Part shown: positions 1 to 64,000 of the stretch, piece after piece
Position numbering within the stretch: position 1 is the first letter of the stretch
Layout: every line of letters starts with the position of its first letter
From: Anaerolineales bacterium
GTDB taxonomy: Bacteria > Chloroflexota > Anaerolineae > Anaerolineales > UBA4823
Direction of reading: 5' to 3'
NCBI GenBank assembly: GCA_034434515.1
Contig: DAOTZA010000084.1
Location: 7,261-71,260, forward strand
DNA: 64,000 nt
The notes under the pieces: model-generated
Seen by the model: the letters and a program-made list of their open reading frames with translations, nothing else
Database searches by the model: none
Told to the model about the DNA's origin: nothing
Position numbers and translations under genes: made by a program

Positions 1-601
1 TTCGAAGCGGTTCACCATTGCTTTTTGTTAAAACGCCATTGACAACTTTCTGACCGCTAAGAAAATCAGCGGTCAGTTTGACCACCTCGATGGTAATTTC
101 GCCCATGTGTCGTATTTGCTGGATTTCTTGTTCGTCTTTTGAGCTCCGAGCCAGACCTAATAAGGTGTGGTCCGATTCTGAAACAATTTCAATCTCGGGC
201 ATGAGATCACATAGCTTGGTGAAAACCGAGTAAGCCAGCCCGACTTCACTCATTCCATAGAGTGCTATTCGCCCTTTATGAACGCCCAAATCTTCAAGCA
301 TCCGTTGATAGCGCATTGCTCGCGCCAGAATTGCATCTCCTTGGGCTTCTTCTAACAAGCGCTTAGGGTGGTACACTTCAATGGATTGGGTTGCCAATCC
401 GGTTTTAGCAGCTTCTTCCCGTTCCATCGCTGAAGCAAAATACAGCAGGGGTTCCTTTCCGACCACCTTGATCAGCTCCGCCTGCGAGACATGAACTCGT
501 CCGGTGAAGTAAACCATAGCCGGATTGTGTTGCGCTGCGCCAACCACAAAAACCACATCAATCTGATTCTCTTGCATCAAACGGTCAAGGTCGTTTTTCA
601 T
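1..601 (-). CDS. M24-family Xaa-Pro aminopeptidase, N-terminal ~200 aa only (runs off the window edge)
   Basis: Open minus-strand frame from ATG 601..599 to position 2. It is absent from the ORF track because no stop lies in the window. My translation is MKNDLDRLMQENQIDVVFVVGAAQHNPAMVYFTG...SKDEQEIQQIRHMGEIT. This looks like a creatinase/prolidase N-domain followed by the start of the M24 catalytic domain. The ATG overlaps the selA stop (ATGA). Confidence 0.6.
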   Translation of the reverse strand, partial: MKNDLDRLMQENQIDVVFVVGAAQHNPAMVYFTGRVHVSQAELIKVVGKEPLLYFASAMEREEAAKTGLATQSIEVYHPKRLLEEAQGDAILARAMRYQRMLEDLGVHKGRIALYGMSEVGLAYSVFTKLCDLMPEIEIVSESDHTLLGLARSSKDEQEIQQIRHMGEITIEVVKLTADFLSGQKVVNGVLTKSNGEPLR

Positions 602-1980
602 GGCAGCATCCCTTTCAACGCTTCGATTGCGTTGAGCAAAAGGTCATCTTGCTCGATAAACACTGTCCGAGGATCAAAAACCACTCTATCCTGCTCGATA
701 CGGGCAATAATTGGCGGGGTATTGTGGCGTAATTCTTTTAGATACTTCTCCGCCTGCCGCGCTTTCACCGCTAACAAAGCAGTAGGTAAACTTTCACCGG
801 GTAGACTTCCTCCTCCTACCGTACTCATCCCTTCAATGACCTCACTCTGGATGCCCCGCTGCGCCAACCTGTCTTTCCATTGAATTGCACGCTGGGTTAA
901 CGCCTCTTTTGAGCAAGCAATCATTTGCCAGATTGGCACCTTTTGAAGGGCCTCGTCTTTTAAGTAATGCAGCAAGGTGGCCGTAAGAGCAGCTAAAGCG
1001 ATTTTATCCGCTCTCACTGCCCGCGCAAGCGGATGATGCCGTAGCTTTTCTACCAAAGATTTTTTACCGAGAATAATTCCGGCCTGCGGACCACCTAGCA
1101 GTTTATCCCCAGAAAAACACACCAGATCTGCGCCAGCTCTTACAGCTTCTTGTACCATCGGCTCGTGGGCTAAGCCATATTGTGCGGTATCCAATAGCGC
1201 CCCAGAGCCAAGATCAACCAGCAGAGGAATGTTAGCCTCATGAGCAAGTTGGGCGATTTCGTTTAAGGTCGGCTCAGCGGTGAAGCCAATGATTTTGAAA
1301 TTCGAGCGATGGGCAACCAGGAACATGGCCGGTTTACGCTCCAATGCTGTTCGATAGTCCTCCAGATTCACTCGATTGGTCGTGCCAATCTCGATCAATT
1401 TTGCTCCCGATTGACGCATCACATCGGGGATACGAAAACCCCCACCGATTTCAACCAGTTGTGAGCGAGCAATGACTACCGCTCGGCGGCTCGCCAGACC
1501 TGCCAGTGCTAAAAGGACAGCCGCAGCGTTGTTATTCACCACCAGAGCTGCTTCAGCCTCCGTCAATTGACAAAGAGCTTTTTCTGCGTGAAATAAGCGA
1601 CTACCTCGCTTGCCTTTCTCCAAATCGTATTCAAGATTGGAATAGCTACAAGCCACTTGATAAGCCGCCTGCATCGCATCCCGACTCAGGGGGGCGCGCC
1701 CTAAATTCGTATGGATGATAACCCCGCTAGCATTGATAGTGGGAATCAGGGAGGGAGAGGTCATCGCAATCAGGTAGTCTTCGATGGAGCGGATAAGCGT
1801 GTCTTCGGTAAAAAACTTCTGCGTCTGCAAAAGTTGTTGCCGCGCCTCTTCCAATACCGTTCGCGTTGCCACCAGCGTTAACTGGCGTCCATAGACCTCT
1901 GACAAACTTTTCATCTCCTCTCGTTGAAGGACTTTTTCAACCGAGGGAAGAGAGCGTCGCGCATCAGTCAGGTGATTCAT
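598..1980 (-). CDS. selA: L-seryl-tRNA(Sec) selenium transferase
   Basis: 460-aa ORF with SelA-like sequence along its length. The PLP-lysine motif FSGDKLLGGPQAG is present. Confidence 0.9.
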   Translation of the reverse strand: MNHLTDARRSLPSVEKVLQREEMKSLSEVYGRQLTLVATRTVLEEARQQLLQTQKFFTEDTLIRSIEDYLIAMTSPSLIPTINASGVIIHTNLGRAPLSRDAMQAAYQVACSYSNLEYDLEKGKRGSRLFHAEKALCQLTEAEAALVVNNNAAAVLLALAGLASRRAVVIARSQLVEIGGGFRIPDVMRQSGAKLIEIGTTNRVNLEDYRTALERKPAMFLVAHRSNFKIIGFTAEPTLNEIAQLAHEANIPLLVDLGSGALLDTAQYGLAHEPMVQEAVRAGADLVCFSGDKLLGGPQAGIILGKKSLVEKLRHHPLARAVRADKIALAALTATLLHYLKDEALQKVPIWQMIACSKEALTQRAIQWKDRLAQRGIQSEVIEGMSTVGGGSLPGESLPTALLAVKARQAEKYLKELRHNTPPIIARIEQDRVVFDPRTVFIEQDDLLLNAIEALKGMLP

Positions 1981-2416
1981 TTTCCCTATGTGGGGCTGTC
2001 CACAAACTGCGCTCGCGCAAGGTCAAGGCGACTTCAATCACCAAAAAACACAAGGCGATAAATACTGCCAGTCCGGCGGTTAAAACTCGCGCAACCTGCA
2101 ACCAGGCTAAAGTAGGGAAATAAATTCCAGCCCACAATGCCTGACGCACCACACTGCTAACGGGGGTAGGTTTTTTACCCGGAAAGCGGATATGTAGGAA
2201 GACAATTATAGGAAGGGCAGTGCCGGTAAAAGCTAAAACCGCTAGAAAGTAAAATAACCAGCGCATCCCTAAGGTGGGCAAGGTAAAGAAAATCAAATAC
2301 GCTAATCCCCCCCAACCAATCGCCATGAGGCTGAACGAGAGCGGCAGATAATCTCCCAGACGCAGCGTTGGTGGAATTGAAGCGGGAGAGACAGATTGAA
2401 GCTTGGAGTCCATCAT
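1964..2416 (-). CDS. hypothetical integral membrane protein
   Basis: 150-aa ORF with about 4 hydrophobic helices. It overlaps the selA start by 17 nt. No recognisable family. Confidence 0.5.
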   Translation of the reverse strand: MMDSKLQSVSPASIPPTLRLGDYLPLSFSLMAIGWGGLAYLIFFTLPTLGMRWLFYFLAVLAFTGTALPIIVFLHIRFPGKKPTPVSSVVRQALWAGIYFPTLAWLQVARVLTAGLAVFIALCFLVIEVALTLRERSLWTAPHRENESPD

Positions 2417-2535
2417 GAAGAGAAATCACCATCTCATTTCGTTTTTTTTTAAATTATAGCATACCCGAGAAAACCTCAGAAGCACAGTTATAATACGCTA
2501 AAATCGCACACCCACCAAAAGAAAGGAAGTTTTGT

Positions 2536-4797
2536 ATGGCAACCATTACCCGCGAAGAAGCCCTCGAATATCACAAGTTACAGGGCAAACCAGGCAAAAT
2601 TTCAGTCATTCCGACCAAACCCATGCTCACCCAACGCGACTTGTCCCTCGCCTATACACCTGGGGTTGCCATTCCGGTGCTTGAAATAGAACAAGACCCC
2701 GATACGAGTTACGAGTACACGGCAAAAGGTAATCTGGTGGCGGTTCTGACCAACGGGACAGCCATCCTTGGCTTAGGCGATCGAGGCGCACTGGCAGCAA
2801 AGCCAGTTATGGAAGGTAAAGCTGTCTTGTTCAAGCGTTTTGCAGATGTTGATGCCATCGACATCGAAGTCGATAGCCGAGACGCGGATGTCGTCATTCA
2901 GGTTGCCCGCGCGATCTCGCCTTCCTTTGGCGGCATTAATTTAGAGGACATCAAAGCCCCAGAATGCTTTTACATTGAAGAGACCTTAAGATCTCTTTTG
3001 GATATTCCGGTCTTCCATGACGATCAACATGGCACAGCGATTATTTCGGGGGCTGCGCTGTTGAACGGGTTGGAACTGGTGGGTAAGAAGATTGCGGATG
3101 TCAAAATCGTTGTTTCCGGAGCTGGTGCATCAGCCATCTCTTGTGCCGAATTAATGATCAAATTAGGGGCAAAGCGTGAAAACATTCTCCTGGTAGACAC
3201 CCGCGGGGTGGTATATAAAGGTCGCCAGGAAGGGATGAACCCATATAAAGAACGCTTTGCGGCTGAAACCGAGGCTCGCTCGCTAGCCGATGCTGTTAGA
3301 GCAGCAGACGTCTTTTACGGCTTATCTGTAAAGGATATTTTGACTCCCGAGATGGTCAAGACCATGGCAGAACGTCCGCTAATTTTTGCGATGTCCAATC
3401 CTGACCCAGAAATCCGCTACGAACTGGCAAAAGAAGCTCGACCGGATGCCATTGTTGCCACCGGTCGCTCCGATTACCCGAATCAAATTAATAACGTCCT
3501 GGGCTTTCCCTTCATTTTTCGCGGCGCGTTAGATGTGCGCGCCAGAACAATCAACGATGAGATGAAAGTGGCCGCCAGCCATGCTTTGGCTGCTTTAGCC
3601 AAAGAAGATGTGCCAGATAGCGTTCTGCGCGCCTATAACCTTGAAAACCTGAAATTTGGACCGGATTACATTATTCCAAAACCGCTTGATCCGCGCGTGT
3701 TGCTCTGGGAAGCGCCAGCAGTTGCCAAAGCTGCCATCGAGAGCGGCGTGGCTCGCAAAGCACTCGATATCGATGAATATCGCCAACAACTCGCTTTCCG
3801 GCTGGGCATGGGAGAACAAATCCGCTATTATATCCTCAATAAAGCCAAATCTGCCCCCAGGTTGATGCGCATTTGTTTTGCCGAAGGGGAAGAATCGAAA
3901 ATCATTCGTGCTGCCTATCAGATCATGGAAGAAAAGATCGGCGAACCAATATTAATTGGCAGAGCGGATGTCATCTGTCAAAAAATAACCGACCTTGGGC
4001 TGAGTTGTACCCCTCATGTTATCGATCCTCATCACTATGAACGAACCGAAGCGTATGCTGAAGCGTTCTACCTATTGCGTCAGCGCAAGGGAATTACGCT
4101 CAAAGATGCCCGCCAACGGATTTTAGATCCCAACGTATTCGGCCCAATGATGGTCAAAATGGGTGATGCCGATGCCTTTGTTTCGGGATTGACCTACGAC
4201 TACCCGGATGTGATTCGCCCAGCTCTCCAGATTCATCACACTAGGCCCGGCACGCAGCGGGCAGCGGGCATTTACATCATGATTGTCAATGATCGTACCT
4301 ATCTATTCACAGATGCTACGGTCAATATCGATCCATCCGCAGAAGACCTGGCTGAAATTGCCTGTCTGGCAGCCGATTTTGCTCAACAGCTTGGCATCGA
4401 ACCGCGGGTCGCCTTGCTTTCTTTCTCCAATTTTGGCAGTACCATTCATCCACTATCGCTCAAGGTCAAAAAGGCGGTTGAGCTCATTCGTCAACGGCGT
4501 CCAGAGTTAACGGTAGATGGCGAAATGCAAGCGGACACTGCGGTCAGCCCTGAGATCATCCAGGAACGCTATCCCTTCAGTCGCGTCTCGGATGCCAATG
4601 TTTTGGTATTTCCCTCCCTCGAATCCGCCAATATCGCTTATAAATTGCTGGCTCGGCTCGGAAACGCTCAGGCAATTGGGCCGATCTTACTGGGAATTGG
4701 CGCGCCAATTCATGTCTTACAAACCGGGGAAGAGGTACGCAATATCGTCAATATCGCCGCGGTAGCTGTTATGGATGCAATGAGCCGTAAGCCTTGA
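2536..4797 (+). CDS. maeB: NADP-dependent malic enzyme (malic enzyme domain fused to a phosphotransacetylase-like domain)
   Basis: 753 aa. The N-terminus ([26 protein letters not shown]) is malic-enzyme type. The C-terminal ~330 aa is PTA-like. AAAGGAAG lies upstream of the ATG. Confidence 0.9.
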
Positions 4798-5652
4798 TCA
4801 GCGCAGGGTACCTGTCTCGCGGGTCAACAATCGGTATAGGGCATTCAACTCCTGGATAATTTCGGATTGGCGCTGAGAGATAAACTGGGAGACAATTAAT
4901 CGATATTGTTCATCGGGTTGGAGGCGAATACCAACGCGGTAGCGACGCGTGTTTGCCTCCGTATAATGATTCGAAATGATACCATATACCTCGATTTCTG
5001 GCGAGTGAACGGTCTTAATGGCGGTTGTGTCATCCCGATCACTGCCATACGAGGGAGTGTGAATCGATGAAAGGCGTAATTGCGTTCGATCGTATCGATT
5101 GATCTCCGCTGCGCTGCCCCCTTCATACCGTTTGGGTTGTTTGATTTGAAACACCCCCGGTAAGCGAAGCGAAATTGCCACTTTCTTCCCCTGACGAAAA
5201 AGATGCGTGTAAACCTCATTATCCGGCAGGTAAATCCCCATGCCATCCAGGGAAATATCAGCCAATTCCCCCCGAATCGCTTCAGTCCGCTCAGGCAATT
5301 GAAGTTCTCCTGTCACACCCTCTTTCGGCCACACCCGAATCTGTCGTCGGTCTCCGATCCCGTCGCGGGTGTACTCAAACTCGGTTAAGGTGGCTTGAAG
5401 CACCTGCGGCTCTAACCGCTCCACGCGGGCGCGGATGACCGCCGGGAAACCCGGATACTGGATATAGGTTTGCCTTTCCTGATACAGACAAACCAGTTGA
5501 TAGCGCTCGGTCTTTACCGTAATAGAATTCTGTCCGACATAAACAATCGCAGCCGGAAAAGCAATCGGAATCCCCTGATAAACATTGAGCAAACGGATTT
5601 CTGCCTCTGCACTAGCCAGTCGGCGCAATAGGTCTAGGATTCCGACATCCAT
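4798..5652 (-). CDS. PilZ domain protein (putative c-di-GMP receptor)
   Basis: 284 aa. The PilZ motifs RRQIR (RxxxR) and DISLDGMG (D/NxSxxG) are present. Its stop codon directly abuts the maeB stop (TGATCA). Confidence 0.7.
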   Translation of the reverse strand: MDVGILDLLRRLASAEAEIRLLNVYQGIPIAFPAAIVYVGQNSITVKTERYQLVCLYQERQTYIQYPGFPAVIRARVERLEPQVLQATLTEFEYTRDGIGDRRQIRVWPKEGVTGELQLPERTEAIRGELADISLDGMGIYLPDNEVYTHLFRQGKKVAISLRLPGVFQIKQPKRYEGGSAAEINRYDRTQLRLSSIHTPSYGSDRDDTTAIKTVHSPEIEVYGIISNHYTEANTRRYRVGIRLQPDEQYRLIVSQFISQRQSEIIQELNALYRLLTRETGTLR

Positions 5653-5764
5653 TTTCGTCTCATTTCATAAATAAAAAGAAGAATATGCAGCTACTATTCA
5701 CACAGGAATTATACTGCTCATGAAATATAAAATCCATAAAAATTACGTAAGGTTTACCCAAAAA

Positions 5765-6514
5765 TCAGGCTTGCACAATCCGTCCGTCGGCCAGGGAAAT
5801 GGTACGTTGAGCCCGTACGGCTAATTCAGGATCATGGGTCACCATCAACAAGGTCTTGCCGCGCTGAATTAAGTCTTGAAACAAATCCATGATCGTTTCT
5901 GCAGTGCGAGAATCAAGGTTACCGGTCGGTTCATCCGTGGCAACAATTGGCGGATCATTGGCTAAAGCGCGGGCGATGGCTACCCGTTGTTGTTCTCCAC
6001 CTGAAAGAAAAGAAGGCAATTGATTTGCCTGGTGTTCCACCTGGACAAGCTTGAGTAATTGATAGGCGCGCTCCAATCGTTCATTTCCCGGATAGAGGTT
6101 GCATAAGCTCATCGGCAACATCACATTTTCGATTACGGTTAATGTCGGTAATAGTTGAAAGAACTGGAAGACGACTCCAATCGTCCTTCCCCTCCAGACC
6201 GCCTTCTCACTCTCTTTCAACAAATGAACTGGAGTTTGCTCAATATAAATTTCTCCGCTGGAGGGCTGATCGATGCCAGTAATCAAATTGATCAAGGTGG
6301 TTTTTCCGCTGCCTGATTTTCCCACAATGGAGACAAATTCCCCGGCGTGAATTTGCAGGTTAACATTCTCCAGAGCCACAAACCGCCCTGCATCCGTCTG
6401 ATAGATTTTGCTGACCTCTTTTAGCTGAATGAGTGCTCCATTTTTCTGGGGTTCTTCCATGTCAATCTCCACGCACTCCGGCTTTGGTTCAACGATGTTA
6501 TTCAGCTCATTCAT
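5765..6514 (-). CDS. ABC transporter ATP-binding protein (MacB/LolD-type NBD), downstream copy
   Basis: Walker [10 protein letters not shown], signature [15 protein letters not shown], Walker [14 protein letters not shown]-loop VTHD. The start overlaps the permease stop by 8 nt. Confidence 0.9.
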
Positions 6515-8918
6515 AATCCAACACTTCTCGAACCTGCAACAAGGCCGCCCTTCGTGCTGGTAGCAGACTTGAAAACACTCCTATCAGTAAAATGACACAA
6601 AACCACAGCAACAAGCCAATCAACGAATAACGGAAGTTCATCTGTGTTTCCAGCACGGCGTATATAACCACCGCTGCCAGTATCGGACTGGAGATTGCTG
6701 AAGTAATCGCTCCCATCACCCAACTCACGAAACTTACAATCAGGCTTTCCGTCAAGACGATCTTAACCAAAGCGTGATTGGCTGCGCCGACTGCTCGAAG
6801 CACCCCGATTTCCCGCATTCTTTCCATAATGTTTATCCCAAGCGTACCACTCAAGCCCAGGCTGCCAACCAATGCCAACAAACCAGCCATGATGAGTAAA
6901 ACCAGCAAGATAATATTAAAAATCTCTGTAAATTCGCTAAAGAAGGACGAACGGGTGACGCTGTTGTTTTTACCGATCCCGGCATTGCGAAAACGATCTT
7001 GTAATTTCTCGGCCAGCCGGTTTTGCGTAGCCACCGAACCCAATTTCCCTACCTCGGCAAGCACCCGAATTTCATCCACCTCATTGTGACGGCCGGTCAG
7101 ACGAGAGAGGAAAGTAAAGTCCATATAAATGCGGGGGCCAAAAATATGCTTCGAAACGATACCCACCACGGTGAAGGTATGGGTTCGCCCTCCAATTTTG
7201 ATCTGGATTTCTTTACCAACTTCAATTCCCTCTTCTTCCATGACCAGATCAGCATTGACAACTACCTGGCGAGAATTGGGCATTGCGCTCAACCAACTTC
7301 CGGCAATCAATTTGGGGTGGATCGTCTTGCTATCGGGCAACAACCCCACAATCTCTATTCCCTGGCTCTCACTGTGGTCAGAGCGCACAATAACACCCTC
7401 GCTAATTGCCCATCCTTCCGCGTATCCAACCCCTTCAATCCGTAATGCTTCTCGTTCAGCCGCGACCTTACTCACGCCGCGCGGCAAAGATAAGCGTGCA
7501 TCAAAAGCCACATAACGCTCCACATCCCGGATTTGGGCTGTCAATGAAGAATAGGTACTGAACGAAGCAATGAACATCGCCCCGGCAAGGGTTAATGTAC
7601 CTAAAGTAAACGCTAAACGAGATTTTTGTCGAAAAGTATTTCTCAAGGAGAGAAGCAAGGGTGGATTGATGGAACGAATCCGGCCGAGCAGTTGTTCAAA
7701 GCGACTGGCCCGCTTGCGATCGCTAAGTCCATACTGGTAAATTGCGTCATAGACCGAAATGCGCGTCCCCTTAAGGATCGGGAAGATAGCAACAGCTAGT
7801 GGCATCCCGATCGCTACCCCAACCTGAATCAACAAAACATCCCAGGTAAGCGTAACTCGAGTAACATCAAAGTTCAAGAATTTCGCAGCAAAATTTGCTA
7901 ACCACCAGCTTCCCGCCAATCCAAAAGGAATGGCTAAAATAAGCCCCGCCACAGAAAAGATCAAGATGTTTAAGAGATACATGCTGACGATCTGCTTTCG
8001 CGCTGCGCCAATTGCTCGCAAGATACCGATCTGTTTGGTTTGCTGAATCAGGATAGCTGAAATGGTATTGACGATCAAACCACCACTCAGCAAGGTCGCC
8101 ATGACACTCATAATTTGAAGTATCAGGATAAAACCGCGGATTTGATTATGCGCCCAGTGATCGCCTGGATCCGATCCTACTCCCGGAATGCGTATACTCA
8201 AGACCTGATAGCCAGCCGGTTCCAAAATTCGCTTCTTGATTTTATCAGCCACATCCAGGGCATAACTTTTTCCGATATCCTCGCCTTGGACCACCACTTC
8301 TAAACGATTGTAAGTTGCAGATTGCCCCATCCAACGCAACGTATCCATACTGACATAGCCGGTTGCATCACCCAGAATTGCGTACGGAATTTCATTTACA
8401 TCATGAGCTATCCCTGATAGGGTTAACGCATATTGACGGTCATCGGCCAGCTTAATGGTGACTTTATCACCGACTTCGTAACCCAATAATTGCGCTGATT
8501 GGCGTTCAAGAATGATTTCCCGAACACGAGGGGGAAACACCCCTTCTTGCATCTTAAATCGATTTACCTCAATCATAGAAGGATCAGCAATGACATGGAT
8601 GTTTAGGTTCTCAAGCTCGCCTTCCGATGACTTGATCTCTGCCCGAATGATGCGCCGCGCCTGAGCCTGCTTCACCTCCCGGACGCCTGTGGCAGCAGCA
8701 GCAATTTCCTTGGGAAAGGGGGAGACATAAAGATAAACATGGGCCGGATTCCCCTGTTTAAATTGGGTATACAAATCCCGTTGAATGATTTGCGAGGCAT
8801 TGTAAATCATTCCAATTGTGCCAACCCCCACCGCAATCGAGAGAGTTACCAGAAGGAAACGCGTCTTGTTTCCCCAAAGATCGCGCCAAATTTTCACCCA
8901 TCGTGCATCCAGTGTCAT
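6507..8918 (-). CDS. ABC transporter permease with duplicated FtsX/MacB-type halves in one polypeptide
   Basis: The track ORF runs to 8966. I prefer ATG 8918..8916 (MTLDARWVKIWRDLWGNKTRF), which overlaps the upstream NBD stop as TGATG. The protein has two 4-TM FtsX-like blocks, each preceded by a large extracytoplasmic domain. Confidence 0.85.
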   Translation of the reverse strand: MTLDARWVKIWRDLWGNKTRFLLVTLSIAVGVGTIGMIYNASQIIQRDLYTQFKQGNPAHVYLYVSPFPKEIAAAATGVREVKQAQARRIIRAEIKSSEGELENLNIHVIADPSMIEVNRFKMQEGVFPPRVREIILERQSAQLLGYEVGDKVTIKLADDRQYALTLSGIAHDVNEIPYAILGDATGYVSMDTLRWMGQSATYNRLEVVVQGEDIGKSYALDVADKIKKRILEPAGYQVLSIRIPGVGSDPGDHWAHNQIRGFILILQIMSVMATLLSGGLIVNTISAILIQQTKQIGILRAIGAARKQIVSMYLLNILIFSVAGLILAIPFGLAGSWWLANFAAKFLNFDVTRVTLTWDVLLIQVGVAIGMPLAVAIFPILKGTRISVYDAIYQYGLSDRKRASRFEQLLGRIRSINPPLLLSLRNTFRQKSRLAFTLGTLTLAGAMFIASFSTYSSLTAQIRDVERYVAFDARLSLPRGVSKVAAEREALRIEGVGYAEGWAISEGVIVRSDHSESQGIEIVGLLPDSKTIHPKLIAGSWLSAMPNSRQVVVNADLVMEEEGIEVGKEIQIKIGGRTHTFTVVGIVSKHIFGPRIYMDFTFLSRLTGRHNEVDEIRVLAEVGKLGSVATQNRLAEKLQDRFRNAGIGKNNSVTRSSFFSEFTEIFNIILLVLLIMAGLLALVGSLGLSGTLGINIMERMREIGVLRAVGAANHALVKIVLTESLIVSFVSWVMGAITSAISSPILAAVVIYAVLETQMNFRYSLIGLLLWFCVILLIGVFSSLLPARRAALLQVREVLDYE

Positions 8919-9724
8919 CACCTTTGCAACTCTCCGTCCAGGATTTCCACCACCCGCGTCGCCCATTTCAAGGCGCCCCGATCATGCGTAACCATCAATA
9001 CCGTTTTTCCTCTCGACACAAACGAAGCAAATAATTCCATAATTTCTTCCGAGGTGCGGGAATCAAGATTGCCGGTCGGTTCGTCGGCAATCAATAATGG
9101 CGGATCGTTTGCCAGAGCCCGAGCGATTGCCACCCGCTGTTGCTGTCCACCGGAAATTTTTGCCGGCACCTTCCGGGCATGATCTTCTAAGCCTACCTGG
9201 CGCAACAATTCCATTGCCCGCTCTTTTCGCGCCGGAACGGGAATCTCTCCCAGTAAATCCATGCTGATCTTAACGTTTTCCCAAATGTTCAGGGTTGGAA
9301 ACAATTGGAAAAATTGAAACACAATCCCTAAATTCTTTCCGCGCCAACGGGTTCTTTCCTCCTCCGAGAGATCCAACACCGATGTGCCGCAAAAGAAGAG
9401 CTTCCCTTTCGTTGGAGCGTCAATGGTCGTCAACAGATTGACCAGAGTCGATTTACCGGCACCAGATTTTCCAACAATAATGACGAATTCACCGGCATGA
9501 ATTGAGAGGTTAATTCCTTTCAACGCCGGTACATCGCCACTAGGAGTCTGATATACCTTCCACAAATCTTGGGCTTCCATCAAGGGAACACTGGCTGAAT
9601 CGCTTTCGGTAGGAGAAACCAGAGAATCCTTGCTCTGGTCAGGGTGAATTTCGTCAACAACAAAATTCGTCATTTTTTCCATTCTTTCGCTACGCACATC
9701 CAAATACCCGACTTTTCGACCCAT
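8918..9724 (-). CDS. ABC transporter ATP-binding protein (MacB/LolD-type NBD), upstream copy with ~45-aa N-terminal extension
   Basis: Walker A GKSGAGKST, signature [15 protein letters not shown], Walker [14 protein letters not shown]-loop VTHD. The start is uncertain: TTG 9733, ATG 9724 or ATG 9682. Confidence 0.85.
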   Translation of the reverse strand: MGRKVGYLDVRSERMEKMTNFVVDEIHPDQSKDSLVSPTESDSASVPLMEAQDLWKVYQTPSGDVPALKGINLSIHAGEFVIIVGKSGAGKSTLVNLLTTIDAPTKGKLFFCGTSVLDLSEEERTRWRGKNLGIVFQFFQLFPTLNIWENVKISMDLLGEIPVPARKERAMELLRQVGLEDHARKVPAKISGGQQQRVAIARALANDPPLLIADEPTGNLDSRTSEEIMELFASFVSRGKTVLMVTHDRGALKWATRVVEILDGELQR

Positions 9725-9844
9725 TTGTTGCAAGCCTATATCTTACTCGATATTTCTGACCATGCATGTAAGAATAAGGTTAATTTCACATAAAATATCT
9801 TTGACATAACCAACAATTTCTTTAAGCTAGATAAAAGTTTTAAA

Positions 9845-9891
9845 ACCGACTGGTCGGTATGTATTATACTTCAAACAAACCATTTTTAGAA
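9845..9891 (-). promoter_or_regulatory. candidate promoter plus palindromic operator for the ABC transporter operon
   Basis: On the minus strand: TTCTAA (9891..9886), 17-nt spacer, TATAAT (9868..9863). Immediately downstream is the inverted repeat ACCGAC-NN-GTCGGT (9845-9858), over the expected transcription start. Confidence 0.4.
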
Positions 9892-9953
9892 GCGATGGTC
9901 GTCCTTAATTTTCTATGCAAACTCTTTGGGTAACCGAATAACGGAAGAAGAAC

Positions 9954-9990
9954 CGGGATGGCTAAAACGATCAGCCGCCATCCCGTTTTT
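9954..9990. terminator. GC-rich hairpin terminator downstream of glpD, possibly bidirectional
   Basis: CGGGATGGC (9954-9962) pairs with GCCATCCCG (9977-9985), followed by TTTTT on the plus strand. On the minus strand the hairpin is followed by the U-rich GGUUCUUCUUCCGUU, 70 nt after the glpD stop. Confidence 0.55.
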
Positions 9991-10053
9991 ACCACCGGGA
10001 GAGAGACAACTCGTTCTGGCTTAGCCGAAATCTCGGCGTTTGTGTTTCTATGG

Positions 10054-11685
10054 CTAACGGAGAAGTTTGGGTCGATAGCGCTGGATATATTTCTGGTAGG
10101 CCTGTTTTTCTTGTTCTCTTCGACTCTTATCCCAACCAAAATAATCACCGGCAACTTGAATAGCCGGGTCGAGGATATCCAAGCCCGCCGAATCGTTATA
10201 TCCTCCCATACAGCGCCGCAACAACACATCCTGGATTGTTTCGGCCTGCTCCTCTTCAAAAGCGAAGATTACTTCAGCCGCTATCGTCGTATCTCCAGCA
10301 TGTAATCTTTCTTTCAATTTCGGTTCTTTTTGCGTCAAGGCAAGGATTTTCTCCGCTCTAACGCCATAGATTTCGGTCAGATGGCGGGCAATATCCTGCT
10401 CGAAACCGCTTTTGGCAAGAAATTGTTTTTGAAATTCAATAAAACTCCCTTCACCTGCACCCGGTAAATGAATTTTATTTGTGACACAGGGCTTGAGTGA
10501 TCGGTTCAACTTCTTCCCAATTAAGTCAACACATTGTTCAGCCAGATTCCGGAAGGTAGTCAGCTTTCCTCCAATGATTGAAATCAACCCCTCTACTTCT
10601 GGGGCATGGTCATGAATAATATGGCGCCGGGTAATGGCGGCCGTTTTCTTCTCCCCCACATAAGGCAAAGGACGAATTCCTGAATACGTGTAGAGTATCT
10701 TTTCGAGATTGATTTGAGCTGATGGAAAAATATCATTGGCTTCATTCATCAAATAAGTCATTTCCTCATCATCAATCTCAACATGGTCTAAGTCCCCTTG
10801 ATAAGGTAAATCAGTGGTTCCAATCAAAATCCGTCCCGTCCATGGGATAACAAACATCGGCCGGCCATCTGCGCGGGCTTCAAAATATACCGCCATTTTT
10901 GGTGCTCCAGGGAAAACCGGTACAACGAGGTGGCTGCCCTTTGTTCCCCCGATAAGGCGTTTCAATGGTTTGCCGACACCCTTCAATACCTCATCGACCC
11001 ACGGGCCGCCAACATTAACCACCAGCTCCGCTGAAACGGAGTAGGTTTTCTGATCTAACAAATCCTGAAACTCAACCCCACAGACACGATTGCCGTCCAT
11101 GATGAAACGGTTCACGCGGGCATAATTCAAAAACGTCGCTCCCTGTTCCTGAGCAGAGAGAATGTTTTCAACCGAAAGCCGCTCAGCATGAGCCACCTGA
11201 CAGTCATAATACATGGCTGCGCCGCTCAATCCCTCTGGATTTAGTGCCCCAACCTGTTCAAATACCTGCTGCGGAGAAAGGATATGATGATGATCCAGAC
11301 TCTTATCATAGGAGAGCACATCGTAGAGGATCATCCCCATGCGGATCATCCAAGCTGGTCGGCGATTTTGTTTATAAAAGGGGAAAGCCATCCCCAAAGG
11401 TTTGACAAGATGAGGCGCATTGCGGAGTAATCTTTCACGCTCGGCAAGCGATTCACGAACAAGGTAAAACTCAAAGTATTCCAGATAGCGCAAACCGCCA
11501 TGAATCAGGCGGGTAGACCAGGCCGAAGTTCCGCTGGAAATATCCTCTTTTTCCAACACCAGCACCTTTAAGCCCCGTAGAGCCGCATCTCTGGCAATCG
11601 CGCTGCCATTTATTCCACCCCCTACAACAATGACATCCCACTTTTGGGATAGTTTATCGGCATCGATCGGATGGTATCTCATCAT
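10054..11685 (-). CDS. glpD: FAD-dependent glycerol-3-phosphate dehydrogenase
   Basis: DVIVVGGGINGSAIARDAALRG FAD fold and GlpD-like sequence throughout. The preferred start is ATG 11685, with GGAG 8 nt upstream. The track ORF begins at TTG 11703. Confidence 0.85.
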   Translation of the reverse strand: MMRYHPIDADKLSQKWDVIVVGGGINGSAIARDAALRGLKVLVLEKEDISSGTSAWSTRLIHGGLRYLEYFEFYLVRESLAERERLLRNAPHLVKPLGMAFPFYKQNRRPAWMIRMGMILYDVLSYDKSLDHHHILSPQQVFEQVGALNPEGLSGAAMYYDCQVAHAERLSVENILSAQEQGATFLNYARVNRFIMDGNRVCGVEFQDLLDQKTYSVSAELVVNVGGPWVDEVLKGVGKPLKRLIGGTKGSHLVVPVFPGAPKMAVYFEARADGRPMFVIPWTGRILIGTTDLPYQGDLDHVEIDDEEMTYLMNEANDIFPSAQINLEKILYTYSGIRPLPYVGEKKTAAITRRHIIHDHAPEVEGLISIIGGKLTTFRNLAEQCVDLIGKKLNRSLKPCVTNKIHLPGAGEGSFIEFQKQFLAKSGFEQDIARHLTEIYGVRAEKILALTQKEPKLKERLHAGDTTIAAEVIFAFEEEQAETIQDVLLRRCMGGYNDSAGLDILDPAIQVAGDYFGWDKSRREQEKQAYQKYIQRYRPKLLR

Positions 11686-11734
11686 TTCTCTTACTCCATT
11701 CAAAGGAAAAGTTTGATAGTTATGATCAATCGGT

Positions 11735-11764
11735 ATTGTAATTTCTATCAGCTAGAATTTCTAT
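11735..11764 (-). promoter_or_regulatory. candidate glpD promoter overlapped by a 9-bp direct repeat
   Basis: On the minus strand: TAGAAA-17 nt-TACAAT (11740..11735). The plus-strand direct repeat AATTTCTAT occurs at 11740-11748 and 11756-11764 (16-bp period) and covers the -35 and spacer/-10 edge. Confidence 0.35.
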
Positions 11765-11858
11765 GTGGTATTCTTCACAATATACTGCGTCATTTGTACA
11801 CTATGCCTCAGGGCTATATCACGCATCAACAGATGAAAAGCCAAATTTCATTCGCCGC

Positions 11859-12758
11859 TTATTTATAGACAACTTGCGGAGTGTCTCTCAACCACCATCG
11901 CTCTGTGGAAAAGATTAACAATGCCAGCCAGATCATCGCAAAACCGATTAATCGTTCGGACGTGAACGGTTCGTGGAACAACAAGACTCCCAGTAAAAAT
12001 TGACAGGTCGGGGCGATATATTGCAGCAATCCCATTGTCCATAAAGGCACCAGGCGTGCTGCGCTGCCAAACATCAATAACGGAATGACGGTAATCACCC
12101 CACTCAGAAGCACCAAAACGTTAACCCATAGCGTTCCATGCCCAAAGCCGCCTGCGCCATTCATCTCTTGGAGAATCAAATAAAGCACAGCCGGAAGAAA
12201 AAGCACCATCGTTTCCAGTGTCAAACCATATAACGATGAGAGCGGAGCAACTTTCTTCACCAAACCATAAAATCCGAAGGAAAATGCTAACGTCAATGCA
12301 ATCCATGGCAAAGTATGGTATTGAATGGTCAGGTAGGCAACTCCAAAAGCTGCAATCCCAACCGGCAACCACTGCGACCATCGCAAGCGCTCGCGTAAAA
12401 AAAGAACTCCCAGCAAGACGTTTACCAAAGGATTAATAAAGTACCCCAAGCTAGCTTCCAGCACAAAACCAGCATTCACTGCCCACACATAGGTGCCCCA
12501 ATTGAGTGCCAGGAGACTGCCAGCTACAGCGTAAATCACCAGGTTTTTTTTGTTCCGCAGATGTTTACCAAACGCTTGCCATTCTTTCCGCTGAGCCAGA
12601 ATGAAGGTCAACAAAAGAAAAGACCACACAAAGCGATGAGCCAGTACTTGAGGTGAGGGTATCGAAACCAGGGCTTTAAAGTACAAAGGGAAGAAGCCCC
12701 AGATCAAATAGGCGCCAAATCCGAGTAACAAACCTTTGCGATTTATTCCTTCAACCAT
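11859..12758 (-). CDS. rarD: EamA/RarD-family transporter
   Basis: 299 aa with 10 predicted TM helices. The N-terminus GLLLGFGAYLIWGFFPLYFK is typical of RarD. Confidence 0.75.
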   Translation of the reverse strand: MVEGINRKGLLLGFGAYLIWGFFPLYFKALVSIPSPQVLAHRFVWSFLLLTFILAQRKEWQAFGKHLRNKKNLVIYAVAGSLLALNWGTYVWAVNAGFVLEASLGYFINPLVNVLLGVLFLRERLRWSQWLPVGIAAFGVAYLTIQYHTLPWIALTLAFSFGFYGLVKKVAPLSSLYGLTLETMVLFLPAVLYLILQEMNGAGGFGHGTLWVNVLVLLSGVITVIPLLMFGSAARLVPLWTMGLLQYIAPTCQFLLGVLLFHEPFTSERLIGFAMIWLALLIFSTERWWLRDTPQVVYK

Positions 12759-13028
12759 CCTTGTTCATCCGTTCTTTTCAGATCAAGCCGCGCAAAGAAA
12801 ACGCAACATTTCTCAACACAGCATATAGGGTTGCATTTTTACACAGCTTTGCTGAGGTTATCTGCAGGGGCTATGGTAGCCCTGCCGGAATGAGAATCGT
12901 TTATCCCCCTTCCTTGAAAGGAACCTTTCTCTTTAGTTGGAGCTGCTCCTATCAAATCCACATCGACAACCTCTTTGTAGGCAGAATTATACTCCAAAAA
13001 ATGTGACAATCATCTGTTCTAAATAATC

Positions 13029-13057
13029 TTGACATTCTATACCCTATTCCATACAAT
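13029..13057 (+). promoter_or_regulatory. near-consensus sigma70-type promoter of the cysE leader
   Basis: TTGACA (13029-13034), 17-nt spacer, TACAAT (13052-13057). It lies ~270 nt upstream of the cysE ATG. Confidence 0.6.
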
Positions 13058-13074
13058 ATTGAGTAAGGATTCCC

Positions 13075-13125
13075 ATGAACAGGATTTCGTCTCACCTCAC
13101 TTGCTCCTGTAAACGGCGGGGATAA
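13075..13125 (+). CDS. candidate 16-aa leader peptide with two Cys codons (MNRISSHLTCSCKRRG)
   Basis: ATG 13075 with AAGGA 5 nt upstream. UGC is at 13102-13104 and UGU at 13108-13110. The stop TAA (13123-13125) sits in the loop of the first GC hairpin. The ORF is too short for the track and I read it by hand. Confidence 0.45.
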   Translation: MNRISSHLTCSCKRRG

Positions 13126-13188
13126 TCACCGCCGTCAAATCCTCACGCGTCCTCTCACCTCAAAATTGACGGCGGTTAAGTCCCCGCC
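13113..13188 (+). promoter_or_regulatory. alternative RNA helices in the cysE leader (attenuator-like)
   Basis: Four segments: A ACGGCGGGG 13113-13121, B CCGCCGTCAA 13129-13138, C TTGACGGCGG 13166-13175, D CCCCGCC 13182-13188. A:B (7 bp) and C:D (5 bp) are local hairpins. Alternatively B:C (10 bp) nests inside A:D (7 bp). The tract 13126-13165 has 18 C and 4 G in 40 nt. Confidence 0.45.
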
Positions 13189-13330
13189 CGAAACCCACAA
13201 TGTACAGTACGTGTTTCCTGTCAAACACGCTAGTCCACCTTTACGGTTGTGATTCATTCCTTTCGATTGGGAATAAAACAAATACTGCAATAACTGGCAC
13301 AAGCATTGAAGATACCTGAAAGAGAAGAAA

Positions 13331-14032
13331 ATGTTTAACTCAATTCGCGATGATATTCAATCCGTCTTTGAACGCGATCCGGCAGCCCGCAGTTTTTGGG
13401 AAGTCATCTTTTGCTATCCGGGCATCCATGCTATCTGGGGACATCGGATAGCCCATTGGCTCTGGACTCACCATCTTAAGTTTCTTGCCAGATGGTTTTC
13501 TCAACTCATGCGTGGCCTAACGGGTATCGAGATCCATCCCGGCGCGAAGATTGGTAAACGCTTTTTTATTGACCATGGCATGGGAGTTGTCATCGGCGAG
13601 ACTGCCGAAATTGGTGACAATGTAACCCTTTATCACGGAGTAACCTTGGGTGGAACAAGTCTCAGTAAAGGAAAACGACATCCAACCTTAGGCAACAATG
13701 TCGTTGTTGGTGCAGGAGCAAAAGTTTTAGGGGCAATCACGATTGGCGATAATAGCCGCATTGGGGCGAATGCTGTTGTCGTCAAGGATGTGCCGCCTAA
13801 CTCTGTTGTCGTTGGTGTACCAGGACAGATTCTTCTTCGCAGTCAACCTCGCCAAAACGGAAAGCCAGATTTAGACCACGGGCGACTGCCTGATGCAATC
13901 GGCGAAACGCTTGCTCAACTGGTTGAGCATGTCAAGCGGTTAGAAGAGAGAATCGACGGACACCTGCCCAAAGAACCCGACTTACACACTCCCGTTCAGG
14001 GCGTATGGCAGGGGGAAGATTTCTCGATATGA
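13331..14032 (+). CDS. cysE: serine O-acetyltransferase
   Basis: 233 aa. The N-terminal SATase helix region ([30 protein letters not shown]) is followed by hexapeptide repeats ([38 protein letters not shown]). Confidence 0.9.
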
Positions 14033-14068
14033 TGCAGCTGTTCATCGGTCATATCCAGGGTAAAATGT

Positions 14069-14794
14069 TTGACACACCAAATGAATCAGGTCAGGGACGC
14101 TCTCAAGAGACTTTTTCGCCAAACTATTCCGAGAATCCTTAGCATGATCGAGCCAGCCTCCCCCGCATATAAAACAAAGGCAAAGCAAGCCATAACCGTT
14201 GTCGTCGCATTCGCAATCCTAAACCTTGCCTGTCAAGCAGCCGCTCACCTCTTTATCCCGACCACGCCAACACTTCAATCCCCTATAGCAATCAACTCCC
14301 CGACCAGAAGCTCACCGTCAACGCCAATCCAACCCGCCAAAACTAATACCCCGCTTCCATCGCCAACCCCAAACCACACTCCAACCCAAAAAGCAGAGTC
14401 CCTGGGTTGCGAGGGCATCCTCGCCTTCCGCTTCATCGATCCACCGGAACAAACCAGAGACCTCTTCGAGCACCACGCCCAGGGTACTTTTCTGATCTTC
14501 CATTTAGAGGCGATCAATCTCACTCAAAACTCGATTCAAATTTATAGCGATGACTATACCCTAATCCTCCCCGCAGAAAATGACACAAGCCTAGTTAAAC
14601 CTCACAAAGCAGCCACCAATTATCTATACCTGGTCCGAGGTGATAATTTTTATCAAGATAAGATAAAACCCAACGCGATCTGGCACACCTATCTTGCCTT
14701 CGATGTCCCCCCGCAAACAAAAGAATGGAAGCTTTTGCTCACTCCAGGATCAGGAAATTCACCTCCGCTCTGCCAGACAACGCTTTCTCCCTGA
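14069..14794 (+). CDS. hypothetical membrane-anchored protein with Pro/Thr-rich linker and DUF4352-like beta domain
   Basis: 241 aa: one TM, a PT-rich spacer, then a C-terminal domain (FLIFHLEAINLTQNSIQIYSDDYTL...WHTYLAFDVP) resembling DUF4352. The track start is TTG 14069. ATG 14078 is an alternative. Confidence 0.45.
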   Translation: MTHQMNQVRDALKRLFRQTIPRILSMIEPASPAYKTKAKQAITVVVAFAILNLACQAAAHLFIPTTPTLQSPIAINSPTRSSPSTPIQPAKTNTPLPSPTPNHTPTQKAESLGCEGILAFRFIDPPEQTRDLFEHHAQGTFLIFHLEAINLTQNSIQIYSDDYTLILPAENDTSLVKPHKAATNYLYLVRGDNFYQDKIKPNAIWHTYLAFDVPPQTKEWKLLLTPGSGNSPPLCQTTLSP

Positions 14795-14796
14795 GT

Positions 14797-17571
14797 TTAC
14801 TTGGCGTTATCATCGGTGTGATGGGCGATCATCACGCGGTCTCCCCCTTCGTGCTTTGCAAGATAAGCAGCGGCATCACTGACCTGAATCAACCGTTCCA
14901 CCGTTGAACCCAGGTCTGGATAAGCAGCCACGCCGATTGAAAGGGTAATTGGCCCGATTGATTTTCCTTCATATTCGTATGAGGTCTTTTTAACCGCCTC
15001 GCGCAAACTTTCGGCTCTTTGCCAGACATCCGATAGAGAGGCTTCGGGTAAGATTACCATGAACTCATCCCCACCATAGCGACAGGCGACATCCTCCCCG
15101 CGAAAGATTTTCTTCATCAAACTTCCAATTTGGCGTAGAACCACATCGCCGGCGTCATGCCCATAACGATCGTTGATCGGTTTCATCTGGTCAATGTCAC
15201 ACATGATCAAACCAACAGAATACTTGTGACGCGCTGCCCGGCGAATCTCGCGGTCTAAAGTCTCCTCCATATAGCGGCGGTTGAACAAACCGGTCAGCGG
15301 GTCGCGGATCGCCTGGCTGCGTAATTTATCCCTAAGGTTCAAATTCGATAACGCCGGAGCAACATGCTCAGCAATCGACACCCCAATTTTGCTCAGCTCT
15401 TCCAGGTGATCATTACCCGGTTCATTCATCCCTGAATTACGAATGTGCAATAATCCGATCGTTTCACCCTGGGCGATCAAAGGCACACAAATGTACCGAT
15501 CGGGAAACGGCATTCCTAGGTGATCACAGAAAGGACCTTCTGAATTGCGAACAAGATGCACTTTACCGCGGCGGATGCCCCAACACTCATTTAATACCAA
15601 CTCATTCTCACCGCTAGGTTCATTCCCCCATTGAGCCACCTTTTCTGCAACATCTTGGACTGTCCGCAATAAATACAGCGCCCCGACACTATCTGGCATT
15701 AAAATTTGCGCGTATCGAGCTATAATTGGGTAGGCTTCATCAGCCGTCCGACAGGACTGTAACAAATCTCCCATCTCCGCCAGGAGCTTATTGCGCTTGT
15801 TGTGCATTTCGAGCTGAGAAATTTTTTCGCTCACGTGCCTCATTCGTTCTTCCAGTTCATCTGCACTCCATTTCCGATCCAGAGCATTGACGACAATATC
15901 GGCCATTGCCTTAACCGCCCCGATCTGATCGAAAATCGAATCACTCGCACCCTCATTGCCTTCTATTCCCAGGTATCCAACCACTGTACGACGTAAAACC
16001 ATCGGCACAGCAACGAGAAAATTGATATTTTGGGCATCAAAATAGACTTGTAATGGCGCGGGCATATCTCCTGCTCGGCAAAGAGCAACAATTTCTTGTC
16101 GATTAATTTTTTCCAATAGCCAGGAGAGGGCTGGGTCAAAAGGCTCTGGTAACTCAAAGGGCGGCAACAATCGATCAGATCCGCACCAACGAACCTGAGC
16201 CTGTAATCCACCACCCTCTCGTTTGAAAAGGTACACATAACTTTTTTCGGCCCCCACATATTCAGCAAAGCTTCCGATCGCTTTTTCTAATAAAGTGTCT
16301 ATTTGACGAGGGGCAGCATTTATTAGCCGAATAGCCAGAGCAGTCAGGAAATGATCAATACGCTGTCGCAATGTAGTTTGTTCTAAATCTCTGCGTATTC
16401 GGGCAAAGCGTTGCTCTATCTCATGCCTGGTATGCAAATCTTTCAATGCCAATCTCGCATTTTCAGCCACCTCAACCAAGAACTCTTTTCGCCGTTCAAC
16501 GATCTCTTCTTCCGAGTGGGTATAAAAAAGGGTGATGATGCCTCGAATCTGATTATCGAGGTCAATAGGTACACCAACCGCCCATTGGAATAACTCACCC
16601 TCCTCTCCTAGAAGCACATCTTTCCAGTTTGCAGGATCCTCACTGATTTGTATTTGACCGCTGCGGGTAATTTTTCCAAATAGACCTCCGGCCGAACGAA
16701 CAGCGGCGCCGGGACGAAAGACCTCCGGTTTGCGAGTAGCTTCAACCACGAATGATTCCCCATCATTTGAGCTTCCCATTAAAGCTACATAGGGCGTACT
16801 TCCAATCTCTTCCATCAACTCCAGCAGAACCTCCCATAACTCTGTCTCACCTTTACAGTTAAAGAGCCTCTTTCCCGACTTTACCAAGAAATCCTTCAAA
16901 TGGAGATCGTCCTCTAATTTATGGGTTCTCTCGATGAGCTCGGTGAGATCATGTCCATTAACCAGTATTCCGAGTGTTACTCCTAATTTATCAATTAAAG
17001 GTGTAAACGTCAGTTCAAACCAGCGTTTACCCTTAACCGTCATTAATTCGATCTGACGATTTACAGGTTGTTTGCTCGCAATTGCCCTTTTTTCGTCTTC
17101 CTCCAGGGTTTTAGCAATTTTCGGTGGGAAGAAATCCACATCCGATCTTCCGATGAGTAAATCGATTGTTTTTCCAAGTGTTTTAGCAAAGGCTACGTTG
17201 ACTTTTCGATAGCTCAAGCCAGGATCTTTAAATACGACAAGATCCGGTAATTGTTCCAGGAGCAGTTGGTATTCTTCTTTCTCGGAGCGGAGTTGGTCAT
17301 ACCGGGTGAAGGCATCCTTGATAGGAGGTAACAGGAACCATAACAACCCAAAACAGGTCAAAGAACTTGCCGCAGCCAGGAAAGCCGAGATCAGATGACC
17401 TTGCGAAGGTTGGAATAATTCATACCCAAACCAAGCAATAGTCAGAACAGGCAAAATGAAAAGACCGGTCCAAATCCCGCGTCGTTGCGTTTGCTGCAAA
17501 AACCGAAAAAATAAATAAAATACTCCCACCTGACCAAGGAGTGCCAGGGTCCAGCCAATTATCTCTCCCAT
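14797..17571 (-). CDS. membrane sensor diguanylate cyclase (TM-PAS-GAF-GAF-GGDEF)
   Basis: 924 aa. The C-terminal GGDEF domain has RYGGDEF and an RxxD I-site (RGED, 5 residues upstream). N-terminal TM helices and GAF-like repeats are present. Confidence 0.8.
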   Translation of the reverse strand: MGEIIGWTLALLGQVGVFYLFFRFLQQTQRRGIWTGLFILPVLTIAWFGYELFQPSQGHLISAFLAAASSLTCFGLLWFLLPPIKDAFTRYDQLRSEKEEYQLLLEQLPDLVVFKDPGLSYRKVNVAFAKTLGKTIDLLIGRSDVDFFPPKIAKTLEEDEKRAIASKQPVNRQIELMTVKGKRWFELTFTPLIDKLGVTLGILVNGHDLTELIERTHKLEDDLHLKDFLVKSGKRLFNCKGETELWEVLLELMEEIGSTPYVALMGSSNDGESFVVEATRKPEVFRPGAAVRSAGGLFGKITRSGQIQISEDPANWKDVLLGEEGELFQWAVGVPIDLDNQIRGIITLFYTHSEEEIVERRKEFLVEVAENARLALKDLHTRHEIEQRFARIRRDLEQTTLRQRIDHFLTALAIRLINAAPRQIDTLLEKAIGSFAEYVGAEKSYVYLFKREGGGLQAQVRWCGSDRLLPPFELPEPFDPALSWLLEKINRQEIVALCRAGDMPAPLQVYFDAQNINFLVAVPMVLRRTVVGYLGIEGNEGASDSIFDQIGAVKAMADIVVNALDRKWSADELEERMRHVSEKISQLEMHNKRNKLLAEMGDLLQSCRTADEAYPIIARYAQILMPDSVGALYLLRTVQDVAEKVAQWGNEPSGENELVLNECWGIRRGKVHLVRNSEGPFCDHLGMPFPDRYICVPLIAQGETIGLLHIRNSGMNEPGNDHLEELSKIGVSIAEHVAPALSNLNLRDKLRSQAIRDPLTGLFNRRYMEETLDREIRRAARHKYSVGLIMCDIDQMKPINDRYGHDAGDVVLRQIGSLMKKIFRGEDVACRYGGDEFMVILPEASLSDVWQRAESLREAVKKTSYEYEGKSIGPITLSIGVAAYPDLGSTVERLIQVSDAAAYLAKHEGGDRVMIAHHTDDNAK

Positions 17572-17648
17572 CTCCCCATCCTTTCCTCAATTCGTATTAG
17601 AATGTGTGCCAGGTTCAGTTTTGCCTCAAGTAAATGATGGTAACTTTC

Positions 17649-19736
17649 TTATGGGCTTAAGGGTCGCCATGCCGCATCGAATTCTTTAGAGGGAAAATCC
17701 GTTAACTGAGTTTTCCCTGCTCCATTTGCAGCAATCATGTAAATATCATGATTTCTTCCATTGGGCCAACTGGTGAAGAGAATCCATAAACCATCTGGAG
17801 AAAACACCGGATCCCGAACCGGAGTCGGACCGAGATCAAAGCCATACTCAACGGTTTTACCTTCAACGTTCGAGAATACTGCCAGTCTAGGTACCCCTCC
17901 CGGTTTCAAAGCCTGGGTGAAAACGATCAAATTGCCATCGGGTGACCATTTCGGCGAAGCATTAACTTTTGTTCCACTTAGCGTTAATCTCTCTTGTTCC
18001 GAACCATCAGCCAGCATCACCCACAAATCCGAAGGACCTTGTCTGCGGGAGACAAATACGATTCTTTTACCATCTGGAGACCAGGAGGGTTGGTAGTCGC
18101 GACTAAATTCGTCCGATAATCTCTTTACCTCGAGAGTCTGGATATTCATCAGGTAGATCCGAGGACGATTGGTTATGCGCAAGGATGTAAAGACAATCCA
18201 GTCTCCATCCGGTGACCAGGCTGGATCATAATCTCCACCGGGCACATTGGGTAAGGGAGTTAAATTTGTCCCATCCACATCAATCAGAAACATTCCTGAA
18301 CCAGGATAGCTTTCTTTTTCATCTGGACAAGGTGAGATGAAAATCAACCTCATCCCATTCGGAGAGAAATTTGGCTGGCAAGCTCCTTCTGGCATATTGG
18401 TTAGCTGGGTTAAGCCGCTTCCATCGATATTCATCAACCAGATTTGATTGCTTCCCGAACGATTGGAGGCAAAGGCAATCTGCCCAAGACTTCCTCCAAA
18501 AGGTGTCGGAGAAATCGTAGGAGTCGGCGCGTCATTGACCAACCCATGGAACAAGGGTGTTGGAGTAATGAAATAGGTAGGCGTAGGGGTATGACTTTGT
18601 GCTACAGTAACCGTTGATGAAGCGCCTATTGATCCTGAAACGGGGGTTTGCGTAGATTGAAATTGAAATGAAGAGATGTCTGTTGTTGCCGTAGTAAGGG
18701 AGACCTGAACTGACGAGTGGTTTTTCCTAAAAGACCACCATAGGCCTATCGTAATTACCAAAAAAATGAGTCCCCCCCAAACCCAAAGGGGTACGTGCAT
18801 CCATCGCTTTTGGCTCAATACCTCTGGAAGGCTCACAGGTTTTCCTTGAGTTCCTTCTTCCAATTCAATCGTTTTTGGACGCGTTGTCGAGGGTTGGGAT
18901 GAGACTCGCGTCGATGATGATTTTCGATTGCGTTGAGATTCTAGCAAAGCATCCTTAAACTCTTGGGCATTGACAAAACGGTCTTCCGGTTTGACCTCTA
19001 ATGCTTTTTCGATTACTGCTGCGAATTCTTCCGAAATCTTTGGATTTCTAACCCGCACTCTGGTCAATTGTGCCTGGCCCATCAGCCGCGCTAAACCATC
19101 TTCGGGTAAGTGGCCGGTAACAGCAGCATACAATGTCGCACCCAGAGAATAAATATCCGAACGATGATCGGTACGGGCAGTCCCGTATTGTTCCGGAGGG
19201 GAGTATCCAGGGGTCATTGCTCTTGCCCCCGTTGTCGTCACCTGATTCCCCTCCAGAACTTTTGCCAAGCCAAAGTCAACCAGATAGATGTGTCCATTCG
19301 GTGAGATCTTCACGTTGCCCGGCTTGATATCCCGGTGAACGATTGGCTCGGTGCGAGAGTCGAGATAAGTCAAAGCGTCACAAATCGCAGCCCCAATCTG
19401 CACTGCTTCTTCCTCGGAGATAACCCCTAATCGCTCCATCCGTTCGCGCAGGTCTTCTCCCTCTACATAATCCATCACTAGATATTGTCCCTGCCCCTCG
19501 ATAACAAAATGATCGGTAACTCGGGTTAGATTGGGATGGCGTAGATTGGCAAGAATGACTGCCTCCCGATGGAACTGTCGCGCATACTCCTCGGTTGTGA
19601 ACAGATTTTCCTTTAGTGCGACTTCTACCCCTAAATTCTCGTCAATGGCGCGATAAACCGCACCCATTCCTCCCTGGCCGAGGATTTCAATTATTCGATA
19701 ACGCTGATTGACTAACGCACCGCGCTCAAGCACCAT
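17649..19736 (-). CDS. Ser/Thr protein kinase with TM segment and extracytoplasmic TolB-like (PD40) beta-propeller
   Basis: 695 aa. Hanks motifs GQGGMGAVY, HRDIKPGN, DFG and SPE are present, followed by one TM. SPDG/SPNG PD40 repeats occur about six times in the C-terminal half. Confidence 0.85.
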   Translation of the reverse strand: MVLERGALVNQRYRIIEILGQGGMGAVYRAIDENLGVEVALKENLFTTEEYARQFHREAVILANLRHPNLTRVTDHFVIEGQGQYLVMDYVEGEDLRERMERLGVISEEEAVQIGAAICDALTYLDSRTEPIVHRDIKPGNVKISPNGHIYLVDFGLAKVLEGNQVTTTGARAMTPGYSPPEQYGTARTDHRSDIYSLGATLYAAVTGHLPEDGLARLMGQAQLTRVRVRNPKISEEFAAVIEKALEVKPEDRFVNAQEFKDALLESQRNRKSSSTRVSSQPSTTRPKTIELEEGTQGKPVSLPEVLSQKRWMHVPLWVWGGLIFLVITIGLWWSFRKNHSSVQVSLTTATTDISSFQFQSTQTPVSGSIGASSTVTVAQSHTPTPTYFITPTPLFHGLVNDAPTPTISPTPFGGSLGQIAFASNRSGSNQIWLMNIDGSGLTQLTNMPEGACQPNFSPNGMRLIFISPCPDEKESYPGSGMFLIDVDGTNLTPLPNVPGGDYDPAWSPDGDWIVFTSLRITNRPRIYLMNIQTLEVKRLSDEFSRDYQPSWSPDGKRIVFVSRRQGPSDLWVMLADGSEQERLTLSGTKVNASPKWSPDGNLIVFTQALKPGGVPRLAVFSNVEGKTVEYGFDLGPTPVRDPVFSPDGLWILFTSWPNGRNHDIYMIAANGAGKTQLTDFPSKEFDAAWRPLSP

Positions 19737-19836
19737 GATGAGTTTCTTGATGAGAGAAGGTTCAACCCATTATATATTAACCTACCTTGGATAGCTTCAC
19801 ATAAAAAATAGATTAAATTTTCACCGATTTCTGTAA

Positions 19837-21765
<1,929 letters not shown>

Positions 21766-21783
21766 TTAAGTGCCTTGCAACCC

Positions 21784-22854
21784 TCACGCTGCAGAGACAG
21801 TCTCCAATTTCCGCATCATCTCATTCACCCACAACGTTGCATCTCGATAATAAATAAAAGTGGTTGCCAGAAGGGCGCTGTTAATAAAACCATGCCCGGC
21901 GATTCCGATCAACATCATCCAGGAAGTTTCCTTCGGAAATCGCCAGATAATGTCCATTGCCTCTCCAATTGCAAAAATTATCAAGAGAAAAAACAGCGTA
22001 TTGGGAAATGTAAAGCGCGTCAGTTGAATGCTCTGCTTGATGGACTTCAAAACATCATCGCGATTGACAAATATACCATGAGGAGAAAAAACCAATGGGA
22101 ACAGCAACCAAACAAGAACACCCATCAGAACAAGAATGCCAAACTGAGCGGCAGCTAAATTCCCAAAAGTCAAAAATGAAATCAGACAACTGCATGGCAA
22201 ACCAACCATCGCAATCAGCGAAAACCAAAAGACTGTCAGGAGCATCACCTGCAGACTATGACGCAGCCAGGATTTCAGAGAATCGATCCAATTAATCCCC
22301 CCCTGCACTGCAGCCTGCGCAACAAGCGTAAAATATATGCTGGCTGCTAAAATCCCAACCAGTGAACAAGCCAGCCATGCCAGCAGAACCGTCTTCAAGG
22401 AGCTTGCCTGGATGACGATAGGTTCACTCAAAGGTGAATTTACAGGCTGAATGCCAGCCATCAAACTAAAGACGCCCACCGGATAAGAGCGCAGAAATAC
22501 AAAGAGGTTCAACCTTTCACCTAATGCACTCCATACGAGTTGTCCCACCCTCAGTGCTTCTTCATTCGGGGTAGGTCCACTCGAATAAAACTCATTCCAG
22601 GTCGAAAGCAATCCCTCCACCAGACGGGTGACTTTCAGGCGAGGTCCCAACCACAGGAATGTATCCAATGCAATTGGAATCAAAATGATAAAGACATGAT
22701 TGGCAATTGCATCGAATCCCTTTCGGAGAGATCCCAATAGGCTAGGCGGACTTAGCTTTACTTGCTCACTCTGGTTAATCATATTGAAAGATTCTACCAT
22801 ATCCATCTCAGAAATCTTCCGCCAGGGTGTAGAATCGGATGGTAAGCAATGCAA
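21784..22854 (-). CDS. hypothetical polytopic membrane protein
   Basis: 356-aa ORF with at least 7 hydrophobic helices and no family recognised. The start is uncertain: TTG 22854, or ATG 22806 or 22800. Confidence 0.45.
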   Translation of the reverse strand: MHCLPSDSTPWRKISEMDMVESFNMINQSEQVKLSPPSLLGSLRKGFDAIANHVFIILIPIALDTFLWLGPRLKVTRLVEGLLSTWNEFYSSGPTPNEEALRVGQLVWSALGERLNLFVFLRSYPVGVFSLMAGIQPVNSPLSEPIVIQASSLKTVLLAWLACSLVGILAASIYFTLVAQAAVQGGINWIDSLKSWLRHSLQVMLLTVFWFSLIAMVGLPCSCLISFLTFGNLAAAQFGILVLMGVLVWLLFPLVFSPHGIFVNRDDVLKSIKQSIQLTRFTFPNTLFFLLIIFAIGEAMDIIWRFPKETSWMMLIGIAGHGFINSALLATTFIYYRDATLWVNEMMRKLETVSAA

Positions 22855-22889
22855 AAGGCTGTTACAATCAAAGAAAGCTTTGGAGGTTT

Positions 22890-24032
22890 ATGGTATCCGC
22901 AGAAATCTTAACCATCGGCACTGAAATTCTCTTAGGTGAAATCAACGACACCAACGCCTCCTATCTTGCCCGAAAATTACGCGAAATAGGGTTGGATGTA
23001 TATCGAAAAACCACGGTAGGCGATAACCCACAGCGGATTGCTACTTTTCTTCAGGAAGCTTTCATGCGCTGTCAAGTCGTCCTATCGACAGGAGGACTAG
23101 GCCCAACCGTTGACGATCCAACCCGAGAAGCCGTAGCACTTGCGTTTAATGTAGAGCTCAAGTACTACCCTCACCTTTGGGAACAAATTCAAGAACGATT
23201 TCGTCGCTATGGGAGAACTCCCACCGAAAACAATCGCCGTCAGGCCTTTCTACCTGAGGGTGCTATTCCAATCGAAAACCCAGTTGGGACCGCTCCAGGG
23301 TTCATCATCGAAAGCGATGAAAAAATCCTCATCTGTCTCCCCGGGGTTCCCAGAGAGATGGAGTACTTAATGGAAAATCGGGTAATTCCCTATTTGAGAG
23401 AGCGCCTGGGTCTAACGGAGATGATCAAAACGCGCACACTCCACACCATTGGCGTTGGTGAATCCCTGATCGATAGCAAGATTGCCGATTTAGAAACCTC
23501 GTCAAATCCAACCGTAGGTTTAGCTGCTCACTCTGGGCAAGTCGATATCCGCATTACGGTAAAAGCTGATAGTGAAGCGAAAGCCAATCAGCAAATCTCG
23601 ATCCTCGAGCAAGAGATCCGTCGGCGATTGGGAAATTGGATTTATGGTGTCGATGAGGAGACTATTGAGAAAATTGCTCTTCAACCCTTAAGAGAGAAAC
23701 ACTGGCGATTAGCAACCTGTGAAAGCGGTACCAATGGGTTACTTATCCAACGCCTATCCCCTTATGGTGAACCCCTAGTCGCCGCTCAAGTTCTACCGAT
23801 TCCTACCCCTCCAGAAGAATTTTTTGCCCTCACTGACTCTTTTCGAAGGTTCGCTGATGCAGAATGCGGTTTGGGAATCCTTGTTCTCGCCAACTCACCA
23901 GCGCAAGAAGTCTATCTGCATTTGATCACGCCAGAAACAAAACAAACTTTCACCAAACCTTATGGTGGACCACCGCAAAACGCACCTCGTTGGGCAGTTC
24001 ATCATGCATTAGATATCCTACGTAACCTATAG
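22890..24032 (+). CDS. cinA: CinA-family protein (MoCF-binding domain plus PncC-like NMN deamidase domain)
   Basis: Preferred ATG 22890, with GGAGG 3-7 nt upstream. The sequence is MVSAEILTIGTEILLGEINDTNASYLARKL, with C-terminal ATCESGTNGLL. Confidence 0.8.
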   Translation: MVSAEILTIGTEILLGEINDTNASYLARKLREIGLDVYRKTTVGDNPQRIATFLQEAFMRCQVVLSTGGLGPTVDDPTREAVALAFNVELKYYPHLWEQIQERFRRYGRTPTENNRRQAFLPEGAIPIENPVGTAPGFIIESDEKILICLPGVPREMEYLMENRVIPYLRERLGLTEMIKTRTLHTIGVGESLIDSKIADLETSSNPTVGLAAHSGQVDIRITVKADSEAKANQQISILEQEIRRRLGNWIYGVDEETIEKIALQPLREKHWRLATCESGTNGLLIQRLSPYGEPLVAAQVLPIPTPPEEFFALTDSFRRFADAECGLGILVLANSPAQEVYLHLITPETKQTFTKPYGGPPQNAPRWAVHHALDILRNL

Positions 24033-24044
24033 AAAGAGGAACCT

Positions 24045-26033
24045 GTGGACAAACCAAAAATCACCACCGATCTTCTCTTGACCAACGCCGTTGTCTTAAC
24101 CATGGATGAGAAATTCAGCCAGTATGAACCAGGCGCAGTTGCGATTCAGGGCGATCAAATTATCGCCGTTGGAGATGAGAAAGAGATTCTGGCTCATTAT
24201 GAATCTTCCAATCAAATAGATTGCGAAAACAAAGTGCTTATGCCTGGCTTGATCAATGCCCACACCCATGTCCCAATGACACTTTTGCGCGGATTGGCGG
24301 ACGATCTTCGCCTAGATGTGTGGTTGTTGGGCTACATGATGCCCGTTGAGCGGGAATTTGTCTCACCCGATTTTGTCGTCTTGGGCACCCAGCTTGCCCT
24401 CGCAGAGATGATTCGCTGCGGTATCACCTGCTTTGCAGATATGTATTATTTCGAAGAAGATATTGCCAAAACCACCGCAGAAGTAGGAATGAGAGCCATC
24501 TGTTCCCAAACGGTGCTCAAATTCCCTGCTCCCGATGCACCTTATTACGAAGAGTCCTTAGCCATTGCCCGCGACTACATTCGCCGCTGGATTGGGCATC
24601 CTTTGATCATTCCGTCAGTTGCTCCCCATGCTCCCTATACATGCACGGCCGAAATCTTACGCTCCTGCGCTGAATTAGCTCAAGAATTTGACGTTCCCCT
24701 TCATACCCATCTGGCAGAGACGGCCAACGAAGTCGAAGAATCACGAGCCGAGCACGGAATGCCCGTCATCCCATACGTAAAGAAACAAAACCTGTTCGAA
24801 GCCAAAGTGCTGGCAGCCCACTGCGTTCACATCGATGATGGCGAAATCCACACCCTGTTGCACCATAACGCCGGTGTCGCTCACAACCCATCGTCGAATC
24901 TGAAGCTGGCTTCCGGATTTGCCCCGGTTCAAAAAATGCTGGAATTAGGGCTCAATGTTGGTATCGGCACTGACGGACCGGCTTCCAACAACGATTTAGA
25001 TATGTTTGAGGAAATGCGTCTCGCTGCCCTGCTCGCAAAGGGGGTAAGCAACGACCCGACCGCTCTACCAGCACATCAAGCTGTGAGCATGGCAACCCGA
25101 CTTGGGGCAAAAGCCCTCCACATTGACCACTTGACTGGCTCGCTTGAAGTAGGAAAGCGCGCCGATCTAATCTTGGTGGACATCACTCCTATTCATAATG
25201 TGCCACACTTCCGCCGCGATGGTCAGGCGATTTACGCTCAACTGGTCTATGCAGCCCATAAGAACGACGTAACCGATGTAATGGTCAACGGCAAATGGCT
25301 GATGCGCAATCGTCAACTGATGGGCTTAGATGAAGCTGAACTCCGCACACACGCTCAAGAATATGCTCGCAAAATCGACCTGTTCCTGATTCAACGCGAG
25401 CAATCCATTCTCTCCAAATTGATAGCCATCGGTGGCGCCACGGAGACTGAAAGCTTTGAGGTTCAAGTGAAAGTCCAGATTCAAGATCCTCAACCGGTAT
25501 TAGAGGCCATCGCCAACAATGAACTGGAAATCCTCTACTTTCGCCATTACCACGAATATGACACGTATTTCTTCTTCTCTGATCCTCAGCAAGGATACTT
25601 ACGTTATCGCGAAGACGAAATGCTGGATGAAAAAGGGAATATTACCAATGTTCGCTACCGCCTCACCTTATTAGGCCATCCACGCGAAGCCAGATTTGAT
25701 GGCGATGTGTTGCTCTCCCGTAGTCGCTATATCGCTCCCGCCACCCATAGTTTACGTTTCTATCGGGAATACTTCAAACCTATCCAGGAAGTCTCAATCG
25801 TGAAAGATCGTCTGCGCTGGCGAGTTTTGTTCCAGGGTACGGAGATTTATATCAACCTTGATCATCTTGAAAATCCTAGCTTGGGTTATTTCCTGGAGGT
25901 CAAAAGCCGCACCTGGAGCAAACGCGATGCCGAATATAAAGCTGAAATTGCTGCAAACCTCATTCGCTTGCTTGGTGGCTCGCCAGAAAACAATGTCACC
26001 AAAGATTATATTGAGATGATTTATCCGGGCTAG
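24045..26033 (+). CDS. MTA/SAH-deaminase-like amidohydrolase fused to a C-terminal CYTH-like domain
   Basis: 662 aa. Residues 1-~440 are ATZ/TRZ/MtaD-type (PGLINAHTHVPMT, HLAE, GTDG). Residues ~468-645 follow the CYTH/CyaB pattern (FEVQVKV...DTYFF...LRYRE...YRLTL...LGYFLEVKS). GTG start with AAGAGGA upstream. Confidence 0.7.
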   Translation: MDKPKITTDLLLTNAVVLTMDEKFSQYEPGAVAIQGDQIIAVGDEKEILAHYESSNQIDCENKVLMPGLINAHTHVPMTLLRGLADDLRLDVWLLGYMMPVEREFVSPDFVVLGTQLALAEMIRCGITCFADMYYFEEDIAKTTAEVGMRAICSQTVLKFPAPDAPYYEESLAIARDYIRRWIGHPLIIPSVAPHAPYTCTAEILRSCAELAQEFDVPLHTHLAETANEVEESRAEHGMPVIPYVKKQNLFEAKVLAAHCVHIDDGEIHTLLHHNAGVAHNPSSNLKLASGFAPVQKMLELGLNVGIGTDGPASNNDLDMFEEMRLAALLAKGVSNDPTALPAHQAVSMATRLGAKALHIDHLTGSLEVGKRADLILVDITPIHNVPHFRRDGQAIYAQLVYAAHKNDVTDVMVNGKWLMRNRQLMGLDEAELRTHAQEYARKIDLFLIQREQSILSKLIAIGGATETESFEVQVKVQIQDPQPVLEAIANNELEILYFRHYHEYDTYFFFSDPQQGYLRYREDEMLDEKGNITNVRYRLTLLGHPREARFDGDVLLSRSRYIAPATHSLRFYREYFKPIQEVSIVKDRLRWRVLFQGTEIYINLDHLENPSLGYFLEVKSRTWSKRDAEYKAEIAANLIRLLGGSPENNVTKDYIEMIYPG

Positions 26034-26050
26034 GAGAACGCTTCCTTACG

Positions 26051-26857
26051 ATGAATGATTCTACGCAGCTCTCAGAAATCGAATTTGCATCTCATTTAGT
26101 TCGCAAAGCTGGCAAAGCGCTGTTGGAGTATTTCCAAAACGGAAAACTTAACATTCACCGGAAGAACGATCACACCTTAGTGACACAAGCCGATCTTGCG
26201 GTGGACGAATTGATCCACTCGGAAATTCAGAAAACTTTCGGCGGTGATTTCATCTTGAGCGAAGAGGTCTCACCTGCTATTGAGACTGCTTCTAACAAGG
26301 GGTGGATCGTCGATCCACTGGATGGAACCACCAACTTTGCCCTTGGGTTACATTACTGGGGGGTTCTCATCACTCGCGTTGAGCATGGCTTGCCAAGCTT
26401 CACCGTCCAATATTTTCCAGCCCTGGAAGAATTCTATCAAGCTCAATTGAACGAACCATCCAGACTGAATGGTCACCTAATTCGGGTGGAAGATGCGAGG
26501 AACAGTCAAAGAATCTCCTTTTTCTCCTGCTGTTCTCGCGCTCATCGAAAATACGAAATCAATCTCCGCTACAAAACGCGCATTTTGGGCAGCGCTGGCT
26601 ACTCCATGGCTAGCATCGCTCGTGGCGCAGCCCGAATTGCCTTCGATGCTCAGGCTAAGATTTGGGATATTGCCGGCGCGTGGTTGCTGGTTCCCCAAGC
26701 GGGTGGGGTAATTGGACCATTGTATGGTGATTCTCCTTTCCCTTTGAGGAGGAACTTTGACTATTCCATATACGACTATGCTATTTTAGCAGCCGCTTCA
26801 CCTCAATTCTTCCAGGAAGGTCTTGATAAAATACATTTGAAACCAACCTCAGTCTAA
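26051..26857 (+). CDS. inositol monophosphatase family protein
   Basis: 268 aa. IMPase motifs ILSEE and WIVDPLDGTTNF are present. Confidence 0.8.
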   Translation: MNDSTQLSEIEFASHLVRKAGKALLEYFQNGKLNIHRKNDHTLVTQADLAVDELIHSEIQKTFGGDFILSEEVSPAIETASNKGWIVDPLDGTTNFALGLHYWGVLITRVEHGLPSFTVQYFPALEEFYQAQLNEPSRLNGHLIRVEDARNSQRISFFSCCSRAHRKYEINLRYKTRILGSAGYSMASIARGAARIAFDAQAKIWDIAGAWLLVPQAGGVIGPLYGDSPFPLRRNFDYSIYDYAILAAASPQFFQEGLDKIHLKPTSV

Positions 26858-26869
26858 AGGAGCGAAAAC

Positions 26870-27865
26870 ATGGAATATCGTTTTCTCGGTAAAACTGGCT
26901 TGAAACTCTCGGCGTTATCATTTGGATCCTGGGTAACCTTTGGCGACCAGGTCAATGAAGAGATTGCCTACGCCTGTATGAAAGAAGCTTATGAAGCAGG
27001 AGTTAACTTCTTTGACAACGCAGAAGTCTACGCAAAAGGGAAAGCCGAAATCATGATGGGTAACATTATCAAAAAAGCCGGCTGGAAACGCACCGACCTG
27101 GTCATTTCCACAAAAATCTTCTGGGGTGGAGAAGGCCCAAACGATCGAGGCTTATCGATGAAGCACATCATGGAAGGCATGAACGCTTCACTAAAACGCT
27201 TGCAAATGGATTACGTCGATCTGGTCTTCTGCCACCGCCCAGACATATACACCCCAATCGAAGAAACGGTATGGGCAATGAATTTGCTGATCCAGCAAGG
27301 AAAAGCATTCTACTGGGGTACAAGCGAGTGGAGTGCTGCCCAAATTATGGAAGCGTACGGAGTGGCACGGCGTGAGCACCTTATCCCACCCGTTATGGAA
27401 CAACCCGAGTACAACATGTTTGCCCGTCAGCGCGTGGAAGCTGAATACGCTCATCTTTATCGTACGATTGGGCTGGGTACAACGATTTGGAGCCCGCTCG
27501 CCAGCGGATTGCTGACCGGGAAATACAACGAAGGTATTCCTGAAGGCAGCCGCCTCTCCTTACCAGGTTACGAGTGGCTACGCCAACGCTTTCAAGGGGA
27601 AGCCTTTGAGAGAAAGGTGGCGGCAATAAAACGTTTGGCTGGCGTGGCCGAAGAACTTGGGTGTACCTTGGCTCAACTCGCCATTGCCTGGTGTTTGAAA
27701 AACCCCAACGTCAGCACGGTGATTACCGGCGCGTCAAAGCCGGAGCAGGTGCGTGAAAACATGCAAGCCCTCGAAGTGGTTCCAAAATTGACCGCCGAGG
27801 TGATGGAAAAAATAGAAGAAATTCTTGACAATAAACCGCGGCCCGAAAAAGACTGGCGTGAATAA
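26870..27865 (+). CDS. aldo/keto reductase (Kv-beta-subunit-like)
   Basis: 331 aa: [25 protein letters not shown]...[14 protein letters not shown]. Confidence 0.8.
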
Positions 27866-27882
27866 TTTATTGCGGGGGGATA

Positions 27883-29310
27883 TCAAAGGTGGCTTTTCCT
27901 GACGATATCCACCCGCGCAGTATCAACCTCTTTCCGAATCGTAGTAACCAGACGCTTACTCCGTTGCGGAGCATCTCCAATATAACGCTCTACAGAGAGT
28001 AGTTCCCGCAACTGCGCTTCAGATAGAACCTTGAGCAACCTTGCTTCGTGACAGATAAGCTCAACCAGAGGATTGTCACCCGTCTTACGAATAACATCCC
28101 AAGCCTGTAAGGACAACTGGCGTAAAACCTCATGAATCTCCTGGCGGCTTGCGCCAGCCTGGGTAACCGCGACCAGCACCCTTTCGGTAGCAGCAAATGG
28201 AGCAAAGCGCTCGAAATTCCGCCGAATGTTTTCTTCCTGGATCACCAAATTCCGAGCCAACCGCAAACCAGTCCTCAAAAGTTCATCCGTGAGCAAGAAC
28301 ATCTCCGGTAATAACGTACGACGGCTTGCCGAGTCATCCAGGGTATTTTCCAGCATGGAGTGCGCAGCATGATCCCAAGCCAGACGAGGAAATTGAGCAA
28401 GTTGACGCGCTAACGCATTGATCTTTTCAGCTTGAATAGGATTACGTTTAAATGGCATCGCCGAAGAGCCCACCTGCTTCTCACCAAAAGGTTCGGCCCA
28501 TTCCGCTGTAACTGCCGATTGAAGAAAACGCAAATCTAGGGCAAATCGGTGTAAAGAAGCCCCGATTCCGGCTAAAAGGTTGGCTATACGAAAATCTTGT
28601 TGGCGAGGATACACCTGAGTCGTCACCTCAAAAAAAGGTAGCCCGATCCGCTCGGCTAAACGATTCTGAAAGCGTTGAAGCTGGTCCTCACCCACAAGCT
28701 CCATAAACGACGCACTGGTGCCAACCGCCCCTCGAAATCCCTTAAGGCGAAACTCACGCAACGCCACCAGCAATTCCCTCCAGTTCATCCATAAATCCTG
28801 AGCATATTGCCCAAAACGATATCCCAACGTAGTCGGCTCTGCTGGCTGCAAATGGGTAAATGCCATAATCGGCAACGTTGCATATCGTTCAGTTTGGACA
28901 CAAAACACTTCCAGCAGTTCTTCCAGTTTCTGCCGAATCATCCACAGTGAATCATAAACTCGCAACGCATCCGCATTGTCCTTAATATCCATCGAAGTCG
29001 CCCCAAAGTGAAGGATACTTCCCCCAAGCGGGCATTGCTCCGCAAAGGCTTTTATGGCTGCCATCAGGTCATGGTGGAGTTCGGTTTCGATCTCGACAAT
29101 TCGCTTTAAGTCAATCCGTTCCAGATTAGCCTGTAAATCCTGTATTTGGGTGTGACTCACCAGACCAAATTCACTTTGGGTTTCCGCCAATGCCAGCCAT
29201 AGTTTCCGCCAAAGGAGGTGTTTCTGCCGCTCGCTCCAAATACCCCGCATTTCAGGCGAGCCATATCGCCATGAAAAAGGAGATTGATAATTCAGTCCAT
29301 CTTCATCCAT
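27883..29310 (-). CDS. purB: adenylosuccinate lyase
   Basis: Fumarate-lyase signature GSSAMPFKRNP. The preferred start is ATG 29310 (MDEDGLNYQSPFSWRYGSPEM). The track ORF extends to 29364. Confidence 0.85.
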   Translation of the reverse strand: MDEDGLNYQSPFSWRYGSPEMRGIWSERQKHLLWRKLWLALAETQSEFGLVSHTQIQDLQANLERIDLKRIVEIETELHHDLMAAIKAFAEQCPLGGSILHFGATSMDIKDNADALRVYDSLWMIRQKLEELLEVFCVQTERYATLPIMAFTHLQPAEPTTLGYRFGQYAQDLWMNWRELLVALREFRLKGFRGAVGTSASFMELVGEDQLQRFQNRLAERIGLPFFEVTTQVYPRQQDFRIANLLAGIGASLHRFALDLRFLQSAVTAEWAEPFGEKQVGSSAMPFKRNPIQAEKINALARQLAQFPRLAWDHAAHSMLENTLDDSASRRTLLPEMFLLTDELLRTGLRLARNLVIQEENIRRNFERFAPFAATERVLVAVTQAGASRQEIHEVLRQLSLQAWDVIRKTGDNPLVELICHEARLLKVLSEAQLRELLSVERYIGDAPQRSKRLVTTIRKEVDTARVDIVRKSHL

Positions 29311-29396
29311 ACTTAGAATCGAATTATACTTAGGGGAAAGAAAAAAGTATAGCGAACAGAACAAACTCTTTCAATCCAAAACTGTGCAAACCCAAA

Positions 29397-31286
29397 ATGA
29401 CTGACGATCCGTTCAATACCCAAAAAGAACAATTCCAATCCGAGAAATCGATCTCCTTTGCCACTGATCAACTTAAAATTGGATCAACGCTCGCCAACCG
29501 CTACTTCATTGAAGGGATTTTAGGGGTAGGGGGAATGGGAGCAGTCTATAAAGCCCGTGATCTGCACTTCCCCAACGTGGTCAAACAGGTAGCTGTAAAA
29601 GAAATGATCATCCAAACGCGTGACCCGGTTGTGCGCGCTTCGATCATTCGCAATTTTGAACGAGAAGCGAACTTATTGGCAACCCTCGATCACCCTGCCA
29701 TTCCCCGCATTTTCGATTACTTTACTGCTCATGACCGCTCCTACCTGGTCTTAGAGCTAATCAATGGCAAAACCCTGGAAGCCCTCATTGAGGAAAACAT
29801 CCCGATTCCCCAGGTCATCCAGTGGGCAATTGAGATTTGCGATGTCTTGAGCTATCTTCACAATCATCAGCCAGAGCCGATCATCTTTCGCGACATGAAA
29901 CCTTCAAATGTAATGATCAACCAATACGGGAAAGTGATGTTGATCGACTTTGGGATTGCCAAGCCGTTCCGCGGCGAACAGAAAGGCACCATGGTTGGCA
30001 CAGAAGGTTATTCTCCGCCTGAACAATACCGCGGTCAAGCCTCACACCTGGCCGACATCTATGCGCTTGGTGCAACGCTTCATCATTTCTTGACCAAGAG
30101 AGATCCGCGTTTAGAAGCGCCATTTTCCTTCGGCGAGCGTCCGATCCGACAACTGAATCCCCAAGTTCCCCCAGAGTTGGAAGCGGTCATCTACAAGGCT
30201 CTCCAATATGATCCAATGGATCGCTTCCAATCCGCTAAAGATATGAAAATGGCCTTAGAAGCGATCCTGAGCAAAAGAGCGCCAACCTTTTCTCCCCATC
30301 AATCGGCAAAGGCGGTAATGCAAAAAGTACAACCTCTCTGGACGTTCCGTTGTCAGGATGAGATCAGAGGCGCCCCTGCTTTTAAAGATGGCTGGTTATT
30401 TTTCGGCTCGTATGATCAGTGTTTATACGCCTTGCACGGGAAAAAGGGTGAACTGGTTTGGCGTTATCAGAGCGATGGTCCCATCGTCAGCCGACCAATC
30501 ATCGAAGATGGAAATGTCATCTTTGGTTCAGCCGATCGGCGCGTTCATGTGATCAACCAACTCTCTGGCAAAATTTTTTGGTCTTATTTTACGGAAGGCG
30601 CTATCTATTCCTCACCTGCATTCTCTGGTGGACATATTTTTATTGGATCCGATGATGCTCATCTTCATGCCATCAATATGATTTCAGGAAATGGGGTTTG
30701 GAAATTTGATAGCGGGGCTCCAATTCGCACAACACCTTTCATTTACGAAGATTACCTTTTCTTTGGCAATGAATATGGTGATTTCTTGTGTCTCGATTTT
30801 CGCGGTGCTATTCGTTGGCGATTTCGGGCGAAAAGGTCAATTACCGGCTCAGCCATTGTGGTCAACGGCACCGTTTATTTTGGCTCTTTAGACGGTATGG
30901 TTTATGCTCTGGAAGCAAAAACCGGCTGGCAATTCTGGCGTTTTCGGCTGGGGAAACCTACCATCTCTACTCCTTGTTTGAATGGCAATAACCTGTACAT
31001 TGGGTGTACAGATGGGAATATTTATTGCATCGACATTGCCAGCGGCAAAGAGCAATGGCGATTTATGACCGAACACCAGGTTACCGGTTCAGCAGTTTTC
31101 CATGAAGGAAAAGTATATTTTGGTTCTGTTGATCAACATTTGTATTGCATTGATGGTGAAACCGGCTCATTGATTTGGAAATTCCCAACCGAGGGCCCTA
31201 TAACCGGAACACCCTTGATCAATCAGGACACGGTTTTTATCGGTTCCACAGACGGGCAAATGTATGCTTTGCCGGCCGTACCTTAA
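29397..31286 (+). CDS. Ser/Thr protein kinase fused to a PQQ-like (BamB-type) beta-propeller, no TM segment
   Basis: 629 aa. The kinase core (GVGGMGAVYKA, catalytic loop FRDMKPSN, DFG, SPE) is followed by repeated G.vYfGS.DG.lYAl blades. There is no hydrophobic segment between the two parts. Confidence 0.85.
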   Translation: MTDDPFNTQKEQFQSEKSISFATDQLKIGSTLANRYFIEGILGVGGMGAVYKARDLHFPNVVKQVAVKEMIIQTRDPVVRASIIRNFEREANLLATLDHPAIPRIFDYFTAHDRSYLVLELINGKTLEALIEENIPIPQVIQWAIEICDVLSYLHNHQPEPIIFRDMKPSNVMINQYGKVMLIDFGIAKPFRGEQKGTMVGTEGYSPPEQYRGQASHLADIYALGATLHHFLTKRDPRLEAPFSFGERPIRQLNPQVPPELEAVIYKALQYDPMDRFQSAKDMKMALEAILSKRAPTFSPHQSAKAVMQKVQPLWTFRCQDEIRGAPAFKDGWLFFGSYDQCLYALHGKKGELVWRYQSDGPIVSRPIIEDGNVIFGSADRRVHVINQLSGKIFWSYFTEGAIYSSPAFSGGHIFIGSDDAHLHAINMISGNGVWKFDSGAPIRTTPFIYEDYLFFGNEYGDFLCLDFRGAIRWRFRAKRSITGSAIVVNGTVYFGSLDGMVYALEAKTGWQFWRFRLGKPTISTPCLNGNNLYIGCTDGNIYCIDIASGKEQWRFMTEHQVTGSAVFHEGKVYFGSVDQHLYCIDGETGSLIWKFPTEGPITGTPLINQDTVFIGSTDGQMYALPAVP

Positions 31287-31288
31287 TC

Positions 31289-32191
31289 ATGGAGAAAAGC
31301 ATTGTGAAAAACCCCTTTCAACGATCTCAAGCCAAAAAAATCCAGACGTCGAACCAATCCCCCCAAAACCTCCCATCAACCAGTTCGCAGGTGTATATCC
31401 TGGAGCCTCGCTTACAGTCTGCTTTTGCGCAATCTAACGGGATCCAGCGGGAATACAACGAAGATGCAATCTTGACGATCGAGTTCTCGGTTGCCTATCA
31501 AGATCTTGTAAGAAACGCCGGTATCTATGCCATCGCGGATGGTATGGGAGGTCACCTGCATGGCGAGATTGCTAGCAAAGTAGCCGTAACCAGTCTAGCT
31601 TCCACCCTTATTGAGCGATTACTTCTCCCCCAATTAAATCCTCCAACTCCCCAGCCTCATAATTCATTTCTAAATACTCTGAGAGAATCCGTGCTCATCG
31701 CTCATCAAGAAGTGCTTCAGAAAGCCACCGGTGGCGGTACAACTTTGACCTGTTGTTTGATTGTCGCCAAAACCCTGACCATCGCTCACATTGGAGATAG
31801 TCGCGCTTATTACATTGGAGAGAACGGAGAGATTAAGCTTTACACCCGCGATCATTCTTTGGTTAAACGACTGGTCGAATTAGGTCAAATTTCCGAACAA
31901 GAAGCCCAAAACCATCCCCAACGCAATGTCCTCTATCGGGCATTGGGTCAAACGGATCCAGTTGAGGTAGATGTTTTTTCACTTCCTCTCCCCCCCTCGG
32001 GTTACCTTTTGCTCTGTTCAGATGGTTTATGGGGAGTTGTGCCTGAAAACCAAATCGTTCAGACCATTAGACAATCACCTAACTTGCAGGCTGCCTGCAA
32101 TCGTCTCACCCAACTCGCCAACGAAGCGGGTGGTCCTGATAATATTTCGGTAATTCTGGTAAAATTTTCATCAGCATCTTCTTCCGAGTGA
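31289..32191 (+). CDS. PP2C-family Ser/Thr phosphatase
   Basis: ATG 31289 lies 2 nt after the kinase stop. Motifs ADGMGGH, CSDGLW and GGPDNISV are present. Confidence 0.85.
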   Translation: MEKSIVKNPFQRSQAKKIQTSNQSPQNLPSTSSQVYILEPRLQSAFAQSNGIQREYNEDAILTIEFSVAYQDLVRNAGIYAIADGMGGHLHGEIASKVAVTSLASTLIERLLLPQLNPPTPQPHNSFLNTLRESVLIAHQEVLQKATGGGTTLTCCLIVAKTLTIAHIGDSRAYYIGENGEIKLYTRDHSLVKRLVELGQISEQEAQNHPQRNVLYRALGQTDPVEVDVFSLPLPPSGYLLLCSDGLWGVVPENQIVQTIRQSPNLQAACNRLTQLANEAGGPDNISVILVKFSSASSSE

Positions 32192-32203
32192 GGTAATGGA
32201 AAA

Positions 32204-32446
32204 ATGTCCTATACACTCATTGTCCACATTGCCAATGCCGAGCCAATCGTTGGAGAGGTTGAGGAGCTTCCCAAACCGACTGACAACCTGATTATCCTTC
32301 ATGAACCCCGTCAAAGAGATGGTAAAGAGGTGCCTTATATCGACCGAGACTCCATGGTAGCCATTTTTCCCATTCATCGCATCAGTTTTATCGAAGTTGT
32401 TACCCCTCAGGAAGAAGAAGAAATCATCGGGTTTGTCAGAGAATAA
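32204..32446 (+). CDS. hypothetical small protein (80 aa)
   Basis: ATG 32204, with GAGG ~10 nt upstream. It is wedged between the PP2C and response regulator genes with 12-nt and 10-nt gaps. No family recognised. Confidence 0.5.
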
Positions 32447-32456
32447 AGGAAACGCT

Positions 32457-33197
32457 ATGGATGAAGTTCACCTAACCAACCGACATATCCTGGTTGTTGA
32501 TGATGAAGAACGCATGGTGCGCTTTGTGCGTTTAAACCTCGAACACGATGGATTCAAGGTGAGCGAAGCTTACCGCGGCATGGAGGCGATTGACAAGGTA
32601 CGCACATTGCTCCCCGATTTGGTCATTCTTGATGTTATGTTACCGGATATTGATGGTTTTGAAGTTTTACGCATCATCCGAGAAACGAGTTCCGTACCGG
32701 TGATTATGCTTACCGCCAAAGGTGAAGAGGATGATCGGGTGCGCGGTTTAGAGCTTGGCGCTGATGACTACATCACCAAACCCTTTAGCCCCCGTGAACT
32801 GGTGAGCCGTGTGCGAGCTGTTTTACGCCGGGTTGAAATGGCAACTCCAGGGGTGCATGGGGTCATTGAAGTTGACGACCGTCTCAAGATCGATTTTGGA
32901 CGGCGAGAAGTGTGGGTGGATGGCAGGTTGGTCCAGCTACGGCCAACGGAATATCGCCTGCTTTACCATCTGGTTCAAAACGCCGGCTGGGTGTTAACTC
33001 ACGACCAGATTTTAACCAAAGTTTGGGGATATGAATATCGCGACGAACCCCACTATGTGCGTTTATATATTAATTACCTGCGCCAGAAAATCGAAAAGGA
33101 TCCGGCAAATCCCCAGTATATCTTAACCGAAAGAGGAGTTGGTTACCGTTTCATTGATTTTCGGCGCCAAAAAGAAGCGGCAACAAAAGCGGAATAA
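32457..33197 (+). CDS. OmpR/PhoB-family response regulator
   Basis: The receiver has DD, D (ILDVMLP), T (LTA) and K (KPF). The C-terminal winged helix contains LTRTEYRLL-like [14 protein letters not shown] 32457 is preferred over the track start 32397. Confidence 0.85.
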
Positions 33198-33215
33198 CCC
33201 TATGGAGGATAGGAA

Positions 33216-33869
33216 ATGGCTAAGCAAAGGATCTTACTGGTAGATGATCATGAAGTAGTTCGTTTGGGATTGAAATCCCTTCTCGATCGACATCCTAACT
33301 TTGAGGTGGTTGCAGAAGCCAGCACTGCCAGAGAAGCCATTGAAAAGGTCGCAGCCCACGCTCCAGATGTGGTTGTGATGGATATTCGTTTGCCTGGCGT
33401 ATCGGGTATCGAAGCGTGTGAAGAGATCGCAGAAAAGTATCCCAACACCAAAGTCATCATGCTAACCTCCTACGCCGAAGACGAAATGCTCTTCTCAGCA
33501 ATCCGGGCCGGCGCTTCCGGTTATGTTCTCAAGCAAATTGGCGGTGAAGACCTAGTTCGCGCTATCGAAGCTGTTGGAAGAGGAGAAGCGCTTTTAGATC
33601 CCGCCGTGACTCAACGCATCTTCCAGGAAGTACGCAAAGCAGCAAAAGAAGAAGAAGCCTCTGCTTTTTCTGCCCTTACCCAGCAAGAACGCCATGTCCT
33701 TTTACTGGTTTCAGAAGGGAAAACTAATCGAGAGATTGCCAAAGCGCTCTTTTTAGGAGAAGGTACGGTAAGGAACTACGTATCCAGTATCCTCTCGAAG
33801 TTAGGTGTGAGCAATCGCGCTGAGGCAGCCGCGTACGCGGTTGAACACAATTTACGCGATTATTTATAA
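33216..33869 (+). CDS. NarL/LuxR-family response regulator
   Basis: Canonical receiver ([20 protein letters not shown]) plus a LuxR HTH ([25 protein letters not shown]...). Confidence 0.85.
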
Positions 33870-33906
33870 CTCTTCTACCTGAACCTTCTTTCCAAGAGAA
33901 AATGTA

Positions 33907-33949
33907 GCGCGAATCAACGCCTTGCTTAGCTTTCTTCGCGCGATTTTTT
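33907..33949 (+). terminator. putative intrinsic terminator of the kinase-RR operon
   Basis: GCGCGAA (33907-33913) pairs with TTCGCGC (33935-33941), followed by GATTTTTT. The loop is long (21 nt). Confidence 0.45.
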
Positions 33950-33984
33950 CTTGACCATAGTTGTACTCATCAATTTTTATGCTG

Positions 33985-34467
33985 TTAATTCTGGCTCTCC
34001 AAAGCCTTCAAGAAATTTTCCACTGCCCACCCTTTGACGTTTTCATCATACGGCGCAACCAGATACCACCAGATATAACCCGAAGCCTCCTGCGGACCAT
34101 CTTTTACGACAAAGATTTCTCCTTCATACGCCAGGAAGAGAATTTCACCCTCCAGACCAGGCTTTGCCCGCAAACGCAATCCATCCCCTTGAGTGCCATA
34201 GATTTGAACTGAATCACCCAGGCGAATGAGTCCTGGTGAAAGATCCCCATTGAGTGATTGTGTCATGCCATCGGCGGGAGTTAGCGAAGCAGTCGGTTGG
34301 AGGGAAGGGGTTAGTGTAGGGGCGGGGATAACCTCAACAATAGCGGTCGGATAGAGGCTGGTCAAGGCAGTGCGTTCACTCCTCGCCAGGGCAATCACTC
34401 CCAGGCTCAAACAACAAGCGAAAAGACCTGCACCCAGGAAACCGAGGTAAGGTTTTATTCTAAACAT
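33985..34467 (-). CDS. secreted/anchored protein with bacterial SH3-like domain
   Basis: 160 aa with an N-terminal signal or TM segment. The C-terminal part (GDSVQIYGTQGDGLRLRAKPGLEGEILFLAYEGEIFVVKDGP...WWYLV) is SH3b-like. Confidence 0.5.
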   Translation of the reverse strand: MFRIKPYLGFLGAGLFACCLSLGVIALARSERTALTSLYPTAIVEVIPAPTLTPSLQPTASLTPADGMTQSLNGDLSPGLIRLGDSVQIYGTQGDGLRLRAKPGLEGEILFLAYEGEIFVVKDGPQEASGYIWWYLVAPYDENVKGWAVENFLKALESQN

Positions 34468-34498
34468 CTATACCAATCAAAGAACCTCAAAAGCGACA

Positions 34499-34507
34499 TG
34501 GTACAAT
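34499..34507 (+). promoter_or_regulatory. extended -10 promoter element upstream of the third kinase gene
   Basis: TGgTACAAT at 34499-34507. AGGAGA (34515-34520) lies upstream of ATG 34532. Confidence 0.4.
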
Positions 34508-34531
34508 ACTTGCTAGGAGATTTTATCAGAA

Positions 34532-35641
34532 ATGTCCGCTGAAGTTATCCTGAATGATCGGTATCAACTTCTCGAACGCCTTGGCACTGGCGGTATGGCA
34601 GTGGTCTACCGCGCCCATGATCGCCGGCTAGATCGCTATGTTGCTATCAAAATCTTGCGCGAGAATTATTCTCCCGATCCGGCCTTTCAAGAACGTTTTC
34701 GGCAAGAAGCGCGAGCAGCCGCTAATCTCTCTCATCCGAATATCGTAACCGTACACGATTTTGGCTATGATCATGGCCGTCTGTATATCGTGATGGAATA
34801 TGTACCTGGCACCGATCTAAAAAGCCACTTGAAACGTAAAGGACAGTTCTCCGTACGTGAGACTTTATCCTTGATGATTCAAGCCTGTGCCGGTGTCGGC
34901 TATGCTCACCGAGCAGGAATTGTCCATTGCGACATCAAGTCCCAAAATTTCATCATCACTCCTGATCACCGCTTGAAGGTGACCGACTTCGGTATTGCTC
35001 GCGCCCTGGCGTCCATTCAACCCGAAGAAAGGAGCGAGGTTGTCTGGGGGTCACCGCAGTATTTTTCTCCGGAGCAGGCTGCTGGCTTGGCTCCTTCCCC
35101 CGCCTCCGATGTCTATTCGCTTGGCGTTGTTGCTTATGAGATGCTGACCGGACAGCTCCCTTTTCAAGCCTCAAGCGCTGAAGAGTTTGCCCGAATGCAT
35201 CGTGAAGACCCTCCTCCACCACCTAGTCGTTATAATCCCGCTATTCCTCCAACGCTGGAACTGGTTATTCTAAAAGTGCTTTCTAAAGAACCTTCGGCGC
35301 GCTACCGCACCGCCGATCAATTCGGACGCATCCTGGTCAATATTCAAAACGAACTTTATGGCAAACCTGCCCCTGTCCTAAACGACATCCCAAAAACAGG
35401 GGAAGCTCCCACCTTATCACAAACCAAACCACCCCAATCCCAAGCATCTCCGCCTCTTGTCGCAACTCGTTCGACAGGCGCCTCTCAACCGATTTCTACC
35501 CTCCGTTACGAAACTCACCTTGCGGAACAAAACCCGCCTCTACAGATTGATTGGATCACCATTTTCCTGGGACTTATCACCCTTTTGGCTGTAGGAGGAT
35601 TAATTCCGCTATGGATCTGGGTTTATTTTTTGTACCAGTAA
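34532..35641 (+). CDS. Ser/Thr protein kinase, non-RD type, C-terminally tail-anchored
   Basis: 369 aa. The catalytic loop is HCDIKSQN (Arg of HRD replaced by Cys), with DFG and SPE. A Pro-rich linker follows. A single TM (ITIFLGLITLLAVGGLIPLWIWVYFL) ends 3 residues before the stop. Confidence 0.8.
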   Translation: MSAEVILNDRYQLLERLGTGGMAVVYRAHDRRLDRYVAIKILRENYSPDPAFQERFRQEARAAANLSHPNIVTVHDFGYDHGRLYIVMEYVPGTDLKSHLKRKGQFSVRETLSLMIQACAGVGYAHRAGIVHCDIKSQNFIITPDHRLKVTDFGIARALASIQPEERSEVVWGSPQYFSPEQAAGLAPSPASDVYSLGVVAYEMLTGQLPFQASSAEEFARMHREDPPPPPSRYNPAIPPTLELVILKVLSKEPSARYRTADQFGRILVNIQNELYGKPAPVLNDIPKTGEAPTLSQTKPPQSQASPPLVATRSTGASQPISTLRYETHLAEQNPPLQIDWITIFLGLITLLAVGGLIPLWIWVYFLYQ

Positions 35642-35703
35642 ACTCTGTCCTGGGTAACGGAAGACTTGTCAGAAATCATCTCCAAGGGTATCATTATTGC
35701 CAT

Positions 35704-35742
35704 GCGGCGAAAATAAAAATCACGGCAGTCGCCGCGATTTTT
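35704..35742 (+). terminator. putative intrinsic terminator
   Basis: GCGGCGA (35704-35710) pairs with TCGCCGC (35729-35735), followed by GATTTTT. It lies between the convergent kinase and rpmB genes. Confidence 0.5.
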
Positions 35743-35777
35743 ATCTACTGGCATCTGAAGAATTGGTTATGATGGAA

Positions 35778-35960
35778 TTACTCACTTTTCGCCAGGGTGC
35801 GAATGCACTTGGCACACAATACTTTGCGTATCTTTTTCCCTCCTTCATAAAGGCTCACGACCTGCAAATTCGGGCGAAAGGTGCGATTCGTGGCTTTTTT
35901 CGACCACGGTCGATTTTGTCCAAATACGGTTTTCTTTCCGCAATGTTCACATTTAGCCAT
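35778..35960 (-). CDS. rpmB: 50S ribosomal protein L28
   Basis: 60 aa: MAKCEHCGKKTVFGQNRPWSKKATNRTFRPNLQ, typical of L28. Confidence 0.9.
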   Translation of the reverse strand: MAKCEHCGKKTVFGQNRPWSKKATNRTFRPNLQVVSLYEGGKKIRKVLCAKCIRTLAKSE

Positions 35961-36073
35961 AAGCTCACTTCCTATCCATTAAACTTAAAGTCTTGCCTTT
36001 ACAGAGCAGGCGAAGTTTACCATAATTCGCATCTCTTGGCAAGCATGATGGTTAATTATTCCAGAGGTAGTGT

Positions 36074-36430
36074 ATGACAAAAGAAGTCCTTCCCCTTGGA
36101 ACTATTTACGTATCCCCTCGCGTGATTGCCACCATTGCCTATCAGGCTGCGCTGCAATCCTACGGAGTGGTCGGTCTCGCACATAAAAATTTTTTCTATG
36201 GCGTCAGCCATAAACTGGTTAAGGATCCCTTACATGGCGTTGAGGTGCATTACGATGGGGTCGAAATCCGCATTGATATCTATATTATCGTTGAGTACGG
36301 TACCCGCATTTCTGCAGTTGCCTCCAGCGTTCGGGACACGGTGCGATATCAGGTTGAAAAAGCCTTGGGACTGCCCGTCGCGTGTGTGAACGTACACGTG
36401 CGTGGTTTGCGAATCAGCGAGGTAGATTAA
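36074..36430 (+). CDS. Asp23/Gls24-family (YloU-like) protein
   Basis: 118 aa. The Asp23-like sequence is IYVSPRVIATIAYQAALQSYGVVGL...VNVHVRGL. It has the conserved position upstream of the DAK2 gene. Confidence 0.8.
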   Translation: MTKEVLPLGTIYVSPRVIATIAYQAALQSYGVVGLAHKNFFYGVSHKLVKDPLHGVEVHYDGVEIRIDIYIIVEYGTRISAVASSVRDTVRYQVEKALGLPVACVNVHVRGLRISEVD

Positions 36431-36460
36431 CGGTGTGCCCCACATGGCGAGGAGTCGTTT

Positions 36461-38146
36461 ATGAGGATTGAAAAAGAGAGAGGACAAAGTCCAGATCACG
36501 CCCCAAGAGCGAAAGAGCAAGTGAACGGAGCAGTTTTGAAGCTCATGGTCGAGGCAGGGTTAACCTGGCTTCGCACCAACCAGCAAATTGTCAATTCATT
36601 AAATGTTTTTCCTGTTCCCGATGGCGACACCGGCACCAATATGGTGTTGACCATGCAAGCAGCATACGAGGAAATATCGAATGGCAAAGAGAACAACTTT
36701 GGCAAAGTTGCTCACGCCATTGCCCATGGTGCGCTCATGGGCGCCAGAGGGAATTCTGGCGTCATTCTCTCCCAAATCTGGCGGGGATTTGCCCGTGCGG
36801 TGGATAACATCGAAACGCTCGATGTTCCCACTTTTGTCAAAGCTCTGGCTTCCGCCAGAGATACAGCCTACAAAGGTGTGGTAAGACCCGTAGAAGGCAC
36901 CATCTTGACCGTGATCAAGGATGTAGCCACAGCCGCTCAGGAAGCCCTCCCAGAAACCAACGATCTCCTTCAACTCCTGGAAAGAATCGTTAAAGCTGCA
37001 GATGACTCTGTGCAGCGAACCCCTGAACTGTTACCGGTGCTCAAAGAAGCAGGAGTTGTTGATTCGGGTGGAAAAGGGCTTTTCTTTATTCTTGAAGGAA
37101 TGTTGCGCTATGCCAAAGGCATGCCCTTAGATGCACCCACTTCTACCGTAATGCCCATTGCCTCCATGAATTTACAGCGGACAATGGAAATTATTGAACC
37201 CGGCCAGGATGTAGAAGTTGTGATTGATTTCCGTCCCTACAATAAACTCGATATTGAAACTTTTTATCGCGACTTAGAAAAAATGGGCACGTCGATTCAA
37301 TTGGGTGAAGGGGATGGAATCTATCGGCTTCACATTCACGTTTCCGATGGACGGCAGTATGAACCGATTGAATACGTCAAGCAAGTGGGCATCTTCACGA
37401 AAGTTGCAATGGAAAACCTTGCCGCTCAAATGGAGCAAAGCGAAGAGAAAAGTGGGATTGCTCAACTGACGCTTGCGCCAGTCGAGCCAGGCCAAATCGC
37501 AGCCGTAGCGGTTGCGCCTGGGCCAGGCATCGCCAGAGTTTTTGCCAGTCTCGGCGCGGCTGCCATTGTTCACGGCGGGCAGACGATGAACCCCTCAACC
37601 CAGGAAATCCTCTCAGCCTTTGAAAATCTGCCGACAGACAAAATTGTCATATTACCCAATAACAAAAATATCATCCGTACTGCGGAAGCAGCTAAAGAAT
37701 TAACCGTCAAAAAGGTAGCCGTCATTCCCAGTCGCTCAGTCCCCCAGGGTTTGGCTGCTATTATGCATTTGTCTCCCCATGAAGACTTCAATACCGTCAT
37801 CAGTGAAATGGAAGAAGCCTTGCTTCAAGTCGAAACTGGCGAGATTACCCGCGCAACCCGCAGCGTTGAAATTGACGGAATCTCAGTCAAAGAAGGTGAA
37901 TTTATCGCATTGCACAACGGAAATCTTGTCGCCGCCTCGTCCTCCTTGAAGGACATCACCTTAGAGTTGTTGCAAATTGCTCATGCCGATCACTTTGAAC
38001 TAATCACCTTGTTTTACGGCAAAGATCTCACCAAACAAGAAGCCAATCAGATCGCCGATGAAATCCGCTTTGCGTATCCAGAACAGGAAATAGAAGTACA
38101 GGATGGAGGCCAGCCCCATTATTACTTTATTATCTCGATCGAATAA
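36461..38146 (+). CDS. fakA: DAK2-domain protein YloV/FakA (fatty acid kinase ATP-binding subunit homolog)
   Basis: 561 aa. The DhaL/Dak2 motif VPDGDTGTNM is present. GGAG lies 7 nt upstream of the ATG. The neighbourhood matches asp23-yloV-degV. Confidence 0.8.
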   Translation: MRIEKERGQSPDHAPRAKEQVNGAVLKLMVEAGLTWLRTNQQIVNSLNVFPVPDGDTGTNMVLTMQAAYEEISNGKENNFGKVAHAIAHGALMGARGNSGVILSQIWRGFARAVDNIETLDVPTFVKALASARDTAYKGVVRPVEGTILTVIKDVATAAQEALPETNDLLQLLERIVKAADDSVQRTPELLPVLKEAGVVDSGGKGLFFILEGMLRYAKGMPLDAPTSTVMPIASMNLQRTMEIIEPGQDVEVVIDFRPYNKLDIETFYRDLEKMGTSIQLGEGDGIYRLHIHVSDGRQYEPIEYVKQVGIFTKVAMENLAAQMEQSEEKSGIAQLTLAPVEPGQIAAVAVAPGPGIARVFASLGAAAIVHGGQTMNPSTQEILSAFENLPTDKIVILPNNKNIIRTAEAAKELTVKKVAVIPSRSVPQGLAAIMHLSPHEDFNTVISEMEEALLQVETGEITRATRSVEIDGISVKEGEFIALHNGNLVAASSSLKDITLELLQIAHADHFELITLFYGKDLTKQEANQIADEIRFAYPEQEIEVQDGGQPHYYFIISIE

Positions 38147-38176
38147 GGATAGCGCTCGCAAAAGTGGGTGATCTCT

Positions 38177-39031
38177 ATGCAAAAAATTTGTATCGTCACC
38201 GATACAACCGCCCAATTCCCAAAATTCAAGGATGGGTGGCAAGAAATGGTAAAAATCCTGCCGATCAGTCCGGGAGGAGAGACTGTTCACCCGCATCCAC
38301 CAGAACGAAGTCGGAGTTCGGTGGAAGACTACGCTCCACATCCCTTATTTCTGGGCGGGGAGGAGCAAAACAAATTAAAAATCTTTCTCTCCGGTTTAGC
38401 TTACGAATATCAACAAGTATTTTGTTTATTGCCTACGAAAACCCTTTTCCCTTCCTTTGGGATGGTCACACAAACTCTGGAGCAGATAAATCTGCCCTCA
38501 GTTTTTACGATCATCGATACGCGTAGTCTGGGGTATGGATTGGGATGGTTAATTCAGACTTGCGCCGACTTTGTCTGCCGGAGTGTAAACCCCGGTGAAA
38601 TCAAACGATACCTGCACTACAAAATCCCCCGCATTTATACATTAATCTACCTTCCCAATCTCATTAACCTCAGCCGCTCAAAAATTCTCGACCCCGATCA
38701 GGCTTTCATCGGCGATTACCTTGGCATTCACCCCCTTGTATTATTAGAAAACGATCAGATCGTTCCCTATCAAAAAGCCCGCAATTTCAAAAACGTTGCC
38801 GATCGTGTTCTCGAATATGCTCATGAATTCACTCGAATCGAATATGTTGGCTTACACTTTGGCATCTCAATTGGCATCTCAGAAAGAAAGAATTTACAAA
38901 ACCGCTTTCAAATCTTGCTCTCCCAAAACTCGCTCGATACCCAAGTCATGAGTCCCTACCTGAATCACGTTTTAGGTGATCAATCGATTTGTGTGATTTT
39001 GATAGAAAGTGATTCAAGACATGAAATCTAA
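38177..39031 (+). CDS. DegV-family protein (FakB-like), divergent copy
   Basis: The N-terminus ICIVTDTTAQFP is a relaxed version of the DegV IVTDSxxD motif. It also has a Pro/His/Ser-rich insert (PGGETVHPHPPERSRSSVEDYAPHP). GTG 38168 is an alternative start. Confidence 0.6.
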   Translation: MQKICIVTDTTAQFPKFKDGWQEMVKILPISPGGETVHPHPPERSRSSVEDYAPHPLFLGGEEQNKLKIFLSGLAYEYQQVFCLLPTKTLFPSFGMVTQTLEQINLPSVFTIIDTRSLGYGLGWLIQTCADFVCRSVNPGEIKRYLHYKIPRIYTLIYLPNLINLSRSKILDPDQAFIGDYLGIHPLVLLENDQIVPYQKARNFKNVADRVLEYAHEFTRIEYVGLHFGISIGISERKNLQNRFQILLSQNSLDTQVMSPYLNHVLGDQSICVILIESDSRHEI

Positions 39032-39863
39032 ATCCGCGATTGCCATAGTTACCGATAGCACAGCAGATATTCCCGATGAGCTACTGGCACAACATGAGAT
39101 CTATATGGTAAACAATTACATTATCATCGAAGGAAAAAGCTACGAGGACCGCAAGGACATCTCTCGGGAAGAATTCTACACTGCTTTACCGAACCTGAAG
39201 AGCTTTCCTACAACTGCCACTGCTCCATCTGGCATCTACCAGGCGCTTTACGAACAGTTACTCTCACAAGGGAAAGAAGTAATTCTCTCGATCCACGTCT
39301 CCGGACGGCTGAGTGGAATTTTGAATGCTGCCTCCGCAGCAGCCAACTCTTTTGTTAACCGCGTCAAAGTCATCGATAGCCTTAATGTCAGTATGGGTTT
39401 GGGCTTCCAGGTGCTCGCTGCGGCAGAAGCGGCGCGTCAGGGAGCAAGCGTTGAAGCCATCCTCTCCCTGTTGGATGAGCTTCGCAAACGGATCAAGCTG
39501 ATAGCGATGCTTGACACTGTCGAATATCTGCATCGGAGTGGGCGGGTATCGTGGGCAAAAGCCCGCCTCGGAGAGTTATTGCGCATCAAACCCTTCGTGG
39601 AAGTCCTAAACGGACAGGTCTTAAGTTTGGGGGAAACTCGCACCTATCAAAAAGGGTTTACTCGGATTGTCGAAATCATCCGCCGCATTAGCCCACTGGA
39701 AAAGCTGGCTATCTTGCACACCAACGCCGAGGATCGCGCCCACCAACTGCTTGAAGAGATTAAAGACATCCTTCCAACGCAGGTTCTCACTGTAAACGTG
39801 ACCTCTGTAATCGGATCACATGTTGGTCCGAATGTGCTCGGTTTCACTGCAATTCTCAAATAA
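39021..39863 (+). CDS. DegV-family fatty-acid-binding protein (FakB-like)
   Basis: Canonical IAIVTDSTADIPDELL. The start overlaps the preceding degV copy (ATG 39021, or the track start 39009). Confidence 0.8.
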   Translation: MKSKSAIAIVTDSTADIPDELLAQHEIYMVNNYIIIEGKSYEDRKDISREEFYTALPNLKSFPTTATAPSGIYQALYEQLLSQGKEVILSIHVSGRLSGILNAASAAANSFVNRVKVIDSLNVSMGLGFQVLAAAEAARQGASVEAILSLLDELRKRIKLIAMLDTVEYLHRSGRVSWAKARLGELLRIKPFVEVLNGQVLSLGETRTYQKGFTRIVEIIRRISPLEKLAILHTNAEDRAHQLLEEIKDILPTQVLTVNVTSVIGSHVGPNVLGFTAILK

Positions 39864-39891
39864 TCCAGATTTGGCTGGTAAAATTATCCCA

Positions 39892-42357
39892 ATGAAGCCT
39901 TCTATCCAGAAACTGTATAACATCTTTCGCATCGAAGTCGAAAACCACTTCTTTAATCGTGCGGTCATCGGTGGTCTTGATCGCATCCTGGAGCGGTGGA
40001 CAACAGAAGCCCGCCAGGATCAACTGGGCGAGGATGTCATTCAGGAAGTCCAATCCGCTCTGCAACGCTACCCAAAACTATCCACACAAGAAAGATCTCA
40101 GACGCTCGAAAGCCTGTGGAAGAGCTTGCAAAGCTCAACCGATGACATACCAGCCTTCCCGCAAGTTGTTTCTGAAAGTACCCCAAAAACAATTTCACAA
40201 CAGACACCTTTCGTCAAGACTGATCGCCCAAAAGAAGCAAGCGCGGGGATTGAAGGACCACTGGATCTCAAAGCTTTACAAGCCTCAATCAAGGTGTTGC
40301 CGGGTATTGGTCAGAAATACGCCAGCGTATTGGCGAAATTAGGCTTATTTACCCTCGAGGATTTACTTTACTATTTCCCGCGCCGCTATGATGATTACTC
40401 AAATCTGAAGCCAATTCACAGCTTGCTCTATGGAGAAGAAGTTACGGTCATCGGTGTCATTCAGTCTGTCACAGAGCGAAAGTCGACTTCCAAACGTTCC
40501 ATTGTCGAAGCCGTGCTCACCGATGGCACGGGTGGAATTCGCATAACGATTTTTAATCAACCCTGGCAAGCTCAAAAGTTACAAATTGGCGAGCCATATG
40601 CCGTTGCAGGGCGCATCGATCAATATCTTGGGCGATTGGTTTTCGTCAATCCGGAAATCGAACCTCTGGACAAAGAGTTGTTACACAGCGGCCGCATTGT
40701 CCCCGTCTACCGTCTGACGGAAAACATTACCCAACGCTGGTTACGGCGCACGATCAAACAGGTAGTGGATCGCTATGCCCCCAAATTAGTCGATTATATG
40801 CCAGCCTCCATCCGGCAGTCAGCTCAGTTGATGGAACTTTCCAAAGCCGTATCCCAGGCGCACTTCCCCGACTCCATGGAAAATCTTGAACAAGCCCGCT
40901 ATCGTCTCGCATTTGACGAAATTTTCTTTTTACAAATGGGGGTTCTGCGCCACAAATACCAATGGCAACAACGACCTGGCCGTCCGTTCCATGCTCCCCC
41001 CTTCTGGCTTGAGCAGTTTAAAGCCATCCTGCCCTATGCTCTCACTCAAGCCCAAGAGCGAGCCTTGCATCAAGCCCTCAACGATTTAGCTTCAGGCAGA
41101 CCGATGAACCGCTTGCTGCAAGGTGATGTTGGCTCAGGAAAAACCGTTGTCGCAGCCGGTATTGCAGCATTAATCGCCCATCATAACGCTCAATCCGCTA
41201 TCATGGCTCCAACCAGCATTTTAGCCGAACAGCATTATCGCACATTTCTCAAACTGCTGGCTGCAGCAGAAGAGTCTAACGAGCAGCAAAATCCGGTAAA
41301 GCTACCTGCTTCGGCCATTCGATTATTGACCGGCGCCACCCCGGATTCCGAACGAGACAAACTCTTTGAACAACTGGCAAACAATCAGATTAAAATCCTC
41401 ATCGGCACCCATGCGCTGATCGAAGAAGCCATCCAATTTCACGACTTGCAATTTATCGTTGTAGACGAACAACACCGTTTTGGAGTAGAACAACGGGCGC
41501 TGCTGCGCGCCAAAGGGGAAAATCCACACCTACTGGTCATGACAGCAACTCCTATCCCGCGCTCACTCGCCTTGACCATCTATGGCGACCTCGACCTGAC
41601 CCTTTTAGATGAAATGCCTCCCGGCAGACAACCCATCAATACGTTTGTCGTCTATCCTTACGAACGAGAACGGGTTTATCGTCTCATTGAATCGCAAGTT
41701 GAGCAAGGAAAACAAGCTTTTATCATCTACCCCTTGGTAGAAGAAAGCGAGAAAACCCAAAGCCTATCGGCGGTTGAAGAGTACAAACGTCTCCAACGGG
41801 AAGTATTTCCGAATCTCCGTTTAGGTTTACTACATGGACGTCTGAAAGCAGAGGAAAAAGAAGCGGTAATGTTACAGTTCCAACGCGGCGAGGTCCAAAT
41901 TTTGGTCTCGACTTCGGTTGTTGAAGTCGGCGTTGACGTTCCTCAGGCAACGGTCATGGTTATCGAAGGTGCAAACCGCTTTGGATTAGCCCAACTCCAC
42001 CAGTTTCGAGGCCGGGTCGGGCGCGGCAATGATCCAGCGTATTGCGTCTTGATCCCTGAAACGGCTGACGAAGCTGAGAATGAACGACTAATGGTGATGG
42101 CTCAAACCCAGGATGGTTTTGTGTTAGCTGAACATGACCTCCGCCAGCGCGGCCCTGGCGATTTCCTAGGGACGCGACAGTCCGGCTTCGCCCAACTTCG
42201 TTTTGCCAACTTTACCAATTTACACCTGATCGAAAAGGTACGAGAGCATTCTCAAGCCCTTTTCAATGAAGACCCACTGCTGTCAAAACCCGACCATCGC
42301 CTGCTGGCCGAAAGAATCGATCGCTTCTGGCAGGAAACCACCAGTGACATCAGTTAA
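39892..42357 (+). CDS. recG: ATP-dependent DNA helicase RecG (with ~120-aa N-terminal extension)
   Basis: ATG 39892. The sequence shows the wedge-domain entry (LPGIGQKYASVLAKLGLFTLEDLLYYFPRRYDD), helicase motifs (GDVGSGKT, DEQHRFG, TATPIPR) and the C-terminal TRG motif region. Confidence 0.9.
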   Translation: MKPSIQKLYNIFRIEVENHFFNRAVIGGLDRILERWTTEARQDQLGEDVIQEVQSALQRYPKLSTQERSQTLESLWKSLQSSTDDIPAFPQVVSESTPKTISQQTPFVKTDRPKEASAGIEGPLDLKALQASIKVLPGIGQKYASVLAKLGLFTLEDLLYYFPRRYDDYSNLKPIHSLLYGEEVTVIGVIQSVTERKSTSKRSIVEAVLTDGTGGIRITIFNQPWQAQKLQIGEPYAVAGRIDQYLGRLVFVNPEIEPLDKELLHSGRIVPVYRLTENITQRWLRRTIKQVVDRYAPKLVDYMPASIRQSAQLMELSKAVSQAHFPDSMENLEQARYRLAFDEIFFLQMGVLRHKYQWQQRPGRPFHAPPFWLEQFKAILPYALTQAQERALHQALNDLASGRPMNRLLQGDVGSGKTVVAAGIAALIAHHNAQSAIMAPTSILAEQHYRTFLKLLAAAEESNEQQNPVKLPASAIRLLTGATPDSERDKLFEQLANNQIKILIGTHALIEEAIQFHDLQFIVVDEQHRFGVEQRALLRAKGENPHLLVMTATPIPRSLALTIYGDLDLTLLDEMPPGRQPINTFVVYPYERERVYRLIESQVEQGKQAFIIYPLVEESEKTQSLSAVEEYKRLQREVFPNLRLGLLHGRLKAEEKEAVMLQFQRGEVQILVSTSVVEVGVDVPQATVMVIEGANRFGLAQLHQFRGRVGRGNDPAYCVLIPETADEAENERLMVMAQTQDGFVLAEHDLRQRGPGDFLGTRQSGFAQLRFANFTNLHLIEKVREHSQALFNEDPLLSKPDHRLLAERIDRFWQETTSDIS

Positions 42358-42403
42358 GCGTTTTCAATTTTCTATCCTTTACCATCGGATTAAGTGAGGA
42401 AGT

Positions 42404-42928
42404 ATGATCCGCGCAGTTTTTCCTGGCACCTTCGACCCCATTCATTTCGGACATATTGACATTGCCAAAAGAGCAGCCAATCTGTTTGATGAACTGGTGA
42501 TCGCCGTTTACGACCGCCCTTTAAAAACGCTCTTGTTCTCGCCTCAAGAACGCATCCGCATGGCCCAGCAAACTTTTGACGGAAACCCCAAAATTACCGT
42601 TATGGGATATAGCGGGTTGACCGTTGAATTTTGCCGCAAAATCAATGCCCAGGTGATTGTGCGCGGTTTACGGGTGTTTTCAGACTTCGAGTATGAATTC
42701 CGCATGGCTTTGGCCAACCATCATCTTGCGCCGGAAATTGAGGTCGTCGCCTTCATCACCGCCGAAGAACATACTTTCTTATCATCCTCTACCGTCAGAG
42801 AAGTTGCTTCCCTGGGCGGTGATGTGAGCACAATGGTGCCGCCGCTGGTCGCTGAAGCGCTCAAACGTCGTTTCCGCGAGTTGGGCGAAAGCCAACAAAT
42901 CGTTCCAACGACCTCCTTGCGCGATTGA
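42404..42928 (+). CDS. coaD: phosphopantetheine adenylyltransferase
   Basis: 174 aa with the GTFDPIHFGH nucleotidyltransferase motif. Confidence 0.9.
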   Translation: MIRAVFPGTFDPIHFGHIDIAKRAANLFDELVIAVYDRPLKTLLFSPQERIRMAQQTFDGNPKITVMGYSGLTVEFCRKINAQVIVRGLRVFSDFEYEFRMALANHHLAPEIEVVAFITAEEHTFLSSSTVREVASLGGDVSTMVPPLVAEALKRRFRELGESQQIVPTTSLRD

Positions 42929-42932
42929 TTTT

Positions 42933-42958
42933 TTGCAAGATTGGCCTGTATCTTGCAA
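42933..42958 (+). terminator. 9-bp perfect hairpin after coaD (weak terminator candidate)
   Basis: TTGCAAGAT (42933-42941) pairs with ATCTTGCAA (42950-42958). The tail TCTATGTT is only moderately U-rich. Confidence 0.3.
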
Positions 42959-42964
42959 TCTATG

Positions 42965-42993
42965 TTGACGAAAAGGCAGTTTGCGTGTAATCT
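42965..42993 (+). promoter_or_regulatory. candidate promoter of the coiled-coil protein gene
   Basis: TTGACG (42965-42970), 17-nt spacer, TAATCT (42988-42993). It lies 43 nt upstream of ATG 43036. Confidence 0.45.
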
Positions 42994-43035
42994 ATTGATA
43001 GTAGATTTAACCTCGCAAAATTAGGGAAGACTCAT

Positions 43036-43506
43036 ATGGATATCATGCATTTAATTGATCGTTTGGAGGAAGTGCTTAACGAAAGTCGCCAGTTACCTTT
43101 CACCCACAACATCATTGTGGATGAGGAACGAGTCTTCGAAATCATTGACCAAATGCGCGCCTTGATTCCCGAAGAAGTCAAAAAGGCGCAACAACTTCTT
43201 GCCCAAAAAGATCGTATCCTAGCCCAAGCTCAGGAAGAAGCCAATCGCACCCTGGCAATTGCCAAAGAGAAACGAGACCAAATGGTCGAGCGTGAGGCCA
43301 TTGTCCAGGCTGCCCATGCCCGTGCTGAACAAATTCTGGCGGAAGCCAAACTTGAACAAGAAAACACCCGCCGCGAAGCAGATGCCTACGTGTTAGAAAC
43401 GCTGCGTCGTCTCGAGATGGAACTAGAGCGTTCCCTGACCCAGGTCCGCAACGGCATCAGCTACCTGCAAAGTGAGCGACTTCAAACTACCAAAGAAATC
43501 GAATAA
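43036..43506 (+). CDS. hypothetical coiled-coil protein
   Basis: 156 aa, rich in A/E/Q/R heptad-like sequence (KKAQQLLAQKDRILAQAQEEANRTLAIAKEKRDQ). No catalytic motif. Confidence 0.5.
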   Translation: MDIMHLIDRLEEVLNESRQLPFTHNIIVDEERVFEIIDQMRALIPEEVKKAQQLLAQKDRILAQAQEEANRTLAIAKEKRDQMVEREAIVQAAHARAEQILAEAKLEQENTRREADAYVLETLRRLEMELERSLTQVRNGISYLQSERLQTTKEIE

Positions 43507-43657
43507 ACAGGTAACTTTTTAACCCACTTTTTCTCAGGGTATTTTCCCCATTCCTGATTTCTCGACAAGATCACAAAAAAGGATTAGACTTTGTTTCCAG
43601 ACAAGCTGGATTGCTGGAAATAAACGTTGCTGACTGCATTTAAGCTCATCAATTCAG

Positions 43658-44566
43658 GTGGTAAACGTGAATCGTTCTTCACTAACCAAATATGCCTGGT
43701 TGTCGATTGGGGCTGCCCTTAGCACGATTACGCTCAAGAGTATTGCCTATCTGATTACTGGCTCAGTCGGTTTACTTTCGGATGCTGCTGAGTCTCTGGT
43801 CAATCTTCTCGCTGCTATCATCACATTGGTGATGTTGATCATTGCGGCGCGGCCAGCCGATGAGCTACACAATTACGGCCACAGCAAAGCGGAATACTTT
43901 GCTAGCTTTGCGGAGGGTTTTTTGATTTTGTTCGCTTCCCTGGGAATTATCTATTCGGCGGTACAACGCATCCTAAACCCTCAGCCACTCGAACAAGTCC
44001 CTTTAGGATTGATCGTATCGGTGAGTGCTTCTCTGATCAATTATTTCGTTGCCCAAGTGTTACTCAAAGCCGGCAACAAATTCAACTCGATCAGCCTCGA
44101 AGCAGATGCGCATCATCTGATGACCGATGTTTACACCTCGGCTGGGGTACTCCTTGCTGTGGGTATTGTTGCAATCAGCGGTTGGTTTATCCTGGATCCA
44201 ATCATCGCCTTACTGGTTGCTCTAAACATACTCCGCACGGCTTACGCTCTGTTGAAACGCTCCGTCTATGGTCTGATGGATACTGCGCTAAGCATCGAAG
44301 ACCAACAAACTGTTCAGACTATTTTCGAAAAATATCGCTCACAGGGTGTTCAATTTCATGCCTTACGTACCCGCCAGGCGGCCGGACGACGTTTTATCTC
44401 TTTTCACATCCTTGTTCCAGGTCACTGGTCAACCCATCGCAGTCACCATCTGGCTGAAGAAGTAGAAGCTGACATCCGGAAATCGCTCAACGGCGCAACG
44501 GTTTTTACGCATCTTGAACCGGTTGATGATCCACTCTCCTACCAGGATATCGAAATCGACCGCTAG
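43658..44566 (+). CDS. cation diffusion facilitator (CDF) family metal efflux transporter
   Basis: 302 aa with 6 TM helices, motifs LSDAAESLVN and HHLMTDV, and a C-terminal cytoplasmic domain. GTG start. Confidence 0.8.
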   Translation: MVNVNRSSLTKYAWLSIGAALSTITLKSIAYLITGSVGLLSDAAESLVNLLAAIITLVMLIIAARPADELHNYGHSKAEYFASFAEGFLILFASLGIIYSAVQRILNPQPLEQVPLGLIVSVSASLINYFVAQVLLKAGNKFNSISLEADAHHLMTDVYTSAGVLLAVGIVAISGWFILDPIIALLVALNILRTAYALLKRSVYGLMDTALSIEDQQTVQTIFEKYRSQGVQFHALRTRQAAGRRFISFHILVPGHWSTHRSHHLAEEVEADIRKSLNGATVFTHLEPVDDPLSYQDIEIDR

Positions 44567-44582
44567 CATCTGGCCATTTTCT

Positions 44583-45377
44583 TCAAGATGGTGAACGTTC
44601 CTGTTCGACAAAACACTTTTGGATAAGCCAATCAACCAAGGCAGGCACAGTGCGGTTGAGCCAGATAACGGACTTCAGGTAGCCTGGCAGGATCACACTT
44701 TGGCGTGGATGCTGGATTAGCTGAACCGTTGCTTCAGCGACCTTATTAGCAGTGAGACGCATCCAGCGCGGTGTTGTAATGCGGGTCTTCCGCTCAATCC
44801 CTGCCTTCTGGGCAAATTCAGTCTCAACTCCCCCTGGATAGACCCCCGAAACATGGATGCCATAATGGGCAACCTCCCTTCTAAGCGCCTCGGTAAAACC
44901 GTGTAAACCAAATTTGCTGGCTGCATAAACACTATAGGTTGGCGTGGCTATCCAGGCTGCAAGCGAAGCGATGTTAATAATGTGCCCGGCTCGATTGGCA
45001 ATCATGCCGGGTAGCAACTGTCTGGTGAGTTGAATCGGGGCGACCAGATTGACTTGAATTTGAGCTGCAATATCCATTTCACCATCCAATCTCTCCAACC
45101 AGTTCAACCGTCCAAAGCCGGCATTGTTGATCAAAACGTCAACCCGCCCAAAAAATTGCACAACGGTCTGGGCGACCATCTGCACTTGCTGCCATTTTGC
45201 CAAATCGGCCTGAATGGATAAAACCCTGACCCCATAGGGTTCACACTCCTTGCGTAACGTTTCTAATCGCTCCAACCTGCGGGCAGTTATTGCCAAATCA
45301 TAGCCCTGTTTGGCAGCCAGACGAGCAATCTCTGCTCCAATTCCTGACGAGGCTCCCGTAATTAGAAGTACCGTCAT
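44583..45377 (-). CDS. short-chain dehydrogenase/reductase (SDR)
   Basis: TGASSGIGAEIA cofactor motif and the YAASK catalytic motif. Confidence 0.8.
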   Translation of the reverse strand: MTVLLITGASSGIGAEIARLAAKQGYDLAITARRLERLETLRKECEPYGVRVLSIQADLAKWQQVQMVAQTVVQFFGRVDVLINNAGFGRLNWLERLDGEMDIAAQIQVNLVAPIQLTRQLLPGMIANRAGHIINIASLAAWIATPTYSVYAASKFGLHGFTEALRREVAHYGIHVSGVYPGGVETEFAQKAGIERKTRITTPRWMRLTANKVAEATVQLIQHPRQSVILPGYLKSVIWLNRTVPALVDWLIQKCFVEQERSPS

Positions 45378-45511
45378 GTTGAGTCACTCTCCAAATATAA
45401 ATCGAGGTTTTTCCCATTATAAACGTCATCTATAACAATCTCAGCAGATCAAAGAGAATCCCCTCATGGTTGACAAGCCCCGGATACCTTTTTAAGGTTA
45501 AAATAATACCA

Positions 45512-46051
45512 ATGAACGCCATAGAGGAAACGGTATCATTTGCTGAGATCGTTTCTCCGTTTGCTGAGCAAATCCTTCAACACCTTCTCTATCAGAGCAA
45601 TCGTAACGACTGCGCGCCCTTCACCATAGCTACCCTTGTTCATGCATTCACCGGCCAAAGGGTCAACCCCCTGGAACTTGCCCTAGAGATGAACAAGCCG
45701 GTCTGGCGGGGTATTAGACCGGTAATTCGGCGCATTCCCAATTGGGCAACCTTCCCTTGGGGAATTGTGGATGTCCTGCGGCAGTTTGGTATCTCAGCCC
45801 GCTGGCGATTCTTGATTCAGGTAGAGGAAGTGGTTGAACATCTTCCCCATCCAATCCTTTATCTACCGATCCTGCTCTCCTGGCATCCACTATGGGCGCA
45901 TGTCATGACTCTGATTGCGTATCATCCTGCACGGGGATTTGGGTTTGCCAATACCCAATTGGAAGGGGCAAAGGTGGATTGGTTGGAGGAAACTCGGTTT
46001 CTAAAATTATGGAATGCCACTTACCATTGCACAGTCATCGTCACGCCCTGA
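45512..46051 (+). CDS. hypothetical protein, possible papain-fold (C39-like) cysteine peptidase domain
   Basis: Candidate Cys (NRNDCAPFTIATL) and His (LWAHVMTLIAY) are spaced as in C39-like peptidases. ATG 45512 is preferred over the TTG track start. Confidence 0.35.
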   Translation: MNAIEETVSFAEIVSPFAEQILQHLLYQSNRNDCAPFTIATLVHAFTGQRVNPLELALEMNKPVWRGIRPVIRRIPNWATFPWGIVDVLRQFGISARWRFLIQVEEVVEHLPHPILYLPILLSWHPLWAHVMTLIAYHPARGFGFANTQLEGAKVDWLEETRFLKLWNATYHCTVIVTP

Positions 46052-46107
46052 AGGAATGGTTTGGCAATCGGTGTGGATAATTGAGCGGAAATCTGTGGAG
46101 GGAAAAA

Positions 46108-47271
46108 ATGGATTTTGAGCTAAACCCCGAACAACGAATGTGGAAAGAAGTTGTTCACGACTTTGTCGCCCGAGAGGTCAAGCCAAAGGCAAAGGAAGTG
46201 GATGAAAACAGCGAAGTGAACTGGACAGCAATTCACAAAATGAGCTCCCTGGGACTATTGGGTTTAAATGTCCCGGAAGCGTACGGCGGGGCTGGAGTCG
46301 ATGCCATAAGTGCAGCTATCGCTATTGAAGAGTTAGGGTGGGGTTGTGGCAGCACTGCTCTCTCCATTGCAGCGCACAATGGATTAGGTTGCGCCCCTCT
46401 GGCTCTATTTGGCGCCGAGGAACTCAAGTTGACCTATCTACCCATTGTGACAAGTGGGCGCCGCCCGGATGGCAGCTCAAGCGGATTAGCTGCTCTGGCA
46501 TTGACCGAGCCGGCGGCCGGATCTGATCTGCGCGGCATCAGTTGTCATGCTCATCTTGAAGGAGATCATTGGGTAATCAATGGAACAAAGATGTGGTGCA
46601 CCAATGCCGGAATAGCAGAATATATTATTACCTTCGTGCGTCATGATACCGATCGAGCTCCGGATCAATTCAGTCTGATCCTGGTGCCCGGAAACCAGAC
46701 GGGTTTACACATTGATCCTCCCGAAAAAAAGATGGGGTTGAAAGGGTCGCCCACCCATGCAGTCACATATCATCAGGTGCGCGTACCACAAAACCATTTG
46801 CTGGGAAAGCCGGGGGATGGCTTACGTCAGACCCTGCAGGTATTGGATGGCGGTCGCATTGGAATCGCCGCACTAGCCGTCGGGTTAGCCCAGGCAGCCT
46901 TCGAGGCAGCGCTTAACTATGCCAAAGAGCGAAAAGCCTTTGGGCAACCGATCGCCGAACAGGAGGCCATTCAGTGGATGTTAGCCGATGCCGCCACCGA
47001 AATCCACGCCGCCCGGATGATGGTGTATTACGCTGCCTGGTTGAAGGATCAAGGAAAGCGCTTCACAAAAGAGGCTGCCATGGCAAAGCTCTTTGCCAGC
47101 GAAATGGCAGAAAGGGTTTGTCGCAACGCCATCCAAATCCATGGCGGGTATGGCTACAGCCGGGAATATCCGGTTGAGCGCATCTACCGGGATGCAAGGT
47201 TAATGACGATTGGGGAAGGAACCAGCGAAATCCAACGCCTGGTTATTGCCCGCCAACTGCTCAAGGCTTAA
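46108..47271 (+). CDS. acyl-CoA dehydrogenase
   Basis: ATG 46108 with GGAGGG upstream. ACAD pattern including the C-terminal [15 protein letters not shown]. Confidence 0.85.
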
Positions 47272-47400
47272 CCTCAAAGCTCAGAGAGCGGTTCATTTCA
47301 GGAGAACACGATCTGGAAATAACTCAAGTTGAAAATCTATAATATTGAAGAAATCTATCGGATGCGCAAGTTTTCCAACGCACCCAATTTTGATCATCCT

Positions 47401-48000
47401 TCAATCACCGGCTGCTACTGCGGTATGGTAATCCAATACCTTCCAGGCTTGCGGCGGCCAATAGACAATCCAGGCTTTGCCAATAACGTTTTCGAACGGC
47501 ACCATTCCCCAGCTATGGGAGTCTGAAGAGCGGTTGCGGTTATCTCCCAGCACAAACAAATAACCCTGCGGCACCGTATAGGTGCCCTCGTAATCTGGTG
47601 GGGCGCTGATATATGGCTCAACCAAAGGTTGTTCGTTGACATAAACTACTCCTCCACTCACCCGCACCACATCACCGGGCAATCCAATCACTCGTTTGAT
47701 ATACGGCTCTCGTTGTGGATCGGGAGGGTATCGGAAGATAATGATGTCCCCTCGCGAAGGCTTGCCGAACTTATAGGCAAGTTTGTTGACAATCACATAA
47801 TTCCCTGCCTCTAAGGTAGGAAGCATACTGATCGACTCAACTCGAATGCGCGCTGATACAGCGTTGATCCCAAAGTAGAGCAATAAAGACAAAAGAATCG
47901 TCTCAATAATATCCAGCAAGGTGCGCTTAAGCTTTCCAGGCTGGTCTTGATCATCTTCTGGAGAAATATCTGGCACAATCTCAGAACGAAACTCTTCCAT
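47401..48000 (-). CDS. lepB: signal peptidase I
   Basis: SMLPTL (Ser), YIKRVIGLPGD (Lys) and GDNRNRSSDS boxes. Confidence 0.9.
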   Translation of the reverse strand: MEEFRSEIVPDISPEDDQDQPGKLKRTLLDIIETILLSLLLYFGINAVSARIRVESISMLPTLEAGNYVIVNKLAYKFGKPSRGDIIIFRYPPDPQREPYIKRVIGLPGDVVRVSGGVVYVNEQPLVEPYISAPPDYEGTYTVPQGYLFVLGDNRNRSSDSHSWGMVPFENVIGKAWIVYWPPQAWKVLDYHTAVAAGD

Positions 48001-48030
48001 ACCGTTAGTTCAATTTCCTTTGCTATGATT

Positions 48031-48558
48031 TTATCTTAAGTTTTGAGAGGTATGACCCTGCTCGGCTGCTGCATCTTCCCGCAATAACTGGACGGCATGA
48101 GGGATCACCGGTAAAGCAATCTCGAAACTCTGCACAGCTCCCTTTGGGCTTCCAGGTAAATTGATCACGAAAACCCGTTTGCGGATTCCAGCGATGCCGC
48201 GCGAGAGCATCGCGTGAGGGGTAATTTTTAAGCTGGCTGAACGGATGGCTTCAGCAATGCCGGGCACCGGACGCTCGATGATCGCAGCAGTGGCTTCGGG
48301 AGTTACATCACGAGGCGCGCAGCCAGTTCCACCCGTGGTCAGGATTACATCCATTGCGTCCGTGTCACACCAATCCTTTAAAATCTTTTCGATAGCTTTT
48401 TGTTCATCAGCTACGACCCTGTATTGGACAACTTTTCCGCCGTATTCCTCAATAGCTTTTTTTAAAGCCGGACCACTGACATCTTCCCTTTCCCCTCTAG
48501 CCGAACGATCCGATACGGTAAGAATGGCAAAACGGATCTCACTCAAGATTTTTACCAT
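48031..48558 (-). CDS. moaB: MoaB/MogA-family molybdenum cofactor biosynthesis protein
   Basis: 175 aa: LTVSDRSARGEREDVSGP...ILTTGGTG. Confidence 0.8.
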   Translation of the reverse strand: MVKILSEIRFAILTVSDRSARGEREDVSGPALKKAIEEYGGKVVQYRVVADEQKAIEKILKDWCDTDAMDVILTTGGTGCAPRDVTPEATAAIIERPVPGIAEAIRSASLKITPHAMLSRGIAGIRKRVFVINLPGSPKGAVQSFEIALPVIPHAVQLLREDAAAEQGHTSQNLR

Positions 48559-48973
48559 AGGTCAGTATCTCCATGCGTTGCCAGCCGCGTTTTTCATAGA
48601 ATTGCTGAGCCATTTGATTTTCAGGGGTCACCAAGAGGTATGCCCGCCGGCAGCCAATGGCTTTAAGACGCTTTTCTAATTCCCCCATTAATGCGGTTGC
48701 AATGCCGCGCTTCCGTTCTGCTTGATCAACAGCTAAATGATATATCAGGCCTCGCCGACCGTCAAATCCTCCCATCACCGCCCCAATCAAACGACCTTCT
48801 TTTTCGGCAACCAGAAACAATTGCGGGTCGCGTTCCATTTTCTTGGCAATCTCAGCAAATGTATCGGAAACCCCAAGATGAACCCCTTCACCGGCATTGC
48901 TCCATAGTTCTATCACCGCCTGGTAATCGGCTGGAAATTCAAAGGTACGAATTGTGAATTCAGCCTCACTCAT
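48539..48973 (-). CDS. GNAT-family N-acetyltransferase
   Basis: 144 aa with the acetyl-CoA-binding motif (QAERKRGIATALM). It overlaps both neighbours. Confidence 0.75.
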   Translation of the reverse strand: MSEAEFTIRTFEFPADYQAVIELWSNAGEGVHLGVSDTFAEIAKKMERDPQLFLVAEKEGRLIGAVMGGFDGRRGLIYHLAVDQAERKRGIATALMGELEKRLKAIGCRRAYLLVTPENQMAQQFYEKRGWQRMEILTYGKNLE

Positions 48974-50720
48974 CTTCTTGCCCTACCAACCTCCGCCATT
49001 TGCCATGAAGTCCATCGTCGGTCACACCGAAAAACCAGCGAAAGCCCTCTGCAGAGCGGCATACCAGATCATAGCGATGTTGACCACGCTTTCCTCGTTT
49101 TGCCAGCAAGCCCAAATTACCCATCCAATGAATCTCATTTGGGTCTTTTGGCAATTTGGAATACATTTCAATGGCATACTGCCACAGCCGCCGGGCGGAT
49201 CTTGAGGTGACATTGCGAACCATATTCCCATTTCTCAGGTCTCGCAAGGTGTAAACGCGTTGTCCGCCGCGCTCGCTCATCGAAACAACTTCCACTCCTG
49301 TTCGAGGGGGTGCTTCCTCTTCGCCAGATGGCTCATATGGCAGCAATCCCTCTCCACTTTGGTCAGATGGTTCGGTCACTTTAGGAGTTATGGAAGGGGC
49401 TAACTGCAAACTTCGCTTGACCAGGTTTACGATTTCATCGCGCACTGCCAGCCCTGTCTCCCCCTCAAAACGGACATAAATTTTATTCTCGTCAAGGGCG
49501 TACGGCGGCTCATCGCCGCGGGGCACGAACACCCGCACAATTTTCTTATTGCCACTTTCCATCGTGTCCAGAGTAAATTGTAGCGGAGGATTGATGCGCT
49601 TGCTAATTTCGCGCTCTAAAATCTGCATTACCGCTTCGCTATCCGCCACGCCGGCGATAGGTTTACGGATGTCACGCCCCACTCCAAGATAGAGTGTGCC
49701 GCCATTGGTATTGGCAAAAGCACATACATCTGCCAGGATGCTATTGAGTTTTCCTCCCCGGGTCTCAAAGGTTTCATAAAAGTCTTGAATGATATTTGGA
49801 CCTTCCTCCTGCAAACTGCGGATCAGGTCATAGGGTGGTTCTTCAGTCACCCGGCGCGGGCGGGTGCGCGTGAAATCCTTGCTTTCAAAGAGTTCTTTAA
49901 GAGCTTCAAAGCTGACTTCCGGGATAAGAACTTCGGTTGGTCGGTCACCCACGCCCAGATGCTTTTTTTTCTGAGGGTCGATTGTCAAACGATGAGCATC
50001 TGATCCCTGGATGCAATGCATCCGTCTGGGATATTCGGGTTTACTGCCGTTAAAGAAGGCTGCCGTAGAATTGCGGCTCTTATTTTCCAAATCGGTCACT
50101 TCTAAGGCGTGTAGATTTTCATCCTGGGTATAAGCGATTTTTGTTTGCCCACCCAGGGGAAATCCACGCATTGCCACGCCATTGCTCGAGTTGGCATGGG
50201 CGGCAATCACAATTCCACCCGCCTGGCGAATCAAACGATAAGCGGTTAATACATCCGCGGTCGCCCCTACGGTCGCCGAGCCAGTATCAAGTTGATCCGA
50301 TGGAATGCGCAGATCCAGCAGTAAATGTTCTATCTCTCGACTGGATTTTTGAGGTGAGAAAATAGCCAAAATATGAAAACCAAATGTAGCGGTGAACTCA
50401 AAGCCAGGCAGAATGAGTATCCTGTCCTTCAAACGTCGATACTCATTCAGACGCTCTTTTTCTTCGGGCAGCAACCGATTTAACCGTTCCAGCAGTTCTA
50501 ACTGCTCAATCTCTTCTTCCAAGCGGCGATAACCGGCAACGGTGTTATGATCTGTGAAAGCAATGATATCCAGTCCACGCGCTTCAGCCCGTTGAAGGAT
50601 ATCCAAAAAAGTGACTTCCATTTGTTGATAATCACTGGAAGCCGGGGTATGAATATGCAAATCAATTGTGCGCCACTGCATGGTGGCGGGAAAACGTTTT
50701 TTGACCACGAATTTATTCAC
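48966..50720 (-). CDS. PHP-domain phosphoesterase fused to an AlbA_2 (Schlafen-like) domain and an uncharacterised basic C-terminal domain
   Basis: 584 aa. PHP metal ligands are DLHIHTP, FTDHNT, GFEFT, AAHANS and GSDAHR, with a coiled-coil insert. The AlbA_2 signature is [15 protein letters not shown]...[30 protein letters not shown]. The C-terminal ~110 aa is R/K/W-rich. Confidence 0.7.
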
Positions 50721-51081
50721 TTCCTAATAAATGATGGACTTTCCTCAATAATTCATCGGGCATAAAGGGCTTCATTAAGAAGTCATCCGCGCCTACATTG
50801 ATACTTTCGGATTCTAAAGGCATACCCGATGACATTAGCACTCGAATCGCCTCTCTTTTCGAACGCAATTTCCGCACGAAGGTGAAAGTATCTCGACCAT
50901 GAATATTGACGTCAAGAAAGACTAAGTCAGGCTTCTGTTCGATCAATTGACTCAAAACGGTGTCTTCGGGCTCGATCGAACCCAAAGACACCACCTGGTA
51001 ACCTTCCATGCGCAACAGTTCTCCCAACAAAGTGCGCATTGCTTCGTCATCTTCAATCAGGACTACTTTGGGCGACGACAT
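50713..51081 (-). CDS. stand-alone receiver-domain response regulator
   Basis: The preferred ATG 51081 ([15 protein letters not shown]) overlaps the lon 3' end by 29 nt. D (FLDVNI), S and K (KPF) are present and there is no output domain. Its stop overlaps the next gene start by 8 nt. Confidence 0.75.
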
Positions 51082-53731
51082 GTTCTTTGGTTTCCTTTCC
51101 CTTGCGCGAGGTTCGCCTTGTCTTTGGCCGGCTTTCTTTTCCATTGCTGCTTGGCTCCTGCTTTTGTTCAACAATCGGCAGGTCCAAAGCTGCTTTCAGG
51201 ACATCGTCAACGGTATCAACAAAGATAAATTGGATCGTTTCCCGCACTTCTTCGGGTAAATCTTCTAAATCCGGTTTGTTTTTCGAAGGTAAAATCACCG
51301 TCCTTAGGCACGAACGATGAGCAGCCAATACTTTTTCCTTGATACCTCCAACGGGCAGGACTTGACCACGCAGGGTGATTTCGCCGGTCATGGCAAGGTC
51401 AGGACGCACAGGTCTATGCGTCAGAAGGGAAACCAAAGCAGTTGCGATGGTGACTCCCGCCGAAGGGCCATCTTTCGGTTGTGCTCCAGAAGGAATGTGC
51501 AGGTGAAGATCAATCTTTTCGAAAATTTTCGGATCAATGCCATAATCCTGAGCCCGTGAGCGAACGAAAGATAAAGCAGCCCGGGCCGATTCTTGCATCA
51601 CATTACCCAAGGAGCCTGTTAATTGAAAGCCTTTAGAGCCAGGCATGGAGGTAGCTTCGATAAACAAGATGTCGCCTCCTACCGGAGTCCAGGCCAAGCC
51701 GGTGGCAACGCCTGGAATCGAAGTCCGTTCGGCGATCTCCTCTGTGTCAAAATACTTCTCTCGTCCCAAAAACTCCTTAACTCGTTCGGCAGTAACTTCA
51801 ACAGAAGTTTCTTTTCCTTCAGAAATACGGGTAACCACCTTGCGGCAAACTGCCCCAATCTCGCGCTCTAAATTGCGCACCCCGGCTTCGCGAGTGTAGG
51901 AGCGAATGATCTTTTCCAGAGCATCATCGGTAAAGGAAATCTCTTCCGGTCGCAAGCCGTTTTCTTTGATCTGGCGTGGGATTAAGTAATGGCGGGCAAT
52001 GGCAATCTTTTCTTTATCGGTGTATCCGGAAAGCTGAATGACCTCCATCCGATCGCGTAAGGGGCCTGGGATGGTTTCCAGGGTGTTGGCAGTAGTGATA
52101 AAGAGGACCTGAGAGAGGTCAAAAGGCACTTCCAGATAGTGATCGCGGAATTCATAATTCTGTTCCGGATCCAACACTTCCAGCAGGGCAGAAGCCGGGT
52201 CTCCATGAAAGTCAAACACTAGCTTATCTACCTCATCCAGCATAAAGACCGGATTACGCGATTCAACCCGGCGTAAGGCTTGAATAATCCTTCCGGGCAT
52301 GGCGCCGATATAGGTCCTCCGATGGCCGCGAATTTCTGCTTCATCGCGCATCCCGCCTAAGGAAATGCGTACAAACTTACGTCCCATCGCCCGTGCGATC
52401 GAACGACCCAGCGAGGTTTTCCCGACTCCAGGAGGTCCAACAAAGCACAAAATTGCACCCTCCCGCACGCGGCGGATTTCATCTTTTTCTGTGCTCTCCG
52501 TTCTATCCTCACCTTCACGGTCGCTCTCTTCTCCTGCTCGTTCCAGACGGCGTTTGCGTACTGCCAGATACTCTAAGATGCGTTCTTTGATGTCCTCCAA
52601 CCCATAGTGATCTTGATCAAGCACCTGACGAGCATGGGCAATATCCAGATTATCCTCGGTGGTTATAGACCATGGCAAACTGACCAGCCAATCCAGATAG
52701 GTTCGAATCACGCCATATTCGGCTGCTGCGGTTGGCAAGCGCGCCAAACGGTCCAGTTCGCGACGGGCTTGTTTTTCTGCCTCTTCAGGCATTTTAGCCG
52801 CTTCGATTTTCTGCCGAAACTCCTCTACCTCCTGCTGCTGTTCATCAGCTTCGCCAAGTTCTTTCTGGATCGCCTTTAATTGTTCACGCAAGAAGTACTC
52901 CCGCTGCACTTTTTCAATCTCAGAGCGGGCTTCATTTTGAATCTTTTGTCCAATCTCCAAAACCTCGATTTCCCGCGCCAAGATACCCACCAGTTTGTGC
53001 AACTTTTGTGAGACGGAATCGAGCTCCAAGATAGCTTCTGCATCACTCAAATCCATGCGTTGGAAATTGGCTATGGTGTAAACGATTTGGAGGGGGTCTT
53101 CCAGCGAAAGAACAGCCGCCACTAGCTCGCGCGGAATCGAGGGAATCATCTCGGCAATGTGTTCAAACTGGGAACGAGCATTGCGCGCTAAGGCTTCGAT
53201 TTCGGTACCTTCTTCGACGGTCTCGGGGCGAAGCTCAATGCGCGCTTTTAAGTAGGGCTCTTCCTGGACGTATTCCGATGTACGGAAGCGCGAAATACCC
53301 TGCACAACAAGACGAATAGTTCCATCTGGAGCGCGGAATAATCGATGCACAATGGCAGCAGTTCCATATTCATATAAATCCGGAGGATTCGGTTGTTCCA
53401 GTTCCGGATTTTTCGATGCCACCAAGCCAATCATGCGCTGTTCAGAGGTGACAACATCATCCACCAGACGAATCGAGCGGGGCTGCCCGATCGTCAACGG
53501 GACAACAGTTTGCGGATAAACCACCAACCCTCTGAGGGGTAAAATTGGCAGGATTTCGGGAATATCTCCTTCGGGTTTGGTTTCCCCATTTAATGGCGTC
53601 GCAGAAGATGATTCACTTTTCTCGGTGTTTTCAGAGCTCGGCGGCAAAATCACTTCGTTGAAGAGGATTTCATCGCCGTCGAAATAGCCAAGCAATTCCA
53701 TCATATCGGTCAACCAACGTGTTGCAGACAT
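51053..53731 (-). CDS. lon: ATP-dependent Lon protease
   Basis: 892 aa. It has a LON N-domain ([13 protein letters not shown]), Walker [10 protein letters not shown] and the protease Ser motif PKDGPSAG. It also has a ~60-aa N-terminal extension and a basic C-terminal tail. Confidence 0.95.
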
Positions 53732-53786
53732 GTGTTCCTTTTCGAATTTTCAACCCCAAACAAACGGCTCCGAACGAGAATGGTTC

Positions 53787-54212
53787 TCATTTCCGTATCG
53801 GAATGTGCTGTGGAGCTTTCTTGGGTAAAGTGATCCGCAAGAAGCCCGCCTGATAAACGGCCTCAATTTTTTCAGCGTCTATAGCAAATGGCAACTCTAC
53901 ATCACTGACGAACTCACCAAAACGGATCTCCATTTGGTGATAGGCGCGGCGTTCAGGGGGATCAACCCGCAACCCGCGCACCGATAGATACTTCCCATCC
54001 AGCAAAATTGTGAAGTCGTCTTCACGCATCCCGCCGATTTCAATTCTCACGATGAGTGCTTCTTCGGTCTCATAAACATCGGTCGGCGGCCGCCAGATAT
54101 GCGGCCGCACCGACAGATGCCAGTGAGGCAGTCCCTCACCTAAATGCTGATAGCTCTCTAAAATATATACCCCTGGTTTAGAAATGCTTGACTTTAAATG
54201 CAATTCCAACAT
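53787..54212 (-). CDS. Hsp20/alpha-crystallin small heat-shock protein
   Basis: Alpha-crystallin domain (WRPPTDVYETEEALIVRIEIGGM...GFLRITLPKK). ATG 54212, with GGAGGG 7 nt upstream, is preferred over TTG 54245. Confidence 0.85.
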   Translation of the reverse strand: MLELHLKSSISKPGVYILESYQHLGEGLPHWHLSVRPHIWRPPTDVYETEEALIVRIEIGGMREDDFTILLDGKYLSVRGLRVDPPERRAYHQMEIRFGEFVSDVELPFAIDAEKIEAVYQAGFLRITLPKKAPQHIPIRK

Positions 54213-54248
54213 GCAATGCCCTCCATCCGTCAAAACGACCAGCAACCA

Positions 54249-54773
54249 TCAGCCAAGTGCTGTCCTTGCAGCGGCTAAAACAGCCTCATAATCCGGTTCA
54301 TCCCCAAGGGCCGGCATATAGGCAACATAAGTCAGGACGTCGTTGCGATCGACCACAAAGATTGCGCGCCGCAAGATGCGGAGCTCTTTGATCAAAACGC
54401 CATACTTTTCACCAAATTCCCCGCTCATGTGATCGGATAAGGTCAGAACGCGTTCCACCCCTGCTGCACCGCACCAGTTCTTCAAGGTAAACGGCAAATC
54501 CATACTGATCATCTCAATCACCACCCCATCCCCCAATTTACTGGCTTCTTCGTTGAAGCGGCGGGTTTCGCGGTCACAAACCGAGGTATTCAGACTGGGA
54601 AGTGACCCAATAATGCGTACCTTTCCCTGCGTGTCAGCGATGCCATGCAAGGCTTTCCAGTCCATTGTATGAACCGTAAAATCGGGCGCTGTTTCTCCGA
54701 CTTTCAGATCATCACCGACCACCGTAACGTCATTTTCTTGAAATTTCAGGATTCCCTTTCTTTCTGTAGCCAT
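54249..54773 (-). CDS. tpx: thiol peroxidase
   Basis: ATG 54773 (MATERKGILKFQENDVTVVG). Peroxidatic Cys motif SLPSLNTSVCD. The longer track ORF runs through the tRNA gene and is rejected. Confidence 0.85.
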   Translation of the reverse strand: MATERKGILKFQENDVTVVGDDLKVGETAPDFTVHTMDWKALHGIADTQGKVRIIGSLPSLNTSVCDRETRRFNEEASKLGDGVVIEMISMDLPFTLKNWCGAAGVERVLTLSDHMSGEFGEKYGVLIKELRILRRAIFVVDRNDVLTYVAYMPALGDEPDYEAVLAAARTALG

Positions 54774-54838
54774 TTGATACCATCCTTCGATAACAATAAG
54801 TTTTCTTGATTTGCTCAGCGATTGTTGCTGGCTTCCAG

Positions 54839-54911
54839 CGCCCCAGGCGGGATTCGAACCCACAACCGTTAGCTTAGAAGGCTACTGCTCTGTCCATTGA
54901 GCTACTGGGGC
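54839..54911 (-). tRNA. tRNA-Arg (anticodon UCU)
   Basis: Hand-folded cloverleaf. The acceptor stem is GCCCCAG/CTGGGGC, the D arm GCTC/GAGC, the anticodon loop CTTCTAA and the T arm GTGGG-TTCGAAT-CCCGC. The discriminator is G and no CCA is encoded. There is a G27-A43 mismatch at the top of the anticodon stem. Confidence 0.85.
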
Positions 54912-54939
54912 GTTAAATTAATGTCCTCGTTCTTTATCT

Positions 54940-55377
54940 TCAGGATTCCATTACCGGCCGTAAACCCCGGTAGACGCGGCTCCCCGATAAAACACTCAAA
55001 ATGGTTTGAGCGGGTTTCCCCAGGCGTTCACTCAATTCTATCGGGCTGAGGGGGGTATTGCCGTTCGCCAGAAATACCCGAAAAATTAAATCTACCAGTG
55101 GAGTGCCTGGGGCCAGGAATTCAGGTTGCTTCGCACAGTGTTCGATCAAAAGGTGCTGTAAGCCATTGACCGGTTGCACTTCTGCAGTTTGAGGGTCAAC
55201 CCAATCGATCATTTCATCCGCAAATCCCTCGCTAAACAGCTTTTGATGCTCTGGACACAAAATATTATACAGGTACACGTGCCAGTCACGGTCATTCTGC
55301 TGCCACCACTCGTAATCAATATGAAAGCGAGTCTGAAGGGTAGGTTTTGAGATCAAAGGACGCTTTAGATCGGCCAA
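54940..55377 (-). CDS. hypothetical protein (145 aa)
   Basis: TTG start with a strong GAGGAG 5 nt upstream, 20 nt after the stop of the preceding ORF. No family recognised. Confidence 0.55.
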   Translation of the reverse strand: MADLKRPLISKPTLQTRFHIDYEWWQQNDRDWHVYLYNILCPEHQKLFSEGFADEMIDWVDPQTAEVQPVNGLQHLLIEHCAKQPEFLAPGTPLVDLIFRVFLANGNTPLSPIELSERLGKPAQTILSVLSGSRVYRGLRPVMES

Positions 55378-55397
55378 TTTAACTCCTCGCCAATTTT

Positions 55398-57014
55398 TTA
55401 ATTCTCATCGCCTTCGGTGTAGCGATAATGCTGGTCGCCGACATGCACAAACCACGGCCGTGAGTTCAGCAGGGAGAGGATTGGGCCAGGCGGAGAGCGA
55501 CGCAGGAGATTCACCGCGGCATAAAGTTCACTGGCGTGGGCATGTCCCTGCGGATTTAATTTCGATAACTCCCGCAACATGCTGACAACGGTTTTTTCAA
55601 AGGGAGTTCGCTCTCGCATGTTTTTATCCCAGGCTTCGTCAACCCCTTCGACATCCGGCACCATAATCGCCATCCGTTCATCGAATTGGGCAGTGACGTT
55701 ATGCTTCAACATGGCGAAGACAATTCCTCCATCCGAACCCACCAGCACCGTGCGAACCCATTCTCGCCCAGGTCGGCGAGCCAACCGGGTTAGAATTACT
55801 TCACCAGCTTTCTTACCCCGTTGAACTTTTACAAAACTTCCAGGCATTAGTCCCCGCTTTTCATACCATTCCTTCAGCCCGTAGACATAGCCATAGGTAC
55901 GCACCACCCAAGCCGGAAAGCGCTCATCGGTTTCTCCATCTACAATGGTAAAGCGGATACGCGGCGCTTCATAGGCAGTCGGAAAGAGAAGGCGTGTCTG
56001 CGCCGACAACGGCAAGGTACCCTCGCGCCAATGGGGATAAATCAGGCTGATTTGCGCCTCATCGACTTTGGCAACTCGGTGGGGCGGTGGCGACAATTCA
56101 TCCTGTAAACTCGCTTCTAGCCGCAGCATCTCATCGTTAAAGAGCGAGCGGTCCTCTTCAAGCGGAAAATATTTAAGGTGTAAGGGAGGCTCCAAAACCG
56201 CATCTGGCTCCAGTCGCTTGAGAAACCATAAAACTTCGCCGGCAGCGCCAACCTCATCGAAGCGGGCATCCTCCTGTAAGGCATAATCCATCGAAAATTC
56301 GAGCAGTTTCGGATTGACGGTGCTTTGCAGTTCGATCTGTTCCAGAAGTTTTCCCGTGGGTAGCGGCCCGCCTCCTGCCATGTCCAGAACCGCCTCCGCC
56401 AAATTCAGATGACCGATATTGATATCCACCAAAAGCGCGCGTGGAAACCACCTTCCGGCTATCTGCACAAAATCGGAATGGTCTCGTAAGCCTTCGCTTA
56501 GACGCCGACTGAGCAGGTCTCCATACGTTTCGAGAATAGCCTGTTTATCAAATTGCCCTTCATCTTCTTCAACTTGCGGTGGTCGATTGAGAAGGTGATG
56601 ATCCAGGCCGGCTGCAAATTCACGGGTTTCACCTTGATCGAACTGGACTTTAATGACCTCGAAAGGACCTAAATCCGGATTGCGACCAGGACGAACACCG
56701 ATCACCATCCCTTTTCGCCAGCCGAACGCCGGGAAAACCAGGCGTTGTCCTTCTTGATACCGCTCTTTTGGGAGATAGAGTTCACATCCTTGACTGCGTT
56801 CAAACTCCTGAGCGATTTTCTCCTGCCGGATGCGTTCCTCGACCAATACGGAGAGTAATTCGGCTGTTGTCGATGGCGTTTCGTTTTCTAACAGATAATT
56901 GTATAAAAATTCAATGTCCTGATCCCGCAGTTCAAACTGTTCCCAATAATCCTCTTTTAGGGTTGTCGAAGCAATAACCATCTCTTTCTTGCCTTGTCTA
57001 TATTGAATCGCCAA
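55398..57014 (-). CDS. hypothetical protein (538 aa)
   Basis: Long uninterrupted ORF with no catalytic motif recognised. The start is uncertain: TTG 57014 or ATG 56981. Confidence 0.55.
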   Translation of the reverse strand: MAIQYRQGKKEMVIASTTLKEDYWEQFELRDQDIEFLYNYLLENETPSTTAELLSVLVEERIRQEKIAQEFERSQGCELYLPKERYQEGQRLVFPAFGWRKGMVIGVRPGRNPDLGPFEVIKVQFDQGETREFAAGLDHHLLNRPPQVEEDEGQFDKQAILETYGDLLSRRLSEGLRDHSDFVQIAGRWFPRALLVDINIGHLNLAEAVLDMAGGGPLPTGKLLEQIELQSTVNPKLLEFSMDYALQEDARFDEVGAAGEVLWFLKRLEPDAVLEPPLHLKYFPLEEDRSLFNDEMLRLEASLQDELSPPPHRVAKVDEAQISLIYPHWREGTLPLSAQTRLLFPTAYEAPRIRFTIVDGETDERFPAWVVRTYGYVYGLKEWYEKRGLMPGSFVKVQRGKKAGEVILTRLARRPGREWVRTVLVGSDGGIVFAMLKHNVTAQFDERMAIMVPDVEGVDEAWDKNMRERTPFEKTVVSMLRELSKLNPQGHAHASELYAAVNLLRRSPPGPILSLLNSRPWFVHVGDQHYRYTEGDEN

Positions 57015-57056
57015 ATTTTCCTTTCATTTTCTCCAAAAATTAATTATACTCTATCC

Positions 57057-57398
57057 ATGAGTCAATCTTTCCGCATTCTCGAATTTTTTAGAAAAATCTT
57101 ACAGCAATCCAAAGGGGTTGTCCTCTATCGCTCGAACAACCCGATTCTGTGCAACTTCATTTTAGAGACCCTGCAAGAAAATAACATCCCAGCCTATCTC
57201 TCACAAGAAGCCGTTGGACAGCATATCTATCCGGTCAATATTGGCAAGCTAGCTGAGTCCGAAATCATCGTTGCCCCAAAAGATTTGCCTCAGGCAAAAG
57301 AATGCTTGGAAGCGCTTTTGGCACAGATAGAAGGTAGCGAAATCGAGCAATCCGATGAAGAGAATAACCCCCGATTTTTGGATCAGGGAAAGGTTTGA
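57057..57398 (+). CDS. hypothetical small protein, DUF2007-like (putative signal-transducing fold)
   Basis: ATG 57057. A pattern of alternating beta/alpha segments (VVLYRSNNPILCNFILETLQENNIPAYL...IIVAPKDLPQAKECL) resembles DUF2007. The 3' end overlaps the convergent M23 gene by 16 nt. Confidence 0.4.
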   Translation: MSQSFRILEFFRKILQQSKGVVLYRSNNPILCNFILETLQENNIPAYLSQEAVGQHIYPVNIGKLAESEIIVAPKDLPQAKECLEALLAQIEGSEIEQSDEENNPRFLDQGKV

Positions 57399-58798
57399 CT
57401 GAGCCAGTCCAGCGGGTCTACTTGAACACCATTTACCCAAACCTCAAAATGAAGGTGAGGCCCCTGCGAGCGACCAGTTGAGCCTACCAGACCGATCAAT
57501 TGGCCGGCTTGGACGCGGTCTCCCACCTGAACGTAAATTTCTTTCTGATGGTAGTATCCGGTATAAACTCCCCAACCATGGTCAATCATAGTTGCATTCC
57601 CACGCACGGTTAAGAGACCGGCAAAAACCACAACGCCATCCGCCGGAGCATAGATTTCAACGCCTTCTTTGCCGACAATATCTAAACCGGTGTGAAAGTA
57701 ATCGTAGGTGCCGCCGTTATATGAGCGGCGATTCCCGAAGCGAGAAGACCAGCAATCTCCAGTAGTCAAACAATAATCTTTTGAGAGCGGCGAAGGAAAG
57801 ACAAACTCGCCCTGCCAGTATTTCTGCGGCGTAAAGGCTTGAGCATACGAAGCCCACAATTCATTTTCCGGTTCAGTCACTGCGGGATCGATGGTTTCCG
57901 GGTCCACGGTGAGCGGTTTATCGTAAGGATAATCGACCTTGCCAACATTGACCATCTGAGAGACAGCCAAAAGGGTTGGTTCTGCAGAGGCCAATTGAAT
58001 TTCAAAAGGATATAAGCCTGGCTGCGCCATGGCATGGACACCCACTAATAAGACATATTCTTGAGGAGCTTCTTCCACAAAGGGAATGGTTTGATCCATA
58101 AAACTGGCTTGTAGATTCAAACCTGCTTTCGCCCTAAGGCGAATCACGGCTGTTTTTCCCTGCAAAAAGCGCTGCGGAGAGAAATTGATTTCGGTGAAAG
58201 GACAGGTTAAGGCGCTCAACTCTTCATTGCTAATATCGCCAAGCCCTTGATAGGGTTCGCCTGGTAGGATTTGAATTGTCTGCGTAAGCTGATTTTGAGC
58301 GACCAGTTGCCAGGGGTTGGCCTGGGTTAGGATAGCAAATTCCAATGGGGAGAGATCCGCTGGGAGAAGATAACAAGGCAAGGGAAAGACACCAAGTTGC
58401 TCCTCAGGCAAGACCAATGACGCTCCGACATACAGTTCGTTGGGCGTAATAATATGATTCAGGCGAGCTAATAATTCAAGCGGAATTTGGTACTTGCGGC
58501 TGATCCACTCCAAATTCTCCCCATACGCTAAAGGCAGGCTGGTTAGCCGACCGGAGAACCCTTCCACTGCCGGTATGGTCAATTCCATCCCCACCATGAG
58601 TTGGTTGGGGTTTTGGATATTGTTCACAGCGGCCAGCTCAGTTACCGACACCCGAAAACGTTGCGCAATGCTCCACAACGAGTCGCCTGCCTGCACGAGA
58701 TACGTTGCTCTATCAGCCGGGCTTTGGGCGCTCACCGATAGGATCGGCGCAGCCAGGATAGAAATCAAGATCAACCAGTGTAACCACCTGACAACCAT
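57383..58798 (-). CDS. LysM-domain M23 metallopeptidase (peptidoglycan hydrolase)
   Basis: Signal/TM segment, two LysM repeats (YLVQAGDSLWSIAQRF..., LEWISRKYQIPLELL...), and C-terminal M23 motifs HTGLDI and GPHLHFEV. Confidence 0.85.
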   Translation of the reverse strand: MVVRWLHWLILISILAAPILSVSAQSPADRATYLVQAGDSLWSIAQRFRVSVTELAAVNNIQNPNQLMVGMELTIPAVEGFSGRLTSLPLAYGENLEWISRKYQIPLELLARLNHIITPNELYVGASLVLPEEQLGVFPLPCYLLPADLSPLEFAILTQANPWQLVAQNQLTQTIQILPGEPYQGLGDISNEELSALTCPFTEINFSPQRFLQGKTAVIRLRAKAGLNLQASFMDQTIPFVEEAPQEYVLLVGVHAMAQPGLYPFEIQLASAEPTLLAVSQMVNVGKVDYPYDKPLTVDPETIDPAVTEPENELWASYAQAFTPQKYWQGEFVFPSPLSKDYCLTTGDCWSSRFGNRRSYNGGTYDYFHTGLDIVGKEGVEIYAPADGVVVFAGLLTVRGNATMIDHGWGVYTGYYHQKEIYVQVGDRVQAGQLIGLVGSTGRSQGPHLHFEVWVNGVQVDPLDWLSQTFP

Positions 58799-58809
58799 AT
58801 TTCAACCAC

Positions 58810-59193
58810 CTACGCAACAAGAAAGTCAATCAACTCTCCTTCGGCAAAGTCATCGAAACGGTCGGGATGGCATTCGATGACATATTGGGCGGCTTTTTGA
58901 GGGACGAGGGCAAATTGCCACGGGTGAGCAATTTTTCGATCGACCACCTGCCGATGTTCATCCAGCCAGATCACTGCTAATTTGAAAGAAACACCGATCA
59001 TGTGAATTGAAGTTTCTAGTCGGCTCGCCTGAGGATACCAGAACAGCAATCCCCGATCGAGCGACGGCGGAGGCGATAACAGAAATCCTCGCCCGCGCGA
59101 CCAGTAGGTGCGACAGACTTTCAGAGACAACGGCGGATTGAAAGGCTTTTGGCCCCGCCCAACCTTTACCCAAGCAGTCGAATGCATAGACAT
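58810..59193 (-). CDS. DUF192-family protein
   Basis: 127 aa. The core IHMIGVSFKLAVIWLDEHRQVV matches the DUF192 (COG1430) pattern. Confidence 0.55.
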   Translation of the reverse strand: MSMHSTAWVKVGRGQKPFNPPLSLKVCRTYWSRGRGFLLSPPPSLDRGLLFWYPQASRLETSIHMIGVSFKLAVIWLDEHRQVVDRKIAHPWQFALVPQKAAQYVIECHPDRFDDFAEGELIDFLVA

Positions 59194-59202
59194 CCCGCAA
59201 GG

Positions 59203-59580
59203 CTAACTTTGGTCGCCCAAAACTTTCGCTACGCTATCCAGAAGCTCTTGGGGAGTGAAGGGCTTGGAAAGATAATCATCCACTTTCGCAATTTCCAATC
59301 CCAAAACTCGGTCGATGTTCTGCGCCCGAGCCGTAATGACAATGACCGGTAACGAGCGGGTGCGGTCATCGGCGCGCAATTGATGATAGACATCCCAACC
59401 ATCCATATCGGGCATCATCAGGTCTAACAAAACCAAATCTGGCTGCTCTGCCAGGATAGCCCGCATTCCTTCTCGCCCGCCATTCGCGCCAAGCACTTCA
59501 TAGCCTTTGCGGCCTAAGATTAAACGCACCAAATCGATCATCTCTGGCTCATCTTCGATATAGACGATCTTTTTCTTCAT
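59203..59580 (-). CDS. stand-alone receiver-domain response regulator
   Basis: 125 aa: KIVYIEDEPEMIDL, LVLLDLMMPDMDG, ITA and KPF. No output domain. Confidence 0.85.
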   Translation of the reverse strand: MKKKIVYIEDEPEMIDLVRLILGRKGYEVLGANGGREGMRAILAEQPDLVLLDLMMPDMDGWDVYHQLRADDRTRSLPVIVITARAQNIDRVLGLEIAKVDDYLSKPFTPQELLDSVAKVLGDQS

Positions 59581-59650
59581 ACGCTCCTCTCACCACACGA
59601 AAACCTGTCTCTTAGTTTACCACATTCCCAAACCCTGATCCGTCTGACAC

Positions 59651-59679
59651 TTGCCATGCCCATCAGGCTGGAATATAAT
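59651..59679 (+). promoter_or_regulatory. near-consensus promoter of efp
   Basis: TTGCCA (59651-59656), 17-nt spacer, TATAAT (59674-59679). It lies 36 nt upstream of ATG 59715. Confidence 0.6.
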
Positions 59680-59714
59680 TTCCAAAAATCTTTTCACAAT
59701 CAGAAAGGCAATTT

Positions 59715-60272
59715 ATGATCGATGTAAATGACCTTCGCAAAGGGGTTACTTTCGAACTTGACGGAAACCTGTACAAAGTTCTCGAATACGAACACCATAA
59801 ACCCGGTCGAGGCAAAGCCACCATTCGGGTCAAAGCTCGCGATTTGCGCAGCGGTGCTACGCTTGAAAAGACTTTTATTTCCGGCGACCGAGTGCAGGAT
59901 GTTCGGTTGGATTACCACAACGTCCAATTCCTGTATTTTGACGGCAGCTTGTATCACTTCATGGATACAGAAACCTACGACCAACCTGCAGTCCCCGCTG
60001 AAGTGATTGGTGAAAACGCTGGTTATTTGAAAGAGGGTCTTGAACTTAAACTTACCTTTTACAACGGCGAACCAATTGATATTGAGCTGCCCATCACCGT
60101 AGATATGGTGGTAACCGAAGCCGAGGTGGCCGTGCGCGGTGATACCGCTACCGGTGTTACCAAGCGGGTGACCACCGAGACCGGTTTGCAAGTTCAGGTG
60201 CCGAATTTCGTTGAGGTGGGCGATACCATCCGCATCGATACCCGTAGCGGCACCTATGTAACCCGCGTGTGA
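59715..60272 (+). CDS. efp: translation elongation factor P (Arg at the loop-tip position)
   Basis: 185 aa, collinear with bacterial EF-P. The loop is HKPGRGKA, with R32 encoded by CGA at 59808-59810. Confidence 0.95.
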   Translation: MIDVNDLRKGVTFELDGNLYKVLEYEHHKPGRGKATIRVKARDLRSGATLEKTFISGDRVQDVRLDYHNVQFLYFDGSLYHFMDTETYDQPAVPAEVIGENAGYLKEGLELKLTFYNGEPIDIELPITVDMVVTEAEVAVRGDTATGVTKRVTTETGLQVQVPNFVEVGDTIRIDTRSGTYVTRV

Positions 60273-60625
60273 TGAAAACCCCCGCCGGCAAAGAATGCCC
60301 CTACTTTTATGGGGATTACTTTCGCGGTCGAAAGACTGAAGAGTGCCGCTTGCTTGCGGCAGCCCTGCCGCCGCTGCCCTGGAAACCCGCTCTGTGCCAG
60401 ACCTGTCCAGTACCAGAGATTCGTCTGGCTAACGCCTGCTCCTACATGGAGCTCAAACCGAGTTTGAGGCGGCCGTTTCCCTTTTTGAAACAGCAGGTTC
60501 AGGTGACGGCTTACTGCACTAAGACCGAACGGGTTGTCTCAGAACCATTCGTTGGTTGCGGCGAATGCCATCCTTTGCCCTTTGCCCTGCCCGGAGAAGA
60601 CGATGACGCTAACACTGTTGCTTGA
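60272..60625 (+). CDS. hypothetical Cys-rich protein (117 aa)
   Basis: The ATG overlaps the efp stop (TGATG). It has 8 Cys, including CQTC and CGEC pairs. It is the only ORF covering this interval. No family recognised. Confidence 0.5.
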   Translation: MKTPAGKECPYFYGDYFRGRKTEECRLLAAALPPLPWKPALCQTCPVPEIRLANACSYMELKPSLRRPFPFLKQQVQVTAYCTKTERVVSEPFVGCGECHPLPFALPGEDDDANTVA

Positions 60626-61811
60626 CCTTGACGACACGCTGCTCCAGAATGACATGGGGACTTTCATCCCTGCTTATCTTCAGGCCTTGTCGAAGCGCTT
60701 GACAGAGAAAGTATCCCCTGACCATCTCGTCAAACACCTCATGCGAGCGACTCAGATCATGATCGCCAATGATCGCCCCGATCGCACCCTTAAAGAGGTC
60801 TTTGACCAGGCTTTTTATCCAGCCTTGGGGCTAGAGGAAAGTCAGGTGCATCAGGAGATCGAAGATTTTTACCAGAATCATTTCACGCAACTGCAAGGGT
60901 TGACCCGCCAGATGCCGGGCGCAGTGGAGTTGGTCAAGGAATCCTTGCAGAGAAATTATGACCTGATTCTAGCCACGAATCCGCTTTTCCCCTTGCTTGC
61001 CAACTTACATCGCCTGAAATGGGCCGGCTTGGGGGATGTCATCCCGCTCTTTCGGATTATTGCCTCCTACGAAACCTTCCATTTCGCCAAGCCCAACCCG
61101 GCCTTCTTCACAGAACTTCTGGCGCGGGATGGCTGGCGCGAACAGGGCGTGCTGATGATAGGCAACGACCTTGAGATGGACATCCTGCCGGCAAGGAAGA
61201 TCGGCATCCAAACCTTCCTCGTATCCCCGCTTTCTCATCCATCAGTGTCGGTCGGTGGTGATTTGAGCCGTGTGATAGACTGGATCGATCAGACGCCGAC
61301 CGAAGAGATGATGCCAGACTTCTCATCGCCGGAAGCTATTCTGGCGATCTTAAAATCCACCGCTGCTGTTCTGCCTATGTTATGTAAAAAAATGCCCAGT
61401 GATCAATGGAGCACCCGCTTTGCCCAAAACGAATGGTGTCAGACGGAAATTTTATGTCATCTGCGGGATGTGGAAGTAGAAGTCAACCTGCCGCGCCTTC
61501 GCAAAGCGATTGAGACCCCTAATCCATTTATCGCCGGGGTTGACACCGATCCTTGGGCAGAACAACGCAACTATCGGCAGCAGAGCGGTGAACACGCCTT
61601 AAGGGAATTTCTGCAAGCGCGCCTTGAGCTGATTCACGTTCTCCAGGAACTCTCCCCAGAAATCTGGTCCCGAAAGGTGCGTCATGCAATCTTTGGGCCT
61701 ACCAGCCTGCAAGAGCTAAGCGGTATCATTGCCTCTCACGACCGCATCCATATTCGCCAAATTGTTCAGAATCAACAACGCTCCTCTAAGGAATCCGCGC
61801 GCCTCGATTAG
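60603..61811 (+). CDS. HAD-superfamily hydrolase fused to a DinB-like domain
   Basis: ATG 60603 with GGAG 6 nt upstream. HAD motifs are DLDDTLL, ATNP, KPNP and GNDLEMD. The C-terminal ~170 aa has DinB-like His-containing helices (ILCHLRDVE..., ASHDRIHIRQI). Confidence 0.65.
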   Translation: MTLTLLLDLDDTLLQNDMGTFIPAYLQALSKRLTEKVSPDHLVKHLMRATQIMIANDRPDRTLKEVFDQAFYPALGLEESQVHQEIEDFYQNHFTQLQGLTRQMPGAVELVKESLQRNYDLILATNPLFPLLANLHRLKWAGLGDVIPLFRIIASYETFHFAKPNPAFFTELLARDGWREQGVLMIGNDLEMDILPARKIGIQTFLVSPLSHPSVSVGGDLSRVIDWIDQTPTEEMMPDFSSPEAILAILKSTAAVLPMLCKKMPSDQWSTRFAQNEWCQTEILCHLRDVEVEVNLPRLRKAIETPNPFIAGVDTDPWAEQRNYRQQSGEHALREFLQARLELIHVLQELSPEIWSRKVRHAIFGPTSLQELSGIIASHDRIHIRQIVQNQQRSSKESARLD

Positions 61812-61953
61812 CCCATCAGGGGGTTAAACCTACAGAGCAGGCCAGTCGTTGATTCGATCAGCCAGATCGCTTCTGGCAAGCTCGGTTTTCGAGCACCGCT
61901 TTAGGCTTGCCCGATCTTGATCAATACTTAGGAGAAAAATTACGGAGGAAACT

Positions 61954-63195
61954 ATGCGCCGACGGGTCGTTGTTAGCGGATTAGGCTGTATCAGCCCGCT
62001 GGGCAATGATATTCAGACACTGTGGAAGTCCATCTCTCAGGGAATTTCTGGAGTGGGTGCGATCACCCATTTTGATGCTTCCGAGCACAAATCCAGGATT
62101 GCTGCTGAAGTGAAAAACTTTGACGCAGCAGCTCTGTTTGGAAACCGCGAAGCGCGCAAGATGGATCGTTATACCCAATTTGCGCTGGCGGCTGCCCAAC
62201 AGGCTCTCGATCAGGCTCAACTCACCATTAATGATTCGATCCGGGATCGCATCGGGGTTGTGATCGGCACCGGCATCGGTGGGCTCCACACGTTAATTGA
62301 ACAATATGAGGTCTTTAAGGAAAAAGGGCCAAACCGTGTAAGTCCGTTTCTAGTGCCAATGATGTTGCCCGATAGCGCCGGTAGCATGGTGGCGATCCAT
62401 TATGGTCTGCGCGGACCTAACCTGGCAGTCATCACGGCTTGTGCAACAGGAAACAATGCCATTGGCGAAGCTACCGAAATGATCCGCCGTGGACAAGCCG
62501 ATGTCATGCTGGCAGGTGGCAGCGAAGCTGCCATCTTACCGGTAGCCATGGCAGGAATGAGCGTCATGGGCGCTCTCTCCACCCGCAACGATGACCCGCA
62601 GCGCGCCTCGCGGCCGTTTGACTTCTATCGGGACGGATTCGTAATGGGTGAGGGAGCAGCCGTGCTGGTGCTGGAAGAGCTCGAATTTGCCAAAGGACGT
62701 GGAGCGACCATTCTGGCGGAGATCAGCGGGTATGGACATACCAATGACGCCTATCATGTTTCGGCGCCAGCCGAAAACGGTTATGGGGCAGTGCTGTGTA
62801 TGCGCCAGGCCCTCCAAAACGCCAATCTAGCCGTTAACCAGATCGATTACATCAACGCCCATGGCACCAGCACTCCGCTCAACGATAAAAGCGAAACCGC
62901 GGCCATTAAAACGGTATTTGGTGAAAAAGCTTATCAGGTTCCCATTTCCTCAACCAAATCGATGACCGGGCATTTACTAGGCGCATCTGGCGCACTGGAA
63001 GCTGTCATCTGCGTTCTGGTGCTTGAACATCAGTTCATTCCGCCAACCATTAATTATGAGACTCCTGATCCAGAGTGCGATTTAGATTATGTACCCAATC
63101 AAGGGCGAGCAGCAACAGTCCGGCACATCCTTTCTAACTCCTTTGGTTTTGGTGGACACAACGCTTCAATCATTCTCAGCCAATTTCAGGAGTAA
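61954..63195 (+). CDS. fabF: beta-ketoacyl-ACP synthase II
   Basis: 413 aa with the active-site sequences ACATG, HGTSTP and GHLLGASG. Confidence 0.95.
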   Translation: MRRRVVVSGLGCISPLGNDIQTLWKSISQGISGVGAITHFDASEHKSRIAAEVKNFDAAALFGNREARKMDRYTQFALAAAQQALDQAQLTINDSIRDRIGVVIGTGIGGLHTLIEQYEVFKEKGPNRVSPFLVPMMLPDSAGSMVAIHYGLRGPNLAVITACATGNNAIGEATEMIRRGQADVMLAGGSEAAILPVAMAGMSVMGALSTRNDDPQRASRPFDFYRDGFVMGEGAAVLVLEELEFAKGRGATILAEISGYGHTNDAYHVSAPAENGYGAVLCMRQALQNANLAVNQIDYINAHGTSTPLNDKSETAAIKTVFGEKAYQVPISSTKSMTGHLLGASGALEAVICVLVLEHQFIPPTINYETPDPECDLDYVPNQGRAATVRHILSNSFGFGGHNASIILSQFQE

Positions 63196-63200
63196 GACAC

Positions 63201-64000
63201 ATGGCAAGATACGCCCATATCACCGGTTGGGGGATGGCGATTCCGCAAAAAGTATTAACCAATTCCGATCTGGAAAAGATGGTCGAGACCTCAAATGAGT
63301 GGATTGTCTCGCGCACCGGCATTTCCGAACGAAGAATTGCAACCGAAACCGAATCCTCTGCGTCTCTAGCCGTTCAAGCTGCGCTCAAAGCCTTAGAAGT
63401 CGCCAACGTTCACCCATTAGACGTCGATTTGATCATTGTAGCGACTTCTTCTCCGGAACACATCTTCCCGGCAACGGCTTGTATTGTCCAGGATCAAATC
63501 GGCGCCAAACGCGCTGGGGCGTTTGATTTATCCGCCGCCTGTACCGGCTTTATCTTCGCCCTCGACCTGGCTGCGGCGACCATTCGCAGCGGTTCACTGA
63601 ACACGGTATTGGTGATCGGTGCCGAGACCCTCTCGCGCTTTGTCGATTGGCGCGACCGCAATACTTGCATTCTCTTTGGGGATGGCGCCGGTGCCTTTGT
63701 TATCCAAGCCAGCGATCAGCCTGGGGGCATTCTCTCCGGAGTGATGCGTTCGGATGGCTCCGGCGCAGATCTGCTCACCCTGGCAGCCGGCGGGAGCAAA
63801 TATCCCGCCAGTCAGGCTACGGTACAAAATGGAATGCATTATATCCGCATGAATGGTCGCGAAGTCTTCCGCTTTGCTACCCGCGTGATGACTCAAGCCA
63901 CCCTGGAAGCTGTCCAAAAAGCCAATCTATCTCTTCAAGATATCCAAATCATCATTCCTCACCAGGCTAACCAACGTATCATCGAGACGGCGGCAAAAAA
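63201..64000 (+). CDS. fabH: beta-ketoacyl-ACP synthase III, 5' part (runs off the window)
   Basis: Hand translation gives MARYAHITGWGMAIPQKVLTNSDLEKMVETSNEWIVSRTGISERRIA...AFDLSAACTGF (active-site Cys). There is no stop before the window end. Confidence 0.85.
   Translation, partial: MARYAHITGWGMAIPQKVLTNSDLEKMVETSNEWIVSRTGISERRIATETESSASLAVQAALKALEVANVHPLDVDLIIVATSSPEHIFPATACIVQDQIGAKRAGAFDLSAACTGFIFALDLAAATIRSGSLNTVLVIGAETLSRFVDWRDRNTCILFGDGAGAFVIQASDQPGGILSGVMRSDGSGADLLTLAAGGSKYPASQATVQNGMHYIRMNGREVFRFATRVMTQATLEAVQKANLSLQDIQIIIPHQANQRIIETAAK

Follow-up and report, generated by a model that had tools for sequence, protein, structure and literature searches.

Cysteine genes are controlled through their 5' leader RNA in Firmicutes, where Cys-specific T-box and S-box (SAM) riboswitches act on cysE and cysK. 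Leader peptides can also control Rho-dependent termination, as is known for tnaC of E. coli and mgtL of Salmonella. In mycobacteria, cysteine genes are regulated by ribosome stalling at the Cys codons of a leader ORF (10.1101/834739). The members of this mycobacterial 'Cys ribulon' (Canestrari et al.) carry polycysteine leaderless ORFs, which unmask the downstream ribosome-binding site in a mode of translational attenuation (10.1101/834739). Cys leaders were predicted earlier for Mycobacterium, P. acnes and B. longum (Seliverstov et al. 2005, PMC1262725). The Cys leaders described so far are actinobacterial, and they are without terminators or act on translation (PMC1262725; 10.1101/834739). 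No Cys leader of Chloroflexi or Anaerolineae was found in the literature (open-access papers and bioRxiv).

The window analysed here is a 64,000-nt stretch of DNA from an Anaerolineales bacterium, and carries a cysE gene downstream of a long leader. A preliminary description of this leader proposed a leader peptide that senses cysteinyl-tRNA. As far as sequence comparison can tell, this proposal was supported by the conservation of the ORF and its Cys codons, by helix covariation and by the context of cysteine genes. We estimate a probability of about 0.75 that the region is a ribosome-mediated cysteinyl-tRNA-sensing leader, belonging to a family of Cys leader-peptide attenuators in Anaerolineae. 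The near-consensus promoter, the short ORF and its two Cys codons were all found again at the same coordinates, and on re-reading, segments A to D and the C-rich tract had the sequence and composition given before. The leader and the gene behind it are organized as follows (window coordinates).

13029..13057, + strand: sigma-70-type promoter (TTGACA at 13029-13034, 17-nt spacer, TACAAT at 13052-13057)
13065..13069, + strand: Shine-Dalgarno-like AAGGA, 5 nt upstream of the leader ATG
13075..13125, + strand: leader ORF of 16 codons plus UAA (ATG at 13075, TAA at 13123-13125), peptide MNRISSHLTCSCKRRG
13102..13110, + strand: putative regulatory codons UGC (13102-13104), UCC and UGU (13108-13110), the invariant C-x-C
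13115..13123, + strand: segment A, 5' arm of helix P1 in the minimum-free-energy fold, overlapping the codons R-R-G and the first base of the stop codon
13128..13138, + strand: segment B, 5' arm of helix P2 in the minimum-free-energy fold, starting 3 nt past the stop codon
13139..13165, + strand: apical loop of 27 nt, C-rich and G-poor (by composition count and fold)
13166..13176, + strand: segment C, 3' arm of helix P2 in the minimum-free-energy fold, covarying with B
13180..13188, + strand: segment D, 3' arm of helix P1 in the minimum-free-energy fold, followed by CCGAAACCCA
13189..13315, + strand: spacer from the hairpin to the cysE ribosome-binding site, with a local hairpin (13210-13216 : 13223-13229) and without a terminator
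13316..14032, + strand: ribosome-binding region of cysE and the gene for serine O-acetyltransferase (233 aa), the putative regulated gene

The promoter matches the consensus at 11 of 12 positions, and is the top promoter-like site within 12000-14500. Transcription is predicted to start near 13064, which would leave an 11-nt 5' UTR. With this predicted start site, the window differs from the leaderless mycobacterial ORFs, because 17 nt, which include AAGGA, separate the end of its −10 element from the ATG. The leader includes only two Cys codons, five and seven codons ahead of the stop codon. These are not adjacent, the motif being C-S-C in the window and C-x-C family-wide, in contrast to the consecutive Cys codons of mycobacterial leaders. 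The small number and the spacing of these codons are points against the sensing model. The cysE product carries Hexapep and SATase_N domains, and source records call its homologues serine O-acetyltransferase.

The minimum-free-energy fold of the leader was the long A:D/B:C helix claimed in the preliminary description, in which P2 (13128-13138 : 13166-13176) is nested within P1 (13115-13123 : 13180-13188) and the stop codon sits at the internal loop. This hairpin had an energy of −37.2 kcal/mol, against −18.9 ± 2.6 kcal/mol for 200 shuffles, none of which equalled it (z = −7.0). All 68 representatives of the family described below fold A to D into one nested hairpin like that of the window. Segment A pairs with B in an alternative fold; A:B competes with A:D/B:C, the helices being mutually exclusive, and the first helix overlaps the ORF. 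The local 5-bp C:D hairpin of the earlier model is present in the window, but is not conserved across the family. A 7-bp pairing between 13070-13076 and 13275-13281 appeared in one constrained fold only, was not kept in the related locus L081, and was treated as chance. On the minus strand, a terminator-like call was obtained at 13188-13171, where there is no convergent gene. A repeat, a mobile element or a minus-strand terminator was rejected as the identity of the hairpin, since this element accompanies cysteine genes at over 100 loci.

When the 572-nt intergenic region was compared by blastn with 80 cysE loci, no match was detected at E < 0.2. Homologues were found only by inspecting the regions upstream of cysK and translating short ORFs, and homologous leaders were located upstream of cysK-cysE in Anaerolineae genomes. 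Among the 80 cysE loci examined, the leader element was present in 14 of the 19 Chloroflexota loci and in none of the 61 other loci. A pattern scan of metagenomes gave at least 120 matching contigs; about 113 of the matches listed look genuine and have an ORF ending in CxCx[RGW]RG. The window leader is an exact match to this search pattern. With considerably more than 100 independent loci, the element recurs far beyond what chance would give. The pattern-derived loci were chosen for A, B, D and the Cys codons, and these features are therefore uninformative within that set. The hallmarks of the family are a short C-x-C ORF, GCGGGG, a stop codon just ahead of the next helix arm, and the covarying A:D/B:C helix. 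In the common layout, C-x-C is followed after 5 nt by GCGGGG, the in-frame stop codon lies at the internal loop before B (up to about 5 nt before it in nearly all family members), and CCCCGC constitutes D. In 69 of 69 sequences, GCGGGG is found 14 nt after the first Cys codon; about 18 of the loci counted here were reached by way of their gene neighbourhood and not through the search pattern. No family member is without C-x-C, and its middle codon, never Cys in the 68 representatives, encodes M, L, S, I, T, A or F.

Homology of the window leader is traceable via L081, L082, L084 and L085. The peptides of the closest relatives (MNTISSHLTCSCKRRG, MTQRTCSHLTCSCIRRG, MKRICSHLTCSCTRRGL and MIPHRVSHLTCSCIRRGL) keep both C-x-C and the in-frame stop, and the peptide of the window subclade reads SHLTCSCxRRG. 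The ORF is kept in frame in L081, L082, L084, L085, L207 and L209-L211. Three more contigs gave no additional cysE-linked leader with sufficient sequence upstream. The short ORF and its Cys codons, on which the earlier proposal was built, are thus conserved in the closest relatives as well as family-wide. Equivalent promoters are located upstream of the short ORFs of relatives, with 12 of 12 consensus matches in L009 and L106. At the position of the window AAGGA, many relatives carry TGGAGA or GGAG; others look leaderless, and several family members have TATAAT 6-7 nt before the ATG. A regex scan of the window gave no second copy of the leader except a chance antisense match inside an ORF. The anatomy of the leader and its membership of the family are clear, and comparison of these sequences strongly supports its assignment to a large, apparently undescribed Anaerolineae family of cysteine-sensing leaders.

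Family leaders precede cysK (or cysK-cysE), cysK-like genes, rhodanese or sulfite reductase, all of cysteine/sulfur assimilation. The downstream genes include at least 79 CysK-like genes, plus those for rhodanese, sulfite reductase and DUF4395. The leader under study is ancestrally that of a cysK-cysE operon; the window has lost cysK, and the leader now stands directly before cysE. Neither a cysK remnant in 12700-13400 nor a cysK gene anywhere in the window was found. The family shares with mycobacterial and other actinobacterial Cys leaders the Cys codons in an upstream ORF and the link to cysteine/sulfur genes at several loci, including cysK-type and rhodanese-type. The window copy also shares with them the lack of an obvious terminator, and several Anaerolineae members share the leaderless look. 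In contrast, the RNA structure is different here, and most Anaerolineae members carry canonical terminators. Anaerolineae and mycobacterial Cys leaders are probably of independent origin, being set apart by the absence of any likeness of peptide motifs and not by direct sequence comparison.

Coding constraint was evident from comparison of reading frames. Of 68 representatives, 63 had their first stop codon within the hairpin internal-loop window when read in the Cys frame, as opposed to 2 and 5 for the two other frames; an opening ATG was present in 61 for the Cys frame, and in 2 and 7 for the others. All three stop codons (TAA 41, TAG 16 and TGA 11) occur at this one structural position. Such frame-specific starts and stops argue against a translation-independent RNA element, in which UGCNNNUGU...GGCGGGG...CCCCGC would bind a metabolite or protein and the ORF would be incidental. 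In favour of such an element, UGC followed by UGU is the almost constant choice of Cys codons and GGCGGGG/CCCCGC hardly varies, which looks like conservation at the nucleotide level, and the hairpin is covarying and well formed. Constraint on the RNA rather than on the codons could be part of the reason for the conserved RRG and for the fixed UGC...UGU choice. The N-terminal part of the ORF, however, is variable in length and sequence but always in frame, and between two fixed Cys codons the middle codon changes at each of its three positions. T-box and S-box RNAs resemble the window leader in acting on the same genes through a 5' leader RNA according to cysteine/sulfur status, but bind tRNA or ligand directly and have no translated ORF. 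Known riboswitch and T-box classes, which the preliminary description had regarded as still to be excluded, gave no match: a search of Rfam 15 yielded nothing at E < 0.9 in 12700-13400, and neither the window nor 18 related loci had a hit that reached gathering score. A translation-independent element is therefore very improbable. A functional micro-peptide was also considered unlikely, because the peptide-specific part is only C-x-C, RRG is explained by helix A, and the N-terminus is free in length and sequence.

Covariation of the helices was counted in a fixed register on an anchor-based alignment, with the variable parts masked by N and left unchanged by MAFFT. Alignment of the raw leaders by MAFFT, followed by RNAalifold, misaligned D by 2 nt in half of the rows and predicted A:B alone, and was replaced. 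The covariation score of A:D/B:C was 0.18, against 0.105 in shuffles (0 of 500 reached 0.18). For the same helix, 74% of cells were paired, against 39-45% in slid registers, and 13 pairs were changed on both sides. In an alignment-free duplex test, cognate helix halves gave a mean of −21.4 kcal/mol, against −16.3 kcal/mol for non-cognate halves (0 of 2000 permutations). Thus A:D/B:C covaries above shuffles, slid registers and non-cognate halves, as expected from the helix model of the preliminary description. The A:B pairing is nearly invariant among relatives, and for this reason its covariation is not assessable.

The output step was then compared between relatives and the window. In the main family, 62 of 62 representatives have a T-run after an arm that is complementary to C and/or the hairpin loop. 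Segment C doubles there as the 5' arm of the terminator, and the loop contains a segment X pairing with a downstream arm that precedes the T-run; the window subclade is without X. In L009 and L106, an independent scanner also located sites of both kinds, promoter and terminator. By their predicted pairings, the main-family terminators are classical attenuation. As in the classical attenuators (trpL, hisL, leuL, thrL, ilvL and pheL; actinobacterial trp and ilvB), a promoter-proximal ORF of the main family carries codons of the end product and ends in a stop codon between segments 1 and 2, and four segments give mutually exclusive helices, namely A:B, the B:C antiterminator and the C:4 terminator with U-run. 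In both cases the downstream genes make the amino acid that is sensed. The Anaerolineae family differs in that it senses cysteine, uses two regulatory codons only and always as C-x-C, and belongs to a different phylum. It also has an extra A:D helix extending the antiterminator, and a nested X:X' pair with its own U-run. Judged against the classical attenuators, the window has the predicted ORF, codons, helices and downstream gene, but not the intrinsic terminator present throughout the main-family representatives.

Upon this anatomy, we infer translation of the ORF, stalling, the direction of regulation and the entire output step in the window copy. Transcription would start at the 13029-13057 promoter, and a ribosome would translate the 16-codon ORF. 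When charged tRNA-Cys is scarce, the ribosome would stall at UGC/UGU (13102-13110) and its footprint would hide segment A, which is 8 nt after the second Cys codon; once A is hidden, B:C alone could form. When tRNA-Cys is plentiful, the ribosome would reach the UAA (13123-13125) between A and B, briefly cover B and depart. In most family members, the freed C would pair with a downstream arm, giving a trp-type intrinsic terminator in front of cysK-cysE. Against the switching model, the terminator was preferred under any ribosome mask in the minimum-free-energy folds of many relatives, and the model thus depends on co-transcriptional kinetics. In the window, the sensor would still report the supply of Cys-tRNA, and starvation would be expected to raise cysE expression. 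Repression in the window may be exerted by the −37 kcal/mol hairpin without a canonical intrinsic terminator.

The absence of a hairpin with a U-tract, claimed for this leader before, was borne out by a + strand scan from the promoter to cysE, which found no hairpin with a T-run; likewise, no terminator-like site was called on the + strand in 13058-13330. The 10 nt after D contain 6-8 T in the subclade relatives keeping cysK, against 0 in the window. A search downstream of D for arms pairing with the B-to-D region gave none in the window subclade, and no conserved partner downstream of D was found in the window. Ribosome-masked folding predicted the same access to the cysE ribosome-binding site in the three states compared (free, Cys-stalled and stop-codon), with mean unpaired probabilities of 0.53-0.64 for 13312-13333 (thermodynamic prediction). 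With neither a terminator nor a downstream partner nor a ribosome-binding-site switch in the window, no way was found for the sensor to affect cysE.

The folding result bears, as a thermodynamic prediction that is not decisive by itself, on translational attenuation in the mycobacterial style, in which the cysE ribosome-binding site would be sequestered unless a ribosome is stalled on the leader. Regulation of this kind has an experimental precedent with Cys codons (10.1101/834739), and on direct inspection of the sequence, GAAAG of the cysE site has a possible partner in UCCUUUC (13260-13266), which is weakly anti-Shine-Dalgarno-like. This candidate pairing is 5 bp, however, and the predicted access did not switch among the three states. 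Moreover, the sensor is separated from the ribosome-binding site by about 190 nt, with nothing conserved between them. Translational attenuation of cysE is thus quite unlikely.

The missing output element would also fit a vestigial sensor, for which the cysK deletion removed the terminator and the leader persists without regulation, cysE being read through from the strong promoter. The lack of T after D in comparison with the cysK-keeping relatives of the subclade, the poor conservation of the spacer after D, and the equal predicted access to the cysE ribosome-binding site in all ribosome states are in line with this possibility. A useless element should decay, however, and the comparison with L082 indicates otherwise. 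Between the window and L082, the promoter is 97% identical, the C-terminal part of the ORF together with A 94%, and C to D 80%, against 56% for the loop, 56% for the spacer after D, and 35% for third codon positions of cysE. The difference between 94% for the sensor and 35% for the cysE third codon positions indicates that the sensor is under selection. The window promoter is 100% identical in L081. The loop evolves fast, with 70% identity to L081 as against 56% to L082, and the spacer 13189..13315 is not alignable with that of L082. The extra pairs that extend B:C differ in sequence between the window and L082, and yet the pairing is kept. In the trio that includes these two, a C residue follows D and adds a G-C pair to P1. 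Within the conserved ORF stretch, L082 has a synonymous substitution of CTC to CTG (Leu). In addition, the window and L082 have a common cysE-linked, EamA-flanked arrangement. These observations altogether indicate that the leader is under purifying selection, in addition to coding and structural constraint, and make a vestigial sensor unlikely.

We therefore favour a functional sensor: with cysK lost and no U following the hairpin, the sensor appears to be retained and repression to depend on something other than a canonical intrinsic terminator. Candidates for the output in the window are termination by a Rho-type factor on the untranslated, C-rich leader, pausing or cleavage that depends on the hairpin, and weak non-canonical termination. 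Output through Rho or another factor, which the preliminary description had suggested, is one form of this reading and not an alternative to the sensor. The released ribosome would leave the C-rich leader as a Rho loading site, and the stalled ribosome together with B:C would restrict the loading. C exceeds G throughout 13084-13200 (25-31 C against 12-18 G per 78 nt), and the tract 13126-13165 contains 18 C and 4 G in 40 nt, a composition as extreme being found in 265 of 63960 40-nt windows on the same strand. No specific downstream sequence is conserved, which fits a need for composition over motif, and the same idea was put forward for the terminator-less actinobacterial Cys leaders (PMC1262725). 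Like tnaC and mgtL, the window copy combines a leader ORF with the absence of an intrinsic terminator, and its stop codon is followed by a C-rich stretch that is not translated. It differs in that this stretch is the B:C loop, predicted to be single-stranded in both the stalled and unstalled folds, and differential exposure is not evident. The C-rich stretch is just about 27-40 nt long, and the loops of the subclade relatives are merely pyrimidine-rich. Rho-dependent output is possible, but we consider it doubtful.

A wider proposal can be made only tentatively, and may well prove wrong: one conserved Cys-tRNA sensor would have been wired to different output devices within one class, which would include the first classical cysteine-specific transcription attenuator. 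In the main family, C:4 and X:X' would serve as terminators and A:D/B:C as antiterminator. In the cysK-keeping relatives of the window subclade, which have a U-rich tract directly after the full A:D/B:C hairpin, this antiterminator hairpin appears to have turned into a terminator by gain of the U-tract. In the window after loss of cysK, the output would still be under selection but independent of a U-tract, and could be Rho, RNase, a pause or a roadblock.

Cysteine has so far been without a classical leader-peptide transcription attenuator, the described Cys leaders being actinobacterial. The window cysE is very probably regulated by cysteine, as suggested by its leader, though no protein regulator or terminator is visible. 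Anaerolineae, which are poorly studied and mostly uncultured, appear to control cysK, cysE, cysK-like genes, rhodanese and sulfite reductase by one common type of ribosome-sensing leader. If this is true, these genes would constitute a regulon without a transcription factor. The simple sequence signature may be used for annotation of the leaders, together with their ORFs of 10-25 codons that gene callers miss in metagenomes, and by this signature, co-regulated genes whose function is unknown, such as DUF4395, are predicted to have cysteine-related roles. As a compact but sequence-diverse set, the family lends itself to studies of the minimum number of regulatory codons and of the evolution of output platforms. 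If the proposed rewiring of the sensor is true, it would provide a natural series of expression-platform exchange in attenuators.

Leader features, all on the + strand, were located upstream of the ORF for serine O-acetyltransferase (cysE).

13029-13057, +, promoter: TTGACA 13029-13034, 17-nt spacer, TACAAT 13052-13057 (11/12 consensus matches)
13065-13069, +, Shine-Dalgarno-like AAGGA (sequence reading)
13075 (ATG) to 13123-13125 (TAA), +, leader ORF MNRISSHLTCSCKRRG (sequence reading)
13102-13104 and 13108-13110, +, Cys codons UGC and UGU inside the leader ORF
13115-13123 with 13180-13188, +, helix P1 (A:D) of the minimum-free-energy fold
13128-13138 with 13166-13176, +, helix P2 (B:C) of the same fold, with a 27-nt loop

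The promoter, AAGGA, ORF and two Cys codons claimed in the preliminary description were all recovered at the same positions within 12700-13500, together with the GC-rich segments A to D exactly as quoted and the C-rich tract 13126-13165 (18 C, 4 G). The site at 13029-13057 is the best promoter-like site within 12000-14500. The long nested A:D/B:C helix, suggested there as one of two folds, was the minimum-free-energy structure of the whole leader and of the isolated segment alike, at −37.2 kcal/mol against −18.9 ± 2.6 in shuffles (z = −7.0). From the promoter to cysE, the + strand has no hairpin followed by a T-run, as the same description had it. The sequence TCTCACCTCA is present twice in the window, at 13090-13099 in the leader ORF and at 13151-13160 in the hairpin loop; the repeat is probably due to chance, because the latter copy is not conserved in the related loci L081 or L082.

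Codon-level reading was performed for 68 representative leaders of less than 80% identity to one another. The first stop fell within the 12-nt internal-loop window in the Cys frame of 63 of the 68 (against 2 and 5 for the remaining frames), and in 61 the Cys frame has an ATG upstream from which it stays open (against 2 and 7). TAA (41), TAG (16) and TGA (11) all serve as stop codons, the N-terminal part ranges in length from about 3 to over 20 codons, and the codon between both Cys codons, variable at each of its three positions (M, L, S, I, T, A, F), is never Cys. The distance from the first Cys codon to GCGGGG was exactly 14 nt in 69/69 sequences, about 18 of which were obtained by gene neighbourhood and not by the search pattern. 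The ribosome footprint extends from the P-site codon by about 12-15 nt in the 3' direction. With this fixed spacing, helix A would lie inside the footprint when the A site is occupied by the second Cys codon.

The A-to-D segment folds into one common three-part hairpin in every representative, composed of P1 (GCGGGG:CCCCGC), a short extension made by the final sense codons, an internal loop with the stop codon, and P2 (B:C). Since MAFFT plus RNAalifold failed on the variable loop, two other pairing tests were used; in both, A, the CCGCC core and D are uninformative, being set by the search pattern. In the alignment-free test, the 28 nt after A paired with their own 30 nt before D at −21.4 kcal/mol against −16.3 for non-cognate partners, and 0/2000 permutations were as good. 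In the fixed-register count, made on an anchored alignment with variable parts masked by N and left unchanged by MAFFT, 73.9% of cells were paired in register, a percentage lowered by bulges at the far helix end, against 39-45% with partners slid by 1 to 3 columns. Covariation of the A:D/B:C helix, which the preliminary description had proposed as a check, scored 0.18 against 0.105 ± 0.009 for shuffles (0/500), shuffle tests being inflated by relatedness of the sequences; 13 pairs changed on both sides, for example three pairs after CCGCC.

The top genomic relatives of the window's CysE come from metagenome-assembled Anaerolineae/Chloroflexota genomes at about 69% identity or less, and blastn with the leader DNA gave no match at their loci. 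In those genomes cysE lies directly 3' of cysK, and a similar short ORF lies upstream of cysK (for example MLICICLRRGS, MRLNCMCLRRGPL, MFNNCLCQRRGMD, MLNCMCPGRGR and MNKYCMCSMRGST). A near-consensus promoter lies before each of these ORFs, and GGCGGGG...CCGCC...GGCGG...CCCCGC and next T-runs come after it. Protein search detected closer CysE relatives of 80-96% identity. L081 (96%) is arranged as the window; in L082 (88%), cysE stands alone after the same promoter and leader, with the same EamA-family gene, 82% identical, as upstream neighbour. The order leader-cysK-cysE-ubiD was observed in L084, L085, L207 and L209-L211 (about 80-82%), while the L208 contig ends too near cysK to reveal any leader. 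One ORF type is found throughout this lineage (peptides MNTISSHLTCSCKRRG, MTQRTCSHLTCSCIRRG, MKRICSHLTCSCTRRGL, MIPHRVSHLTCSCIRRGL and MISHHVSHLTCSCFRRGL); the short ORF and its Cys codons are thus conserved in relatives, both in this subclade and, with Cys-frame-specific starts and stops, in the wider family. Neither a cysK gene nor a recognisable remnant was found in the window. Because close relatives share the ORF type, several before cysK-cysE, sequence comparison indicates that the ancestral role of the element is that of a cysK-cysE operon leader, and that cysK was lost in the window's lineage.

In L084 (1447-2486; relative at 81% identity), gene calling splits cysK into two ORFs of 126 and 214 aa. 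The split could stem from a frameshift or an assembly error or mark a pseudogene, and may represent an intermediate stage of cysK loss. In L023 (2663-3000), from a Pelolinea genome, a leader with intact terminator precedes a 57-codon ORF and then cysE; the start and end of this ORF resemble the CysK N- and C-termini, as though cysK had been deleted internally in an independent event.

For the output step, one or two T-runs follow D in 62/62 representatives of the main family (the other Anaerolineae Cys leaders) with enough downstream sequence. The first T-run, at about 27-43 nt from D, has in front of it an arm complementary to C (C:4); the second, at about 50-90 nt from D, has arm X', complementary to the conserved loop segment X (RGYCAAC). 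X:X' pairing joins RGYCAAC in the B:C loop (for example L003:1936-1945) to a downstream GTTGRYY arm, nested outside the C:4 terminator. In L009 and L106, an independent scanner found promoters with 12/12 consensus matches as well as terminator-like sites. As predicted from sequence, this arrangement is classical four-segment attenuation logic: a stall at Cys would free B to pair with C as antiterminator, and on completion of the ORF the ribosome would cover B and C:4 would form as terminator. Since predicted minimum-free-energy folds often favour the terminator whatever the ribosome mask, the model depends on the order of co-transcriptional folding.

Only five representatives lack the C:4 or X' arms, namely the window, L081, L082, L084 and L085. 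Subclade members with cysK carry a U-rich tract directly after D (UAUUUUUCUU, UUCUUUCAUC or UUUGACCUUU), with 6-8 T in the 10 nt after D against a main-family mean of 2.7. We infer that the A:D/B:C hairpin itself became the terminator in these members, where a Cys-stalled ribosome would cover A and thereby block it. The tract contains 0 T in the window and L081 (CCGAAACCCA, CAAAAACCCA); in L082, a separate small hairpin and then AUUUUUAG occur farther downstream. No arm, terminator or ribosome-binding-site-masking structure linked to the sensor was found in the window, and any particular output mechanism for this copy is doubtful.

Selection was examined against L082, which has a cysE-linked, EamA-flanked arrangement like that of the window.

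Identity of window and L082 by region
Promoter: 97%
ORF C-terminal part plus helix A: 94%
C to D: 80%
B: 77%
Loop: 56%
Spacer after D: 56%
cysE third codon positions: 35%

Against L081, identity is 100% in the 36-nt ORF core and in the promoter, and 70% in the loop. The B:C extension pairs though its sequence differs (AA:UU in the window, UAUUC:GAAUA in L082). These patterns indicate that the window copy is still under selection. Its reading as a useless relic is made unlikely by the conserved promoter, ORF core plus helix A, and the kept B:C pairing. Because no specific element is conserved beyond D, either the hairpin itself or a factor reading composition rather than a motif probably serves as effector.

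Divergent from the leader lies an EamA/RarD-family transporter gene (11859-12758, −; Pfam EamA), a pairing retained in L081 and L082. E. coli EamA exports cysteine and O-acetylserine, and by analogy the pairing with cysE may be functional. The 270 nt between this gene and the cysE promoter (12759-13028) are 71% identical in L082, against 35% at cysE third codon positions, and include a conserved hairpin GCAGGGGCTA...TAGCCCTGC at about 12864-12885; the minus-strand fold gave z = −2.45 and Rfam no match. This region could act as 5' UTR for the EamA gene or as a site of protein binding. Past cysE, in the opposite orientation, lies a 924-aa ORF (14797-17571, −); because its L081 counterpart has PAS, GAF and GGDEF domains, it is suggested to encode a diguanylate cyclase. 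Across the 64-kb window, Rfam matched a single feature, a tRNA gene (54839-54911, −; 68.6 bits).

The main family shares all sequence-level features of the trp, his and leu attenuators, whereas the window copy lacks the terminator and is unusual in this respect. Earlier predictions of Cys-codon leaders without terminators covered Mycobacterium, P. acnes and B. longum, with Rho suggested as effector (PMC1262725), and later experiments in M. smegmatis showed that such leaders act through unmasking of a ribosome-binding site (10.1101/834739). Unlike the mycobacterial leaders, the element here is predicted not to be leaderless and its Cys codons are not consecutive; peptide motif and RNA structure also look different. 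In L090, L091, L094, L109, L126 and other metagenome loci, TATAAT ends 6-7 nt before the leader ATG without a Shine-Dalgarno sequence, and leaderless mRNAs, as in mycobacteria, may be the templates for translation of these ORFs. An Rfam scan, proposed earlier for known classes, gave no family for the window's leader, permissive thresholds included, or for 18 related leaders, and no description of a Cys leader in Chloroflexi or Anaerolineae was found in open-access full texts and bioRxiv. The cysteinyl-tRNA-sensing interpretation is supported by the comparative tests put forward with it, and from sequence we estimate a probability of about three in four that the window element is a functional Cys-sensing leader. 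A leader-peptide attenuator sensing cysteine is of a known kind; new are the phylum and the large family.

The leader was present in 14/19 Chloroflexota loci and 0/61 loci of other phyla (hand count plus relaxed scan). Metagenome contigs were scanned with one pattern, the reverse complement of TGCNNNTGTN4GGCGGGG-N4-16-CCGCC-N30-60-CCCCGC, and at least 120 loci matched. Among the matches listed, about 113 have an ORF ending ...CxCx[R/G/W]RG..., some with GTG or TTG starts, and 7 GC-rich ones look spurious. The first downstream gene is CysK-like in 79 of the listed loci; CysK-like genes fall into two classes, of about 78% and 40% identity to a subclade CysK. Other recurrent genes among these matches encode a 279-aa two-domain rhodanese (behind the leader in many contigs, L119, L112, L141, L151 and others), a sulfite reductase and a DUF4395 protein; at L113 and L143 the gene behind the leader encodes a 754-aa sulfite reductase or a DUF4395 membrane protein, which hints at a sulfur-related role of DUF4395. 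All identifiable downstream genes among the listed matches belong to cysteine or sulfur assimilation, and the shared leader hints at a multi-locus cysteine regulon.
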